From Hyaloraphidium curvatum SAG 235-1 (lineage: Eukaryota; Fungi; Monoblepharomycota), in contig JAIVFI010000018.1 in assembly GCA_025558095.1 (NCBI GenBank), positions 186,001 to 250,000 of the forward strand: 64,000 nt of DNA. Reading direction: 5' to 3'. The position numbers and the translations under genes were made by a program. Each line of letters begins with the position of its first letter. Positions within the stretch are counted from its first letter, which is position 1. The notes beneath the pieces were generated by a model that saw only the letters and a program-made list of their open reading frames with translations, had not been told where the DNA came from and searched no databases. This document shows, piece by piece, positions 1 to 64,000 of the stretch.

Positions 1-715
1 GACCCTCGGTGAGCCCCGTGTTGGTGAGCTGGCCGCTTCCGAACCCGCCAGCCGTGTTCGTAAGGGCGGCCAGAAAGGTGCCAGACGGGAGGTACGCATA
101 CACAGTGTCCGAACTGCCCGAAATGGACCAGTCAAAGTCGGTGCCGGAAGGATCCAACAGAGCGCCCTGGCCAGTGCTGGCGGTGATGGACGTCGGGTCC
201 GGAATATCCGTGTTCGACCCAATTGAAACGACAGACCCCTTGGGAACAACGGCGGTGGTCGTCCATTTGACGGCGGGATCGTCGTTAAGGAAGCTGGCTC
301 CGTTCCAAGTGTTGGCGTTGAAGATGACTTCACAACCGGCGGGGATGTCGACTGTGGCGAGGAAACCGACGCGGTCCTGGTCGCCGCCGTACGAGACGAA
401 TGCCACGTCTCCAGCGACCAGGTTGCACTGGGCGTCGTAGCGGCGATACAGGTTATGATTGTTGCTGTACGTGACGCACGCGACATGGCCTTCCGGGGCG
501 CCAGGGAACGCGAACTCGCCTGTCACGCACGACGGGGAAGTGCGGTCAGCATCCGTTAGTCACTGCTGGGCCATGTACTCACAGAACTCGTTGTCTGTGC
601 AGTCGACGCACGACCGACGGAACTTGGGCGCCGAAGGCGATAGCGGCGCAGCGCCGACGGCGAGCGCGAAAGCGAGCAGGAGCAGAAGCGTGGGGAGTGA
701 GGTCGCGGCCTTCAT
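1..715 (-). CDS. Secreted protein with a bacterial-type extracellular beta-rich domain; runs off the window start
   Basis: ATG at 715 gives the signal peptide MKAATSLPTLLLLLAFALAVGAAP, with an intron near 581. The downstream exon is open to position 1: ...AGDVAFVSYGGDQDRVGFLATVDIPAGCEVIFNANTWNG...SGSSDTVYAYLPSGTFLAAL. Not in the ORF track because it has no stop inside the window. Confidence 0.7.
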
Positions 716-1079
716 CGGTTCTGAATGCTGTTGCGGGGACGGGAATGTCGCTGTTGTTAGTCACGGTGTTTGGCTCCCCTTCTTAGGGGACCCCATCCGG
801 TGTGTCCTTGCGTGATCCCTGCGAGTCACCATCCCTAGTGTTCCCAAGGGCCACGAGGGCACCGCCAGTGGCTAACTCGGTCCCAGCTGAAGCAATGCCG
901 ACCGCTCGATCGTCGCCGGGGCACGCGACTAAGGAGGAATATGCGACATTCTGAGTGTCCTACTGACGTCATGATCGGACCTTGATTTGCTCAGACCTGG
1001 GCGAAAACAACGCAGCGAACATCGCAACGGACATCGATAGCGATCTGATAAATACGACAATGCCATCTCTCTACCAGGT

Positions 1080-2301
1080 CTAGAGTCTCGCCTCCGCATC
1101 CGGACCCTTCCACGGTCCCGCCGCCGCCCGCGCGACAGACCACTCAGTCCACTTGCTGATGACCTTCTCCTTGCCAATGTCGTTGTGTGCTGGTGTGACT
1201 ATCAGCGCAGGCTTCGACAAGGCGGCTTCTTGAGGCTCACCTTCGTGTGCGTGCCCTTCCCAGTGCTGGAACTCCTTGTCCTTGCTCCCCACGTTGGCCA
1301 CAAAGTCCAGGATCGGCTGCCACGGCACCAGCTTGTCCGCCGCGCTACCCGTGATCAGGATCGGGAACTTTGTCGCCGCCGCGTCCCTGTGCACGGCCTT
1401 GATCGTCTCGTCCATCGAGCGGGCGAAACCGAGCTGGATCCGGTCGTGAACGAGCGGGTCCGCGAAGTCTGGAAAGAGATGAGCGACGATTCAGCGCGCC
1501 ACGCGCAGCCGCTACCCACAAGCTTCAACCACAGCGGGGTCGTTCGACACCTCCTTCGACAGCGGTGCTGTTTGAAGTGATCACATGAGCGGAGAGCCAG
1601 ACCTCATGGACCGCGGGCTCGTACCTCCGATAATGACGGAGGGCAGCCAGTACGCAAGGGTCATGAGCACGTTGTAGGTGACGAAGTTGACGACGAAGCC
1701 TAGAGCCGGGGCGCTGGCGGCGCAGCCGGCAAAGTTGGGGATATCCCGCCAGTGTACCTGCGAGAATCGGATAGCAAAAAGGCCGCCCATCGAGTGCTGA
1801 CCAAGGAATGAGCCCTGGCTCCGCGACAGGGGGCGCGAACGCCGAAGGAGCCCACCCCGAAGACGATGACCGGGCTGTCGCCCACGAGATCCTTCTCCAC
1901 GACCTTCAAGAGCTTCAGGTACCCCGCAAACATCGCCTCGATGTTCCCCTCCCCCTTCCTCATTCCAGGGTTCAGGTCCACCGTCTTTCCGTGCCCGCGG
2001 TGGTCCGGGGAGAGTACCGAGATGCCGTTGGCCTGGAAGTTGGCAAAGGCGGCATCGTACCGCCCCGAGTGCTCTCCAAAACCGTGGCAGAAAAAGATGA
2101 CGGCCCTCTGGGGCTTGGCGGTGTACTTCCGGTAGAACACTACGGCGGGGCAGGAGGGCGGGAGTTCATGGGCCGTTCCCAGGTGCCGCGTACGGCGGGG
2201 CAGGAGGGCGGGAGTTCGTGGGCCGTTCCCAGGTGCCGCGTCCCGAATCGCGCACCATTCACGCCGTCGTCGGTCACGAAGGTCTTTTCCTCGCACGTCA
2301 T
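1080..2301 (-). CDS. Monoacylglycerol lipase / lysophospholipase (alpha/beta hydrolase, Hydrolase_4), multi-exon
   Basis: HGFGEHSGRY, DHRGHG, nucleophile G|HSMGG split by an intron, D(KLV) and HAHE catalytic region; C-terminal ARL is PTS1-like. Confidence 0.9.
2141..2241. repeat. Two-copy 50-bp tandem duplication within intron 1 of the lipase
   Basis: tacggcggggcaggagggcgggagttc(a/g)tgggccgttcccaggtgccgcg occurs twice with one mismatch. Confidence 0.95.
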
Positions 2302-2586
2302 GGTGTCTTCTCGGGTGGGCTCACGCCAGCGGTCTCGAAGTGGCAGTGTTGTTGAATGGCCGCGCTGGCATGTGACCACCCGTCGGCACTCGGCACGGAT
2401 CGCAACAAAGAGAAACATCTTTTCCGTAACAAATATCTGGAAATTTGAATGAAGAGGTAATGACAATTGGGGAGCACGCGCCACCCTGAGCCTCAAGGAT
2501 GCTGCGGTGATCCCCTTCGTGGCAAGGCTCAGCGATCAGATCTCTGCCACAGGCGCTGAGCGATCAATCATCATAAAAGATCCATT

Positions 2587-3705
2587 TCACATGAGGAAAG
2601 CTACAATCATCGCCGTCGCGATGGTTCCGCAAAACCCGGCTGTTTGCCGCCCGGCCGACGACGGGCGTCGCGTGCTCTGCGGCACCCCCGTACTCGTGCG
2701 CGTCGGCCTTGGCGGCGGCGGCCGGGGCTCCGGCGCATCCGGGTAAGCCCAAGGCCAGAGCCAGACGGCCCTGCTGCACCAGTGTGTGGGTTCCTCGAAG
2801 CCCGTCTCGTTGTACAGGGCTTTGTTGGCCGCACCGCATTCAAGCAACGGGGTCGTCCAGTCCGCGGTTTCGTACAGCCTCGAGACGCAGAGCTCCCTGT
2901 CGAGCCAAAGGCAGGCCCTGCCGTCCTTGGACATGCAGGCAGGGAGGCCGCGTGGGGACCGGCCAACGATGGTGAAACGTTGCGGCGCATTCCAAGAGTC
3001 AATGACACCCCCGACATTCTGGTTGAAGGTGCCGTTGTAGGCTGTGCTGCTGCGGGGCGCCACTCTGTCGTCCCGCCGCGGACACGGGTCGCCTGTCGCG
3101 TTGGATGTGCAGAAGGCCTGGTACTCCAGCATGTTGCTCATCGTGTTGGAAACGATGCTGCCGCTCCTTCCTTTCGAGTTCCAGACGAAGCGCGGGTCGG
3201 CGCTAAGCAGCGTCCAGGGGCACCCGCCGCACGGCGCGTCGCTGCTGGGGTCAGGCTTCGACGGGCAGCAGACGTCAAACGCTCCGTTCGCTTCGTAGTG
3301 GAAGCGCGTCACGCCCCGGTCGTCGCGCACGTCCGTGGAGTAGAGGCAGAAGGAATCGTCCTCTTGTACGAAAGTGAGCGCGGCCCGGAACAGCGGTGTG
3401 ACCTCTTCGGGAGGATAATCGCTCTCCCGCACGCAGACGGGCGGGTCGCCCTCTTCCCAGGCGGGGCACGGGCCGGGGCACGAAAGCGTCGTCGACGAGC
3501 TGCCGTAGCGACCGCAGCCGGCCCACTCGCGGCAGTACGCCGCGCCCGTCGCGGCGTCGGTCACGTTGTCGACGCCGGACGAGCACCAGGGGTTGAAGCG
3601 CGGCGCCGGCACCGCGCGGGAGGGGAGGGCGAGGGCGGGGAAGAGGGCGGTCAGGGCAAAGAGGAGCTGAGCTCCAGAGCGCTGTGGTTGTCGTGTTCTG
3701 GTCAT
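2587..3705 (-). CDS. Secreted Cys-rich protein, paralog A
   Basis: Intronless 372-aa ORF with a signal peptide and the module GLPACMSKDGRACLW...LLECG...TGFEEPTHWC; colinear with 3994-4977. Confidence 0.85.
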   Translation of the reverse strand: MTRTRQPQRSGAQLLFALTALFPALALPSRAVPAPRFNPWCSSGVDNVTDAATGAAYCREWAGCGRYGSSSTTLSCPGPCPAWEEGDPPVCVRESDYPPEEVTPLFRAALTFVQEDDSFCLYSTDVRDDRGVTRFHYEANGAFDVCCPSKPDPSSDAPCGGCPWTLLSADPRFVWNSKGRSGSIVSNTMSNMLEYQAFCTSNATGDPCPRRDDRVAPRSSTAYNGTFNQNVGGVIDSWNAPQRFTIVGRSPRGLPACMSKDGRACLWLDRELCVSRLYETADWTTPLLECGAANKALYNETGFEEPTHWCSRAVWLWPWAYPDAPEPRPPPPRPTRTSTGVPQSTRRPSSAGRQTAGFCGTIATAMIVAFLM

Positions 3706-3993
3706 TTCGAAGGTAGTTCACTTAGTTCTTGTGACTCGTTCCGACTCGTGGCGAAGCAACCCGGCCGGGCTGAACAACGTCACAACGTTCTCTCCAAGGA
3801 TTCTCCTGTTTCTGGCTTCGCAAGTAACTTGATGCATGCATTTTTCAAATGATACGCTTGACGCTACGACTCCAGACGGTTCCGTCGAGTCTCAGGGCGT
3901 CTGACTCACACTGTCGGCCGCCGGCAAACAGACACAGCCCAAACAAGCGCTTCGAATCACAACGTGCAGACGAGCAACCGGCTTCTACCAACC

Positions 3994-4977
3994 ATGCGCG
4001 CCGCACTGTTCGTCTTCTGGCTGGCTTGCCTCCTCTCACTCGCCGTCGCCCAGGGAGTCCCGAGCCCCTGGTGCTGGGCTAGAAGCGAAACGGTCGCGGA
4101 CCCCGCAACCAGCGAGCCCTACTGCCGCGAAAGCGTCGGGTGCTCCAGGTACGGCGCCGGCCAGTCGACGACGTTGGAATGCCCCGGCACGTGCCCCGCC
4201 CGGCCCGTCGGCCAAGACCCGTCGTACTGCAAGCGCGGCAGCGTTCGCGTTCCGCCCGCGGGCACGGCAGGCTACCGCAAGGCCGTAACATTCAGGGACT
4301 CGTACGGCGACTGCAAGTATTCTTACGAGCTTGTCGACGAGCGGTTCGAGACCAGGTACCAGTTCGAGCAGTCCTTCGGCGTCGTGGGCACCCCACCGGA
4401 CAGCAAGGAGCTGTGCTGCCCCAAGCGGACCTCGGCTGGATGCGGCGGCTGCCCTTGGGATCTGCTGCAGAAGGACCCGCGCTTCCTCTGGGTCGAACCC
4501 GGGGTCAAGGGGAGTCTGGTGCACAACGGCGCTTCTGTCGAGCTGGACTGGCAAAGCTTCTGCCGCCGCGAATCCACCGGTGACGAATGTCCCCTTTGGG
4601 ACGACCGCATCGCACCCTACGGCGATATTCCGTACAGTACCAACTTCAAGCTCCTCGGCGGGAACGGACTAGCGATCGTGTCAGGCCCCGGAGGAAGGTT
4701 CACCCTCGTCGGCAAGACCCCCAACGGGCTCCCCGCATGCATCTCCCGGGACTCCGAAAACTGCGTCTGGCTGGAGAAGGAAATCTGCGCCTCGAGGCTG
4801 TTCGAAACTGCGGACGCGAGCACGCCTTACCTAGAGTGTGGGGAGCGCCACGTGCAGGTGTGGAACTCGACCGGGTTCGAGGACGCCGGACACTGGTGTA
4901 GGAGGGCCGTAGCGGCGAGCCCCGCCGCGTTCGCTGGGCTCGCCGGGAGGCCGGGATTCGAGTGGATGGCCGCCTAG
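3994..4977 (+). CDS. Secreted Cys-rich protein, paralog B (divergent duplicate)
   Basis: Signal peptide MRAALFVFWLACLLSLAVAQ; same Cys framework (GLPACISRDSENCVW...YLECG...TGFEDAGHWC). Confidence 0.85.
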   Translation: MRAALFVFWLACLLSLAVAQGVPSPWCWARSETVADPATSEPYCRESVGCSRYGAGQSTTLECPGTCPARPVGQDPSYCKRGSVRVPPAGTAGYRKAVTFRDSYGDCKYSYELVDERFETRYQFEQSFGVVGTPPDSKELCCPKRTSAGCGGCPWDLLQKDPRFLWVEPGVKGSLVHNGASVELDWQSFCRRESTGDECPLWDDRIAPYGDIPYSTNFKLLGGNGLAIVSGPGGRFTLVGKTPNGLPACISRDSENCVWLEKEICASRLFETADASTPYLECGERHVQVWNSTGFEDAGHWCRRAVAASPAAFAGLAGRPGFEWMAA

Positions 4978-5218
4978 AGATGGACATTGCTTTGGTGGAC
5001 GAATTCAAGTGTCGGTGTCGAGCTCCCCCGCTGCTTTAGTGTGAAACCTGTCGCCTATACCAGTGTCTGGTGTGTATGCTCTGAGGGCTTCCCGCCGTTC
5101 ATCCGCGTTGTGCATTGGGCGGGCGGGATATTGGCGGGAGTCGGATTGCCGCTTGCCGCGGCTTCCTCTGTCCTGCTCCGTCACACTGAGCCGCGCCGCG
5201 GTGCTTCCACATCGCGAG

Positions 5219-6334
5219 ATGCCCGTCCGTAGACTTTTCGCGTACGCTCTGGGAGCCCTTCCTGCCGTGTCTGCGGCCGTTCCAAGCACCGCCGACCCGC
5301 AAGGGCCCGGCGCACCCGACGGGCTCGCCCGACGCGTCGACGCAGTCGTGCTGGCCGAAATGGACGCGCAGATGATCCCCGGTCTCGCGCTCCTTGTTGC
5401 CCGACACGGAAAGGTCGAGCTCGCGAAGGGCTTCGGCCTCGCCAACGTCGAACTACACGTGCCGGTCACGCGAAAGACGCTCTTCCAGACTGGTTCGCTG
5501 GGCAAGATGTTCACGGCTGCCGGTGTGCTGCTCCAGGTGGACAAGGGGACCGTCGCCCTGGACGACCGCATTGCCAAGTGGTTCCCCGACGCGCCCGGCG
5601 CGTGGAAGGACGTGACCGTGCGGCACCTCCTGAACCACACGTCGGGCATCGCCAACTACACGCGGGATATGTACATGAAGATGTTCAACGCCACGGAGGA
5701 GGACTTTGCGAGGGCCGCGTACGAACTCCCACCGGACTTTGCGCCGGGGACGCGGCACTCGTACAGCAATACGAGCTACGTTCTGCTCGGCATCCTCCTC
5801 CGGAACTGGACCGGCCGTTTCTACGGGGACTACCTCGTCGAGGAGCTCTTCAGACCCCTGGGGATGCGCACCGCGCGGCCCATATCCGAGGCCGACATCA
5901 TCCCGCGCCGCGCGGCCGGGTACCGCCTCGAGGGCGGCCGCCTGCGGAACCAGGAGTGGGTCCCGCAGGCGCTCAACTCGACCGCGGACGGGGCGCTGTA
6001 CATGAGCCTGGAGGACTACGCGGCGTGGGACCGGGCGGTGCGGTCCAAGGCGCTGATTTCGGCGAAGGGGTGGGAGGAGGCGTTCCGGCCCGCGGTGCTG
6101 GAGTCGGGTGAGGAGGTGCCGTACGGGTTCGGATGGCGCCTGGGGGTCGCGGGCGGGCTGCCGTACCGGTACCACGGCGGGGCGTGGCAGGGGTTCAAGA
6201 CGTGGTACTCGATGTACGAAAAGGGCGGGCTGACCGTGGTCGTCCTCACCAACCTCGTGGACGCGGACACGCAGAAGATTGCTGATGCGGTTGCGGCGGC
6301 AGCAGATCCGGCACTGGCCGTTGCTAAACTTTAG
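5219..6334 (+). CDS. Serine hydrolase of the beta-lactamase class C / penicillin-binding family
   Basis: SxxK (GSLGK), LLNHTSG, YxN (YSN) and HGG motifs; intronless. Confidence 0.92.
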   Translation: MPVRRLFAYALGALPAVSAAVPSTADPQGPGAPDGLARRVDAVVLAEMDAQMIPGLALLVARHGKVELAKGFGLANVELHVPVTRKTLFQTGSLGKMFTAAGVLLQVDKGTVALDDRIAKWFPDAPGAWKDVTVRHLLNHTSGIANYTRDMYMKMFNATEEDFARAAYELPPDFAPGTRHSYSNTSYVLLGILLRNWTGRFYGDYLVEELFRPLGMRTARPISEADIIPRRAAGYRLEGGRLRNQEWVPQALNSTADGALYMSLEDYAAWDRAVRSKALISAKGWEEAFRPAVLESGEEVPYGFGWRLGVAGGLPYRYHGGAWQGFKTWYSMYEKGGLTVVVLTNLVDADTQKIADAVAAAADPALAVAKL

Positions 6335-6382
6335 AACTCGCCATGTTTCCGCAAGAGATCAAAACATCGATAGCCTGAAGCG

Positions 6383-7856
6383 TCACGCCGCCATGATCCT
6401 CGGGTGCTCAAAATACCACCGCGCCACCTCCACTTCGAACTTGGGCTCCCCCATGATCGGGTTCCTCAGGCTCCCCGGCACGAACACGAACGCGCCCTCC
6501 ATCCACACCGGCGGGTCCTGCCTCGGGAACGGGTCCCCCTCCACCGCAGGCCCGAGGTTCTCCCCCCTGCGCACGGACCGCCCCGTGCAGAACGAGCAGT
6601 ACTCGAAGGTCGTCCGCGCCGGAGCGAGGCCGAGGTGGGGGTAGTGCCCGACCACGGCGCGGCCCTCGACCGTCTCCACGGCGCCGGAGCGGTAGCCGAT
6701 GCGCCAGCGCCGCGACTCGAGCTGCGCGGAGGGGTAGGGGCACTGCTCCGGGTGGAAGGCGAGGCGGATGCGGTAGACGAACTGGCCTGGGGCGGAAAAG
6801 CGGGGTCAGCGCTCGAGATGCGGGGCGCAGCGGCGACGGCGGAGCACCGACCCCCTGGCGCCCTGTGCTCGGGCGCAAACAGCGAGGACACCCGCACCTC
6901 GATCCCGCGCGTAACAGCCCTGCCGGTCCCCGGTCCGTCCTCGCGGAACATGCTTATCCTCCCCCCCCCATCCACCTCCCTCTCCCCGCCCTCCAATGAC
7001 GCGACCCACGAGGACATGAACTCGCCGAACGGCCCGCGGTCCAGGTATCGCGGCGAGCCGAGCTCCATCTCGACCACGCGGTACTGCAGGTCAGGCGGGG
7101 CGGAGGAGAGGAAGGCGAGGTGCCGGCCCGTGCGCATGCACAGGGCAAAGAGGGAGGCCGAGGTGCCCTCGAAGGGCATGGTGCGGACTACGCCCGAGGG
7201 AAGCATGCGGACCGATACGAACTCGTCTGTGGGTCAATAAAAGGCTCTTAGCCTTACGTAAACGTGCAGCCGGAGTTCTTGGACCCACCGTAGGCGGTCA
7301 GCGTGCCGAACAGCCCGTGGTCCTCCGGTGGTTCCTCGGGTCCGTCCTCGACCAGCAGCTCCTGCCCGTCCAGGAACGAGTACCACAGCAGGAACGCGGC
7401 GAGATCGGGGTGCACAGGCCCTTGTGCTGGCACTTCGATGCCGGGCACGGCCTGTGCGCGCCAGAGGGGCGCCGGGTCGCGGCCGGGGCGGAACAGCGCG
7501 AGGGTGCGTGGCGAGCGATCTTGCAGGAAGGTTTTGAGGCGGTCGAATAGGGGCCTGTGCACGGCGTGCGCGTCCCGCAGCGGGCCGTGTGCGCGGCCGA
7601 ACGCGGCAAAGGCCGCCCGCAGCGCCGCGGCCCGGCCGTCCTCGCCGCCGTCCTCAACGGCGACGCCGTACGCGTCGCACAGCTGCGCCCAGATCGCCGC
7701 GGTGCCGTTTGCCGCGTCGCGCCACGCGCGGCACGCGAGAGACGCGCGCAGAAGCGATCGGCAGTCCGCGCCGAGGAAGAGAAGGCACCGCGCGGCGAGC
7801 TCGGGCGGCAGGTCGGCCGCCGACGCGGGCCCGTCGCGGGCGTCCGATGAAGACAT
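6383..7856 (-). CDS. F-box + SMI1/KNR4-like + ApaG domain protein (FBXO3/SKIP16-like), multi-exon
   Basis: N-terminal F-box DLPPELAARCLLFL...SLACRAW; FLDGQ; AVTRGIEVRVSSLF; ApaG-like VEGRAVVGHYPHL...FEYCS...MEGAFVFVPGSL. Confidence 0.85.
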
Positions 7857-8079
7857 CGAGAGTGGGGCTCGTAGATGGGAAGTCGCGGAATCACGGAAAC
7901 GCGGGCCGGGGGAAGTGCGAGGGCGTCGATCGCGCCGCTATAAATAGCCGATCAGTCAAACTCCACTCTCGGAGCCGGCTCCAGCGCCTGCCGAGCAAGT
8001 CAGCACTTGTAAACGCTCAAGGCTACCTCGGAAAGTTCTGGACTTGTCGGCTTCGTGGATTCGGCATCCGGGGAAGCAA

Positions 8080-9642
8080 ATGGCGGCCCCTTCAATGAAG
8101 CCTGAGGAAGCAAGCGCGCCGCTACTGGACGCCGCCGGCTGGATCGCCGTATTCCCTGTCGCCCCCTCTCCGGACCGCGTGCCCGTCGACCCGTGCTCGT
8201 GCGCCGCCGAGCCGGACGATCCGGCCGCCGCCGCCGTGCGGGTCGCTGAACCGCTCACCCGCTCCAAGTTCCTCCGTGGCCTCGCCCCGTTCCCGCTGCT
8301 GGCCGCCCTGGTGAAGCTCCAGCTCTCCGTGCGTCCCGCGGCAAAGCATGTCATCCTGCGCCACGCGTTGTGGGCGGCAACGACCGTCGCTTTGCTCGCC
8401 TCTCTATTTGTCTTCAACGACGGACGCTTCGGGACTGCACAGCTTGCGGTCGGCTACGCCAACATCCTTTTCATGTTTGCTGTCTTTATCTACCTCACGG
8501 GCTTCATCCCCGTCGTAAAGGCGTGGTACTCTGCCTTTTTGACGGAATCGCAGCACGAGATCGCCCCTGCCGTCGAGGAAGATTTTGCGTCGCATCCGAT
8601 GGCCGGCATCGCCCGCTGGTCCCTCATGTTGCTGCCGAACCGCGGCGCGGACGCAGAAAGCCCCGGAGTGACTGAGGCATCGGAGAGTCCGCTTCTCAGA
8701 CACATGGACGGCGACCTGTTCTGCACGTGCGCCCGCGACTCGTGCCTGTTGGGCGTCTGCAAGAATGCCGGAACCCAGAGGCTTCTCGAGATCGTATCCC
8801 GGTTGTTCACTACCAACTTCTTGGGGATCGCAATTGTGTGGACATCGCTGGTCACCTACGCCTCGCTGACATTCACGACCTGGTGGTCGGCATCTTTCGC
8901 AGCACTTTACCTCCCTTTCAGCTTCTTCGCCCATTTCATGGCGGTGGTCCCCCACGAAGCCGCCACTGTTGCCAGCATCCAGCTTGCGACGCGGATGCAG
9001 CACCGAGTGGTTTTGCTCGCGCTTCGGGACCTCCTCTCCCGTTATCGCGACGCCATATCCCTCGGCACCGACGCCGGCCCTTTGCAAGCCTTGCGGGGCC
9101 CGGAGCCAGAGTACTACATGCGGGTAAACGCCGCCCTCGTCGACTCCTGGAAGCAACGGCGTCCCGGGGTCAGCGAACCGAGGTTCTTCATCTTGGTTGT
9201 TTCGGTTTCCATCGTTGGTTTCGTCACCAACGTGGCAGCCGGGGGCTGCGTTGTAGGCTGGGTGCCCGTTAGCCTGCTCATCCTGCTCAACTTCTTGGTT
9301 GTCGATATGGTGGTCCTCGGCTATGCCAACGAGCAGATCTCCACCGTCACGAACCTCTACCGCGCCGCGATTCAGGACACACGCGAGCTCCTCGCCACCG
9401 CCGAATCCGGCCCGTCCCCCGCCCCCGCGGCGGTCTCGGCCGCCCTTCGGAACCACTCGGCGGTGCTGGAATCTTACCTCGCGGCGGACAGGCACCGCGC
9501 CCGCGTGTTCGGGATCGCGGTCGGACATAACGTCACGCGGGGAGTGCTGGTGACCGCGTTCACGGCGGCGCTGGGTCTGTGGACGCTGCTGCGGGGCGCC
9601 GGGGTGTTCTTCACGATGGACATCGCCTGTCCACGAACGTAG
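8080..9642 (+). CDS. Multi-pass membrane protein of unknown function
   Basis: Intronless ~520-aa ORF with about 7 hydrophobic segments; no family recognised. Confidence 0.7.
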   Translation: MAAPSMKPEEASAPLLDAAGWIAVFPVAPSPDRVPVDPCSCAAEPDDPAAAAVRVAEPLTRSKFLRGLAPFPLLAALVKLQLSVRPAAKHVILRHALWAATTVALLASLFVFNDGRFGTAQLAVGYANILFMFAVFIYLTGFIPVVKAWYSAFLTESQHEIAPAVEEDFASHPMAGIARWSLMLLPNRGADAESPGVTEASESPLLRHMDGDLFCTCARDSCLLGVCKNAGTQRLLEIVSRLFTTNFLGIAIVWTSLVTYASLTFTTWWSASFAALYLPFSFFAHFMAVVPHEAATVASIQLATRMQHRVVLLALRDLLSRYRDAISLGTDAGPLQALRGPEPEYYMRVNAALVDSWKQRRPGVSEPRFFILVVSVSIVGFVTNVAAGGCVVGWVPVSLLILLNFLVVDMVVLGYANEQISTVTNLYRAAIQDTRELLATAESGPSPAPAAVSAALRNHSAVLESYLAADRHRARVFGIAVGHNVTRGVLVTAFTAALGLWTLLRGAGVFFTMDIACPRT

Positions 9643-9765
9643 ACCATGAAAGCAAGATGATCTATCATCGCATCCGCATCATCCGCAGCATTCCGCAGTG
9701 TACAGTCCGACTCGCCTAGCCCGGTGTGCCCACAGCCATCACCCCTTCCCCCCCTTACCTTCCAA

Positions 9766-11783
9766 TCACTTGACAAACTCCCACCCCTCGCACTCCTCGC
9801 ACCCCTTCTCCACCTCGCACTCGGGCAGCGCCCCCTGCCACCGCAGCATGACGTCGTTGATGAGGTAGGTCATCCTGTGCTTCTGGATCGACACGTAGGC
9901 GTCGGCGTCCACGCGGCCCGAGGGGCGGCGCGAGGCGGCGGCTTGGCGGGCGAGCGCGGCGGCGCGGTGCTCCCGCATCGACTTCTGCTTGCGCGCGGGG
10001 GTGCGGAGCGGCACGGGGGCTGCGAATGCGGCCGGGGTGGGTTCCGGCTCCGGCTCCGCGGGCTCGGTGTCGTTGCACCGCGGCCACGGCCACCACCACC
10101 TCCTCCCGCAATCCGGCTCCGGCTCCTCCGGCTCCGGCTCGGGCGTCGGTTCCGGCGTCGGTTCGGGCGGCGCGGTCCCGTTGCCGTGCTCGGTGCAGTT
10201 GGGCCGGGGGAAGGGCCACCACCACTTTCGCCCGCAGTCCGGATCGTCCGGGTCCTCCGGGTCCTCGGGGTCGGGAGAGGGAGAGGGGGCGGGGGTGCCG
10301 TCCCCCGGCTGCCCTCCGGGCCCGCCGCTGCCGTCCCCATCGGGCGGTGTCCCCGGCGGCGGCGCTTCGGGGTCGCCGATGCGGTCCAGGTCGAAAGCGC
10401 AGGTGCGCCCGAGGTGGCACTTGCTCTCGAGCGCGTAGCCGGAGATGTAGCACGACGAGGTGATGCCGTTGCAGGTGCCGAGGAAGATGGGGTCGCCCGT
10501 GTTGCCCCAGTGGTATACGCGGCTGTGCTCCATCTCCTTTTCGAACTCCTTGGTGCCGGGTTCGGGGACGATCCCCAGCCGCGCGGCGAACAGCGCGTCG
10601 CCGGGGGCTTCGAACGCGAACGCGGGCAGGCCGAGTGTCTGCGCCGTGATCCCCGCCAGCGCGCCGCCGAGCGAGTGGCCGACGAGCCACACGGACGCGC
10701 GGGGGTGCAGGTGCTGCAGGTAGCGCACGATCTCCTCCGCCATGCGGTAGTACGAATCCTGCCAGTCCACGCACACCTCGCGGAGGCACTTGCGCGAGCA
10801 GGTGTAGTGGCCCTCGTAGCAGTCGCAGCCGGGGAGGGTGTACCAGGAGCCCTCGAGCTTGCCGCAGCAGCACGAGAACATCATGTTGTCCTGGACGGGG
10901 GAAGGAGCGTCAGTTTTCTGGACAGGCACACGGCGTGCAAGGAATCTCCCGCGGCGCGAAAACGGCCGCCGCGCCGGTACTCCCAGGCGGCCGTCGATAG
11001 CCGCGATTCCACCCCCGGCAGACACCCACGTTGTACTTGTCCCTCCCGCTCGTCGGCCCGCCCACGCCGAACGCCCCCGGGCTGGTCCCCTTGATCGACA
11101 CCACGACGACCTCGTCGTCCTGCTCGGCGTGGCCGCGCTCGTCCGGGAACGAGGCGAAGACGTAGCCGCGGATGCCGTCCTCGGACCAGCCGAAGCCGGT
11201 CGAGAGGTTCCAGCCGGGGACCTGGTGGAACGACGGCGAGGGCGGGAGGGAGTAGGCGTCGTAGGCCATGTAGGCGAGGGTGAGCACGGTTTTCTGGGGA
11301 CGCAACAAACGAATGAGGATTGGACGGGGAGGGTGGCGGCAGGCCACCCACCAAGTCTTTGGGGTCCGGCACCATCATCTCCCGCCCGGCCTCCTGCGCC
11401 CTGAAGGCCGGCCCGCTGGGCACCCACTCCCTGGCGGCCTGGGCCTCGAGCACGCGGCCGTCCATGTGCACCCGCCCCTCGGGCACGTCCAGGGCGCCGA
11501 ACACGCCGCCGGGCGCGCGGTGCAGCACCTTGCTGAGGCGGAAGCCGAGGCGGGAGGGCGCGGTGCCTTTGGCGCCGGCGGGGGCGCCGAGCGGGATCTG
11601 GTGCGCGGCGGCGGCGGGGTCACGTGCGCCGGCGAGCAGCGCCAGCGCGGCCACGGCGGCCAGCGCGCGGGCGACATTGCTGAGAGGGGATCGCGCGGGG
11701 GAGCGGGCGCGGGGCGCGGGGGCCGCGGGGCGGCGCGGGGGGCCGGCCGGCGCCGGGCGCGGCCCGGTCGGGGTTTGGCCCAT
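9766..11783 (-). CDS. ATG15: Autophagy lipase Atg15 (lipase class 3), multi-exon
   Basis: N-terminal TM; LAYMAYDAY, GFGWSEDGIRGYVF, VVSIKGTS, DKYN|DNMMFSCCC, GHSLGG, DPIFLGTCNG...YALESKCHLG. Confidence 0.9.
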
Positions 11784-12507
11784 CGCGGCGGCCGGCGAGG
11801 AAGCGGGCGAAGGAACGGGATCCAAGTAACGCTCTTTTTGCAGGTATCAGCGCGGCATGCCGGCGGGCGGCCGCCGGGGCACGGGGAGTCCGACTGTATC
11901 CGGTTGCGTGGAGCTGGGACGATTTCGGGGTGACACCATCGCGTCGCGAATCTCCGGCTCCGGACCCCGGTCACGGGGCCAGATGGCCTCCAAAAGACCG
12001 CAAGTGAGAAATGCAACGTTTCTCTACCGACAGATTGTCGGAGTGGGACAGACTGCGTCCCCGTGGCCAGTCCCGGCGTGTCCCCAAGCACCCCGATCGC
12101 CGTAGGGGCCAGGTCGCTCGCGGTTATCTCCAGCTGCTCGTAGATGCAGGAACCATGGATTCGGTCTGAAAGACGACACTTGAACCTCTGACGGAGGAAG
12201 ACAGTGGCTGGGGCTGGCGATCGCGCCCCAACTGCCATCGCGGACCGTGAAGCCCCGAACTGGTTCCTCGAGACGCGGAAAGCGGCTCTGCACGGCTCCA
12301 TGACGATCAGGAGTGAAGATGCACGTGTTTGCGCTGCATGTATAGCACGGTCGGCGGCGTTAGATGTGCGTGCCTCCCGAGGCGTTCTCTGTTTGGGCTG
12401 CGGCCTCGAGTCTCGGACGCCGCCTGCCGCCTTCCACGAAGCAACCCGCCAAAGATGCCCCCCCGCACGCCGCCGACCGCGCCTCCCCCGACCCCCCGCG
12501 CTCCGGG

Positions 12508-13050
12508 ATGGCCTTCGCCCCGCCGCGCGACGCCCGCCTCAAGCGCGCCCTGGACGCGTTCGACGCCGCCCGCCGGATCCTCCGCCGCGCCGAGGCCCAC
12601 TCCGGCGGCTCGGCCGCGTCGCAGGGCGCGCACAGGGCGCTGGACGTGGCGCCGCAGTTCGTCGTCGTGGGGCCGCAGTCGGCGGGCAAGAGCAGCGTGC
12701 TCGCGCGGCTGAGCGGGGTATCGCGTTCCCGACGCACAGCGAGCGGTGCACGCGCGTGGCGACGCTGCTGAAGCTGCGGCGGGTCGAGGGGGGCGACGAG
12801 GCCAAGGGGCCGGCCAAGGTCGCCCTCGTCGGGACGTGGGACGGCGCAGAAGTGAACGAAAAGTTCGACGGCGCGGGGATCTCGACGACCGAAGCGATCC
12901 GCGCGGCGCAGGACCGCGCGCTGGCGATCTGCGGCGTCACGGGCAGCGAGGGCTTCGTCGAAGCCTTGGAGATCGAGGTCACCGTGTCCCGCCCCGACGT
13001 CCCGAACGTCACACCTGGCTGAGGTCGATGTCCCGTCGTCTCGATAGATC
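12508..13050 (+). pseudogene. Dynamin/Mx-like GTPase, N-terminal fragment with frameshift
   Basis: G1 PQFVVVGPQSAGKSSVL, a frameshift near 12719, then G2 FPTHSERCTR; stop at 13020-13022 where the DLPG (G3) motif is expected. Confidence 0.75.
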
Positions 13051-13330
13051 GACGGGCCCTGGCGGTTGCTACGTCATCGCGGAATGTTGTGCCGCATCAG
13101 GCGGCATCAGAAGCGAAGCATCCGCTCCGTGATGTGACCGGAGCGACACGCAAGCATCGTCGGGCTACCGCACCGAGGTATCGGAACGGAGCGGAAGGTA
13201 TCGGTCGCCAATTGAGTAAAGGGCGCCATAGCGCGCCATGATCCGCGCAGTGGAACCCGTGATGCTCCGACACAAATAGGGACCCCGCCCGGCGAATCTG
13301 CATCCTGTCCAAGATCTTTCGACGCTCAGC

Positions 13331-14458
13331 ATGCCTGCCACCACTTCCGAGCAGGCTCCCGTGCTGATTGCCGGCGGTTACGGCACCGTCGGCCTCCAGC
13401 TCGCGCGCGCGTTTCGCGCGCTGCATCCCGACGTCGCGCTGCTCCTGGGCGGGCGGGATCCGGCCAAGGCTCCCCCGGAGGCCAAGGAGCTCGGCGGCCT
13501 CGTTCGTCTCGACACCTCGGACGCGGACCCTCTCGCTCACATCGCGGCGGTGCGGGCTGTGGTGACCGCTGTCAACGATCCGGGCGACAACCTCCTCCGC
13601 GCTGCCATCGCGCGCAAGGTGCCTTTTCTCGACATCGCGAGGTGGACTGCGCGCGTTCGTCAGGCTGCGGAAGTCGCGAAGGGGGCGGAAGCGCCCGTGC
13701 TGCTGGCTTCGGGCTGGATGGCCGGAACGGCATCGCTGCTGGCCACCGCTGTCGCATCCAAGATGGTCGCCGTCGAAGAGATTGACATTTCTGTGCTCTA
13801 CTACACCAAGGATAAGGTATTGAATACTCGGTTTAAGGTAGTGGCTTTGAGTCTGACCATGCTGCAGGCCGGCCCTGATTCAGTCGAGTACATGGACCGT
13901 CTCTCTGTGCCGTTCACCGCGATGCGATCTTCCCGCGAGGTCACCGTTCAGCCGCTCTCGGATCCCCGGGAAGTTGCTTTCCCCTCGGGGCTGCGGAGGA
14001 AGGCCTACATCTTCGACACGCCCGATGCTCTCCTCTTGCCGAAGAGCACGGGCGCCGGGACGGTCAGCGTCAGGATCGCGTTCGACGACGCGTGGATGAC
14101 CTGGGGCCTGGCTTCGCTTGTCCGGAGCGGGATCTGGGGATGCTTCTCGGGCGATCGGTGGAAGTCGCTGCGCAGGGGCCTGCTCTACTCGCCCGGGCCG
14201 GGGGCGCCGCACGAGATCGTGGTGCACGTCCGCGGAGGAGGGGAAGAGAAGACGGCGACTGCTCTTGATTCCCTGGGACAGACGCACATGACGGCAGTCG
14301 GCGCAGCGGTGCAGCTCGAGAGGCTGTTGGGGCTCGGCGGAGCGAAGGCGTTGGGGCCAGGCGTGTGGTACCCAGACACCGAGCTGTCGGGGTGGGAGAG
14401 GGGCCTGAAAGTCATGAAGGAACTGGGGGTCGAAGTCTCGATGGGAACATCCGTCTGA
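13331..14458 (+). CDS. Saccharopine dehydrogenase-like NAD(P)-binding oxidoreductase (bacterial type)
   Basis: VLIAGGYGTVG Rossmann motif and LLLGGRD; probable in-frame 51-nt intron at 13817-13867 (gtattg...ctgac...cag). Confidence 0.8.
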   Translation: MPATTSEQAPVLIAGGYGTVGLQLARAFRALHPDVALLLGGRDPAKAPPEAKELGGLVRLDTSDADPLAHIAAVRAVVTAVNDPGDNLLRAAIARKVPFLDIARWTARVRQAAEVAKGAEAPVLLASGWMAGTASLLATAVASKMVAVEEIDISVLYYTKDKVLNTRFKVVALSLTMLQAGPDSVEYMDRLSVPFTAMRSSREVTVQPLSDPREVAFPSGLRRKAYIFDTPDALLLPKSTGAGTVSVRIAFDDAWMTWGLASLVRSGIWGCFSGDRWKSLRRGLLYSPGPGAPHEIVVHVRGGGEEKTATALDSLGQTHMTAVGAAVQLERLLGLGGAKALGPGVWYPDTELSGWERGLKVMKELGVEVSMGTSV

Positions 14459-14658
14459 AGTATCACGTTGTTATCTGTCAAACACTTCCTTAATCCCGGC
14501 AGAGACCGAGTCGGTACTCGTGGGCCCGCGTGAAGTGACTTCGCAGAACGATCCAGCTGAGCTCCTGCCCGTGCGGATCCTAGAGCGAACGCATTGCTGC
14601 GGGGGGGCACGTGCACACAATAGACATGGCACCGAAAGAGCCATTGGCATCCGCAGCT

Positions 14659-15480
14659 TCAACGCACTGGAACCGAAGGCGGAACCACGACATAGTTGTT
14701 GCTGGCGTACTGCCCGCTGGCCTGCTCGTACGGCATGACGATCGCCTTTGACGGCCCTGTATGCGGCGGCACGATCTCCCCGTTCGCAGGTGACGGCTCC
14801 AGGTCGTACCGTGGCCCTTTCCGCTCGCCAGTGGTCACAGACCTGCAGCCGAACCTCGCGACCCTCGCGATCCAGAACACGGTCAGGGCGAGAAAGGCAA
14901 CGCCGAAAAGGGTGCCCAGAACGAGCATAGCGATTGCCGCGGGCCTCATCGCCTCAATGTCCCTCTGCTTCGCGACAAGGTACGGCCATTCGAGGTACGT
15001 GGCCACAATGTCGCATGATCCGCCGTCGCCGCGAAAGGCCGACGGACAGAATGTGGCGCCGGGGACCTGGCCCAGCCTGTCCGGCCGATAGGAGCAGGCG
15101 AAGGCGCTGATGTTGCGCGCTGGGTCCGCGTCGATGATTGCGGTATCCAGGACTTCGCACGGCGACGGCGGCACCGAATCGACATTGACGCAGGCGCGCC
15201 GGGCGAGCACTGCAGGGAAAGGCGCACCACCGCCCGCCGGCGACACCGATACGGGCAAGTCGCAGCAAAGCTCGCGCTTCGTGCAATATTTGCCGCAAGA
15301 GAACTCGTACTCGACGACCTTTTCGCTTTCGACCAGGCCTTGGCAGGTCCCATTCTGGAACCCCGTGGTGACGTCCGCACCGGTGTAGAAAAGGACGCCC
15401 GGGGTCAAAAGGCAGGCGGCCGCGGCAGCGCAGAAAGCGTAGAGAAACCAGAAGAGGCACCATTTGGTCCGCGGGTCCAT
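14659..15480 (-). CDS. Two-TM membrane protein with a Cys-rich extracellular loop
   Basis: MDPRTKW followed by TM1, a Cys-rich loop with N-glycosylation sites (NGT, NIS), TM2 AAIAMLVLGTLFGVAFLALTVFWI and a cytosolic tail. Confidence 0.7.
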   Translation of the reverse strand: MDPRTKWCLFWFLYAFCAAAAACLLTPGVLFYTGADVTTGFQNGTCQGLVESEKVVEYEFSCGKYCTKRELCCDLPVSVSPAGGGAPFPAVLARRACVNVDSVPPSPCEVLDTAIIDADPARNISAFACSYRPDRLGQVPGATFCPSAFRGDGGSCDIVATYLEWPYLVAKQRDIEAMRPAAIAMLVLGTLFGVAFLALTVFWIARVARFGCRSVTTGERKGPRYDLEPSPANGEIVPPHTGPSKAIVMPYEQASGQYASNNYVVVPPSVPVR

Positions 15481-16091
15481 CTCGACGGCGGCGGCGGCGG
15501 TGAGTTGTATCGGCGCTGGTCCCTTTTTGGGGACGCCGCTCCTTCGCGACCCCCACCCCAGAGGCACTTGGAGAGACGATAAGGGGACGGTGATGATCAC
15601 CGAAGCACGAAGCATGCGCACGGGGCCCACACTTATGTTTCTCGCCGTGGCGGGCGCCGCTTTTGCCACCTCACTTTAGCAGACGCGGCGGTGGAGGGCT
15701 GGGCGGAGCACTGTTTGGACACTGTAGCGCTGCATATGGAGGCTCTGGAGACCTAGATTGCTCTGCAGATGGAACTGCGTTGCTTTTCGTCCTTGAAAAA
15801 CGGGTGTTGTGCGCGGATTCAAGGGCGTGATTTGTCGATCGATGGGTTAGACAAAACCCACCATTTCCCGCATCCGGATCCCAGCCTAAGTGAATCGGCC
15901 CAGACCGTCGCAGGTCGGTCCTCTCCCACGCCGCTGCCGCGGAATCGCGCTGACTGCGTTCTCGGTATCCCGTCTCTGTGCTGTGCCGCGCTCTGCCCGC
16001 CCCGTGCCCGCTTCTGGACCTCAGCGCGCGTAGTCTGCCCGGCCCCCCGAACCTCCCGCCTCTCCCCTCTCCCAAACCCCAACCGCCAACT

Positions 16092-17523
16092 ATGGTCGGC
16101 GGCGGTCCCGGACGGGCCAAGAAGGAGGCCTACACCGAGAAGTTCAAGGAGCTGCTTGAGGAGTACCCGACCATCTTCATTGTCAATGTGGACAACGTCG
16201 GGTCGACCCAGATGCACCAGATCCGCAAGTCGCTCCGCGGGGAGGCCGTCATCCTGATGGGCAAGAACACGATGATGCGGAGGGTGCTGCGGAGCCTGAA
16301 GGAGGTCAACCCGGCGTACGACAAGCTGGTCGGCGTGGTGAAGGGCAACATCGGCCTCGTTTTCACGAAGGGGGAGCTGAAGGACATCCGCGGGAAGATC
16401 CTCGAGAACCGGGTGGGTATTGGCACGGAATGCGGTCGGTGTGGCGGCGGATGTCTGGAGGACGGGGATGGGAGGTTGCGGCGGGCTCGGCACCTCGGCC
16501 TGTGCGCGTCGAGTACCGAACGACGCCGTCGCCCGCCGCCTTCGTGGCCTGCGGTCGACCTGGGCTCTTTTTGGAAGGACTAGGCCCGGCGCCTTCCTCG
16601 TGGTGGTGGACGGGAGGCCATGCTGCGGCGGCTCACCTCGCGCGAACGGTTCCTTACCGTCCGCCCACTCTCCAGGTGCAAGCGCCTGCCAAGGCCGGTG
16701 CCATCGCCCCCGTCGATGTCATCATCCCCGCCGGCAACACCGGCATGGAACCCGGCAAGACCTCCTTCTTCCAGGCCCTCGGCATCCCCACCAAGATTGC
16801 CCGCGGTACCATTGAAATCGTCAACGACGTGTCCATCATCAAGACCGGCAACAAGGTCGGCGCTTCCGAGGCCACCCTCCTCAACATGCTCAACATCTCG
16901 CCGTTCACGTACGGCCTGAGCATCGTCAACGTGTTCGACGACGGAGCCGTCTTCCGGCCCGAGCTCATCGACATCAACCTGGAGGACCTCGTGGAGAAGT
17001 TCCTGGACGGCGTCAAGGAGATCACGCAGCTGTCGCTGGCCCTGCACTACCCGACGGTCGCGTCGGTGCCGCACCTGACCCGGCGCGGTTTCATGAACCT
17101 CGTCCACCTTTCGATCGCCTCGGGTTACACCATCAAGGCAACCGAGGAGCTCGCGGTGGGCATTTTCGCGGTGGATTGTGCTGCGAACGGTCCTGATCGC
17201 GTGTTTGCCCTCCACAGAACGCCATCTACACCCAGACCCTCCTCAACGGCTTCCGCAACCTCGTCGCCATCGCCCTTGAAACGGGCTACTCCTTCCCCCT
17301 CGCCGACCAGGTTCGTTGTTTCGCTTGCCCAGGCACCGTATCGCCGCTCAACGGCTCCATCCAGATCAAGGATGCCCTCGCCAAGGGCCCCGCCGTCTCT
17401 GCCGCCCCGGCTGCTGCTGCCGCCCCCGCCGCCGCCGCGTCGTCGGCCAAGGAGGCCGCGCCTGCCAAGGAGGAGGCTGAGGACGAGGAGGACGAGGACA
17501 TGGGCATGGGTCTGTTCGATTAG
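16092..17523 (+). CDS. RPP0: 60S acidic ribosomal protein P0 (uL10); exons 16092-16412, 16676-17155, 17218-17310, 17365-17523
   Basis: VDNVGSTQMHQIRKSLRG...MGKNTMMRR, IPAGNTGMEPGKTSFFQALGIPTKIARGTIEI, C-terminus EDEDMGMGLFD; all introns are GT-AG, phase 0. Confidence 0.97.
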
Positions 17524-17675
17524 GCGTGTGCGGGGCGGTGTACAGTGGAATCGATGCCTCGGCGTGCCTGATCTATTCGGGTCTCTTCTACTCTGCCTCC
17601 AGTCTTCGCACATAGCACTCTAGTTCGTCGTCTTGCCCAGGGGTATGTCTAAAGCATGCGGCTTTGTCAGATGTG

Positions 17676-18833
17676 TTAGGATTTCAAATCCGTCCCGTTC
17701 TGGTTCCCATTCGGGGTCTCTATCCATCCATCCGCCTCGGCATCCACCGCTTTCGTCGCCACCTCTGCCAGGCGTTCCATCTCCTCCGCATCCAGGGCAT
17801 ACTCCAACAGCACCGCCTCGTAGTCGGCTTGCCCGAAAGCCGCGAACTTCTCCGGGTCCCCGAAGATCGGTAGCCCGGATATTTCGGCCACCGCCACTGC
17901 GATCGACATGCCCTCGCCGGCCGAGGACAATGTGGCCTGGTGCTTCCGCGGGACCACGAGGATCGCGGGGAACGGGTGCGGGAGGAAGATCACGTTGTGC
18001 GCGCGGTTCGCGGCGACGAGGTGGGACAAAAGAGCGCCGGCCGCGCGGGCGAGAGGCACAAGTGCGGAGCGGGGCGGCCGCGGCGTGTGGAGGGTGAACG
18101 CAAATGCTGGGAGGGGCCAGCCGCTCGTCAGCTCGAGCGTGAGCTCGTTCTGGCCCACGCGGTGAGAGTGCAGCGAGGTCCGTGAGACGACCTCGATTGG
18201 GTAGCGGCCGTCCAGATGCGGGAAGAGGTCGCCGAGGTAGGTCAGGTGCGTGTGGAGGTGGTTCACGGACGCGTACGCGCCAAGGCTGTTGAAGAGGAGC
18301 CGCGCGTCCGGCCGCGTGCAGAGGGTGCAGACGACCTCGAGCGGGAGAAGGACCTGTTTCCAGTCGCGCAGGTTCTGCGGCAGGCCGGCGCGCGGCCGCG
18401 GGACGAGCAGCGAGTGGAACGGCACCACGGGGCTCGCGTTTATAAGGATCATGTGCGGGTCGCCCTCGCCATCCGGCAGCTGCGGCGGCGCCGACCCGGG
18501 TGGGCCGGCAAAGACGGCGTCGATCGCGTCGCCGACCCAGCAAATGGTCTCCTCGGGCTTTGTTTTGCCAAAGTGGAACTTCTCCGGCGCGAAAGGCGCG
18601 TCCACCGCGATCGACCGCGCGGCGGCGGCATCGGCGGCCACGGAGCTTTGACGCTTCGCGGCAAAATGGCCCGGGATGAGCTGCTTGACCGCGCCGCGGC
18701 CGCCGTCGAGTGGCGCGCGCGTCGCGCCGTCGTACGAGTTCGTGAAGAGGTGGGCCCTCGCCTCCCAGCCGGCTTGCACGCGCGTGTCAAAGTCGGCAGC
18801 AGCGCCGTCGGGAGCCGCGCCCTCGGCCGCCAT
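17676..18833 (-). CDS. GDP-D-glucose phosphorylase (GDPGP1/VTC2 HIT-like family)
   Basis: PFAPEKFHFGK, LINASPV...HSLLVP, FNSLGAYASVNHLHTH; intronless. Confidence 0.88.
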   Translation of the reverse strand: MAAEGAAPDGAAADFDTRVQAGWEARAHLFTNSYDGATRAPLDGGRGAVKQLIPGHFAAKRQSSVAADAAAARSIAVDAPFAPEKFHFGKTKPEETICWVGDAIDAVFAGPPGSAPPQLPDGEGDPHMILINASPVVPFHSLLVPRPRAGLPQNLRDWKQVLLPLEVVCTLCTRPDARLLFNSLGAYASVNHLHTHLTYLGDLFPHLDGRYPIEVVSRTSLHSHRVGQNELTLELTSGWPLPAFAFTLHTPRPPRSALVPLARAAGALLSHLVAANRAHNVIFLPHPFPAILVVPRKHQATLSSAGEGMSIAVAVAEISGLPIFGDPEKFAAFGQADYEAVLLEYALDAEEMERLAEVATKAVDAEADGWIETPNGNQNGTDLKS

Positions 18834-19028
18834 TGCGGGTCGGTGGGGAAGAAGCGGTGCGGTCTACCGCGGGACGCTGGCCCCCACACGTCAAGCGTCC
18901 TCGACTCCTAATCCTGGAAGGACGCCAATCTCTTTCGAAATCTATGCAGTTCACCAAGAATCAACGGCTCCCATTTCCCCCGTGCAAGCATCCCCACGAT
19001 CTAGCGCCTCCAAGTCGCACCGCTCCCT

Positions 19029-21172
19029 CTAGACACACGGCGCATTCGACGAGTTGTAAGCCCAGTTCAAATACGGGTAGTTTCCGCTGCACTGCGTCCA
19101 GGTCGAGCAGGAGCTCCACTTGTCGGTCATATTCCACCCGACATTGGTGTAGAGCGTCCGCGACTTCATGTCCGACCTCGTGCTCGAAGTGCCCGACGCG
19201 TAGACCGCGGACGCGCCCGCGTCCGTCGGGTTCCAGAAGGATGCCAAGACGTCGGCGTAGGGGTACGTCGTCACGTCGTCCCGCACCAGCTGGCCGACCA
19301 GGCCGCCGATGTAGCTGCCCGATCCAGAAACGGCGCCGATCGCGTAGCAGTTCTGGATCGTGTTCTTGTTGGTGGCGCTGCTCGACCGGAGGAAGTTTCC
19401 AACGAGGCCGCCGACGGCGCCGGTGCCGGATGTGACGCTCCCCGACGCCCAGGAATCCTTGACGAGCATCCAGTTGTTGTTTTCCGGTTCGGAAATCAGA
19501 CCGACCAGGCCGCCAGTGCCGTTCAGAGTAGCCGATACTGCGCCGGTCGCATAACAGCGCTGGATGGTGACGCTGTTGGCGGTCGTGGGCCACATGGCAC
19601 CAACCAGACCGCCAGTGAAGTAGACGCCCGACACGCTGCCCGTGGCGAAGGATTCGGACACGATGGTGGGCCCCGCGCCCATCGAAACATCCTCGATGCC
19701 TCCGATCAGCCCGCCAGCTTCCCATCCCCCGTTATTGATTATCGTCGCGGATGCGGACGACCGCCAGACTTGCAATGGGGGGTTGGCACCGCCAAGGAGC
19801 CCGCCGGTGACCTGCCCGCAGCGCACGTATCCGGAGCCTTTGCAATTGACAAAGGTCGAGGCATCCGCCCAGCCGGCCACGGCCCCGCAGTACCGGCCCT
19901 CGTTGGTGCTCGTGGCCGACCGCGGCGCGGTGATGTTGACCTCGGCCCTGACGTTGAAGATGCTGGCGTTGGCGACATAGCCAAACAGCCCCCAGTATCT
20001 AGTCGCAATGGCCGCGGAAGCCGCATTGATCATGGTGAGCCCCGTGATGGGAAACTCGGCGCCGTCGTACGATCCGGTGAACTTGGCGGTGTTGGACCCG
20101 ATCGGGATCCATCCGGCCGCTGCGATTGCCGCCGTCTGCTTGAATGCGCAAGAAAGGTAGCCGGCGGTGCGGATGTAGTTCAGGTGTGTCAGGGTCGAGA
20201 CGAGGTACGGGCTGGCAGAGGTGCCCGAGCCCCCAGCGAAGACGAGGCCAGTCCCCGGGCAGGATGTGATTGACTTCATTGTCGGGAGCGCGGCCGGGCT
20301 GCACGTTGCTGCGACAGCAGCCGTGGTGGTCTGTATCCGAGGGCCACGTCAAGAGGCGCACAAAGGGTGTTTGCACGTGAACCCACGAAACGCGTAGTGG
20401 TCGTCTGGCTCGTGGTGACTGTGGTAAACGTAGCACTTGTCGTCGACGAGGCCCGCGTCTGGGTGCCAGTGGTCGAAGCTGTCGTGGTTTGCGCTCGGAC
20501 AGTCGTCGTTTGCGCTGGGACGGTCGTCGTTCGCGCGGCGGCAGTCGTGGAGACCGGTTTCGAATCGGCTGGCGAAGCAGGCGGCAACAAAGCCGCGCCG
20601 TTCCAGAGACACTTGCAGTTGCCCGAAGACCTGGTCAGGGGCGAAGTCAAAGTCAGCTCACGCTTTGCTGAGCTCAGGGCAGGGTCCTACCAATCGGGAG
20701 AGAAGCCGGCCTGCCGCTTCACGAGCATCCGCTGGCTCTGCACCCGGACCTCCATGTAATCGTCGTCCTCGGGGGCAATCTTGATGTCGGGCAACGCCGC
20801 CCATTGGCCGGCGTAGTCCACGCAAAACTCCAGCAGGGAAACTTTCCCCAGAGGTCCAATTGCGTAGTCGCCGTCCACGGCGCGCAGCGTATAGGCTTCG
20901 TCCTCTTTATCCATCGTGGCGGTGCTGGCCACCGCCGACACCATTCTGCCGCCCTCCAGGACGACGCGGCCGGACCAGCGGCCCGCCAGCGCCACGGGAT
21001 TCGCCAGCTCCAGTCGTGCGCACTGCGTCCAACGTGTGGCGGACCCCGCCGAGGGGCGGGGGCCGCCCATCACGACCAGCGACGCGTCCCCGTTCCATTG
21101 TGGGCCCGGTCCCGCGGCGACCGCTCCCGCCCCGGCGAGGAGCACGGCCGCGATGAGAGCGAGCGGTGCCAT
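19029..21172 (-). CDS. Secreted protein with an N-terminal beta domain, Thr-rich linker and GLUG-repeat beta-helical domain; multi-exon
   Basis: Signal peptide MAPLALIAAVLLAGAGAVAA; GSGTSASPYLVST, WIPIG...FTGSYDG, repeated [A/T/V/I]GGL[V/I/L]G units with CYATGAVS-type spacers. Confidence 0.8.
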
Positions 21173-21725
21173 GTGGCGGCGGTGGGAAGTGTGTGGTTGT
21201 AAAAGATGCGTCCTTCCCAGCTGTTGAATAAAGGACCCGCTGCCGATGCCCAAGGACACCTCAAACCGTCGCATGCCGGGTGCGCAAAAGTGCAGCAGCT
21301 AGAAAGCCCATCTCGCAATTGCGATCGCCGATCCATCGACTCGCATTCTGCTTGCTACTGATTGGAACTGAACGCGGGCCCGGGTATCCCACTTCCCCCG
21401 ATTTTCCAGAATCCCTAGGCGTCCCTACGCCGGGCGGTTCGCAAGATCCGGTTCTCGCATCGCCACAACTGTATCTGTCCAGACGCTTTTGTCGTATGTA
21501 TCAAGCAACACTGCAGTTGCCCCCTATACTCTGCAACGGCAGATGCTGCCGGGATTCCCTCCCGACGTCGTCGACCTATCCGAATGTACGTTGAGCAGGA
21601 TGCAGATGTGTTGCCGTCTTCCCGGCCAGAAGATTGGAATTGACTGTTCATCGACGAAATTTCACAATGTCGATACATACGAATAGAACGCCTTGTCCTG
21701 CGGTCCCCTCGCCGACGCCTCGCCC

Positions 21726-23233
21726 TCACCCGGGCCTCGTGATGACGCCCGGCACGGATCCGAGCGAGTTAAAGACGCCCACCGCCGTCGAGCAGTTGGA
21801 GTAGCCCTCGTTGCCCATTCCTGGCCCTTTGACTGCAGGAAAAGAAGTGTGAGCCGTCTCTTCCGCAGCTGTACACTAACCCGCCACACACCGAGGGGAT
21901 AGTCCGCCATCGTCCTCCTCGACACACCCCCGGTCTTGCGGAAGTAGTAGCACATCATCGCGTAGTAGGTGGGCGGGAAGTGCTGCCACTCGAGCTGGCT
22001 TCCCCACGCCGAGTCCGAGGGGTACGTAGCGTTGGAGTTCGGCGCGTAACGCCCGCGCATCCAGCTGTGCGGCATCGGGTGGGTGTACCCGATCCCCGAG
22101 ACGAGGTCGGCCGCGAGGAGGGTGACGGGGACAAGCGCGGCAGGGGTCGCCGGGCCGCCGTACAGAAACCAGAGGCCCAGCGTCGGGAGCACAAACTGGT
22201 ACCCGTGGGGAACGATGTCGAGCGTGTTCATGTAGAGGCGCGAGCGGTTCCCCATGGTCGCGGTGAAGAGGTCGGCAAAGGCTTTGTTGCCCGCAGTGGC
22301 GGGAGCGATGGGGAAGGCGCCGACCCGGGCCGCTGGGACGCGGGCTTGGAGGTACATGGCAACGGTGGTGGTCTGCGTGCCGCCCAGGGAGTGGCCGGTG
22401 ACGGTGACGGGGACGCCGGTGCCCCAGCGCGCAAGGAAGGCGTTGAGGAATGCAAGGGCATTCACGCGGCCGCCACCTAAGGTCGGCGAGCGCGCGGTGA
22501 TGGTCATGAGGGTCTTGAGGCCGATGCAGCTGCCCCATGCGACGACGGGTGAGGTCGAGGGCTGGCTCTGGTTGGGCCTCGTTCCGTTCCCCCCGCCAAT
22601 CGGGAGCGGGCACCGGATGCCCAAAGGCGCGCGGGAGGCAATGTTGCTGGCCCAATTGACGGTGGTAAACGGCTGGAAGTCTTCGAGGAGTTGCAGAAGA
22701 AGCGCGGTACCTGTGGGGCCAGAAGTCGGAGAAACGGTCGGCTGTCAAATTCGTGTCGGCACTCCGGCCGGAGGCTCGCCCCCACCGTTCGACTTGCTGT
22801 CGGTGCCTCTGACCCCAAAGGCGAGAAACACAGGCGGGAACGCCGAAGAGTTGGCCGAGAAGGCCGCGGACGTGTTTGCAAGCCGGTAGCTCGCCGCGTA
22901 GATGAAGTTGGCGTTCCCGGGCGAGATGGCCGGTCCCCACTCGACGACCCACTTGCCCGGCACCTTCGCCGTGGCACCGACGTAGGGACACGGGAGCGGC
23001 GGGAGCAGCGTCGAGACCGTGGTGTTGAGGTCCGCCGAAGCGTTGCCGATGACGGACGTGCTCTCGTCCGTGTACGCGATGCCTGCGATGTTGAGGATGG
23101 GGAGCGACCATACCTCGGTCTGAGCCGCGGCACGCAGGCGGGCCAAATTGGCGCAGGCGGGCAGCGCCGAGGTCGGAGGGGCGAGTGCAAACACGGCCGC
23201 CGCGGCGAGCAAACACACGCGGAAGGCGGCCAT
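21726..23233 (-). CDS. Secreted lipase class 3, multi-exon
   Basis: Signal peptide MAAFRVCLLAAAAVFALA; FGVRGT, VTGHSLGG, ATAGNKAFA, NTLDIVP, WQH. The last exon is inferred. Confidence 0.85.
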
Positions 23234-23785
23234 CGCCGGATCCCGGTGCCCAAGCAGTGGCAGACTAAGCAAGTCCGCACGAGGGCTGCTCCTGGGCGGC
23301 GCTGAGCCGGAAAAAATGGCCGGACGGGCACGCCGACGAGGCGGTGTTTGCGGGCGGGATCGGGGCGGGTCTGCCCAGCCACATCGCACCCTCGGCGCCG
23401 CTGGCGGTCATCGTACGAGACGCCATTTGTTCCCAGCCGGTGGCGGAATCCGCTCCTTCTGGAGCGGGCCGAGGCTACGGGCGCCGCGTTACGGTCGACA
23501 AGGGGATCCGCCGGTTGGCCGCGGGGGCACCGCATGGTATGCTGCACGTCGATTAGTCCCTGCTTTTGCCCCCCAAGCCGGTAGCCCGTAAGCTGCTGGA
23601 TATGTCGTGCACCATGTCGGTCTGCAAAGGACTGATGGGTCGCCACGGAGCCCTCGCGCCGTCACCACCGCCAACAGCTCGTGGCCCTCTCGTGCAGCAG
23701 TCAGTAAAAGGTTCCAGAGCACGACTGTATCATTGGCCCAAAGGAAACAGCTCCGCGGATTGACCGATCGCTGCTGCCCGGAGCG

Positions 23786-24640
23786 CTACAGCTCGATCCG
23801 CTCGCCCTCCTCGGGCACCTCCACCTCGACGCAGTCGGCAATCACCACGTCCGCCTTGGGCTTGTCCCCCGGGTGCGTCGGCGTGTTCTCCACCTTGGTC
23901 ACGACGTCCATGCCCTCGGTCACCTTGCCAAAGACCACGTGCCTGGTTGGCCGGGTATCAGAACGCGAAGAGAGACGCGGGAACGGGGAGGGAACCGACC
24001 TGCCGTCGAGCCAGCTGGTGGTCACGGTGGTGATGAAGAACTGCGAGCCGTTGGTGTCCTTCCCCGCGTTGGCCATGGACAGGATGCCGGGGCCGGTGTG
24101 GCTGCCGACGGGGGCACGCGTCAGGGGCCCGGTTAGATGGCGGAAAGTGGTCGGACCCACCGCAGCTTGAAGTTCTCGTCGGGGAACTTGTCGCCGTAGA
24201 TGGACTTGCCGCCGGTGCCGTCGCCGCGAGTAAAGTCGCCCCCCTGGATCATCTGCGCCGCGGGTCAGCACCCTGTTTGCCATTCCGCGGCGTGCGGCCC
24301 CACAAAGTTCTTGATGACGCTGCGGAACGCGACTAGGTAAGCCAACGGAGGGGGAAACGCGCCGGCCGGCCCACCGGTGGAACTTGGAGCCCTTGTACCC
24401 GAAGCCCTTCTCCCCTGTGCAGAGCGCGCGGAAGTTCTCGACCGTCTTGGGCACGGTCTTGCCGAACAGGCCGATGGTGACGGTCCCCAGCTCCTCGCCG
24501 CCCTGCGACAGCGTGAAGCGGACCTTGTTCGTGACCAGCGGGCCCTTTGCTGCCCGGGCGGGCGCGGCCAGGAGCAGCAGGGCGGCGGCGACGAGCAGCG
24601 CGGCCGCGAGCGCGGAGCCACGCGTCCGGCGGGCTGCCAT
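23786..24640 (-). CDS. ER cyclophilin (cyclophilin B-type PPIase), multi-exon
   Basis: Signal peptide; [59 protein letters not shown]; C-terminal RIEL is ER-retention-like. Confidence 0.95.
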
Positions 24641-24875
24641 GGCGGTCGGCAGGGAGGAATGGCAGTTCGAAAGTTGGTTTGGAGCCGACGTGGCCGCTGC
24701 GCCTTAGCGACTTTCGCTAGCGAGTCACCTCGAAGGGACTTCGGCGAGTGGGCGCAGCAGAGTTTCCCGCGGAGGTGACCGACCGACCGCCGCCCGCGCA
24801 CGCCGCCGCGCGGGCCTCCGATTCCGGCAGTTGGCCGATCCGGCGGGTTTCTTCTGGCGGCCGGGCGGCGCCGCG

Positions 24876-26982
24876 ATGGGCGGCCCTCGTCTGCCCGCGG
24901 GCGGTCCGCGTGGCCGATCCCCCGCGAAGCCTGCCGCTCGTCGGATCGCCCGAGCACGGTCCCGCTGGGCGGCCGCCGCCGCAGCACTCGCTGCTGCCGC
25001 CGTTCTGCTCGCGGAACCAGCGGCGCCGCAGCTGGTCGTCTCTCCCAAACAGTATTGGAACGTTCGGGCGAGGAACCTGCTCTACACGCGGGACGTGGCC
25101 CCATGGTGCGCAGCCCGCCGCCTGTGCGCCCGTCGATCTTTCTAAATTTGCTCGCATTTGCCGTTGCATTGCGCCCGGCAGCTCAAACTACCCCGTCAGC
25201 CAAGATAGGCGCTGCGGCCCGGATAATGGCTTCACGCAGTGCCCGACCGGCCAGTGCTGCTCGAGGTGCGCATCGCCCGCAGTTGCCGCACCGCACTTAA
25301 CATGCTAATTCCGTTGTCCGTTTGCGCGTTCCAGGTGGGGCTGGTGCAGCGGCCCCGACGCACCCAACCCGACCGAGGACTACTGCGCCCAGGAGCGCGG
25401 CTGCCTGCTCGGCTTCGGCACTTGCTGGGGTACGGGCACGCCCTACTGCATCCAGGACCTCGGCAGCATGTCCCCGCCGTGCCCCAACTACCCCATCGCG
25501 CCGCTGGACCGCTGCGGCGCGGACTTTGGCTACGTCCGCTGCCCCGACGGGCAGTGCTGCTCCAAATGGAACTTTTGCTCGGGCCCCGGCGCCCCGGACT
25601 CGCTGTGGCAGTACTGCGACGTGAACCAGGGGTGCCAGCTCGGCTTCGGGTCGTGCTGGGGCAACCAGGGCCTCTACTGCCGGGCCAACATCGACCAGCC
25701 CGACGCCCGCCCGACGTGGTCCTTCCTCCCCCCCACTGGCACCACCCAGACCACGAGCCCCACCGGCACCGGCACCGGCACTGGTACCACCAAGACGAAC
25801 ACCGCGACGGGCTCCGGCACGCAGGAGCGCCCGCGGACCACCACCACCCGCCGCACGACCACTAACAACCTAACGCCGACCTTCAGCCCCGACGAACGGC
25901 CGACGACGACCACCCGCCGCGTCACCACCGGCCTCCTCCCCCGCACCACCACCACCCCCACGCTGACCCTCACCCCCAACGAGGAAACCACCACGCAGCC
26001 GCGCACGACGGCCAAGGGCACTCCCACCCTGCAGGTCACCTCGACCGTCACGGTGCAGCGGCCGACGACCACGGCCTCGCAGACCGTCGTCACGGCCACG
26101 TTCACCGCGGACCCGTTCTTCCCGCTCACCACCAACGGCACGTGCGGGCAGGCGTGGGACGTCAGGTGCCCGGACAACATATGCTGCTCGCAGCGCGGGG
26201 CGTGCCAGGACGACGGCGGGACGGACGGCGAGGTGCGTTGCTGCCGGTGCGCTCCCTTCGAGCGGTAGGGTTGACCCGTTCGTCAATCTTAGGCCTGGTG
26301 CGGGGAGGGGTGCCAGATCGGCTACGGCAAGTGCTGGGCGGCCGTGGTGCAGCGCGGGCAGCGCTGCGGCGCGGCTGCCAACGGGGCGTCGTGCCCGCCC
26401 AACATCTGCTGCTCCGCGACCGGGTTCTGCCAGGACGACGGGGGTGCAGCTGGGGAGGTGGGTCGAAACGTACCGGCGTGCTCGGTGCGAGCTGACTGCG
26501 TTTCCGTTCCGCGCTTCCAGGAATGGTGCGGTTGCGGTTGCCAGCAGCAGTACGGCACGTGCTTCGGCCGCACTCCCGAGGAATGCGGCAGCACTGTCGT
26601 CGCGCGGACGACGACGCAGGCGGGCAACGCCACCACGGCGGGCGGGACCACGGCCGCGGGGACGACGGCCGGGCAGCCGACCGAGACGCTGACGCCTGAA
26701 CCGGCGACGACGGCGCGGACGACCACCGCGCCGGCGGCGACGACGGCGGGGGAGCCGACCGAGACGCTGACGCCCGAGCCGACGACGGCGGGGGGGACGA
26801 CGGCCGGGGGCACCACCGCGGGAACCGCGGGGGGCACGACCGCCGGGGGTACGACCGCGGGAACCGCGGGGGGCACCACGGCGTCTCTGAACCCGGACGA
26901 GAACATCACGCCGACGACCGGCGGGGCGACGACGGCGCCGGGGACGACGGCGGCCGAGACCGAGACGCTGGCGCCCGCCTAG
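24876..26982 (+). CDS. Secreted chitin-binding protein with four CBM18 (hevein) modules and Thr-rich linkers; multi-exon
   Basis: CG...CPxGQCCSxWxxC...C...GCxxGFGxC twice, CPxNICCS...WCGxGCQxxYGxC twice, and a TTAGG repeat tail; no catalytic domain seen. Confidence 0.88.
26620..26960 (+). repeat. Coding tandem repeats (TTAGG / PTETLTPEP) in the mucin-like tail
   Basis: Repeated acgacggcggggggc-like units and two copies of ccgaccgagacgctgacgcc. Confidence 0.8.
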
Positions 26983-27207
26983 GCCGAGGGAGCCCGTAGT
27001 GACTGTGTCGGCGATGCGTAGATGATGGGTAGAGTGTTATGGCTATTTACAGTATTATTCTCTGGAACATCGCCGTGGTGCGCCTTTCCATGTGCGCGCC
27101 TCCAGAGGGAACTAGTAGATGAGTCGTGGAAGCAGCCCGACGATAGCGACTGTCCACGTCCGTGCTCTTCCTCCGTTCCTCCCTCCCATCCTCCGTGCGC
27201 CTCTCCC

Positions 27208-27852
27208 TCATCGGTACAGATCCGGCTTGGCCACAGAGATCCCCCTGTCCGCCAGCGCCGCGGTCACCTCCTCCATCGTCAGCACCAGCTTCTTTTCCTG
27301 CCCGAACCATCAGACCGGGAACCAAAGCACCGTGCGATGTGGTCTACCTTTGCCCCACCGCGCCTGTCCCTGTTGGCGCTGGCCTGGCGCATGCGGCAGT
27401 GCTGGAGCGCGTCGGTGGCGATGTCGGCGATGAACTTTTGCGCGGCGAGGGCGAGGAGGCGCTTTCTGTGGGAATGACCACACAATGCCTTTGTCAGATC
27501 GATAGAAGAGCTGACGGCGATCGCTGTCCCCACATCCGCACGTCGTCGCAGTTGAAGCCCGCCCTCGCGAGGTAGTAGTCCGTCACGGCGTCCGGGATCT
27601 GCCCCGAATCAGCTTCCTCCCGCACCACCAACGCGCACGCGCACCCACGATGGGCGCGTACTTGTCCATCTCCGCCAGGAACTCGCCGAGGGACCGCTCG
27701 CGCCGCAGGAACTCCGCGTCGGTGCGCGTGCGCTTTGGCGGCGGGCCGCCGTCGGGCGCGGCGCGCGGCTCGGCCTCGGCGTCCTCGTCGGGCGCGTCGA
27801 TGGCGTCCTCCTCCGAGTCGGTGAGCTGCGGGTCCTCGGCGGGCTCGGCCAT
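27208..27852 (-). CDS. TAF10: Transcription initiation factor TFIID subunit 10, multi-exon
   Basis: LGEFLAEMDKYAPI|IPDAVTDYYLARAGF, KRLLALAAQKFIADIATDALQHCRMR, last exon KLVLTMEEVTAALADRGISVAKPDLYR*. Confidence 0.95.
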
Positions 27853-28029
27853 CGCGGTGCGAGGGGGAGAGACGAGTCAAGGAGGCCAAATACGATTTCG
27901 GCCTTAGACTTGCTCGCGGGAAGCGACTCGCTAACCACTCCAACCACGACAGTCCCATTTTCGCGCGGCCTCCACACCCGGAGCGGGCAGCGCGGCGTCC
28001 AGCGCGGCAGACCAGCGTTGACTGCCGCC

Positions 28030-30033
28030 ATGTCGCTCGCCAGGTGGGTTGGAACCGGGCCCCAGGCCCGCGCTGCCTGACTCCCGGCCCCGCGCAGTCT
28101 CCTCCCGAAACCGAAAGCGCAGCCGATCGCCGAGGCGCTGCCGGCGCCCGCGGCCGCCGATGCCGGGCTGCGGCAGCTCGTCGGCCGCCGTGGCGGGCCG
28201 CCGCCGTACCGCCAGCGCCAGAACTGGCAGCCGCGCACCGTGGCGGACTACGGCGACGGCGGCGCGTTCCCCGAGGTGCATGTTTTGCAGTATCCGTACG
28301 ACATGGGCAGGAAGAAGCAGCAGGTGGGACACCTTGCCCGCCCTCGCCTTGGATTTTGCTGACCCTTTGGGTGGAAGAAACCGTCGGTCGCCGGCAAGGG
28401 CGGCGTGCTGCCGCTGCAGGTCGACGAGGAGGGCAACCTGCGCTACGACGCCATCCTGAAGCAGGGCCACGACGACAAGCGCGTCGTGCACTCGACCGCA
28501 AAGGACCTGATGGGCCGCGACGTGCGCGAGTCGGACGACTGGGCGCGCCCGGACGAGGAGGTCGTCAAGGAGACCACGGACCGCACGCGCGAGGCGCTGG
28601 AGAAGATCACGCAGTCGCGGATCACGGCGAACCAGCCCAAGGGGGTCATGGAAAAGTCCGAGGACGGCGGCCCGCAGATCATCAAGTACGTGCCCTCCAA
28701 GCAAGGGCCGCAGTACAACTCGGGCGCCTCGCACCGCATCATCCGCCTGGCCGAGGCGCCCGTGGACCCGATGGAGCCGCCCAAGTTCAAGCACAAGAAG
28801 CTGCCTCGCCCGCCGCCGTCGCCGCCGGCCCCCGTGATGCACTCTCCGCCGCGCAAGGTGTCGGCCGAGGAGCAGAAGGAGTGGTTCATCCCGCCGTCCA
28901 TCTCCAACTGGAAAAACAGGCATGGCTACACGATCCCGCTCGACAAGCGCCTGGCGTCGGACGGTCGCGGCTTGCAGGAAGTGACCATCAACGACAACTT
29001 TGCCAAGCTGTCCGAGGCGCTCTTCATCGCGGACCGCCACGCGCGAGAGGAGGTGCGGCTGCGTGCCGAGATGGCCGCCAAGCTCGCAGCCAAGGAGAAG
29101 AAGGACAAAGAGGAGCGGCTGCGGATGCTGGCTCAGAAGGCCAGGGAAGAGCGGGCCGGCCTCGGTCCCTCGGTCGGCGGCAGCGCCGGGGCGCCCCCGC
29201 CGGGCGCCGTGACGGGTGCCAACGCCATGCCCGTTTCCGGGCGGCCGCGCGCCGCGGACCTTAACGACAGCGGCTCCGATTCCGACGGCGACCGCGGGCG
29301 CCGCCGGCGCTCCCCCTCGGGCTCCACCCCCCCGCGGCGGCGCCGCTCCCCCTCGGACTCGCGCTCCCGCTCCCGCTCGGGATCGCGCACCCCCCCGCGC
29401 CGCCGCGCCGGCTCGGACGACGAGGAGCTGGACGCCGACGCGCGCCGCAAGATGCGGGAGCGGGACGAGCTCCGCCGCGAGCGGCAGAAGCAGCGCGAGC
29501 GCGAGCTCCGGCTGTCGCACATGGGCCAGGAGACCAAGCAGAAGTACCTCTCCAAGAACTCGGAGCGCGACATCTCGGAGAAGATCGCGCTCGGCATTGC
29601 GCAGCCCACGCGGAACCAGGAGACCATGTTCGACGCCCGGCTCTTCAACCGGAGCGAGGGCATCGGCTCGGGCCTGGCGGGCGACGACGACGGGTACAAC
29701 CTGTACGACAAGCCACTGTTCGCGGGCTCCTCGGCCAGCGTCATCTACAAGCCGCCCAAGGCCACCTCGGACCGCGAGACCTACGGCGGCGTGGACATGG
29801 ACGGAGTGGAAAAGATGGTACGGAGCGGGGCGCCGGCGAGGGGCTTCCAAGGGACCGAGGGGTCCGCGAACGCGGACAGGATCGACGGGCCGGTGCAGTT
29901 CGAGAGGGAGGCGGCGGATCCGTTCGGGCTGGACCAGTTCCTGGGGGCCGCGAAGCGGGGGAGGGAGGCGGGCGAGGGGGACGGGGACGACGGGAGGAAG
30001 CTGGGGTTGGATGCCAAGCGGCGGAAGGAGTAG
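28030..30033 (+). CDS. PRP45: Pre-mRNA splicing factor SNW1/SKIP/Prp45
   Basis: DYGDGGAFPEVHVLQYP, DPMEPPKFKHKK, PVMHSPPRK, IPPSISNWKN...YTIPLDKRLA, RDISEKIALG. Confidence 0.96.
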
Positions 30034-30143
30034 CGGTGTACTCTTGGTGGAAACGAACGATTTCTCTGATACAGACACATTCGAATTGGTCAAATCACGT
30101 CGAAGACTCCATGCGCGAGTGTCGGCAAAGCCGGGCGTCCCGT

Positions 30144-30996
30144 TCACTTGAACGTCTCGTAGCGATGCGTGAGGACCTTGGTTATCTCCTCGCACAGCAC
30201 CTTCCATTTCTCGGGCACGAGGTTGCGGTCGGGGTGGTAGTGCGTGATCGCCACCATGAGCGCCTTCTTGATCGGCACCTCCCCCTCTCCGGTCCCGACC
30301 TTGGGCATCGTGCAGCCGTCGCGAGCGGGCGGATGCTTTCCGTAGACGTGCTCGATCAGGCTCTGCGCGCTCTTTTCCGAGGCCGCCGCCGCTTTCAGCT
30401 CGTCCAGCTCAATCGTAAGTTCCGCGAGGAAGGGCGCGCGCTTCTCGTCGTGCTCCGCCTGCTCGGCACGCTGCTTGCTGTCACGGAAGGCCTGCACCGC
30501 CGCCGTGGTTTCCTGGTACCATGCCTCGCGGGCGAAGCTGCGGGGCATCATGCTCTTGGCGAGGTCGAGTGCGAGGCGGTAGTACTTCTCGGCGGCAGCG
30601 TCGCTCTTGAAGACGTTGCGGTAGATGTAGCCTATCTTGCTGCATGCGATCGCTTCGCTCTCGGTGTCCCTGTCGCGGGCGAGGAGCACAGAGTATGTGT
30701 ACGTGTCGAGGGCGGTCCACACGAGCTCGATGTCCGGCGACTCGGCCTCGACAAAGATCTCGCGCATCAGACGATCGGCGGCCGATCTCTCCTTGGCGGA
30801 GCGGCAGACGCATTCTGAAGTGTAGATGTCGCGGCGGAGGTTTTCGAGCTCCTCCGGAAGGCTGAACGCGTCGTCGTTGTAGAGATCGCCGGTCTGCTCC
30901 GAGAGGCTGACGTCGCTTTCCTTTCTCCAGGGCGGCGTTGCCTTCGAGCCGCTTCTTGGCCGAGGCGGAAGGCTTGGGCATCGAGCGCGGCGGCAT
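30144..30996 (-). pseudogene. TPR-like + C-terminal J-domain-like (HPD) protein; 5' frameshift, so degenerate or N-truncated
   Basis: EAIACSKIGYIY...AEKYYRLALDLA (TPR-like) and KKALMVAITHYHPDRN...WKVLCEEITKVL. The ATG-led start (RLEGNAALEK) is out of frame with the body and no plausible intron repairs it. Confidence 0.6.
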
Positions 30997-31260
30997 TGCG
31001 GCAGAGGCGGTTGCGGAGGTCGAGAGGAAACGAGGCGTTTGTCGGCCGAGTTCGCTCCAAGTTCGCTTCGGCGCGGGACCCTCTCGAATCTCTCAACCCA
31101 AAGCCGAACGACTCCCGAGGAATCGCGTCGACGCCGTCGCAGGTCACCTAATTTCAGCAGCGCAAAGCGAGGTACGTCCTCGCACCGGGGGTCGCCCGCT
31201 CGTGCGGCGCTGCGGCAGCCCTTGATTGAACCCCGCGATGCCCTCCCGCTCTCCCAGACG

Positions 31261-33559
31261 ATGCCGGTCCAACCGCCCCCGCAGGGCACCAAACGCCGCG
31301 GCGAACCGGAGCAGGCAAACGATGAGCTCGGCGCCAACCAGAAGAAAGCCCGGTGCTGCAGCAAATGCCACACTGCCGGCCACAACAAGAACTCGCCCAA
31401 GTGCCCCTTCAACCAGCAGGGCAACGCCCAGGCCGAGCAGCCACACCAACCCCCCCAGGAACTGCCACAGCAGCAGCCCGAGCAGAACCAGCCCGCTGCG
31501 GGCCCGAAGGAACCGGAGATCACTTTCGAAGCCTTCAAGGCCGAGTGGCTCCAGGAAGTGCAGGAGGGCACATCCGCGGTGGACAAGGGCCGCCGGTTCC
31601 TCGTCAAGATGCTCCAGCACTGGAGCGAGATTCCGTTCGAGTCGGACGACACGAAGATCCTTGATGCCCGGGGTGACGGTGGAATGGACGCTGTCTATCT
31701 GAGGCTTGGCGAACAAGGCGCCGAAGAGACCGAAGGACACGCATGGTTCGTCTTCCAGAGCAAGTACGGCATCTCCATCAACTCCCCGGCGGACATCACG
31801 AGGGAGGGCAACAAGATTCTGGAGACACTTGCCGGCAAAAACAACAAGATATCGAGCGCCGCCAAGGAGGTGCTCGATCGCATCACGACGTTCCGCCAAC
31901 GTGCCGACCCGGACGCCGATCGCCTCGTCTACGTTGTCTTGACGGTCGATCCTATGCCTGAGACTTGGGCTAGGGCTCTGGAGGTGGGACATGCACTCTT
32001 GCTGATGGGCAGCCTCTGACTGTTTGCACTTAGGACGTCGGAGCGGCTGGCCGCGCCCGCTTCGGTCCCATCTTCGAAGTCAAGGCCGTGTCCGGCGAGA
32101 CCATCTTCCGCCAGGCGCCGGTGGCTCTCAACGTTTTGCACCCGCGCAAGATCAACCTTGCGATCCGCCACATCGAGAAGGTCAACGCCGATCGCAAGGT
32201 CAACCACCTCGAGGTGCCGCTGAGGCAGATGTACGACTTTGTGAACGAGTTCAGCAAGCGATCCGGGGGCAACCTGAGCCAGCTCTTCGACACCAACGTC
32301 AGGCAGTTCCTGAAGGGCACCAAGGTCAACGTTGGAATGCGCAACACCCTTCTTTCGGAGCCGCAGAACTTCGAGCTCTTCAACAACGGCGTCCGCATCG
32401 TGTGCACCGACTACGGCGTCAAGGATGGCCTCCTGGAGGTCACCGACCCGTCAATCCCGAACGGCTGCCAGACCACCCGGACGATTTTCGAAGTCTGCTC
32501 CTCGAAGCTCGCGTCCGGCGGAACGGGAAGCAACGCCGATCTCGCCGCCTGGGAAAAGAAGTTGGATGACGGCAACGTGAGCGTCACCATCATCAAGATC
32601 GGCGATCCGAGCGATCCCGAGGCCCAGGAGCTCAGGAAGAAGATCACGCGGTTCACGAACTCGCAGAATGCCGTTCGTGCCAAGGACTTTCTGGCCCTGG
32701 ATCGCAACACCAACAACTGGGCCGAGGAAATGATGAGGCACGGGGTGTTCCTCGAGGTCCAGCGGGGTGGCTGGGAGGCCCAGAAGGCCTACTACAAGCT
32801 CAAGAAGCTCCCCATCAGCGAACACCCGACCGAGTCGGCCAACCTCTTTGAGCTGATCAAGGTGTACGCGGCCGGATGGCTGCAGCAGCCCGGGACCTCC
32901 TTCTCCGGCAAGACCGAGACCTTCAGCCCGGGAGGCAGCATCTTCAAGATCGTCTCCGGCGATCCGGATCCGGCCTCAGCGATCACTGCGAACGACCTAA
33001 TGGCTGCTTACCGACTCCAGAGGGCCGCCAACAACAACCACTTTGGGCACCAGGGTGCGGGTGAACGCAAGAACAGCCGCAGGCAGACGCGCTACCTCTT
33101 CTACTACGTGGCTGTCGACATGGTGCGGAGCATGCTGGAGCACTTCAAGCGTGACAGCCAGCGCAAGATCACCCTGCAGGAAATCTCCCGTGCGGTGCGC
33201 AACATCTTCGAGTGCGACGACCAGGCGGGAAGCAAGGCTCTCGTCGACAATGCCCTGAATCTCGTCGACGAGTACATGAACCAGCCGACCAAGGAAGACT
33301 CGTTGACGGTGCACAAGTGGGTTGTTTGCGTTACCTTGTCACGCACCTTCGTTGATCCCTCACGCTCACCAGGGAGCCGCTCTACGTTGAGTGCAACATG
33401 GACCTCAACCGGTTCCTCAAGCTTGTCAGCAACGATTCCGCTAAGCTGCCCAAGCTGACGCAGCTGCTCATGTTCTTCAGGCTCTCGATGAAGAGGAGCA
33501 AGCTGGGCGAGCTGTCTGACTTTGAGAACATGCGCGACGCCAGCAAGACGAGCGTTTGA
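31261..33559 (+). CDS. AIPR-family (abortive infection phage resistance) protein with an added N-terminal CCHC zinc knuckle; exons 31261-31983, 32034-33316, 33373-33559
   Basis: DARGDGGMDAVYL...WFVFQSKY; LFDTNVRQFL, NVGMRNTL..EPQNFELFNNGVRIV, IPNGCQTTRTI, ITRFTNSQNAVRAKDFLA. Removing two GT-AG introns (50 and 56 nt) gives one continuous frame. Confidence 0.9.
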
Positions 33560-33632
33560 TGTAGTCCTGAGCACTAGAATACAAAACCGACGATCGACTT
33601 GCCTCCAGTGCGCAACTGCCTGACCGTAAACA

Positions 33633-34414
33633 ATGTCGAAGAAACCGGCTCCCCCGCCCGCGCAGAACGACCCGGAGGTCCTGAAGTTCCTTCAGGAGCA
33701 CGTCGTCAACTACACCGTCCGTCAGGGGGGTCCGGATTACCACCTTTTTGGCGATGGGGTGGGACACGGCCGACCTCCTCAGCCCATAGTCTTGAAGCTC
33801 ACATGGGGCCGTTCGCGAACGAAACGACCGCAGAAACTTTGGCCCGTTGCTGCCGTCAAGGGCCGCGTTCGCGCGGAGCTGAAGGTGGAATCGATTCACT
33901 CTGTGGGCACCTTGCGCTTCAGCTTGCTTCGCGGGATCTCACCGGCCGATTGTCTCCCTCGACGCGGGCCCTGCATTTCACGTTTTGCTACCTCGACGCC
34001 TGCAGAATTGGATGGGTTCTTTCCACGGCCTCGTCACTGCGGCCCTGGTCGATCTCGTGACGTCGTGGGCCATCTGCGCGTACGGCAAGGACTACCTGGA
34101 CCACTCGAGCGTCTCGCTCGAGGTCAACTACCTCAAGTGGGCTTGCGAAGGGGCGCAAGGCGTTTGAGGAGTGCTGATTTTCTTCCTCAGAGGCGCCAAG
34201 GTCGGGGATGTCCTCGAGATAGACGGCATCTGCGACAAATTCGGCCGGACGCTTTCCTTCACCAGCTTCCGCATGTTCCTCAAGGTACGCTGCTAGCCTA
34301 CATCCAGGGCTCCATTAACACCCGTCGCAGGGCACGGAAGGGGACGAAAAGGGGCTGATCGCCCTCGGCCAGCACGTGAAGTTTATGCCCCAGGGAGCAA
34401 AGCCGAAGATGTAG
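33633..34414 (+). CDS. HotDog-fold acyl-CoA thioesterase (PaaI/ACOT13-like), multi-exon
   Basis: NWMGSFHGLVTAALVDLVTS, SVSLEVNYLK|GAKVGDVLEIDG...GRTLSFT, last exon IALGQHVKFMP. Confidence 0.85.
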
Positions 34415-34498
34415 ATTCGGAGAGTCATAGATTACATACCGAGTTTGAAACGAGGCGTGGTTTGTGACAAGAGGTGTGGTTCAATCCCGTGCATCCTT

Positions 34499-37400
34499 CT
34501 ACCTCCGCAAGGCCAAGCCTCCGCCCCGCGCGCCGGCACCGAGCGCCCTTCCGGCGGGTGCGCTTCGCTTGTTCTTTTCTGTCATGGCCAGCTCCAGCTT
34601 CTTTAGGGAAGCTCTGAGGTTCTTTCCATTCCGGGTGCAGTTGAGCTCCAACCACCTCTGCATCTTCGCGAGCATGCCCCTCAGGGCTTCCCTGCCCGCG
34701 GTCGGGAAAGGTTCCGGCGGATTCAGCAGGGCCGAGAAAAGCGGAGCCCAAATCTCGTCCGTCTGCCAATACCGCTTCATGGATCCTAGTGCCGCGATGC
34801 TCAGGTGCGGCTTCTCAGAATCAGCGGCCGATTCCCCCTCGGTGACTTCCATGAAACGACCAAAGAGCAAGACGTGCATGACGCCCGCGAGACCGTACCA
34901 ATCCAGCTCGAAGCCGTGGAAGGGCCGCTTGTTGCGCAGCTCCCAGGATTCCACAGCGGGATCGCCGTTGCCGCTCGACTCGAACTCGGTCACAAAGTTC
35001 CGCTCATCGCCGTCATCGAACCTGGCTTTCCACGTCGAAAGATCAAGCGCGCGGCCAAAGTCGAGCACCAAAAGTCCACGATCGCCCCAACCGCCGCCCC
35101 CGCTCGGGTCATAGATCGAAGTCCATTCGTCCGGGACGACTCGCACGGACGACCGCGAAATGTCCGCGTCTTCGGTTGCAGGCCGAGAGCCAGCCTTGCT
35201 CCAGCGCGCCAAGAAGTTCTCGGGCTTGACGTCGCCGTGAACAATGCCGACTCCATGGAGGGCATCGATGACCTTGATGGCTTCGATCGCGTAGAACATG
35301 GCGACCGGTTCGTCCATGCCTGTCCCCTGGCCCGGCGGTACGTGGGTCATGAGGGTGTCCGCCGTCATGGCGGCATTGACGAGGTCCAGCAAGGTGCCGC
35401 CGGACGCATACTCCATGCGCAAGATGGCGGCGTCCGAGAACACTTGGCAGTCGTAGACGGAGATGAGGCTCAGAGCGGCTGCCGAACCAGCTGCCGCCAG
35501 CCGAGCCCGTGCCGTCCGGAGCAGGCAATGCTCGTACGCGAGGTTTATGCTCTTGGAGCGGGTGTTGGCGACCTTGACGGCTCGCGTCGTCCGAAGCCCT
35601 TTCGTCCGCCGCAGCGAGCGTGATCCCGAAACCGAGCTGATCGACGGATCACGGTCGAATCGCAGAGAAAAGCCCCGCGAAGCGCTGTCGTCGTCGGAGG
35701 CGTCGCTCTCGCTGCCGGGGGAATCCCTGTCGATGTTCGTGGCCAGAAAAACGACACCGTAGCCGCCTTCCCCGAGCTTGCGCTCGATGACGAGTGTGTC
35801 CGATGATCCGGGGATGTGGATCTCCGCGTTGGGCGCAAACCTAGCTCCGCGCTGCAGCAAAGGCTTCGAGTGATGCGCGATTGCCTTCTCGTCCGCTTCC
35901 ATGCAGTCCGAGACATAGCGCTGCATCGCTTCTTCGGCGAACGGATCCGCCGGCCCCGTGAGCCTCAGTTGCTTCATGCGGGACGCGACCTCGGCAGCCT
36001 CGTCCCGCTGCTGCTCCTCCTCCTCTTCCTCCAGGATCTCCCCTTGCAGCCCCGTCTTGAGCACCCTTGTCAGGCTGAGGGTCGATGTGGGCTCGCCTTC
36101 GTCCCGCGCAAACGTCCGTTCGTGCGCGATGCTCGGCCTCCCGCCGGTACCCGACGGAACGGAAGACATGGCCAGCGAGGAGTTGGCCGCAGTCGTGCAG
36201 GTTGCCCGAGAGGAGGGTTCCGTGCGCTCCGTGATCGGCGTGAGCGACGGATCGTACAGCGCAGGCATGTCCGGTATCCGAGGCCCGAGCGGCACGAGGA
36301 CCCCGCCCGTGTGCATCGCCTGGATCTGCTGCATCTCCATGAACCGCTCGCGCTCGGCCTGCAGACGCTCCTGTGCGTCCTGCAGAGCAGCCTCATCCTC
36401 CGCATGGGCATCGTCCGTTTCGATCAAGTGCTCGCCGTCATCTGCCGCATCCGCGGCGAGATCACGGACCAGGCCCTGTACCTCCTGCCTCGTGAGGGAG
36501 GGATTCCTGGCCGACAGGGGGAAGCCGTTGGATGCGGGGATGGTATCCATGTCCTCCTCGGAGCTGGCCGAGCCCGAGCCGCGCATGGATGTTGAAGGCG
36601 CCGCAAACGGGTTGTCCTCCTCGTCGACCTCGAAGGAACGAGGCCGGTTGCCCAGAGGCTTCGCCGCCGTCCGGCCGAGGACCGGCGGCTTCCCGGCGGC
36701 TTCCGTGTCCGTAGGAGAAACCGACGAACCTCCGTCGGACCGAATGCCGAGCGGTTGCCGCGGCGCCAGATGTTGCGGTCGGTTCTCGTCCGGAGGTTCG
36801 TCGGCAAAGACGGCGAACTTGGCCTTTCCCGGTTGCTGAACCCGGGGAGGCGCCGGCTCGTCGCGGAAAACGGGAAGCTTGGATCGCGACGGGCCAGCGG
36901 GCTCCGCAAAAGGTTCCGAATCTTGGAAGATGGAGACCTTCTTGATGGCCTGGGGCGGTTGGAAAGCAAGGACAGGCCTGGTATCGTCCTCCTCGGGAAC
37001 GGCGTACGGATCCTGAAAACGCGGAGAACAACAGATCAGCTATGCGTCACACCATATGCGGCTACTCACGTCGTCTTCGATGTCCCCGGAGAACATCTCG
37101 TACACGTCCCGCATGGCCTTCTTGGTGTTGATGGTCGGCGACGCCACCGACTTGCGCTTGTCCCTGAACGTCATGGTCACTGTGCTGTCGAGATGCCCGT
37201 CGTCCTTGAGGAGCACCACGTGGTCGTCGTACTGCCCCGTGGCCGTCCCCGCCTCCTCCTCCTCGCCGGCGGAATCGCCCTCGGATTCGCTGACGTAGCC
37301 GAGGAGGCCGTACCTCCGCTCCGCGCGGATCTCTTCGAAGCTCTTTTCGTCCTCGCACTTTTTCGCTCCCGACGCGCCATCCTCGAAGCTGATCTTGGCC

Positions 37401-38824
37401 GCGGCGGGGTAGACCAAGTGGTAGGCGACGGCGGCCCTTTCGGCGGCCGGCTGCTGCGGATGCGATGCCGAGCGCTTCGAAGGTGCCTTTGAAGTCGCCG
37501 CTGATTTGGGAGCAGACGCCTTTGGTGCCTCCGGTGCAGCAGCGTCCATCGAAGAAAGGAGACCGTGGTGTCCATCCACAGCGACGAGCTTCTCCCGAAG
37601 CACCGGTGCCGACGAAGACGGTAGTGGATTGAGGCCAGATTCGGGAGCGGAAGCATCCTGTCGCCGAGAGCATCAGATCAAGAACGTACGAAGCCGCGCG
37701 GAACTGACCTGGTCTGACCATACTTGCAGCTTCCCCGTCGGTCCAGAGGCCAAAGCCGGGACCTTGACGTCCGTCCACTTTTCCTTGTCGCGCACATTCT
37801 CCCGATTCCGCTGCTGGGAAGTGCCCAGCTCCGGCCACGTTGAGCCCGACGACGATCCAGCAGCCGTCGTGCCTTCCGGGTCGCTGAAAATGGCCAGCTT
37901 CCCCGACCGAGTCGAGTTTGGTGCTGCAGGCTGTCGCGATTGTTGCTGGGCTTGCGGCCTGGCCGGGTTCCGGTCCCGCGAATTCTCGTTCCCGACCGCA
38001 GCGGTGCGCGCCGGCACCGTACCCAGGGCCGTCCGCTGGACCTGGCTGTCCTCCGCCACTTCATCCTCCGGCGGTGCCGAAGTCGTCATCATGCGCCGTT
38101 GGAACTCGAGGTAGCGCCGCTGGAGTCTCTCGAGCGGCTGCGCGCGACGGTGGATGCCGAGCTGGTACATGGCGTCGGCATCCTTGTACCTGGAAAACAT
38201 TGTCGGTTTCATTCATTCACGAGAATGAATGGCCACCGACCTGCCCTTGCTCTCGAGGCAGCCTGCCCAGCCCTCGTAGAAGCCGGCCAGCTCCTGCAGG
38301 ATGTCGTTCGTGTGCAGCCACCGAAACACGTCGAGCGGATCGCGGACCATGTCCTTGTAGGTGAGCCACAGACGGAGGTGCCGCGGATCGTTCCGATACC
38401 TGGGAAGACGCGTGTGAGGAAGAGAGTGAGGGGGGTGCCACGTCGCCCACCGGCCGTCCCGCTTGAACGTCTCGAGCGTGCGCTCCAGCACGCTCAGCGT
38501 GCGCGAGCTCGCGTTGTTCCCCGACGTGTAGTGCTCCAGCAGCCAGCGCACGTAGCGGTAGTGAATCTCGAGCGGGTCGTCGTCCGAGTCGAGCAGCGCG
38601 GGGTCGGCGACCTGGCGCTCGAAGTCCAGCCGCAGCGCCTCGAGCGCGGGGTTCGGCGCCTGCGACGGCGAGACCGGGTTGGGCGCGGCGCCGCGCGCGG
38701 GCGTCGCCGGCTCGTCCTTGCCGGCGAGCACGGCCGTCAGCACCGTCGCGCGCCGCCCGCTCGGCAGCGGCAGGATGTTCTCCTTCGACAGCTCGATGAC
38801 GTCCATCGACGGCACGTGCGCCAT
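34499..38824 (-). CDS. BUB1: Spindle checkpoint kinase Bub1/Mad3, multi-exon
   Basis: KENILPL KEN box; TPR region (DDPLEIHYRYVRW, YRNDPRHLRLW, GIHRRAQP); GLEBS-like SFEEIRAE; SPTINTKKAM; kinase LGEGGYG, HGDVKPEN, DFG. Confidence 0.95.
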
Positions 38825-39348
38825 GTCGGACCGCCGCCGGCCGCCGCCGGGAGGACTCGGGGACGCGCGCGGCGAATTCAGAGTGGTGTATTGGGCCAGC
38901 TGCCCTCGGACTCTCGCGCTGACAGGCAGAACCGGACGTGAACCGTCTTCCGCGGCACAGGCACATCACGAATGCAGATGCTATTCTCGACTGCTGCTCT
39001 TAATTCTTGATATGGCCTGGGTCGATTTCGATTGCTGTGGCGTGGGGACCGCCGCGCTGCAAGTCAACACAGCTACGCGTGCAGCGTCTATTTCCTGCTT
39101 AAATGCAGATCAAATCGTCTTGCAACATGCATCGAGAGCTCTGGGGGTGCGCTGAGGTGAACGCGTCAGCCGGGGGACACTGATTGCGGCGGTTGCGCGG
39201 CCTGGCCCTTCCGGCCGGGGTTTGCTCCAAATCCCGGTGCATCTTTCCGCGCGGCTTCTTAAGCGCCGGGAAGCTGCTGCTGGGCCGGCACTTGCTACAG
39301 CAAAGGCACTTTATCCCGTTCCTCTCTGGTGCTTCCGCTCCCTCCGTG

Positions 39349-40236
39349 ATGCCCGGCGCCACCGTTCCCGGACCGTCGGTTTCAACCGCGGCGGCAACCA
39401 AGCCCCGCAGTGCCGATGAGCTCCACCCCGGACGCCGGCCGCACACGCCAGACACCCCCCTCATCGTCCTCAACAAGCTGCTCCCGATTCCGCCGCACGC
39501 CCTCGCGCTCGCCGGTGGGCTGATCCTGGGGAGCGTCGTCCCCAAGAGCGTTGCCGCTCTCGCGGCTGCGGCGTTCCTCGCTCCGAGCGTCTACTCGCTT
39601 GTCACGGAGCTGCGCAAGCCCGCCGGGCAGCGCGATTCGGACAAGCACGTCCTGAAGGGACGCTACGCCGCTTCTTTGGACGGCGAATACTGTGTCTTCC
39701 TGATCGGCTCGCGCTACAACGGGCCGAGCAAGCTCGACAAGGAGTTTGGATGGATGGGCGACGCCATGGTGGACATCGTCAAGGACTTGCAGGAGAACGC
39801 CCAGGAAACCGGGTACCTCGGCCACGAGACTTTCGTGGGAACGGGGAAGGATGGCGCTGAGTGAGTCCTCGTCCTCTAGCGACCGAAGTACGATGCTGAT
39901 ACCGGCCCCTGCAGCTTCCTTCTCACCGTCTACTTCCGCTCGTTCGACCACCTCACCAACTACGCCAGGTCCCGCAGCAACGCCCACGCCGGCCCCTGGT
40001 CGAAGCTGATGGCCCTCGGGCGCAAGGGCTCCGATTACGGTTTCTGGCACGAGTCGTACAGGATCCTTCCGGGAGGCACCGACGCGATCTACATCAACTG
40101 CCCGCCCATAGGCCTCGGTAACTGCATCGGTGCGCAGTTGGTGCCTGCCCAGGGGAGGTATGCCTCGGCCAAGGGACGGATGGGCCAGACCCAGGGCGAG
40201 GACTACGCCACCGAGCTGGGGAAGCCGGACTACTGA
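39349..40236 (+). CDS. DUF4188 / Af470-like monooxygenase (heme dehydratase-like ferredoxin fold)
   Basis: CVFLIGSRYN, intron ~39861-39913, LTVYFRSFDHLTNYAR...HAGPW, YGFWHESY, IYINCPPIGLG. Confidence 0.8.
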
Positions 40237-40386
40237 GCGCAGGGGGCGTACCCGGGAATGCTTGGTCGAGGGAGTGGTTTTCGTGTGAGATAAATACGTT
40301 CTATAGCTGAGTTGTAAATGCGTAGTCGACAAAGCATTTCGCGTGACAAGAACCCGAAGACGGAGCAATGCACAAGTTATGGGTTA

Positions 40387-41565
40387 TCAGTCTCTCCATC
40401 CGGCAACTATCCCCTTCGCGATCTCCAGGGCTTGGCGGCAACGCACAGCCTCGATATGCGATTCCGGCTTGGCCGACAAGTTTGCCAGCATCGCCGTAAG
40501 CTCAGCAATGTGCCTCTCCATATAATCCACCATGGTCGGCTGCGCGGAGGTGGGCGCGTTCCCGACGACCGGAGACATCGGCCGCGGGCTTGCAGGGCTC
40601 GCGTACTGGCTGTAGGGCGAGGCCGACATGGCCCTCGTCGGAGAAGCCGCCGTGGGCGAGGTGGGCTGGAGGAGAGGCGTGTACGGCCGGGTCGTGGTCG
40701 CGGCGGCAGCGGCCGCGGCCGCCTGAGTGTTCAGGGAGGCGCCCTGCGCCCGAGCCTCGAGCACGGTGGAGGCCATGGCGGGTGCCGGCGTCTTGTCGGG
40801 CACCAGGAGGAGCTGCTTCTTGGTAAGGTTCCGCCAGAAGTTGCGGAGGCCGCCGGCACGCTGCTTTTCCACGTAGACGGGCCGCGACGGGAGGGCTTTG
40901 TCGGAGGCGTACGCTACGGGCGCCGGCGACGCGGCCTGATTTCTGGGCAACGTAAAGCCCGATGCCGACAGGCCGTAAGGGCTCAGGGGTCGGTCTTGAG
41001 GCTGACCATCAGACATCATCGATACCGGGCTCGTGGCCCGAACATCCGTCTTGATCGTCAGGCCGCCGGCGGCGGCAGAGCCAGGCGATGGGCTGACTGC
41101 CCTGGTAACGACGCGGCCGGAAGCGTCGGTCTGCTGAACCATCTTCGCCACGAGGCTGTCAAACTGGGGCTTGACGTACGGCTTCGGATGGACCGATCCC
41201 CCCACGAGGGACGAGGCGGTCGCAAGAGTCATTTCCACAGGCGACACGGGTCTGTCGACGTCGCCACCGTAGGGCGAAACCGGCCGGGAGTAGCTTTTGG
41301 CCAGCTTTTCGTACTCGAATGTTATCGGAGATGCCGGGCGTGCCTGGGGCGAAGAAGGCCGTGCGACCACGGGCACCGCGTAGCTCCCCATGTTCGGCAT
41401 TGACGTCTGCTTGCGCAGGACCGCCTCATCGCCCGCGGCCGCCACTGGGCTCGGCGGCTGCTCCCCCGGGTAGACCACTGCAGTCGGGTCCTGCTGAGTC
41501 TTGATTCCGAGGCCCACCGCCCCGTTCGGGGCCGGATCTGCCAGGGTGTCGCTAGAAGACGACAT
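40387..41565 (-). CDS. Ser/Pro-rich disordered protein of unknown function
   Basis: Long open frame with many RPxSP motifs and a short helical C-terminus. Confidence 0.6.
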   Translation of the reverse strand: MSSSSDTLADPAPNGAVGLGIKTQQDPTAVVYPGEQPPSPVAAAGDEAVLRKQTSMPNMGSYAVPVVARPSSPQARPASPITFEYEKLAKSYSRPVSPYGGDVDRPVSPVEMTLATASSLVGGSVHPKPYVKPQFDSLVAKMVQQTDASGRVVTRAVSPSPGSAAAGGLTIKTDVRATSPVSMMSDGQPQDRPLSPYGLSASGFTLPRNQAASPAPVAYASDKALPSRPVYVEKQRAGGLRNFWRNLTKKQLLLVPDKTPAPAMASTVLEARAQGASLNTQAAAAAAAATTTRPYTPLLQPTSPTAASPTRAMSASPYSQYASPASPRPMSPVVGNAPTSAQPTMVDYMERHIAELTAMLANLSAKPESHIEAVRCRQALEIAKGIVAGWRD

Positions 41566-41753
41566 TTTGCGCTCCGCAAAGAGCGGTCTGTCCGCCGATG
41601 GGGCGGGGAGCGAGGTGAGTCGAGGCGGCCGCAGCAGTTTGTCGGGGTCGGGGCTCATCCGCCATCCCTCATCGTCCGCCAAGCAGACCCTGAGGCGCGT
41701 TTTCAATTAAAGCGCCTCCAAAGTTCAATTGTCTTTCCGAGCAACAACTCCTG

Positions 41754-43195
41754 CTACTCGACGAGCTTGAACTTCCCGAACGTCTTGTCCTTGACCACCT
41801 GAATGATGGTCTTGCCAAAGTTCTTCCCCGCGAGGATGTCCACCATCGCCTGCGGAGCAGACTGAAATGGGCGACGTTTGAGACATGATCGGGTCGCACC
41901 CAACCAGTGATCCCACCTCCAGGCCCTGCCGGATGTCCTCCGCGTAGACCATCTTCTTCTCCCGGAGCCACTTGGGCACGTTCTCCCAGAACGGCTTCTG
42001 CATCGGATGCGCTGGCATTTCCGGCGTCAGTCACTGAGAAATGAGCCGCTCGTGTCGGTCTGCTCACGGGCAAAGTAGTCAAACACCACGAAGCCCTCGA
42101 TCCGGAGCCGCATCACGATCAGGCTAGGCAGGTTGCGGAAGCCCGTGAACTGCCCGCCGGCCGATCCTTCCCGGTCGTAGCCGCCGACCCAGCCGCACTG
42201 GATCACCACGCCGTTCTGCTTGAGCGAGGTGATCACGGTGTCCATCATCTCGCCACCGACCTGGAAGGCAATCAACAAATGGTCGTTGCACGAAACGACT
42301 AGCGTGCTCACGTTGTCAAAGAAGATGTCGATGCCCTTCTCCCCCGCGATATCGTGTATTTTCTTCTCCGCCTCGGTGCGGTCCTTGGGCAGCGCCGTCT
42401 TGTAGTCGAACGCCACGTCCGCCCCGATCTTCTTCAAAAATTCGACCTTCTTGTCCCCACCCGCGGTCGCGATCACCCGCAGGTCCTTGCCGCACAGCTT
42501 GGCCATCTGCACCGCGGCCTGCCCCACCGCGCCCGCGGCCGCGTTGACGAGGACCGTCTGGCCCTCCTTGGGCCTCCCGATCTCGAACAAGCCCGCCCAC
42601 GCCGTCATCCCGGGCATCCCCAGGACGCCGAGGTGGTACGACAACGGCAGGTCCGCCGTGTCCTCGACGGGCAGCTTCCACATCATCTCCTTGCCCTCCC
42701 TGAGGATCGAGTAGTCCTCCCACCCGCCGCCGGCCCAGATGATCTCGCCCGGCTTGACGCCCTCCCGCTCGGAGCGGAGGACGACGGCAACCGCGCGCGC
42801 GTGGACGGCCTCGCCGACCTCGAGCGACGGAATGTAAGTGAAACCGCCGGGATGGGCCTGCGATCGAGCGGGTCAGCTGCCGTCCCGCAACCCGTTTGGG
42901 CACGCCAATCACCTCCATGTGGAATCTCATCGAGGGATCGATCGAAATCAGGAGGTTCCGCACGAGCACATCGCCCTTCTCGAGCTTGGCCGCCTTCCAG
43001 TCGAACGGCACCGTCTCGGTGCGGAAGCTCGCGAGGGTCAGCTTGTCCTTGGGCCGCTCGGCAAAGATCACGCGCGTGTTGCTTCAGATTGCGGCGGGAA
43101 ATGAGGTCGGAAGGCGCGGGGGGCGAGATGCGGGCCCACGTAGAGGGGTATAGCTCGGGGCCCCCTTCGGGGAGCGCGGCGTCGCCGGACGGCAT
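41754..43195 (-). CDS. NADP-dependent alkenal/prostaglandin reductase (PTGR/MDR family), multi-exon
   Basis: VLVRNLLISIDPSMR, LGVLGMPGMTAWAGL, VNAAAGAVG, GIDIFFDNV|GG, GKNFGKTIIQV. Confidence 0.92.
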
Positions 43196-43800
43196 CGCGG
43201 CGGGCAGGACAATACAGGGGCTCGGGGCGCTCGGCTACGGTGGGGATTCTTTCGGCGTTCGCGACGAGCGGGAACGGAAACGAGCGCCCAGGATTTGGAG
43301 TTGGGAGACAAGGCGTCCCCCCGGTCCGACACCCGCGTAGCCGACGACGATCTCATCAAGCTCCGACGATGAAAACGAACCTCATTGAGCATCTGACAAT
43401 TTACATGGTGCCCGCAAAACATCTAGCAAAGCTGCGGATGTGATATCGAAATGCCCCCATCGAACGAAACCCGACCTTCCCCTACATTCCCCTCGCCGAA
43501 ACCGGTGGCGCCATCCACCCTCCTACATTCCCCCTGTTCCGCCCCGGGTATTCCGGGGCCGCCCGTGCCGTGAGCGTGCCTTGTCCGTAGTCCGTTGTGC
43601 GTGTCCGGTATCGAGATGCGTATGTACGTGCGACAGTCCGTGCGTGGTATGGAATCAGTCCGAGTCCGAGTCGGCGGGACCGGTGGCGGAGCGTCGCCGC
43701 CGGAGAAGGTTGGGCGGGGGCCCGCCGTCGGGGCCGGGGACGGGGATCCACTTGAGGGCAACGAACCTGTGGGTTGAGGAGAAGTAGAGTCAGCGAATGC

Positions 43801-45123
43801 TCATCCACAGACCGAGCGTTCGACAACCCACCAGTCGTAGAGCTTGCCAGTCTTGTTGACGTCGATCCGCAGGAGCTTCTTGGCGTCCTTCTTCTTGATG
43901 AACCCGTTGCGCTCCGTCCGCTCGAGGATCGTCTCCTTCGCCTTGAGGTACAGGTCCGGCCACAGCCTGAGCACCTCGCACGTGCGCAACTCGGGCTCCT
44001 CGAGCCGATCGTACAGAGGGTGCGACGGCGAGATGGTCAGGGGCACGCCCTTCCACTCGACCTCGGGCACGGGCCCTGGCCCGAACTCGGCGCGGATCTT
44101 CTTGGCCGGGGGCGAAGGGCCGCGGGGGTGGTCGTCGGCGGGGCGCTTGCTGCCTGCCGAGGAGGACGAGTGCCTGCGCGGGGCCGCGGCCGAGGAGGCG
44201 GCCGACTCAGCGCCGGCGCTGCGGTCCGACTTGAAGGAGGAGGAGCGCTCGCGCGTGCGCGGGGGCTCGGGCTTGTGCTGCGGTGCGAGGTTCGAGGGTT
44301 TGGCGGGGGCGTGGTCCGGCGCGGGGGGCGAGGCGGCCTTTGGCTGCGGCGCGGGCCTGGCGGCGGGCGCCGGCTCCGGGTCCGGCTCCTCGAACGACGG
44401 CCGGCGCACCAGTGGGGTGAGCAGGCTCCGGGGGTTGTCCTTATATGCGGTGAAGACGTCCAGCTTGAAGGTGCGGTCCTTTACGACCTCCTCGTCCGCG
44501 GTCTCGGCGGCCAGGTCGATTGCCAGCACCGGCACGTGCACCGGCGGCGAGGCCGAGCGCTGCGGGATGCTGGCCTTGCGCGGGTGGTGCGATGCGCGGT
44601 CCTGGGGCGACGAGGAGCCGGAAGGGCTGCCGAGGGGCGTGGGGTAGCACGAGGCCGGTGCGGAGTTTGCGTGCCAGGTCACAGGGGCGGCGCCGGCGGG
44701 GGCCAGGCCGGGCGTGCGGCCCCGGGGGCGGTAGTCCGCGGCCCAGAGGGCGCCCGAGGCCGGGGCGGCGGGGGAGCCGTGCGTCGGGTGCGGGAGGTAG
44801 CCATCCAGCGGGTCCGCGGGCACGGCGTGGGTCATGCCGGGGAACGAATCGTCGCCGAACGACGACGATGCCGACAGCGCGGGGGACGGCAGGCCCGAGG
44901 GCATCGCCCGGGGAGCGGGGCCGGGCGGCGACTGCGGGTTGCGCAAACCGAGCATCGACCGGTGGGGGTGCGACGAAAACAGCGCGGGCGCGGCGCCCCA
45001 CGGCCGCGGAGAGTGCGCCGGCGAGGCGAGCGCCGGGAGGGCGCCGTGCGGAGAGGGGCGGCGGAGATCCGAGGGCGGCGGGCCGTGCGCAGTCGCCAGC
45101 GGGCGGAACGCCGCGGAGGTCAT
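43801..45123 (-). CDS. SWIRM-domain protein (Fun19/Ada2 C-terminal type)
   Basis: WKGVPLTIS...LEEPELRTCEVLRL...YLKAKETI...DAKKLLRIDVNKTGKLYDWW. Confidence 0.88.
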   Translation of the reverse strand: MTSAAFRPLATAHGPPPSDLRRPSPHGALPALASPAHSPRPWGAAPALFSSHPHRSMLGLRNPQSPPGPAPRAMPSGLPSPALSASSSFGDDSFPGMTHAVPADPLDGYLPHPTHGSPAAPASGALWAADYRPRGRTPGLAPAGAAPVTWHANSAPASCYPTPLGSPSGSSSPQDRASHHPRKASIPQRSASPPVHVPVLAIDLAAETADEEVVKDRTFKLDVFTAYKDNPRSLLTPLVRRPSFEEPDPEPAPAARPAPQPKAASPPAPDHAPAKPSNLAPQHKPEPPRTRERSSSFKSDRSAGAESAASSAAAPRRHSSSSAGSKRPADDHPRGPSPPAKKIRAEFGPGPVPEVEWKGVPLTISPSHPLYDRLEEPELRTCEVLRLWPDLYLKAKETILERTERNGFIKKKDAKKLLRIDVNKTGKLYDWWVVERSVCG

Positions 45124-45685
45124 GGCGGGCGGGGCGCCGCCGGGGCGACGCCGGGAAAACGACGGAGACGGCGATGCGGGTGCGTGCGCCTTGCCCCGAG
45201 GTGCGGTACCGGGGGTAAAGGCGGTCAGGTGGGTGGTGTTGGATCGACTCCTCCAAGAAAGCCCCGCCTCACGCGGCTGTGCTGGCCAGCGAATCACATT
45301 CGAATCGCCCCCACACGCTTCTATGAGCGCCTTCCGGACCCGGCAACATGGCAGTCGGCTGATAACGTTGGTCGGGTGAACTACCGGGCCGAAAATGTCG
45401 TTGATCTACGGTGCAATCCGCGATGCGCGCGCCGGAAGTTCACTCAGCAACCGCCCCCTACATGCCGCGGGACGCAGATCCCCGGCTGATCATCACCGAA
45501 GGATCCATTTTCACAGGCACGAGTTGCCAACCATCTCTTCCAGTTTTCCAGCACCATCTTGGCACAAAAAGGAATCATCTGGATCAGATTGGTTTCGCCC
45601 GCGTGCTTCCACCGCCTTCCACGCCCTTCCGCTCCCTTCCAAACTAATCCACCTATTCGAACGGTCCAACCCCCGGTCCGGCCCC

Positions 45686-46936
45686 TCACATCCTCGCCTG
45701 CTCCTTCTTCCTGACCTCCTTGACCTTGTGCACCGGCTTGGTATCGCTCCGGATCACCTCGATTCCAGTCGGGTAGGCAACGACACCCGCCCCGGGCTGC
45801 AGGTCGTCCGACTCGATGCAGTACATCATCGCATCGGCAATGTCGTCCGTGGTGAGGATGTCCTGCGATCCGCGGGTCTGTCGGCGCGACTCGTCAGCGA
45901 TCGCCCCCCCCCCCCCCCCATGTGGGCCAAAACAGCAACGCACGTCCTTCGAGTTGGCAAACTGCTCCATCCCCGGCACCGAGAAGCTCGACAGCGCCAG
46001 CGGCGTCGTCACCGCCCCCGGCAGCACCGAATGCACCCTGATCTTGGGCCATTTCCGCCCCACGGAGCGCGTGAAATGATACACCGCCGCTTTGGTCGCC
46101 GCATACACGGGCAGGTTGGCCATGGGGATGTAGGCCGCGCCCGAGGCCGTGTTGACGACGGTGCCGGCCTTGTTGGAGGCGAGGAACTCCTGGATCGCGA
46201 GCTCTGCGGCACAAAGGGTCACGAAAGGAATGGCGGAGGCCCGAAGCACCAACGGGTCCCGTAGATGACCGCGTTGACGTTGACGTCGACCATGGTCTTC
46301 CAAGCCGTGCTCGCGTCCTCGGCGAAGAAGTACTTGTCGCCGTCACCTGTTCCGAGGCGCCGCCGCATTGGAGCTAGGTCGACCGGCGCAGACGGAGCTT
46401 TCCTACCAATGCCTGCGTTGTTGATGACGATGTCGACCGTTGCAAATCGCTTCATGCACTCGTCGAACACCTGTTTTACGCCGTCGAGAGTGGGTTGGAG
46501 CATGCCGGATCAGATACTGCGTCGACGGTTTCCGCCCGCGAACGGGTGAAACCCGACCTCCAGCCCACCTTCTTGACGCCCTCGAAGGTCGACAGGTCCG
46601 CCTCGACGAAGGGGAAGAAGCCGATGTCGAGCTCGCCTCCACTGCCCCCTTGTCACCCAACGCACGCCGGACTTGCTGGCAAAACACCCACTACTGCGTG
46701 TCCAGCTCCGCCGCCAGCTTCTCCCCCTTCGTCTTGTCCCGATCCGCCAGCACGACGATGGCCCCACGCGCCGCGAGCTGGCGGGAGACGGCTTCGCCGC
46801 TGGGTTGGGGTCAGCGCTCCGCGGGCGGCGGCAGGCGCGTCGGAGGGACATACAAGCCCGAGGCGGCACCGGTGACGATGCAGACCTTGCGGGTGAGGTT
46901 TTTCTTGTGCTTCTGGGGCGAACCGGCGGGCGCCAT
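45686..46936 (-). CDS. Short-chain dehydrogenase/reductase (15-hydroxyprostaglandin dehydrogenase-like), multi-exon
   Basis: CIVTGAASGL, DIVINNAGIG, VVNTAS, YAATK; C-terminal ARM is PTS1-like. Confidence 0.92.
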
Positions 46937-47128
46937 GGTGTTGGACAAGTGGGAGACGGTGTCTTCTCAGAGGCGGATGCGTGAGGCGACAGGCGATCCT
47001 TGGGTCGAGGCAACGAAGATCGTGATGCTGATCCTGCAGAGGTGATGACCGAAGCAGAGATGGCCTCGGGGTATTGCTCTCGTAGAGTTTCAATCGTTGC
47101 GGTCCCAGACGGCTTCTGCTCCGCACCG

Positions 47129-48007
47129 CTACATCAACTCTGACATTGCCACATCGCCGACACCACTGTCGCACCTCCTCGCCGCCGTGCCGCAGGTCCA
47201 GCCCGATTCCAACGCCGACGGCCCGGTCCAGGTCCCGCCGTACTCCTCCCCCAGTCCCGCCTCGCCGATCTCGTCCCGCATAGCCTTGATACCCACGACT
47301 TTGAGCTTGCTCGCGAGCTTTTGGCCCACCAGCACCTTAATCACCTTCCAGATGACCGGAAAGACGGAAGGAGGGTCCAGAACGTAGTACTTGGCCACCC
47401 TCAAAGGAAACCGGTCGCGGAAGACGGAAGGTATGTGCCTCACAAGTCCCGAGTGCGCGTTGGCGAGCCCGGCCCCGCGGCAATCGTTCACCACCGTCAA
47501 GCCCAAGGCCTGGGTAGCGGGATCGAAGGAGGCGATCTCGAGGGCGTGGTAGATGCCGCGCATTATACTAAGCGGTCCGCGTTCGAGGCGGTATGGGAAG
47601 CCCTTGGCGCTCCGGAGGACCATGATGAGGCCACCGTCACGGGTCCTTCCTTGCAGCTCCACGAACCCATCCCGCAGAATCACGTCGCGCACGTCGGGAT
47701 CGGCGTCCGAGGCGGGCAAACCGCGGAACCGCAGTGAGTCCGGGAACCCCGCCTGCGTTCGGCGGAAACGCCAGTAGTTTGCCAGCAGCGCGGCAGCGGC
47801 CTGCACGTTGCCCTTGCGGGCGGCGACGAAGCGCGCGAGGTTCTCGGGGTCCGTGTCGGTCGGGAGGACACCGTGGTCTTCGACGACCAAAGCGAGGAGG
47901 TCCGGGAGCATCCGGGCCACCTCCGGGGGCACGGAGCCCGGGCCGGCGCACGGCAAGTCACGGGAAAGCGCGGAGTAATGGCTGGAGAGGGAGGATTCGG
48001 GCGCCAT
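47129..48007 (-). CDS. CRAL-TRIO/Sec14 lipid-binding protein (alpha-TTP-like)
   Basis: LARFVAARKGNV..A..LL.NY, TQALGLTVVNDCRG, DRFPLRV, LGEEYGGT. Confidence 0.88.
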   Translation of the reverse strand: MAPESSLSSHYSALSRDLPCAGPGSVPPEVARMLPDLLALVVEDHGVLPTDTDPENLARFVAARKGNVQAAAALLANYWRFRRTQAGFPDSLRFRGLPASDADPDVRDVILRDGFVELQGRTRDGGLIMVLRSAKGFPYRLERGPLSIMRGIYHALEIASFDPATQALGLTVVNDCRGAGLANAHSGLVRHIPSVFRDRFPLRVAKYYVLDPPSVFPVIWKVIKVLVGQKLASKLKVVGIKAMRDEIGEAGLGEEYGGTWTGPSALESGWTCGTAARRCDSGVGDVAMSELM

Positions 48008-48550
48008 TGGAGGAAAGTAGTGTGGGAGAAGGTCCTTCGGGTGAAGGCGTTCATGCGGGGGCTGTGCGCGGCAAGGCCCGTGACCGTCCGCAACGCCGAA
48101 CCGCTAAACCTCAAACACATACCGGGCAGTAGCAACTGCGGATGCCATGTCAGATGGTGCCTTTAACAACCTGGAAGTCTGCCGGAGCGGGATTGCTATG
48201 TCATTGGTCTCCGGCCTGTAAGATCGACGGTCAAGGTGACGTTGAATCGGCACGTAGTTCGTCCTTTCGGATCCAACGTCATCTTTCCCTATCACACTGT
48301 TCCTCAAGCCGGTCGGAGCGGCAGCGTGAGGCAGTTTGGCCGGGAGGGAACGACGAGCGGTTTTCGCACCGGCCGCGGCGCCACATCCCGCAGCCAAAAC
48401 CCCGCACCGTTGACTACAAAAGCGCGGCGCCGCCGGCCGGTCCCAAGCGCGGATCTTTACCTCCTCTACCGTATCTCTTCGAAGGTACGCCCGCCGTGGT
48501 TGGCGCCCGCAGTTCTGCCCCTCACCCCTCCCGTCCCAGCTCCTCGAAAC

Positions 48551-48985
48551 ATGTCTGCCGCCGTCGCTCCCCAGAGCCACGTGTGCGACTGCGGTGCCGC
48601 CTGCACCTGCACGGCCTCCGGGAAGGCTTGCTCCTGCTCCTCCGCCCGCGCCGCCGCCCCCGCCGCCCAGACCCACGTCTGCGATTGCGGTTCCGCCTGC
48701 ACGTGCACGGCGTCCGGCAAGGCCTGTACCTGCTCTACCAACCGCGCGGCGGCCGCCGCCGCCGCCAAGGCCCACGTCTGCGATTGCGGATCCGAGTGTA
48801 CCTGCACCGCTTCCGGGAAGGTTTGCACCTGCTCGGGAAGCGCCGCCTCCGCTAGCTCGGCGGCGTGCAACTGCGGCGACCAGTGCACCTGCGACGCCTC
48901 TGGAGGTTGCAAGTGTGGGAAGAAGGCCGTCACCCAGGGCTGCGCGTGTGGCACCTGCGATTGCGCCGGGGAGTGCACGTGCTGA
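48551..48985 (+). CDS. Long modular metallothionein-like protein (144 aa, 30 Cys)
   Basis: Three HVCDCGxxCTCTASGKxCxC modules plus CNCGDQCTCDASGGCKC and CACGTCDCAGECTC; no aromatic residues and no signal peptide. Confidence 0.85.
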   Translation: MSAAVAPQSHVCDCGAACTCTASGKACSCSSARAAAPAAQTHVCDCGSACTCTASGKACTCSTNRAAAAAAAKAHVCDCGSECTCTASGKVCTCSGSAASASSAACNCGDQCTCDASGGCKCGKKAVTQGCACGTCDCAGECTC

Positions 48986-49110
48986 ACTGTCATTCTTCTC
49001 ATGTCTGGGACGAACGGGACTGCCGACTGAACTCTGACCTCTGTGGTCTGCGCTGCTCTCTCCTTCCTCTTTCGCCATGTACAAGCTCATATAGACTAGC
49101 CGCCATCCGA

Positions 49111-50317
<1,207 letters not shown>

Positions 50318-50385
50318 CTATAGCACTGTCGGAGGGTCTTTTGCTGCATCCGTTGCCTCCCCGCGCTCCCGTCGCCCCCGTCGCC

Positions 50386-51530
50386 ATGTCCCGGACGGAA
50401 CGTCCTCCGGAACACCACCGGCACGCACTTCAACCGTTCGAGCCGGATCCGACGCTTCCAGCACGGCAGCAGGTAGCTATGAGCTGCGATGTAGCTCCTG
50501 CACCCGAGAAGTGACGAGTGGGGAACGATTCCGCCACATCCAGGTCTCGCAGGTCCTGAAGCGTTACTGGTTCGACTGGTTGATGGCCATCAGCATCGTC
50601 ATCATCAATTGGCCGCTGGAAAACACGCTGACCCCGTGGAATCGTCTGTTCCGGATCGACGATCCGGACATTTCCTACCCGAACAGGCCCGACACGGTGC
50701 CGAAGGAGGCCATTGTGAGTCAGCCGCGCGAGATGTGCTTCCTTCGCCAGTGTGACACTGGCAATCTGCAGATTGTATTCATGCTCATCATCCCGACGGT
50801 CGTGATCGTGGCCATCAGCGGCATCATCCGTCCGCACGTGTTCGACTGCCACAACGCGCTGCTTGGCATGTTTTCGGCGGCCGCCATGTCGGGGTTCACG
50901 ACGGATCTGCTCAAGTCCGGCGTCGGCAGACTGCGGCCCGACTTCCTCGCGCGTTGCATCGTGAACCCGGTCCTCTACAACGGGACAATCCCACCCGGAC
51001 CCGCGGGCTTCTTCGACGAGAGCGTCTGCCTCACGACAGACAAGGGGAGCCTGCTCAATGGGCGGCAGAGCTTTCCGAGTGGCCACACGAGCGGTGGGCT
51101 CTGTCGATCTTACAAGGGCTCATTGACTGACGTCGTGTATCGTCCTCCAGGATCGTTCGTCGGCATGGCCTACCTATCGCTTTACCTCCTTGCCCACATG
51201 CCCACGCTTCTTCCTTTCCACCGCATCTCGCTCCACCTGCCCAACATCTTCATCGGCTTCCTGCCACTGAGCTTGGCCCTCTGGGTCGGCATCACTCGGA
51301 TCGAGGACTACAGGCACAATCCGACCGACGTCATGGGCGGCGCGATCGTGGGCATGTTTTTCGCCGGAGTCGGGTGGTGGGCGTTTGGGAGGCGGGGAGC
51401 CAGGGCTTGGAGGGTGGCCCAGAGGGACTATGGCGACCGGGAAGGGAAGGCGTACTACATTGAGGACGAGGCTGGCGAGCCGTATCAGCGTCTAGTCGGG
51501 GATCCCGACATCTCGGTCGTCGTATCATGA
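50386..51530 (+). CDS. PAP2 lipid phosphate phosphatase (Dpp1/Lpp1-like), multi-exon
   Basis: KSGVGRLRPDF, SFPSGH and TRIEDYRHNPTD motifs; about 6 TM segments. Confidence 0.92.
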
Positions 51531-51802
51531 TACTGCCTGTACAACCCGCTGCTGACGGATCTGTAGCTTCCCTCGCCAACGCTGGGAGATCATAAAGATC
51601 AATACTCCGTCGCCGCGCTCGGGCACCTTTCCTCAGGCCTGTCCGGTCAAAGGTGGCATCTTTGATATTCCGGGGAAATCGGTGCTGGCGACAGCGCCAG
51701 CATGAAGCGATCCAAGGCGCGGCGCCAAGAGACCGATTGACGGGCGTGAGACCGGAAGAGTCCATGGTGCCCCAATCCTGGCCATCGTTCCGCAGAGGCT
51801 CA

Positions 51803-52058
51803 TTAGCCTTTGGGAACTTCTTGCCCGTCTCTTCTCGGAATCGAGGAGCAAGCGCGCTTGAAATCGTCCCACTCCTTCAGGCACTTTGTCCGGTCTCCCT
51901 GGGTAGTCCATGGGGATCAGGTCTCGTAACAGCTCAACAGAGAGACACTGACGGACCTTGTTGGCGGCAAGGCACTTTTGCAGCGGCTCGTAATCGCAAA
52001 GGAGGGCGGCCGCCTGCGATCCCGTGAAGCCTCCGCTCTGCGGTAATGCCGAGTCCAT
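51803..52058 (-). CDS. Small four-Cys helical-hairpin (CHCH-like) protein, two exons
   Basis: CDYEPLQKCLAANK|GDRTKCLKEWDDFKRAC, joined across a GT-AG intron. Confidence 0.65.
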
Positions 52059-52352
52059 CGCGACGATGGCCCACTCCGGCGCGCCGCGCAGCTGCCCTAA
52101 TCTTCAGCTGCTGGGTTCCTCGTGGAACCGAACCGACGGGTCGGCGTCGCCTGGGAGCTCAGGCCCGAACGATGTTTACGCGACGTTGACGCGTTCGATC
52201 AAGGGTCCGACCCCCGACGCCGAGGGGTCCTTCGCTCCGTCGCTTGCTCAATCCTCTTGGCACGTGGCCGCGTGCTGAAGAAGTGCACACGCGGTGACGT
52301 GCTTGCACCGGGGAACGATTCGCGTCGGACGGTCCGTCAATAGGGGAGCACG

Positions 52353-54400
52353 ATGCCGACCGTGAAGGTTGGCACTGCCGTCCGGCAGACGATGGAGGGG
52401 TTCGGGACGTCGCTCTGGTACTCGCATTGCGCCTGCTGGATGGCAAGGCTGGCCGCTGAACGACGGTCCCGCGTTCGCGAACAGCTGGTGGGCCGGCCAG
52501 GTTGGAACGTGGTCGGATGCCAAGAGGAAGGAGATCCTGGACCTGGTCTTTAGCGACAGCGGCTTGGCCTTGAACATCATCAGGCACAACATCGCAAGTG
52601 TCTCGATAGCCGCGTCTCTTGCTTCGGCTTACCTTGCGTTGCTCAGGGCGGCGGCGAGAACCCGAAGTGCAAGTTCGGCAAGCACATGTTCGAGGCTCGC
52701 GACAGTGGGTTGAAGGAATGACTTACGGGACAAGAATTGAGCTTACTTTGTTGAAGTGCCCGGCTATGCGTCCGCCATGGGCGGCCAGGACCCGGCAACG
52801 GGCATGTTCACCTTCACGTGGACCTGGGATGCCGATGCCGGGCAAATCAAGGTGCTCCTCGACCTCGTCAACGGCACCAAAGCCGGACAATACAAGGTCA
52901 ACCATCTCGAAGCCTTCAACAACAGCCCCCCGTGGTTTCAGCTCGTCAGCCAGTGTGCTTCGGGCAATGAGGATGGCAACAAGGACAACCTGCGGCAGGA
53001 CATGTACAAGCCTTTCGCTGACTACCTCGCCCAAGTCCTGAAGTGGTTCAAGGACACCCACGGAATCGTGTTCGAATCCATCTCACCCTTCAACGAGCCG
53101 TCATCGTGGTGGTGGAAGGCGGGCGGATCGCAGGAGGGCTGCAAGATGTCGATCGGAGCCCAGCAGCAGGTCATCAGCTACCTCCTTCCGGACCTTCAAC
53201 AGCTTGGGATTTCGACCGAAATCGTTCTTTCGGACGACAACTCGATCGAGGACACCTACAACACCCTCAACCGGCGCGGCGGCATCCAGGTGCCGCAGGG
53301 GATGAACTTCTCGCGCGTCAACACGCACACTTACCACGGCGAGGACAAGGATCCCGCGAAGCGCATCGAGCTGTTCGAACACTGCTACTACCGTGGCAAG
53401 CGGCTGTGGATGTCCGAGTATAGCTCGGGTGGCAACGGCCAGCACCATGGCACCAGGTGATTCCGCATCGAGGTACTCCCCAGCCAAGCTGGGCTAACGC
53501 GATCATTCGCAGCATGGACGGCGCCATTCCCCTCGCCAAGACGATCATGCATGACCTCGCGTACATGGGGGTCACTGCTTGGGTCATTTGGCAGGCGGTC
53601 GAGGGATGGAAGGAGAACGTTCGGATCAACCAGAACTGGGGTGCCATTTGGGCCGTCTATTCCGGTGGGCTGGACGGGAATCCAGCCTGTTGGGAGCTGT
53701 GCCTTACGCAAACCTCCTCAGACTTCCCCGTCGGCTCCGAAACGTACGCCAAGGAGCGCTACCACCCGTCGAAGCAGGTGCGAAGAGCCTTTGGCAGCCA
53801 GCGCTGCATGACGCTCACAACGCGCAAACGTACAGTACTACGTCCTGAAGCAGTTCTCGAACTTCATTCGGGAGGGATGGTCGATCCTTGGTGTCCAGGG
53901 AGGCGAGGTCACTGCGGCAACGGGTCCTGGAGGCGCCGGTCTCGTCATAGTCGTCAACAATCTCGGCGATGCGGACGAGAGCTATACGTTCGATCTCTCC
54001 ATGTTCACGTTCTCGGCGTCCACCGTGGAAAGGTTCAGGACCTCGGACGAGGAGGCGTGCGCAAAGATCCCCGACCTCCAGGTGGAGAACAACCAGCTCA
54101 CGGACACGGCGATCAAGCGCAGCGTGACGACGTACCGGTTCCCCGGAGCCCAGTACAACTTTGGAAGCGTCGGGATCGCCGCGGCGCCGTCGCCGGGTCA
54201 CTTTGGAGGCGCTCAGCCGCAAAGGAACGAGCAGTGGATCAACACTCCTCGCCCGGAGCAGGCTGTGGACGACCTCAAACAAGGCGCGTATGCGAGTCTC
54301 GGTTATGTACTGCTCCTGACCACCTGCTGTAGACCTGAAGGATCTTGGCGGTCAAGTCAAGGGGGCATTTCAAGGCCTCATAAACGCCTTCAAGAAATGA
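52353..54400 (+). CDS. Glycoside hydrolase family 30 (endo-beta-1,6-galactanase-like), multi-exon
   Basis: QTMEGFGTSL, NIIRHNI, EAFNNSPPWF, catalytic PFNEP, QEGC, NTHTY, nucleophile LWMSEY. Confidence 0.88.
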
Positions 54401-54416
54401 TGTTCTACTGTGTGGT

Positions 54417-55436
54417 TCATAGATCGCCTACACGCTCCCGGAGATCGGCATCCCTCCACTGCGGTCCGAAACGATCATCCAGCCAATCCAGCACGCCGGC
54501 CATGCTGGTCAGGGAGTTGAAATTGCGCCGCTCTGCCGGCGAAAGGAAGGCGTGGGCCATGTACGAGAGGTGGTGATGCGCGATGAAGAAGTTGCTGCCG
54601 AGGGTCATCGAATAGCGGACGAACCGCGCGACTGCCGCCAAGGGCGTCACCGGGTACCCAGCAAACAACGCCGGGTTCGCCAGCAGACCGCGAGCGGCCA
54701 TGACGCCATCGACGCCTGTCTGGGAGACCATTTCGTCTGCGTCCGCCAGCGAGAAGATCGACCCGTTGAAGAAGACGGGAACGAAAACGGAGGACTTTAT
54801 CAAGAAGATGGCGTCCACGTTGACGGGTTCCGTCGACTTCTGACGCTTGGTCCGCCCGTGAACGGTTATCCAGTCACAGCCTGCCCTCTCCGCCCTTTGC
54901 GCGAGATCAACAGTCTTCCGCAGGTCCGGATGAACGCGGATCTTGATCGAGACCCGCAGAGGCGTGCCGCATGTTCTCCGAACAGAGCGCGATTTCGCCT
55001 CCCGCACCATCTCGGACACGAGCTCCGGGTGCTCCATGAGATGCGCCCCGATTCCCTCGTGGATCGCCCATCGTTGCGGGCAGCCGCAGTTGAGGTCCAT
55101 GCCGTCCACCCAAGGGGCGGCCAGCTCGACAGCATCGCCCAAATCCGCAGCATTCTTTGCGGCAAACTGGATGATGACCGGGCTGTCGGTTCCGTTGGTG
55201 GCATGCTCAGCTTCCCGAGCGATCGGCGCGCCCAAGAACTCTTTGGCGAGAATCATGGGAGTGTAGGCGATGTCGACGCCGTAATCACGCACCAAAGAAC
55301 GGAAAGGGAGCTTCGAGTAGCGCACCATGGGGGCGCAGACTTTTACGTAGCTCCGTTTGCGGCGAAGGTCATAGACCAGCTCCAGTGGGTCCTTCCGAGG
55401 GAGCTCCGGGAAAACGGCTTCGTCCACATCGTCCAT
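54417..55436 (-). CDS. DUS4: tRNA-dihydrouridine synthase 4
   Basis: CAPMVRYSKLPFR, YTPMILA, DLNCGCPQRWA, ITVHGRT, VMAARGLLANPALF. Confidence 0.92.
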   Translation of the reverse strand: MDDVDEAVFPELPRKDPLELVYDLRRKRSYVKVCAPMVRYSKLPFRSLVRDYGVDIAYTPMILAKEFLGAPIAREAEHATNGTDSPVIIQFAAKNAADLGDAVELAAPWVDGMDLNCGCPQRWAIHEGIGAHLMEHPELVSEMVREAKSRSVRRTCGTPLRVSIKIRVHPDLRKTVDLAQRAERAGCDWITVHGRTKRQKSTEPVNVDAIFLIKSSVFVPVFFNGSIFSLADADEMVSQTGVDGVMAARGLLANPALFAGYPVTPLAAVARFVRYSMTLGSNFFIAHHHLSYMAHAFLSPAERRNFNSLTSMAGVLDWLDDRFGPQWRDADLRERVGDL

Positions 55437-55586
55437 AAGCGCTTCCGTGCGGCAGCTAAGCTTAATCCGGGCGAGAAAACGCGATGCAGCGGCATAAGGC
55501 GAGCGCGGGGCGGTTTGAGACCAATTGTCTTCGCCTCGCTAACCAATGATGCATCAACGTCGCCTATCTTCAAGTTCGCAATGTAT

Positions 55587-56586
55587 TCAAAAGGCAGACT
55601 TCGGAGCCTCTGCGGCGGTCTCCAAGGCATCCTTCGTGATCTTGGCCACATCGATCTCGCCCTTCAAGAACGCGAGGGTCACTTCGGTATGCAGCTTGAT
55701 TCCCACAGGAAGCGCCTCGTCGCGTGCGTAGAAGTTTCCTGGAGGGGACGTTAATGAACAGTCTGGCAAGCGCCCAGATGCAGAACGATCACCGTTGTGG
55801 TTGAAGTGAATGCCCTTGCCTCCAGGGGTCGGGACGATGCGGTTCGTTCTGGGATCCAACTCCAGATCCTGGCAACCTAGCTGGGCATAGATGCCTCCGT
55901 ACCTGGGCGTAGAACCATGGCGATAGTCAATGGGCCGCGGGTGTCGTTGCGCCCACCGAATCGTACCGATTGATAAACTCGCTTACGTCGTCGTAGCCCA
56001 TCCTGGATTCGGTAACGTTCACGTTTCCCTTCCCAGCAACCCGCTCCAGCGTAGGCCACACGGCGCGGGTCCACGCCTCCGTGTGGACGATGGCGGGCAC
56101 GGCTTGCAGGAACTGTGGGTGAAGGAAATCAACCAGTGCGCCAGACAGTCGGTAGAGCGACTCAGATTCGTCACTCACTTCGCAAACAACGGTGCAATCG
56201 TGTGCTTGGCAGATGCCGTCGACTGTCCTCTTGATCTTCACGCACAGGGCCTCCATGTCCTCATCCTCGAGGGCGCGAACTGTGCCGTACAGAGTAACCT
56301 TGTCGCCGATGATGTTGAAACGCCCTAATGAGACCATGAGCTGTCGATAAAGAAGCTACGGAGACGCACAATGAGTGGAGCACATACCTTGGTCGACAAC
56401 GTGTCCGATGGAGATGGTGAAAGGACTAGTGGCTGGCATTTGCCGATAGATCGCAGGAAGGGCCGTAATGACGTTACCCGCACTGACGAGCGGGTCCCGC
56501 CCACCCCACGGCATCGACCCGTGGACTTGCTTCCCCTGGATCTCGATTCTGATCATGCGCGAAGCGGCGAAGTTGCTTCCGACCTG

Positions 56587-56661
<75 letters not shown>

Positions 56662-57433
56662 GAACGTCAGCCAAATGGCAATCGCTCGTGCAAGCAGCCC
56701 ACCCTTAATCCGACGTGGCCGACAGGCATAGGCACAACGTGCATCCCGAACACCATACCGGGCTCGATCCCCGCCAAGCAATTCTCCGCCAGCATGAGCC
56801 TTGCCCCGCCGTCTTCGGGAAGGGGAGGTCCCTCCTCAGCGGGCTGAAAGAGGAAGACGACGGTGCCCTCCAGCTGATCCCGCATCTGGCAGAGCACTTT
56901 CGCGGCCCCCAGGAGCATCGCCACGTGCGTATCATGGCCGCAAGCATGCATTACAGGGAAAGGGCCCCCGGGGTAGTCGTTGTCGACGACGGTAGACTTG
57001 TACGGCAGGTCCTGGAGCTCCAGCACCGGCAAAGCGTCCATGTCGGCGCGCAGGCAGATGGTCTTGCCCGGCTTTGCCCCGCGCAGCACTCCGATGACGC
57101 CCGTTTTGGCGATCCCAGTCCGAATGTCCTCGACACCGGCCTGTTTCAAATAGTCGGCGACGATCTTCGCGGTGCGAAACTCCCGGTTCGGGAGCTCCGG
57201 GTGTTGATGAAGATCATGCCGCAGCTCGACGATGGCAGGCTTCAGAGAGGGAAACGGTGGAGAGAAATGGGGCAAGGATGGCGAATTCGTCGACGGCAGG
57301 AGAGGGAAGCGCGTTGGTGTGGTTGAGGAGTCAGGTACTTCACGAGAACAGCAAGCTCGGGGCTGTAACAGACCAATTCCTTCGCGATGAGCGCATCGAC
57401 GTCCACGTGAGCGGATCCGTTTGCGGAGGACAT
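55587..57433 (-). CDS. M20D amidohydrolase (Acy1-like, bacterial type), multi-exon
   Basis: RHDLHQHPEL, LRADMDALP, MHACGHDTH, FQPAEEG, GKQVHGSMPW, RFNII, MGYDDVS, FNHN. Confidence 0.9.
56591..56661. repeat. (GA)n microsatellite, ~31 perfect units plus a short imperfect tail, intronic
   Basis: Directly visible; lies between the branch point and the AG acceptor of an M20 intron. Confidence 0.98.
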
Positions 57434-57802
57434 GGTGGCGGCAAGAGGGAGCCCGTCCTTTTCTGTCTCCCCGGGGGGCAAGCAGAATGCGGAGCCCTCA
57501 ACCCGCGCGATCGCGATCATCCCTTGACTTCCTCCCGTCCGCTCTTATTCGCAGCGGCGCGCCACCACGCGATTTCCTGTCCCTGACCGACCGCCTTTAC
57601 GTATCTGTCTTCTTCTGTCGTGTCGCTACTTTCCCAGGCAACCCCGTGCGCGATGTCTCCGTAGGCTGCAAGCAACCCAGGCACTCGCTACATCGCTAGA
57701 TACGGGCAGTACGGGCAGTCTGGCACTCGGTTCGCTCTACCGGCCAGGCAGTCGTCACGCGGCGAGATACGGGCACTCTGGAGTTCGTCTGGGCTGTTCG
57801 GA

Positions 57803-59332
57803 ATGGACGATCCGATCGTCGTCGAGGATGACGACGCCATTCCTGCTCCAGCTGCGGCAGCAGGGCGCGGGCACACGCCGCTTCCGACGTCCCTCGCCAG
57901 TGCTACCGTCAATTACTCGGTGCAGGTTGTAGGACTGCCTGTTCTGGTCGTATCCTACTCTTTGGCTGTTTCGGGTTGGGTCATGGGCCTAGCTGTCTGG
58001 GTCGTCGTCGGCGTGTTGATGGGTTGGACTGCGCTCTTGACCTGCCGCTGCATCGAGTACGGACGGACCGATTATCCCATGGTTACCATGCTGGACATGG
58101 TTTCCGGTGCCTTTGGGTCCCCGGCTTTGTCGAGCATTGTGTGGTTCTGCTTCCTTGCCGAGCTCTTCGGGTCGAACGTTACTGCCTACATCGTTATTAG
58201 CCACTCAATGGTTCTTCTGTGGCCTAGTCTGTCGCCAATCGCGATCAATTGCTGGATCTCCGTGATCGCCTTTATCATGGCACAGTTCCTATCGTACAGG
58301 TTGCTGTCGCTGACGAGCGTACTCGGCATCTTTGTCTGCCTCTTCACCGTGCTCGTTGTTCCCTGGAACGGCTTGACGGTAGATCCTGGTACTCCTGGGA
58401 GCATCCTGACTCCCGCTCCGACGACGCTGTGGCCTGTTGACTGGACCAGCGCAACGCTGCTGTTCGGCATCGTGAGCGGCTCGTTTGCCGCCCACTCCAG
58501 CCTGCCCTCTGTCTATTTGAGCTTGGAGGACAGGGCAAAAGGCAACAGGGATGTCGCCATGGTGTCTCTCTCTTTTGCGTTTGCCTTTGCGAGCTACCTG
58601 GCAATTGGAGTTTGCGGATTCCTCATGTTCGGCACAAAGGTGGAGGAGGAGATCACAGTGAATCTCGGAAGGCTTCAGACAAACAAGGAGCTGAACCGGA
58701 TTGCTACTGCGCTGATTCTCCTTCTTCCAATGTTGGTGATTGTCGGACGGCCGCTTCGCTCCGCTAACTCTGTGTGCGCGATTAGGGCGCAGTATCCGCT
58801 TTGGCTCGAGCCCGTACGTGTTGCGGTAGACATGGCCATCACACGCTACGCCTACCACTTGAAAGTGGGACGTGAAGCCGTACAACCTCATCGCTCTTCA
58901 GCACGTCCTCAACTGCAGGAACCCTCGGAAAGCGATCCTGCGATACCGGTCGTCGCGGAGTCCGTTGCGGAGGACAAGGAGACTGAGCCGTTGCTTCAGC
59001 GGACCAGAAGTGGCTCGGTCTTCGACAGCCTCCGCACCCCGCTGCTGAGACTCTTTCTCATCATGCTCGCTATGACGATATCGATCCTCGTCCCGTCTTT
59101 TGCGAACCTTCTCAGCTTGACCGGCGCGCTGTGCAGCAGCGTGACGGCCATTTTGGTGCCCGTGGCTTGCTATCTGAAGCTGTTTTACTGGGACGGCCCG
59201 CCACCAAGATTGCCCGGCCAGCCGGAGCCATATAGGGCTTCCACAGTGGAAGTCGTGTTCGGCATTGCGTCTCTCGTGTTCGGGCTGTTGCTGGCCGTGA
59301 TAGGCACAGTAGGGACGATCCTGAACATGTGA
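57803..59332 (+). CDS. Vacuolar amino-acid transporter (AAAP/Aa_trans, Avt1-like)
   Basis: About 11 TM segments; FAAHSSLPSVY, GFLMFG...EEITVNL, PSFANLLSLTGA; probable in-frame intron near 58735-58786. Confidence 0.88.
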   Translation: MDDPIVVEDDDAIPAPAAAAGRGHTPLPTSLASATVNYSVQVVGLPVLVVSYSLAVSGWVMGLAVWVVVGVLMGWTALLTCRCIEYGRTDYPMVTMLDMVSGAFGSPALSSIVWFCFLAELFGSNVTAYIVISHSMVLLWPSLSPIAINCWISVIAFIMAQFLSYRLLSLTSVLGIFVCLFTVLVVPWNGLTVDPGTPGSILTPAPTTLWPVDWTSATLLFGIVSGSFAAHSSLPSVYLSLEDRAKGNRDVAMVSLSFAFAFASYLAIGVCGFLMFGTKVEEEITVNLGRLQTNKELNRIATALILLLPMLVIVGRPLRSANSVCAIRAQYPLWLEPVRVAVDMAITRYAYHLKVGREAVQPHRSSARPQLQEPSESDPAIPVVAESVAEDKETEPLLQRTRSGSVFDSLRTPLLRLFLIMLAMTISILVPSFANLLSLTGALCSSVTAILVPVACYLKLFYWDGPPPRLPGQPEPYRASTVEVVFGIASLVFGLLLAVIGTVGTILNM

Positions 59333-59385
59333 ATGTTCGTTGCAACCAAGTAATGCAGCGAATAAAGGGCACGACAACGAAAGGG

Positions 59386-61065
59386 CTACGAGTAGTAGTA
59401 GTCCAACCACAACAACGCCACTGTCATGACCTGACGAGCGACAGACGATCAACTGCCTGGCCCGAACATCAGACGGTTCAGCCCACCATCAGGAACACGA
59501 GAACGAGCGTACGACGGCCCCCAAATCGCTTCTGCGCGCTGCGAAGCTGCTCATTGGCCGCCATGACATTGTCGGTCTGGTGAATCGCCTCGTCGTGCAG
59601 GCGCTCGATCACGTCCTGCTGCGACTGAAGATGGAACGCAAGTTGGGACTGCAGCTGTGAGATCTCTTGGATCGATTGCGTTGCTTTCCTGTGTTGCACC
59701 AGACGAGGATTAATGGAAGTTGCCACGTCAGCCGGACGGAAAGGTACGAACCAAACTTGCTCCATGTTATCCTCCAGCTCCCGCAACAGCGTTTCATTCT
59801 CCCTCTCGAGCTCCATCTTCTGAGCCGGCGTCAAGAGCGAGTCCAGATCGTCTTCAGTAAACTGATTCGACGAGTTGACGAGGCTCTCCAAGCTGGAACC
59901 CGGCTTGATGAGGGGCCCCGCCGCCATCGGATCCTCGCTCTCCTTGGCGACAAACGACCCTGGTGCGCTCGCGGGGCTCCGGCTTTCCCGGGAATGCGAT
60001 CGCGCTCTCGCGCGATCCAAGCTTCTTTCCCGAGTTTGCGACGGCGAGCGACCCGTGCGACCGAACGCGGCATTCGTGAGGCGAGTCAGGGAGAACGTCG
60101 GGGTCGCGTTCAAATCAATGTTGGAGGGCGTCGGTACCACAAGCGACGTGGAGCTGGTGGTCCGCAGCTGCTCAAACTGGTTCACGTCCAGAATGGGCAT
60201 GGCCCTGGGCCTCATCCTGACAAGCGAACTCAGCAGAAATAGAACAGAGAAATGTCCGTATGTACTCACATGTCCCTCTTCTTCATGTCCCGCTCGGCCC
60301 GCTCCTCCATGAGCTGCCTCAGAATCGTCGAAGCATCCATGAGCTTCTTGTCCAGAAACCAAACAACCCCTATTCTGTGCTCTCTCAACAGCGCACGATG
60401 ATTTCGAACCGACAATGGCTCCGTCATCGTGGAGAGAATAGAGCCCGGGACGGAGTCCGGCAGGCGATCTGGCGTTGGCGGCGGTGAGCCCAGCTGCTGT
60501 TGACACTTGACCAGCCTTAAACTGACCGACTTCCTTCCTGAGCACCTGGATCTCGTTTGCAACAATCTTCAGGTACTTCTTCAGCTCAATCTCAATCTCG
60601 TCCTTCTCCTTGCCCGACAGAGTGGTGACGATGATCGTCTTGGGCTGCGGGGATCCCGCGCCGCTGCTAGATATCACCGGAAAGGCGACGCTGACGGGTC
60701 GTGCGTCCAGTCCATTGGGTAGTCGCCGCGTGAGGTCGAGGAACGGTCCCCGAATCGAGCGGAGGAACTTTCCCAGCTCGCTTATGTGACCGCTCTGAAC
60801 CCGCGCCAAGAACGGGTGTCCGTTCAGTTGATGTTCCGTGAGCTTTCCTCACGAAACCCACTATTCGGTAAGCTTCCTTCGTGAACGTGTCTTTTGGGGC
60901 AAACGGCTTCCTCCGCCGGAGGATGGACTTCCCAGGGTCCGAGTCTCCGTTCAGGGGGGCGGCAGCTCCGGCGGCCGGCTGCTGCCCCGGATCCTCCACC
61001 GTCAAGATACGCCGCACAAAGCGGCTGCTCCGTAGCGCGTCATCGAACACCGCTGTGATGTTCAT
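59386..61065 (-). CDS. UFE1: ER t-SNARE syntaxin-18/Ufe1, multi-exon
   Basis: MNITAVF...DTFTKEAYRI, QKMELERENETLL, SNARE motif EISQLQSQLAFHLQSQ...IERL, TM LVLVFLM|VMTVALLWLDYYYS*. Confidence 0.88.
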
Positions 61066-61253
61066 CGCCAGCAGAACGAGCCACGTCGTTGCGACGACGG
61101 TCCCCCGCGCAGCGGCGAGCAAACAACTTCTCTTCTCCGCCCTCACAACTGTAGAGGCTTGGTTAGGAAGTTGAAAGGCTCCGTCAAACGTGGCATTTGG
61201 TTTTGTTCGGACAACGCTCTGACGGAGCCGGATTCGCTGCCGCGCCTTTCGCG

Positions 61254-61838
61254 ATGGTGCTCAATCTCCTCTGGAACGCCGCGAGGCTCGTGGCCATCAT
61301 ATCCCCGTTTCCGTTCTACGCGTACCTGTGGCACTATCCGCAAAAGTTCGTGGATGTGGCATGCACCGATGGAGCGGACCCGTCGCACAGGATGGCGCAG
61401 ATTTCGACGGGCCTCAAGGCCCTGCAGATCCTGGCGCTCCTGACGACCGCCTCGTTCTCGAGCCACGTGTTCCCGCCGTGGTGGTCGCTCCTGCTCTTTG
61501 CGGGTGGCCAGTATTTGAACGTGCGGGCCTACCAGCTCCTGGGGGAGACGGGCATCTATTACGGCAACAGGTTCGGCAGGAACGTGCCGTGGGTGTCCGA
61601 GTTCCCGTACGGGACCATCAAGGACCCGCAGTACTGGGGCAGCATCATGAGCTTGCTCGGCGTAACGTGCTGGATCCCGCTGCGATGGGTGCTGCCGTGG
61701 ATTGCCGGTTACTTCCTAATGGTGGGCGGTACAGTGTCTGCCTCGGTGATTCTTCTTTCATCTAACGTAACACAGATGGAGGTTGAGCGCAAAGAGCCGA
61801 AGACGAAGGCCAAGGTCAAGGCTAAGCGCGAGAACTAG
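61254..61838 (+). CDS. Phospholipid N-methyltransferase (PEMT domain, plant PLMT-like), one 3' intron
   Basis: PFPFYAYLW, GQYLNVRAYQLLGETGIYYGNRFGRNVPWVSEFPYGTIKDPQYWGSIMS. Confidence 0.88.
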   Translation: MVLNLLWNAARLVAIISPFPFYAYLWHYPQKFVDVACTDGADPSHRMAQISTGLKALQILALLTTASFSSHVFPPWWSLLLFAGGQYLNVRAYQLLGETGIYYGNRFGRNVPWVSEFPYGTIKDPQYWGSIMSLLGVTCWIPLRWVLPWIAGYFLMVGGTVSASVILLSSNVTQMEVERKEPKTKAKVKAKREN

Positions 61839-61914
61839 CTGGAGGGTGGCGCATGGACCTCGACAGAGGAACTTGCTGTCTTTGAGCCCGGGCGGCAGGT
61901 AGTCTGTTCCTCAA

Positions 61915-63603
61915 TCAGAGGAATTTTCGGCCTATGAGCTCGGGTGGAAGATAGTCTTGCTCCACAGGCCCGTCGAAGTCTGGGTTGTACTGCCCGAGGC
62001 CTTAGAATCGACAGAATTGCCCGAGAGTCGCACATACCTTGTAGCCCTTTGAATAGCCAAGGTTTTGCATCAGGGACGTCGGCGCGTTCCGCAGGTGGAG
62101 AGGAACAGGGTAGGCGACCTCGGTGTTGACGGCTGCTTCGACCATCTTGAGCCCGCGGTACACCTCGACACTCTTCGGTGCCCTGGCAAGATAGACCACG
62201 CACTGCGCTATGCAGACGCCGCACTCGGGCATTCCAATAAACTGCACTGCCTGCCACGTAGCAATAGCCTGTACGAGAGCCTGGGGATCTGCCAGCCCGA
62301 CGTCCTCGCTCGCAAAGCGGATCAGCCGCCTGACGATGTAGAGCGGGTCCTCTCCGGCGAAAAGCATGCGTCCCATCCAGTAAAGCGCAGCATCCGCATC
62401 TGAGCCCCTCATCGATTTGTGCAACGCTGAAATCATATCGAAGTGCGAGTCCCCCTGGTCATACAGCAAATGGCTCTTTTGCAGTGCGGCCAGCACCCGC
62501 TCCGCGGTAATCGTGACGACGGGCCGTGTCGACTGCAGATCCTCGGCAACTGCGGTCACTGTCGATGAAGAATCTTCGCGGGGAATGTCTCTCGATGAAG
62601 AATCTTCACGGGGAACGTCGCGGGCCTGCTGTCTCTTGCTGGCGGCAACCGAGGCCTCGATCACCAGCTGAAGCGCATTGATCGCGCTCCTCGCATCGCC
62701 ATCGCACGCCGAGGCGACCCTGTGCAGTACATTGTCGTCCCACTGCACGTCCAACGACAACCTCTTGCATTGGATCTCCGTTGCCCGAGTCAGAATCGTT
62801 TCTAGCACGGGGATCGAGAGACTATGCATGACGACGGTCCGGCATCGCGAGAGAAGGGCGCTGATGACGCGGAAAGACGGGTTCTCCGTGGTCGCGGCAA
62901 CAAGCGTGAACTCGCCCTTCTCTACAAAGGGAAGAAAGAAGTCCTGTTGCGCCTTGTTGAAGCGGTGCACCTCGTCCACAAAGAGGACGGCGTTGCGAGT
63001 CTCGTCGGGGTGCGCTCTCTTGAACCCGGCTGCCCGCTCCGCTGCGGCCTTGACCTCCGCCATGTTCTCCTTGACTGCCGAAATCTCCCGATAGAATGCA
63101 GCGTGCTTCCCGATGAGGCGGGCAAGAGTGGTCTTTCCGCACCCGGGATTGCCCCACAGAATGAGCGACGGGCATTTGCCCGCCAGGATGAGGTCCTTCA
63201 GCAGGGAGTCGTCGCCGACAAGCTGGTCCTGCCCCAGAAGCTCTTCCAAGGTCTTTGGACGGGCGAGCTCCGCCAGAGGAACCGTCGGATCGTCCTCCGG
63301 CCGCGAAAGCCGAGGTCGTTTCGGTGCGGGCAGCGGGGAAACCGCCTGACCGACTTCAGCCCCAGAATGGCCCCCAGCTGCCGGTGCCGCGGAGCCCGAA
63401 GAAAGTTCTGGCTTGTCCCTCTTCCGTCCGAGGTCAAACAAGGTGACCTGCCTCGCTGGGGGCAGTGTGCGTGGGGGAAGTTGCTGGTGCCTCCCAGTCC
63501 CCTGCTTCGGCGGCATCGTTTCGGGACAGCCCGCGTCCAAATGCGCGTTGATCGAAATCGAATCAACGAGGCGAGAACAAGCCGGACACTCGACGAGCGA
63601 CAT
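61915..63603 (-). CDS. MGS1: Replication-stress AAA+ ATPase Mgs1/WRNIP1
   Basis: UBZ CPAC...INAHLD; GNPGCGKT; [14 protein letters not shown]; [12 protein letters not shown]; last exon [15 protein letters not shown]. Confidence 0.95.
62562..62622 (-). repeat. 30-bp coding tandem duplication in MGS1 ([20 protein letters not shown])
   Basis: tcgatgaagaatcttc(g/a)cggggaa occurs twice. Confidence 0.85.
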
Positions 63604-63692
63604 CGCGGCAACGGGGTTCTAAGGTCGATGGGACGACCGACCCGGCCGCGGCGCGCGCGCGAGTGCGTGTGAGGGCAGGACCGAACGCAAAG

Positions 63693-64000
63693 ATGCCCGC
63701 AACCGCCGCCTTAGACGCGCGCGACAGAGTTGCCTCCTTGCTTTCGAAGCATTCGAGCAGCATCTTGATGGCGAACCGCGATGCGGTCCAGGAAAAGCTG
63801 TTTTCGCTCGCTTCGGGAGGGCCGGAGGCTCTGCACATCGTGGCCGATTTCGACATGACCCTGACCAAGTACTGGGTTCCCGGACCGGCCGACGGGAAGC
63901 TGCAACGGAACGTATCCTCACACGGCCTCGTGATGCGCAGCAGCGCCATGACGGATGAGCTCCGCCGCCGGACGGACGACCTTTACAGGCTCTTCTACCC
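63693..64000 (+). CDS. Pyrimidine 5'-nucleotidase (NT5C3/UMPH-1, HAD family), 5' part
   Basis: MPATAALD...GGPEALHIVADFDMTLTKY...SSHG...LYRLFYP; open to the window end. Confidence 0.9.
   Translation, partial: MPATAALDARDRVASLLSKHSSSILMANRDAVQEKLFSLASGGPEALHIVADFDMTLTKYWVPGPADGKLQRNVSSHGLVMRSSAMTDELRRRTDDLYRLFY

What the first reader, a model, noticed from the sequence alone, without database searches (positions are those of the whole stretch)
16960..17364. Ribosomal P0 with a third P1/P2-binding spine helix on a symmetric 93-nt exon: heptameric or splice-switchable stalk
Seen: after the uL10 core there are three homologous segments: LVEKFLDGVKEITQLSLALHYPT, VPHLTRRGFMNLVHLSIASGYTI and YTQTLLNGFRNLVAIALETGYSF. 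The third is encoded entirely by exon 17218-17310 (31 codons), flanked by two phase-0 introns. Skipping it keeps the frame and gives a normal two-site P0 (...TEELA-IKDALAKG). Known: eukaryotic P0 has two such sites (pentameric P0-(P1/P2)2), while many archaea have three (heptamer). Inference: this eukaryote may build a heptameric stalk, or may tune stalk stoichiometry by exon skipping.
Basis: partly seen in the sequence, partly recalled or inferred. Interest (0 to 1): 0.88.

Follow-up and report, generated by a model that had tools for sequence, protein, structure and literature searches.

The report
Fungal ribosomal P0 with third stalk-site
This early-branching fungus, like several unrelated fungi and protists found here, has a ribosomal stalk anchor protein (P0) with three docking helices instead of the two described for eukaryotes, so its ribosomes probably carry seven factor-catching arms rather than five, and the evidence is against this being switched by splicing.

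Summary
The third spine helix is real. The gene has four exons (16092-16412, 16676-17155, 17218-17310, 17365-17523). The public gene model at this locus is 350 aa, which requires exon 3. Exon 3 encodes a helix-II-type unit with all four residues mapped for P1-P2 binding in silkworm P0. The middle unit is the divergent one. Two close relatives and Gonapodya share the I-II-II layout, under purifying selection where tested.

The splice switch is not supported. One relative has all three helices in one exon, Gonapodya cannot skip the helix in frame, and no skip product was found. The symmetric exon is best explained as a by-product of duplicating a segment containing an old intron.

New here: three-unit P0s also occur in Synchytrium, Cladochytriales, Hortaea/Meristemomyces and two protist-like sequences, as I-I-II. 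A single fungal origin is rejected. All keep one canonical 26-aa YPT-linked pair and add the extra unit through a longer 29-37-aa spacer, unlike archaea (26+26). This fits the P2/P1:P1/P2 packing rule.

Binding of a third dimer is inferred, not shown. I found no paper reporting a three-site eukaryotic P0.

The parts
16092..16412 (+). Exon 1 of RPLP0/uL10 (107 codons), rRNA-binding domain
   Evidence: Pfam Ribosomal_L10 E=3e-22; the start matches the public gene model
16413..16675 (+). Intron 1, 263 nt, phase 0; same position in Gonapodya
16676..17155 (+). Exon 2 (160 codons): domain II insert, spine unit 1, YPT loop, spine unit 2 and part of the spacer
   Evidence: Pfam RL10P_insert E=4e-26; aligns to yeast and human P0 through helix II
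16988..17056 (+). Spine unit 1 (helix-I type) ending in the YPT loop; binding positions F,G,I,L
17066..17134 (+). Spine unit 2 (helix-II type, divergent: T,G,L,L at binding positions, RR before the Gly), 26 aa after unit 1; segment 85-94% identical in relatives
17156..17217 (+). Intron 2, 62 nt, phase 0, two codons downstream of the ancestral post-helix-II intron position; absent in relative L002
17218..17310 (+). Exon 3 (31 codons): spine unit 3 (17227-17295, helix-II type, binding positions L,G,L,I), 33 aa after unit 2
   Evidence: included in the 350-aa public model
17311..17364 (+). Intron 3, 54 nt, phase 0, at the widespread fungal position 20 codons after the helix-II Gly; in frame and stop-free
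17365..17523 (+). Exon 4: cap helix, Ala-rich hinge, acidic tail ending in GLFD, stop
   Evidence: Pfam Ribosomal_60s E=4e-11; end matches the public model

Best explanation
This is the ordinary cytosolic P0 (uL10) of a Monoblepharomycota fungus in which a 33-codon segment carrying spine helix II was tandemly duplicated, probably once in an ancestor shared with Gonapodya (inferred). The protein is made constitutively with three spine helices; this is shown for relatives and matches the public model here. Each helix most likely clamps one P1-P2 heterodimer, giving P0-(P1-P2)3 with seven acidic tails instead of five (inferred). Units 1 and 2 keep the canonical 26-aa YPT-linked geometry in which two P1 subunits face each other. 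Unit 3 hangs on a longer 33-aa spacer, predicted partly helical, which would let a third dimer bind without forcing a charged P2 face against its neighbour (inferred from the human model). The expected effect is a larger local pool of eEF1A/eEF2 at the GTPase centre. The symmetric exon arose because the duplicated segment contained an old phase-0 intron; relatives lost one or both copies.
For: Repeat significance. Unit 3 has all four binding positions mapped by mutagenesis in silkworm P0 (PMC3616719). The public model at this locus is 350 aa = 107+160+31+52. A full-length intron-less 1157-nt contig of a relative (87% identical over exon 2), read as an mRNA, has all three units. A genomic relative with shared neighbouring genes has them in one exon. 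Uncorrected pN/pS is 0.14-0.26 for segment 2 and 0.29-0.69 for exon 3, against 0.41-0.49 for the canonical unit 1. AlphaFold2 of the relative gives helices 209-229, 239-256, 264-288 and a cap 294-304. Seventeen 90%-identity clusters have three units, all with one 26-aa pair plus a 29-37-aa spacer, whereas 358 of 359 two-unit I-II proteins are spaced 26. One clade of fungal three-unit P0s is rejected, p-AU 8e-7. The archaeal spines measured are 26+26. P2/P1:P1/P2 topology from PMC3326305.
Against: No binding, mass or structure of a complex was obtained, and the fold tool is monomer-only. Spine pLDDT is only 54-79 over residues 231-300. Unit 2 has Thr at a position that is hydrophobic in all 264 distinct canonical helix-II sequences and Arg where 98% are hydrophobic, and its score (26) is below the 5th percentile (41). 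The human model holds other dimer arrangements to be unfavourable. No RNA data for the window's organism were reachable, and its P1/P2 genes were not examined.
Confidence: 0.72

Rival explanations
1. Three helices, two dimers: one unit (most likely the Thr/Arg-bearing middle one) is a structural spacer or is sterically blocked, so the stalk stays pentameric but is longer or differently oriented.
For: Unit 2 departs from canonical helix II at G-3 (T), G-2 (R), G+2 (M) and G+6 (H). Middle units in other three-unit lineages also score low, 13-33. Heterodimer asymmetry disfavours P2-facing neighbours (PMC3326305).
Against: Unit 2 keeps Gly0 and hydrophobic +1, +4, +5, +7 and +9, has Val at G-3 in relative L002, and follows an intact YPT loop at the exact 26-aa spacing. 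In Gonapodya all three units have hydrophobic G-3 and G+4. Repeated independent retention of a whole binding unit is hard to explain as a spacer.
Confidence: 0.16
2. Splice-switchable stalk: the organism makes both three-site and two-site P0 by skipping exon 3 (or by a cryptic donor that removes unit 2) and so tunes stalk stoichiometry.
For: Exon 3 is symmetric and holds one whole unit. A GT at 17057, if spliced to 17218, would remove unit 2 in frame and restore exactly the 26-aa spacing.
Against: The exon structure is not conserved: none in L002, not skippable in frame in Gonapodya, single exon in the other lineages. The cryptic GTs at 17057 and 17066 are Val codons lacking the +5 G present in all 12 mapped donors of the window gene, L002 and Gonapodya. 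The flanking introns are 54-62 nt, typical of intron definition, and skipping is 3% of fungal events. No skip product was seen in the protein searches.
Confidence: 0.06
3. The third site binds something other than a standard P1-P2 heterodimer, for example a lineage-specific P-protein paralog or homodimer, giving a mixed heptamer.
For: Segment 2 is both unusual and more conserved (85-94%) than units 1 and 3 (56-74%) among relatives, as if fitted to a specific partner. Yeasts use site-specific P1/P2 paralogs (PMC3616719 lists four; site specificity is from my own knowledge).
Against: P1/P2 repertoires were not examined. The human P2 homodimer does not bind P0. A middle helix flanked on both sides would be more constrained anyway.
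Confidence: 0.06

Closest known systems
Eukaryotic P-stalk anchor uL10/P0, pentamer P0-(P1-P2)2 (human, yeast, silkworm; PMC3326305, PMC3616719)
   Same: L10 domain, domain II insert, helix I-YPT-helix II at 26 aa, Ala hinge, acidic GLFD tail.
   Different: One extra helix-II-type unit on a 33-aa spacer. Every eukaryotic P0 sequence in the PDB matched only part of the three-helix profile.
Archaeal heptameric stalk aP0-(aP1-aP1)3 (Pyrococcus horikoshii, PDB 3A1Y; PMC7768734)
   Same: Three tandem spine helices and a predicted seven C-terminal tails.
   Different: Archaeal units are evenly spaced 26+26 (Methanobacteriaceae) and bind symmetric homodimers. Here spacing is 26+33, the units are eukaryotic I/II types, and the core is nested among two-site fungal P0s, so this is a secondary duplication and not an archaeal relic.
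Variable bacterial L10-(L12)4/6/8 stalk (two, three or four dimers; PMC6562825)
   Same: Stalk copy number is set by the number of repeated binding segments on the anchor and differs between lineages.
   Different: bL12 is not homologous to P1/P2. Such variation was not described for eukaryotic cytosolic ribosomes in the papers I could search.

Membership tests
Eukaryotic uL10/P0 | N-terminal L10 domain plus RL10P insert | tested here: met
   Pfam, exon by exon
Eukaryotic uL10/P0 | Ala hinge and acidic C-terminal GLFD tail (distinguishes P0 from Mrt4) | tested here: met
   Exon 4, PF00428; Mrt4 only E=4e-4
Eukaryotic uL10/P0 | Helix I and II joined by a YPT loop at 26-residue spacing | tested here: met
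Canonical pentameric eukaryotic stalk anchor | Exactly two spine helices | tested here: not met
   Three significant units; three spine helices predicted in the relative
Heptameric (three-dimer) stalk anchor | Three helices each with hydrophobic/Gly residues at -5, -2, +2, +5 | tested here: inconclusive
   Units 1 and 3 meet all four; unit 2 meets three, with Thr at -5 (Val in L002)
Heptameric (three-dimer) stalk anchor | Binds three stalk dimers | not testable with these tools
   Needs native MS, reconstitution or multimer modelling
Archaeal aP0 | Even 26+26 spacing and archaeal sequence affinity | tested here: not met
   26+33 here against 26+26; a close relative is 27-29% identical to the archaeal proteins; fungal placement
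Regulated cassette exon | Symmetric phase, frame kept on skipping | tested here: met
Regulated cassette exon | Skippable exon structure conserved in relatives | tested here: not met
Regulated cassette exon | Skip-junction transcripts in this organism | not testable with these tools
   No reads reachable; indirect negative only

The most novel reading that the evidence does not exclude
Besides being heptamer-capable, this one species has kept both introns so that it can skip exon 3 and switch its ribosomes between five- and seven-arm stalks, a splicing-controlled form of ribosome heterogeneity.
Probability: 0.06. Interest if true: 0.85.

Novelty: new variant of a known kind. Interest (0 to 1): 0.63.

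Why it matters
Papers read here give the eukaryotic stalk as P0-(P1-P2)2 with no exception (PMC3326305, PMC3616719, PMC7768734, PMC6562825), and the P2/P1:P1/P2 model explains why two dimers pack as a closed pair. Natural three-site P0s that arose at least three times in fungi, always keeping the 26-aa pair and adding the third unit on a longer spacer, would show that eukaryotic stalk number can evolve and how the packing rule is bypassed. Tail number is reported to correlate with GTPase activity, elongation rate and fidelity (PMC7768734). The gain-of-copy side of that question becomes directly testable, for example in culturable Hortaea werneckii or by moving a three-site P0 into budding yeast. 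Annotation can hide such cases, as one Cladochytrium model shows.

Tried and rejected
Annotation or assembly artefact: rejected. The same layout occurs in three independent assemblies of relatives, with synonymous divergence.

Retained archaeal state: rejected on spacing, unit type and tree.

Mutually exclusive use of units 2 and 3: unit 2 shares an exon with unit 1, and the two in-frame cryptic GTs lack +5 G.

Four-unit hits (P0001 Aedes, P0143 Albula) repeat the whole domain II and are read as model or assembly duplications.

The metagenome scan for more close relatives returned only distant P0s: 17 of 19 loci scored as two-unit and two gave no scoring unit. The first attempt with an alignment failed.

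The genome scan gave only four archaeal loci, used for spacing.

The careful tree did not finish, so quick trees were used. A single origin of the chytrid-grade three-unit proteins is not rejected by the core alone (p-AU 0.44); their separation rests on which helix is duplicated.

Five literature searches on stalk stoichiometry, including one on Hortaea, found no three-site eukaryotic P0. Three look-ups for two further papers, one recalled from memory and one cited in papers read, failed.

Searches were exon by exon by reference, or used tool-returned proteins of relatives.

Full report
Source and gene. A single-exon neighbouring protein identified the window as part of NCBI assembly GCA_025558095.1, contig JAIVFI010000018.1; the fetched locus is identical to the window. 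From memory this accession is Hyaloraphidium curvatum, which no tool confirmed. The tree places the gene with Gonapodya (SH-aLRT 95, quick tree), that is in Monoblepharomycota. The gene has four exons, 16092-16412, 16676-17155, 17218-17310 and 17365-17523, with three phase-0 GT-AG introns. The public gene call over exactly 16092-17523 has 350 residues, equal to 107+160+31+52, so it includes exon 3; its evidence basis is not shown. Pfam finds L10 in exon 1, the P0 insert in exon 2 and the acidic tail in exon 4. All searches used single exons by reference (one search used an open frame restricted to the exon-2 residues) or proteins of relatives returned by the tools.

The observation. I built separate profiles of helix I and helix II from 185 two-site, mostly fungal P0s. 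The window has one helix-I unit (score 48) and two helix-II units (26 and 32). Shuffles never reached these scores. Mutagenesis of silkworm P0 defined four dimer-binding positions per helix (PMC3616719), which are G-3, G, G+4 and G+7 in my numbering. Unit 1 has F,G,I,L, unit 3 has L,G,L,I and unit 2 has T,G,L,L. The exon-3 unit is therefore the more canonical helix II, and the middle unit is the odd one. It has Thr and Arg where canonical helix II is 98-100% hydrophobic.

Relatives. P0002 comes from a 1157-nt Logan contig with short UTR-like ends and no introns, read as an mRNA, and has all three units. P0003 comes from a 4080-nt genomic contig whose upstream genes match window 9769-11293. It has the whole spine in one exon, and its only evident intron is in the last codons. 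Gonapodya sp. JEL0774 also has I-II-II, spaced 26+37. It has a phase-0 intron after the first helix II and the next intron in phase 1 in the hinge, so its third unit cannot be skipped in frame. Between the window and the two close relatives, segment 2 is 85-94% identical (uncorrected pN/pS 0.14-0.26) and exon 3 is 71-74% identical (0.29-0.69, only 23 synonymous sites). The undisputed unit 1 is 56-68% identical (0.41-0.49). The extra material is thus about as constrained as a known binding helix, or more. AlphaFold2 on P0002 gives three spine helices and a cap helix. The spacer before unit 3 is mostly a helical extension, at modest confidence as expected without partners. L001 shows that a three-unit message is expressed in a relative; it does not show splicing in the window's organism.

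The splice switch. The symmetric exon is real but is not a conserved feature. An intron 20 codons after the helix-II Gly is old in fungi. It is mapped in Synchytrium and Gonapodya. Also, 15 of 17 tail-less two-unit hits have Val at the next position and most turn into unrelated sequence there, as expected from reading into a GT. Duplicating a stretch that spans this intron gives two same-phase introns and a symmetric exon between them. On this reading Gonapodya kept the first copy and L002 neither. The window kept the second at the old position and the first two codons off, by a shift or a new gain; this history is inference. A cryptic GT at 17057 would remove unit 2 and restore 26-aa spacing, but it is the conserved Val codon and lacks the +5 G of all 12 mapped donors in this clade. 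No two-unit protein with the middle-unit signature appeared in any search, which is a weak negative. Exon skipping is 3% of fungal alternative splicing (PMC3925392). I put regulated skipping at about 6%.

Wider pattern. Searches with exon 2 and with three-unit profiles gave 17 clusters at 90% identity with three units. Monoblepharomycota are I-II-II (26+33, 26+37). Synchytrium microbalum, S. endobioticum and environmental kin are I-I-II (33+26). Cladochytrium replicatum, Nowakowskiella and kin are I-I-II (30+26). Hortaea werneckii, Meristemomyces frigidus and an unnamed relative seen in three transcript-like contigs are I-I-II (30+26). Two unnamed long-branch, protist-like proteins are 30+26 and 29+26, one seen in four samples. 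Of 359 two-unit I-II proteins, 358 are spaced 26. The searches were enriched for three-unit proteins, so these counts are not frequencies. Monophyly of the fungal three-unit set is rejected (p-AU 8e-7). That of the chytrid-grade subset is not (0.44), but those differ in which helix is doubled. So there are at least three origins in fungi. Archaeal spines are 26+26 in three Methanobacteriaceae proteins, with only one interval scored in the fourth.

Mechanism. In the human model two heterodimers sit as P2/P1:P1/P2, with the P1 faces burying the Tyr-Pro loop, and arrangements that bury P2's charged helix 3 are unfavourable (PMC3326305). That makes a closed pair. Every three-unit eukaryotic P0 found keeps one 26-aa pair with this loop and adds the extra unit 3-11 residues further away than the canonical spacing. 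The simplest reading is that the third dimer binds at a distance that avoids the P2 clash, giving a 2+1 heptamer unlike the evenly packed archaeal one. Shown: the sequence layout, its conservation, and the lack of a skippable exon in relatives. Inferred: dimer binding, topology and any effect on translation. Tail number is reported to correlate with GTPase activity, elongation rate and fidelity (PMC7768734). Why these lineages gained a site is unknown, and neutral fixation followed by entrenchment is not excluded.

Novelty. All papers read describe the eukaryotic stalk as pentameric, and the searches found no report of a third site. The library lacks most subscription papers, so prior notice cannot be excluded. 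This is a new variant of a known machine. The single gene is of moderate interest, and the repeated origin with a shared spacing rule raises it. Confidence in a constitutive three-dimer anchor is about 0.72; interest 0.63.

Noticed in passing
L007:1837-1908 (Cladochytrium replicatum second P0 gene, model P0146): The public model removes the extra helix by calling a 72-nt in-frame intron with a poor donor (GTCCAG) and an AAG acceptor. The stretch encodes the same peptide as the other paralog with only synonymous changes, so it is probably an annotation error that hides a three-site P0. An exitron is not excluded.
   Followed up: partly
window 17311-17364: Intron 3 is 54 nt, in frame and stop-free, so retention would insert 18 residues between unit 3 and the cap helix. 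Its GC3 (0.67) is below that of the exons, so it is probably not coding.
   Followed up: partly
Middle units of the three-unit P0s: The middle unit often has Lys/Arg at the one or two positions before the central Gly in separate lineages (this clade, Synchytrium, Hortaea group, one protist-like protein), which may reflect a shared exposed or acidic-partner-facing surface.
   Followed up: no
P0053, P0144, P0105, P0147: In Synchytrium and Cladochytriales three-unit P0s the short cap helix after helix II appears shortened or lost, and in Synchytrium the loop after the first unit has lost the YPT motif while the second loop keeps IPT.
   Followed up: no
L002:2646-3790: This relative lacks all three introns of the window gene, including intron 1 that Gonapodya shares, and has one near the last codons. 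Read-through of that intron explains the 439-aa call P0003.
   Followed up: partly
window 9769-11293 (-) versus L002:208-2074: A lipase-3 gene and a second gene upstream of P0 in L002 match window genes about 5 kb upstream but on the opposite strand relative to P0, so the neighbourhood is kept with an inversion.
   Followed up: partly
window 17676-18833 (-): Single-exon 385-aa gene with GDPGP1 (GDP-D-glucose phosphorylase) Pfam hits, convergent with P0 and ending about 150 nt from its stop.
   Followed up: no
L003:1501-3042 (Gonapodya model P0045): The first 81 residues of the public P0 model are a Pro/Gln/Tyr-rich stretch that looks like a separate upstream gene fused to P0 by the annotation.
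   Followed up: no

Follow-up and report, generated by a model that had tools for sequence, protein, structure and literature searches.

The aquatic fungus Hyaloraphidium curvatum, from a zoosporic lineage (Monoblepharomycota), carries an AIPR-family gene of three exons (2193 nt, encoding 730 aa plus the stop codon) that very likely goes back to a single transfer of a bacterial stand-alone AIPR gene, followed by domestication in Hyaloraphidium-like zoosporic fungi. The gene lies in the window, which is the whole 64,000-nucleotide stretch of DNA analyzed here. Its product, long kept in this fungal lineage with its putative active site intact, resembles restriction enzymes in fold, and it appears to have gained nuclear-targeting and DNA-binding parts. 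Our best overall explanation, to which we assign a probability of roughly 0.5, is that the transferred AIPR protein would act as a regulated nuclear DNase against foreign DNA.

Other cases are known in which eukaryotes acquired antiphage modules by transfer (PMC11249213; Tiamat, 10.64898/2026.09.30.754977). Both H. curvatum AIPR proteins are already labeled AIPR automatically in GenBank, and a literature search, outside of which most subscription journals lay, found no paper on a eukaryotic AIPR, the fungal clade or its knuckle and basic patch.

Gene model and host locus

The exons, introns and domains of the gene are listed in Table 1. Neither intron length is a multiple of three, and read-through without splicing meets stop codons at 32017 and 33456. 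Homology searches were run per exon, and when the exons were aligned with intronless homologues they were colinear end to end at both junctions. Further, both introns and the exon 1 boundary are identical in the public gene model P0131, of which residues 1-729 were used in the local alignments and trees. The three exons, GT-AG introns and frame of about 730 aa proposed in a first-pass annotation of this DNA are thus borne out by the intron phases, the stops, the colinearity of homologues and the public model.

Table 1. Features of the AIPR gene and of the adjoining thioesterase gene (positions in the window)
Feature	Position	Strand	Description or basis
Exon 1	31261..31983	+	241 codons (aa 1-241), stop-free; N-terminal extension and most of the nuclease-fold domain
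Two basic clusters (aa 11-31)	31291..31353	+	Bipartite NLS-like pattern; similar patches in P0001 and P0026
CxxC-GH-C zinc knuckle (aa 33-49)	31357..31407	+	Pattern in 3/3 full-length eukaryotic copies
PD-(D/E)xK-fold nuclease-like domain (aa 87-~265)	31519..31983, ending in exon 2	+	Fold model and residues
Putative catalytic residues	D139, D143 at 31675-31689; Q166-x-K168 at 31756-31764	+	Conservation
Intron 1	31984..32033	+	50 nt, GT-AG, phase 0
Exon 2	32034..33316	+	427 codons plus 2 nt (aa 242-668), stop-free; end of the nuclease domain, then AIPR core, then helical C-terminal region
Pfam AIPR match	32286..33203	+	N329-x-R331 (32295), NNG, NGCQT (32460-32474), TNSQN (32655-32669)
Intron 2	33317..33372	+	56 nt, GT-AG, phase 2
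Exon 3	33373..33559	+	1 nt plus 62 codons including TGA; stop 33557-33559
4HBT thioesterase gene	33633..34414	+	Own in-frame ATG at 33633, 73 nt past the AIPR stop

P0131 itself, at 879 aa, skips the AIPR stop codon and fuses the gene to the 4HBT thioesterase across an intron of 112 nt (33554-33665). If this model were right, the H. curvatum protein would truly be a fusion of AIPR and thioesterase, and its new role would be metabolic or linked to lipids. The joining intron is canonical (GT-AG) and in frame, and the spacer between the AIPR stop and the thioesterase ATG is shorter than the other tandem spacers seen in the compared loci. However, the joining intron is twice as long as the gene's other two, and the AIPR stop coincides with the aligned end of the eukaryotic homologues P0001, P0026 and P0298 (described below) and of the bacterial proteins. 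Since the homologues end at this stop and the in-frame ATG belongs to the thioesterase itself, we consider the fusion quite improbable; judged from these alignments, the thioesterase is probably a separate gene and the fusion in P0131 an annotation merge.

The AIPR gene sits among intron-bearing genes on a 722-kb fungal contig (JAIVFI010000018.1; GCA_025558095.1), where the order is TAF10, SNW1, a 251-aa gene, AIPR, 4HBT thioesterase and BUB1. The gene had been described as lying between SNW1 and BUB1. Both are indeed near, but they are second neighbors, the 251-aa gene intervening upstream and the thioesterase downstream. The GC3 of the AIPR exons (0.80-0.89) lies between that of BUB1 (0.79) and that of SNW1 (0.94). 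No terminal repeats or target-site duplication were found flanking the gene.

The nearest named homologues outside the eukaryotic clade are all bacterial, as bacterial contamination or misassembly would have it. Against this, the gene contains two spliceosomal introns, is carried by a 722-kb eukaryotic contig and has related copies in three independent samples, and the GC3 fits each host (as above for H. curvatum; 0.68 in a host of 53% GC). Further, the purifying selection described below argues against a neutral relic. We regard contamination, misassembly or a relic as having a negligible chance, and the earlier view that this is a real nuclear gene stands.

The 251-aa gene (a public model at 30144-30996 on the minus strand) is arranged head to head with the AIPR gene at a distance of about 265 nt, and the two may share a promoter. 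It encodes TPR-like helices followed by an HPD-containing, J-domain-like C-terminal segment (Pfam DnaJ, E 0.07), with no confident family.

Assignment to the AIPR family

Exon 2 matched the Pfam AIPR profile (PF10592) with an E-value of 3.5e-38 and 132.5 bits (cut-off 25) over profile positions 1-291 of 308. The invariant motifs NxR, NNG, NGCQT and TNxQN...DF are all retained in the window gene. The AIPR membership claimed from the letters alone was thus upheld by the profile search, and the AIPR and nuclease motifs listed in support of it are all present.

Two defence systems gave matches to the same region. The PADLOC model of AbiU (AbiU1), from Lactococcus abortive infection, matched exon 2 (E 5e-29); the match was confined to the AIPR core, leaving exon 1 unmatched, and no AbiU2-type HEPN partner gene occurs among the neighbors of the AIPR gene (the J-like gene and the thioesterase). 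MzaE of the Mza anti-phage system is similar in the AIPR core (NF041935, E 6e-10), but the fungal exon 2 scored 38.3 bits against a cut-off of 1050, and it is found without mzaABCD genes or an mza operon. The protein is a true member of PF10592, and belongs to neither AbiU nor the Mza system.

AIPR/AbiU1, of which AbiU1 is the namesake, has been described as a ParB-superfamily domain that is often fused to nucleases and linked to restriction-modification (R-M) (PMC3632139). In the best 50 Foldseek rows for the full-length model of P0001 (pTM 0.47), which gave no significant matches, there was no ParB fold. Nor was there a ParB/Srx profile match, and PDB sequence searches with full-length and per-domain profiles gave nothing; neither these searches nor the literature yielded a solved AIPR structure or mechanism. 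The NTPase motif of ParB/DUF262 proteins is GxxR/DGxQR (10.1101/2025.10.10.680097; PMC12065111). In the AIPR core of bacteria and fungi alike NGCQT stands in its place, at what we take to be the equivalent position, leaving the whole family without the GxxR arginine. The NTPase activity entertained in the first-pass annotation is therefore doubtful, and nucleotide hydrolysis uncertain, because NGCQT replaces DGxQR (PMC12065111).

SspE, GmrSD and DndB are ParB/DUF262 switch proteins, of which SspE and GmrSD also carry a nuclease; in SspE it is coupled to a nucleotide switch (PMC13251355). In these two a ParB-related domain and a nuclease are combined on one chain, and the fungal protein would have a like arrangement. 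Its putative nuclease, in contrast, is N-terminal and of the PD-(D/E)xK type, not HNH. The helical C-terminal region carries conserved basic residues and may bind DNA.

The nuclease-like domain

The structure was modeled on the intronless orthologue P0001, not on the window gene. Its nuclease-like domain (pLDDT 92.8) matched HamA, FokI, MspJI, Shedu, AspBHI and BspD6I in a Foldseek search of the PDB, all of which are PD-(D/E)xK nucleases (FokI, probability 0.99 and TM 0.47-0.51; MspJI, probability 0.94). Such nucleases made up nine of the ten best PDB rows; the E-values were weak, the best being 3.8e-3 and none below 0.001. A viral structure library agreed, in that the domain model matched phage restriction endonucleases. 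No Pfam nuclease family was assigned to the domain: for 79 domain sequences, Mrr_cat was not among the 25 families listed, and there was one PDDEXK_10 match (E 0.037).

The putative catalytic residues D139, D143, Q166 and K168 are found in 94-96% of the 277 non-eukaryotic rows, and all three full-length fungal proteins have them. The D...QxK site is common to the MspJI/Mrr-type enzymes, and MspJI and AspBHI are also among the fold matches of the model. The fold resemblance and the retention of the four residues agree with the restriction-endonuclease-like N-terminal domain that had been proposed, from which nuclease activity is predicted. The protein is probably an active nuclease.

An N-terminal extension in the fungal copies

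Residues 1-86 are specific to the fungal copies and comprise the basic clusters, the knuckle and a flexible linker. The CxxC-GH-C knuckle was absent from every other homologue collected, including all bacterial matches. When compared with the Pfam HMM zf-CCHC_6, the knuckle of P0026 gave a weak match (E 4.7e-4; 20.4 bits, under the cut-off of 22), and those of the window gene and P0001 gave none. The basic patch is, from its residue pattern, likely to be a nuclear-targeting signal.

N-terminal extensions of 80-170 aa occur also in the bacterial proteins P0139, P0172, P0173, P0221, P0225 and P0234; in the ones inspected, they are unlike the fungal knuckle. Because bacterial members also carry such extensions, new modules may have been added repeatedly at the N-terminus in the AIPR subfamily.

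Other eukaryotic copies

Searches of 5.8 billion proteins and 1.84 billion cluster representatives revealed three further eukaryotic AIPR copies, P0001, P0026 and P0298, which the first-pass annotation had not noticed, any more than the N-terminal knuckle and basic patch. P0001 (744 aa) is an intronless orthologue, 58% identical to the window gene over exon 2, on a 102-kb eukaryotic contig of run SRR26194948. The peroxidase beside it is 83% identical to that of H. curvatum and 63% identical to that of Gonapodya, and an FtsJ-peroxidase gene pair is common to this contig and H. curvatum; the GC content of the P0001 locus is 53%, compared with 63-67%. The host of P0001 is a relative of Hyaloraphidium, because of the peroxidase identity and the shared gene pair. 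P0026 (KAI9018896.1; 722 aa, 44% identity) is an intronless paralogue on a different H. curvatum contig (L002:10001-12169). Of P0298 there is a C-terminal fragment, which shares its metagenome contig of 4 kb with an intron-bearing enoyl-CoA hydratase gene.

P0026 retains 69 of 74 bacterial-type residues, more than the window gene does, and its GC3 is low (0.62, compared with 0.78 in its neighbor). The loci L001 (SRR26194948) and L088 (SRR23967301) have the FtsJ-peroxidase pair as in H. curvatum and look like Hyaloraphidium relatives; L089 (JGI 3300043314) is a eukaryotic contig.

No AIPR copy was present among the annotated proteins of Gonapodya prolifera and Gonapodya sp. JEL0774, or in other fungi in the protein databases searched. 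A broad vertical distribution across fungi, which would speak against transfer, was thus not seen. Two metagenome DNA scans detected no further copies, a weak negative since one scan missed its own source contig. The four eukaryotic copies show no synteny, have no neighbor genes in common and lack flanking repeats. A viral or plasmid vector received no support: viral contigs gave three bacterial-type copies, and phage and plasmid collections gave distant AIPRs.

Phylogeny and selection

The three full-length fungal proteins formed one clade among 277 non-eukaryotic rows (FastTree support 99), and this clade had support of 98/96 under a mixture model with 34 rows, from which long-branched rows were left out. 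In a tree of the C-terminal part, all four eukaryotic copies grouped together (100/97). P0026 could have been drawn to the other copies by long-branch attraction, and a count of shared derived residues was not discriminating (11, compared with 10 in the best control). The window gene is sister to P0001 and P0298 rather than to its own paralogue P0026, so that, most simply, the duplication predates the species split.

The bacterial kin span Myxococcota, Chloroflexota, Acidobacteriota, Bacteroidota, Pseudomonadota, cyanobacteria, Bacillota and others. The best BLAST matches are from Polyangiaceae, yet the trees do not group the fungal clade with them. Because a wide bacterial diversity stands against one small fungal clade, transfer from bacteria to the fungus is well supported by the sequences, with a tree root that is not firm. 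The horizontal acquisition suggested by the first reading of the gene therefore gains support from a single clade placed within a patchy bacterial subfamily.

P0001 and P0026 lack intron 1, and neither these two nor P0298 has intron 2. Therefore, both introns were probably gained in the window copy after transfer, in keeping with the suggestion that the gene was intronized in its host; the other copies are intronless where this can be checked and colinear across the junctions.

The window gene retains 62 of 74 near-invariant positions (those conserved in at least 90% of the non-eukaryotic rows), including all of the putative catalytic ones. At sites conserved in the bacterial proteins the window gene and P0001 are 90% identical, whereas at variable sites the figure is 36% (Fisher p 6e-17). 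The dN/dS relative to P0001 is about 0.14-0.4 (0.22, 0.14 and 0.41 for exons 1, 2 and 3), values that are rough since dS is near saturation. The gene has accordingly been kept, as had been supposed, and under purifying selection. Its constraint mirrors that seen in bacteria, suggesting that the biochemistry has not changed.

Bacterial relatives

The bacterial AIPR subfamily consists of patchily distributed proteins of about 630 aa, mostly stand-alone. P0002, from a Polyangiaceae MAG, is colinear with the fungal proteins over about 640 aa, is 38-45% identical in exon 2 and has the three-part layout and invariant residues in common with them. Unlike the bacterial proteins, the fungal copies have an added N-terminal extension of 70-100 aa with the basic patch and knuckle and lie without R-M neighbors, and the window copy has two introns.

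R-M genes (type I, Eco57I-like or similar) lay within 6 kb in at least 11 of 80 bacterial loci (about 11-15), and integrases or resolvases were adjacent in at least 8 of the 80. The neighbors were highly variable, with no partner gene conserved across these loci. No R-M gene was found near any fungal copy in the loci of the fungal copies. The linkage to R-M loci noted earlier thus holds as a tendency of the family, but is weaker in the subfamily of about 630 aa. As a whole, the subfamily resembles a portable one-gene unit that has some association with defence islands, and this would make function after transfer explicable. Since most of the bacterial kin have no conserved partner, one gene plausibly works alone. 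We found no literature on activity or phage defence of this subfamily.

Possible function in the fungus

We propose that the transferred gene gained the basic patch and knuckle, duplicated and changed loci, and that the window copy then gained its two introns. The protein would be a self-contained, regulated DNase of the nucleus. Its basic patch would mediate import, and the knuckle together with the helical C-terminal region would bind DNA. By analogy with SspE and with MspJI/Mrr-type enzymes, the ParB-related AIPR core would serve as a switch: on sensing a DNA feature or a nucleotide, it would allow the PD-(D/E)xK domain (D139/D143/Q166/K168) to cut. The likeliest target would be invading or differently modified DNA, such as that of giant viruses, which the protein might destroy outright or by killing the infected cell. 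The localization, nuclease activity, gating and target are what we infer from these likenesses.

Zoosporic fungi are known hosts of giant DNA viruses, and giant-virus capsid genes are reported in two genomes of the same phylum, Monoblepharidomycota (PMC13533422). A defence role, argued by analogy, is possible at a little under even odds. Low copy number and purifying selection, unlike those of an arms-race gene, count against it, and AbiU and MzaE, the defence proteins matched, are distant. To our knowledge, no DNA-directed defence has been described in zoosporic fungi.

Gasdermin, PNP, viperin and Tiamat are likewise bacterial defence modules in eukaryotes with new N-terminal parts (PMC11249213; 10.64898/2026.09.30.754977). 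These are broadly distributed, whereas AIPR, which is not named in the Tiamat paper (10.64898/2026.09.30.754977), was found in one small fungal lineage. R-M is listed as one of the modules that eukaryotes lack, and autoimmunity and the nucleus are the presumed reasons for selection against DNA defence of the restriction type (PMC11249213). A narrower version of the defence reading, in which a free-standing restriction-like nuclear DNase without a partner methyltransferase tells giant-virus or other foreign DNA from host chromatin, is in our view rather unlikely; in it, host DNA methylation would perhaps mark self. If true, this version would amount to restriction in a eukaryote and would give the first AIPR mechanism that is tractable.

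The main rival has the same bacterial origin and supposes co-option for a non-defence host task, such as DNA repair or recombination, the reading of chromatin or DNA modification, or programmed DNA breakdown in spore formation. Purifying selection, low copy number and a housekeeping neighborhood are consistent with such a task, as is the resemblance of the knuckle to TAF1-type zf-CCHC_6; further, NOV, the Tiamat homologue of plants, regulates development and has kept its active-site residues (10.64898/2026.09.30.754977). However, the lack of shared neighbors and the absence of copies from the searched proteins of Gonapodya and other fungi are unlike a core function, and constraint on the bacterial pattern suggests unchanged biochemistry. 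We judge co-option to be somewhat unlikely.

A selfish or toxic gene, whose nuclease toxin either persists through addiction or drive or is aimed at competing microbes, would account for the different locus in each genome and for the bacterial kin beside integrases or resolvases. On the other hand, neither terminal repeats nor a target-site duplication accompany the gene, no linked antidote gene is shared between the copies, the N-terminus does not look like a signal peptide by eye, and there are two copies per genome with none more found. We give this possibility little credence, and a regulated nuclear DNase directed against foreign DNA remains our preferred reading. The copy persists without bacterial partners, which suggests that the protein can act alone and makes its mechanism directly testable.

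Other genes in the window

Three further genes or reading frames on the plus strand of the window drew attention. An ORF of 423 codons at 5063-6334 matched a Pfam beta-lactamase family (E 4e-68) and scored under all NCBIfam cut-offs; it is a serine hydrolase of the D-aminopeptidase/class C type and possibly another bacterial acquisition. A 375-aa ORF at 13331-14458 had a weak TrkA_N (Rossmann-type) match (E 5.6e-4). Positions 25100-27000 encode several chitin-binding (hevein-like) repeats that are rich in cysteine, with threonine-rich linkers between them, and the public model of this gene (612 aa) has a faint Chitin_bind_1 match.
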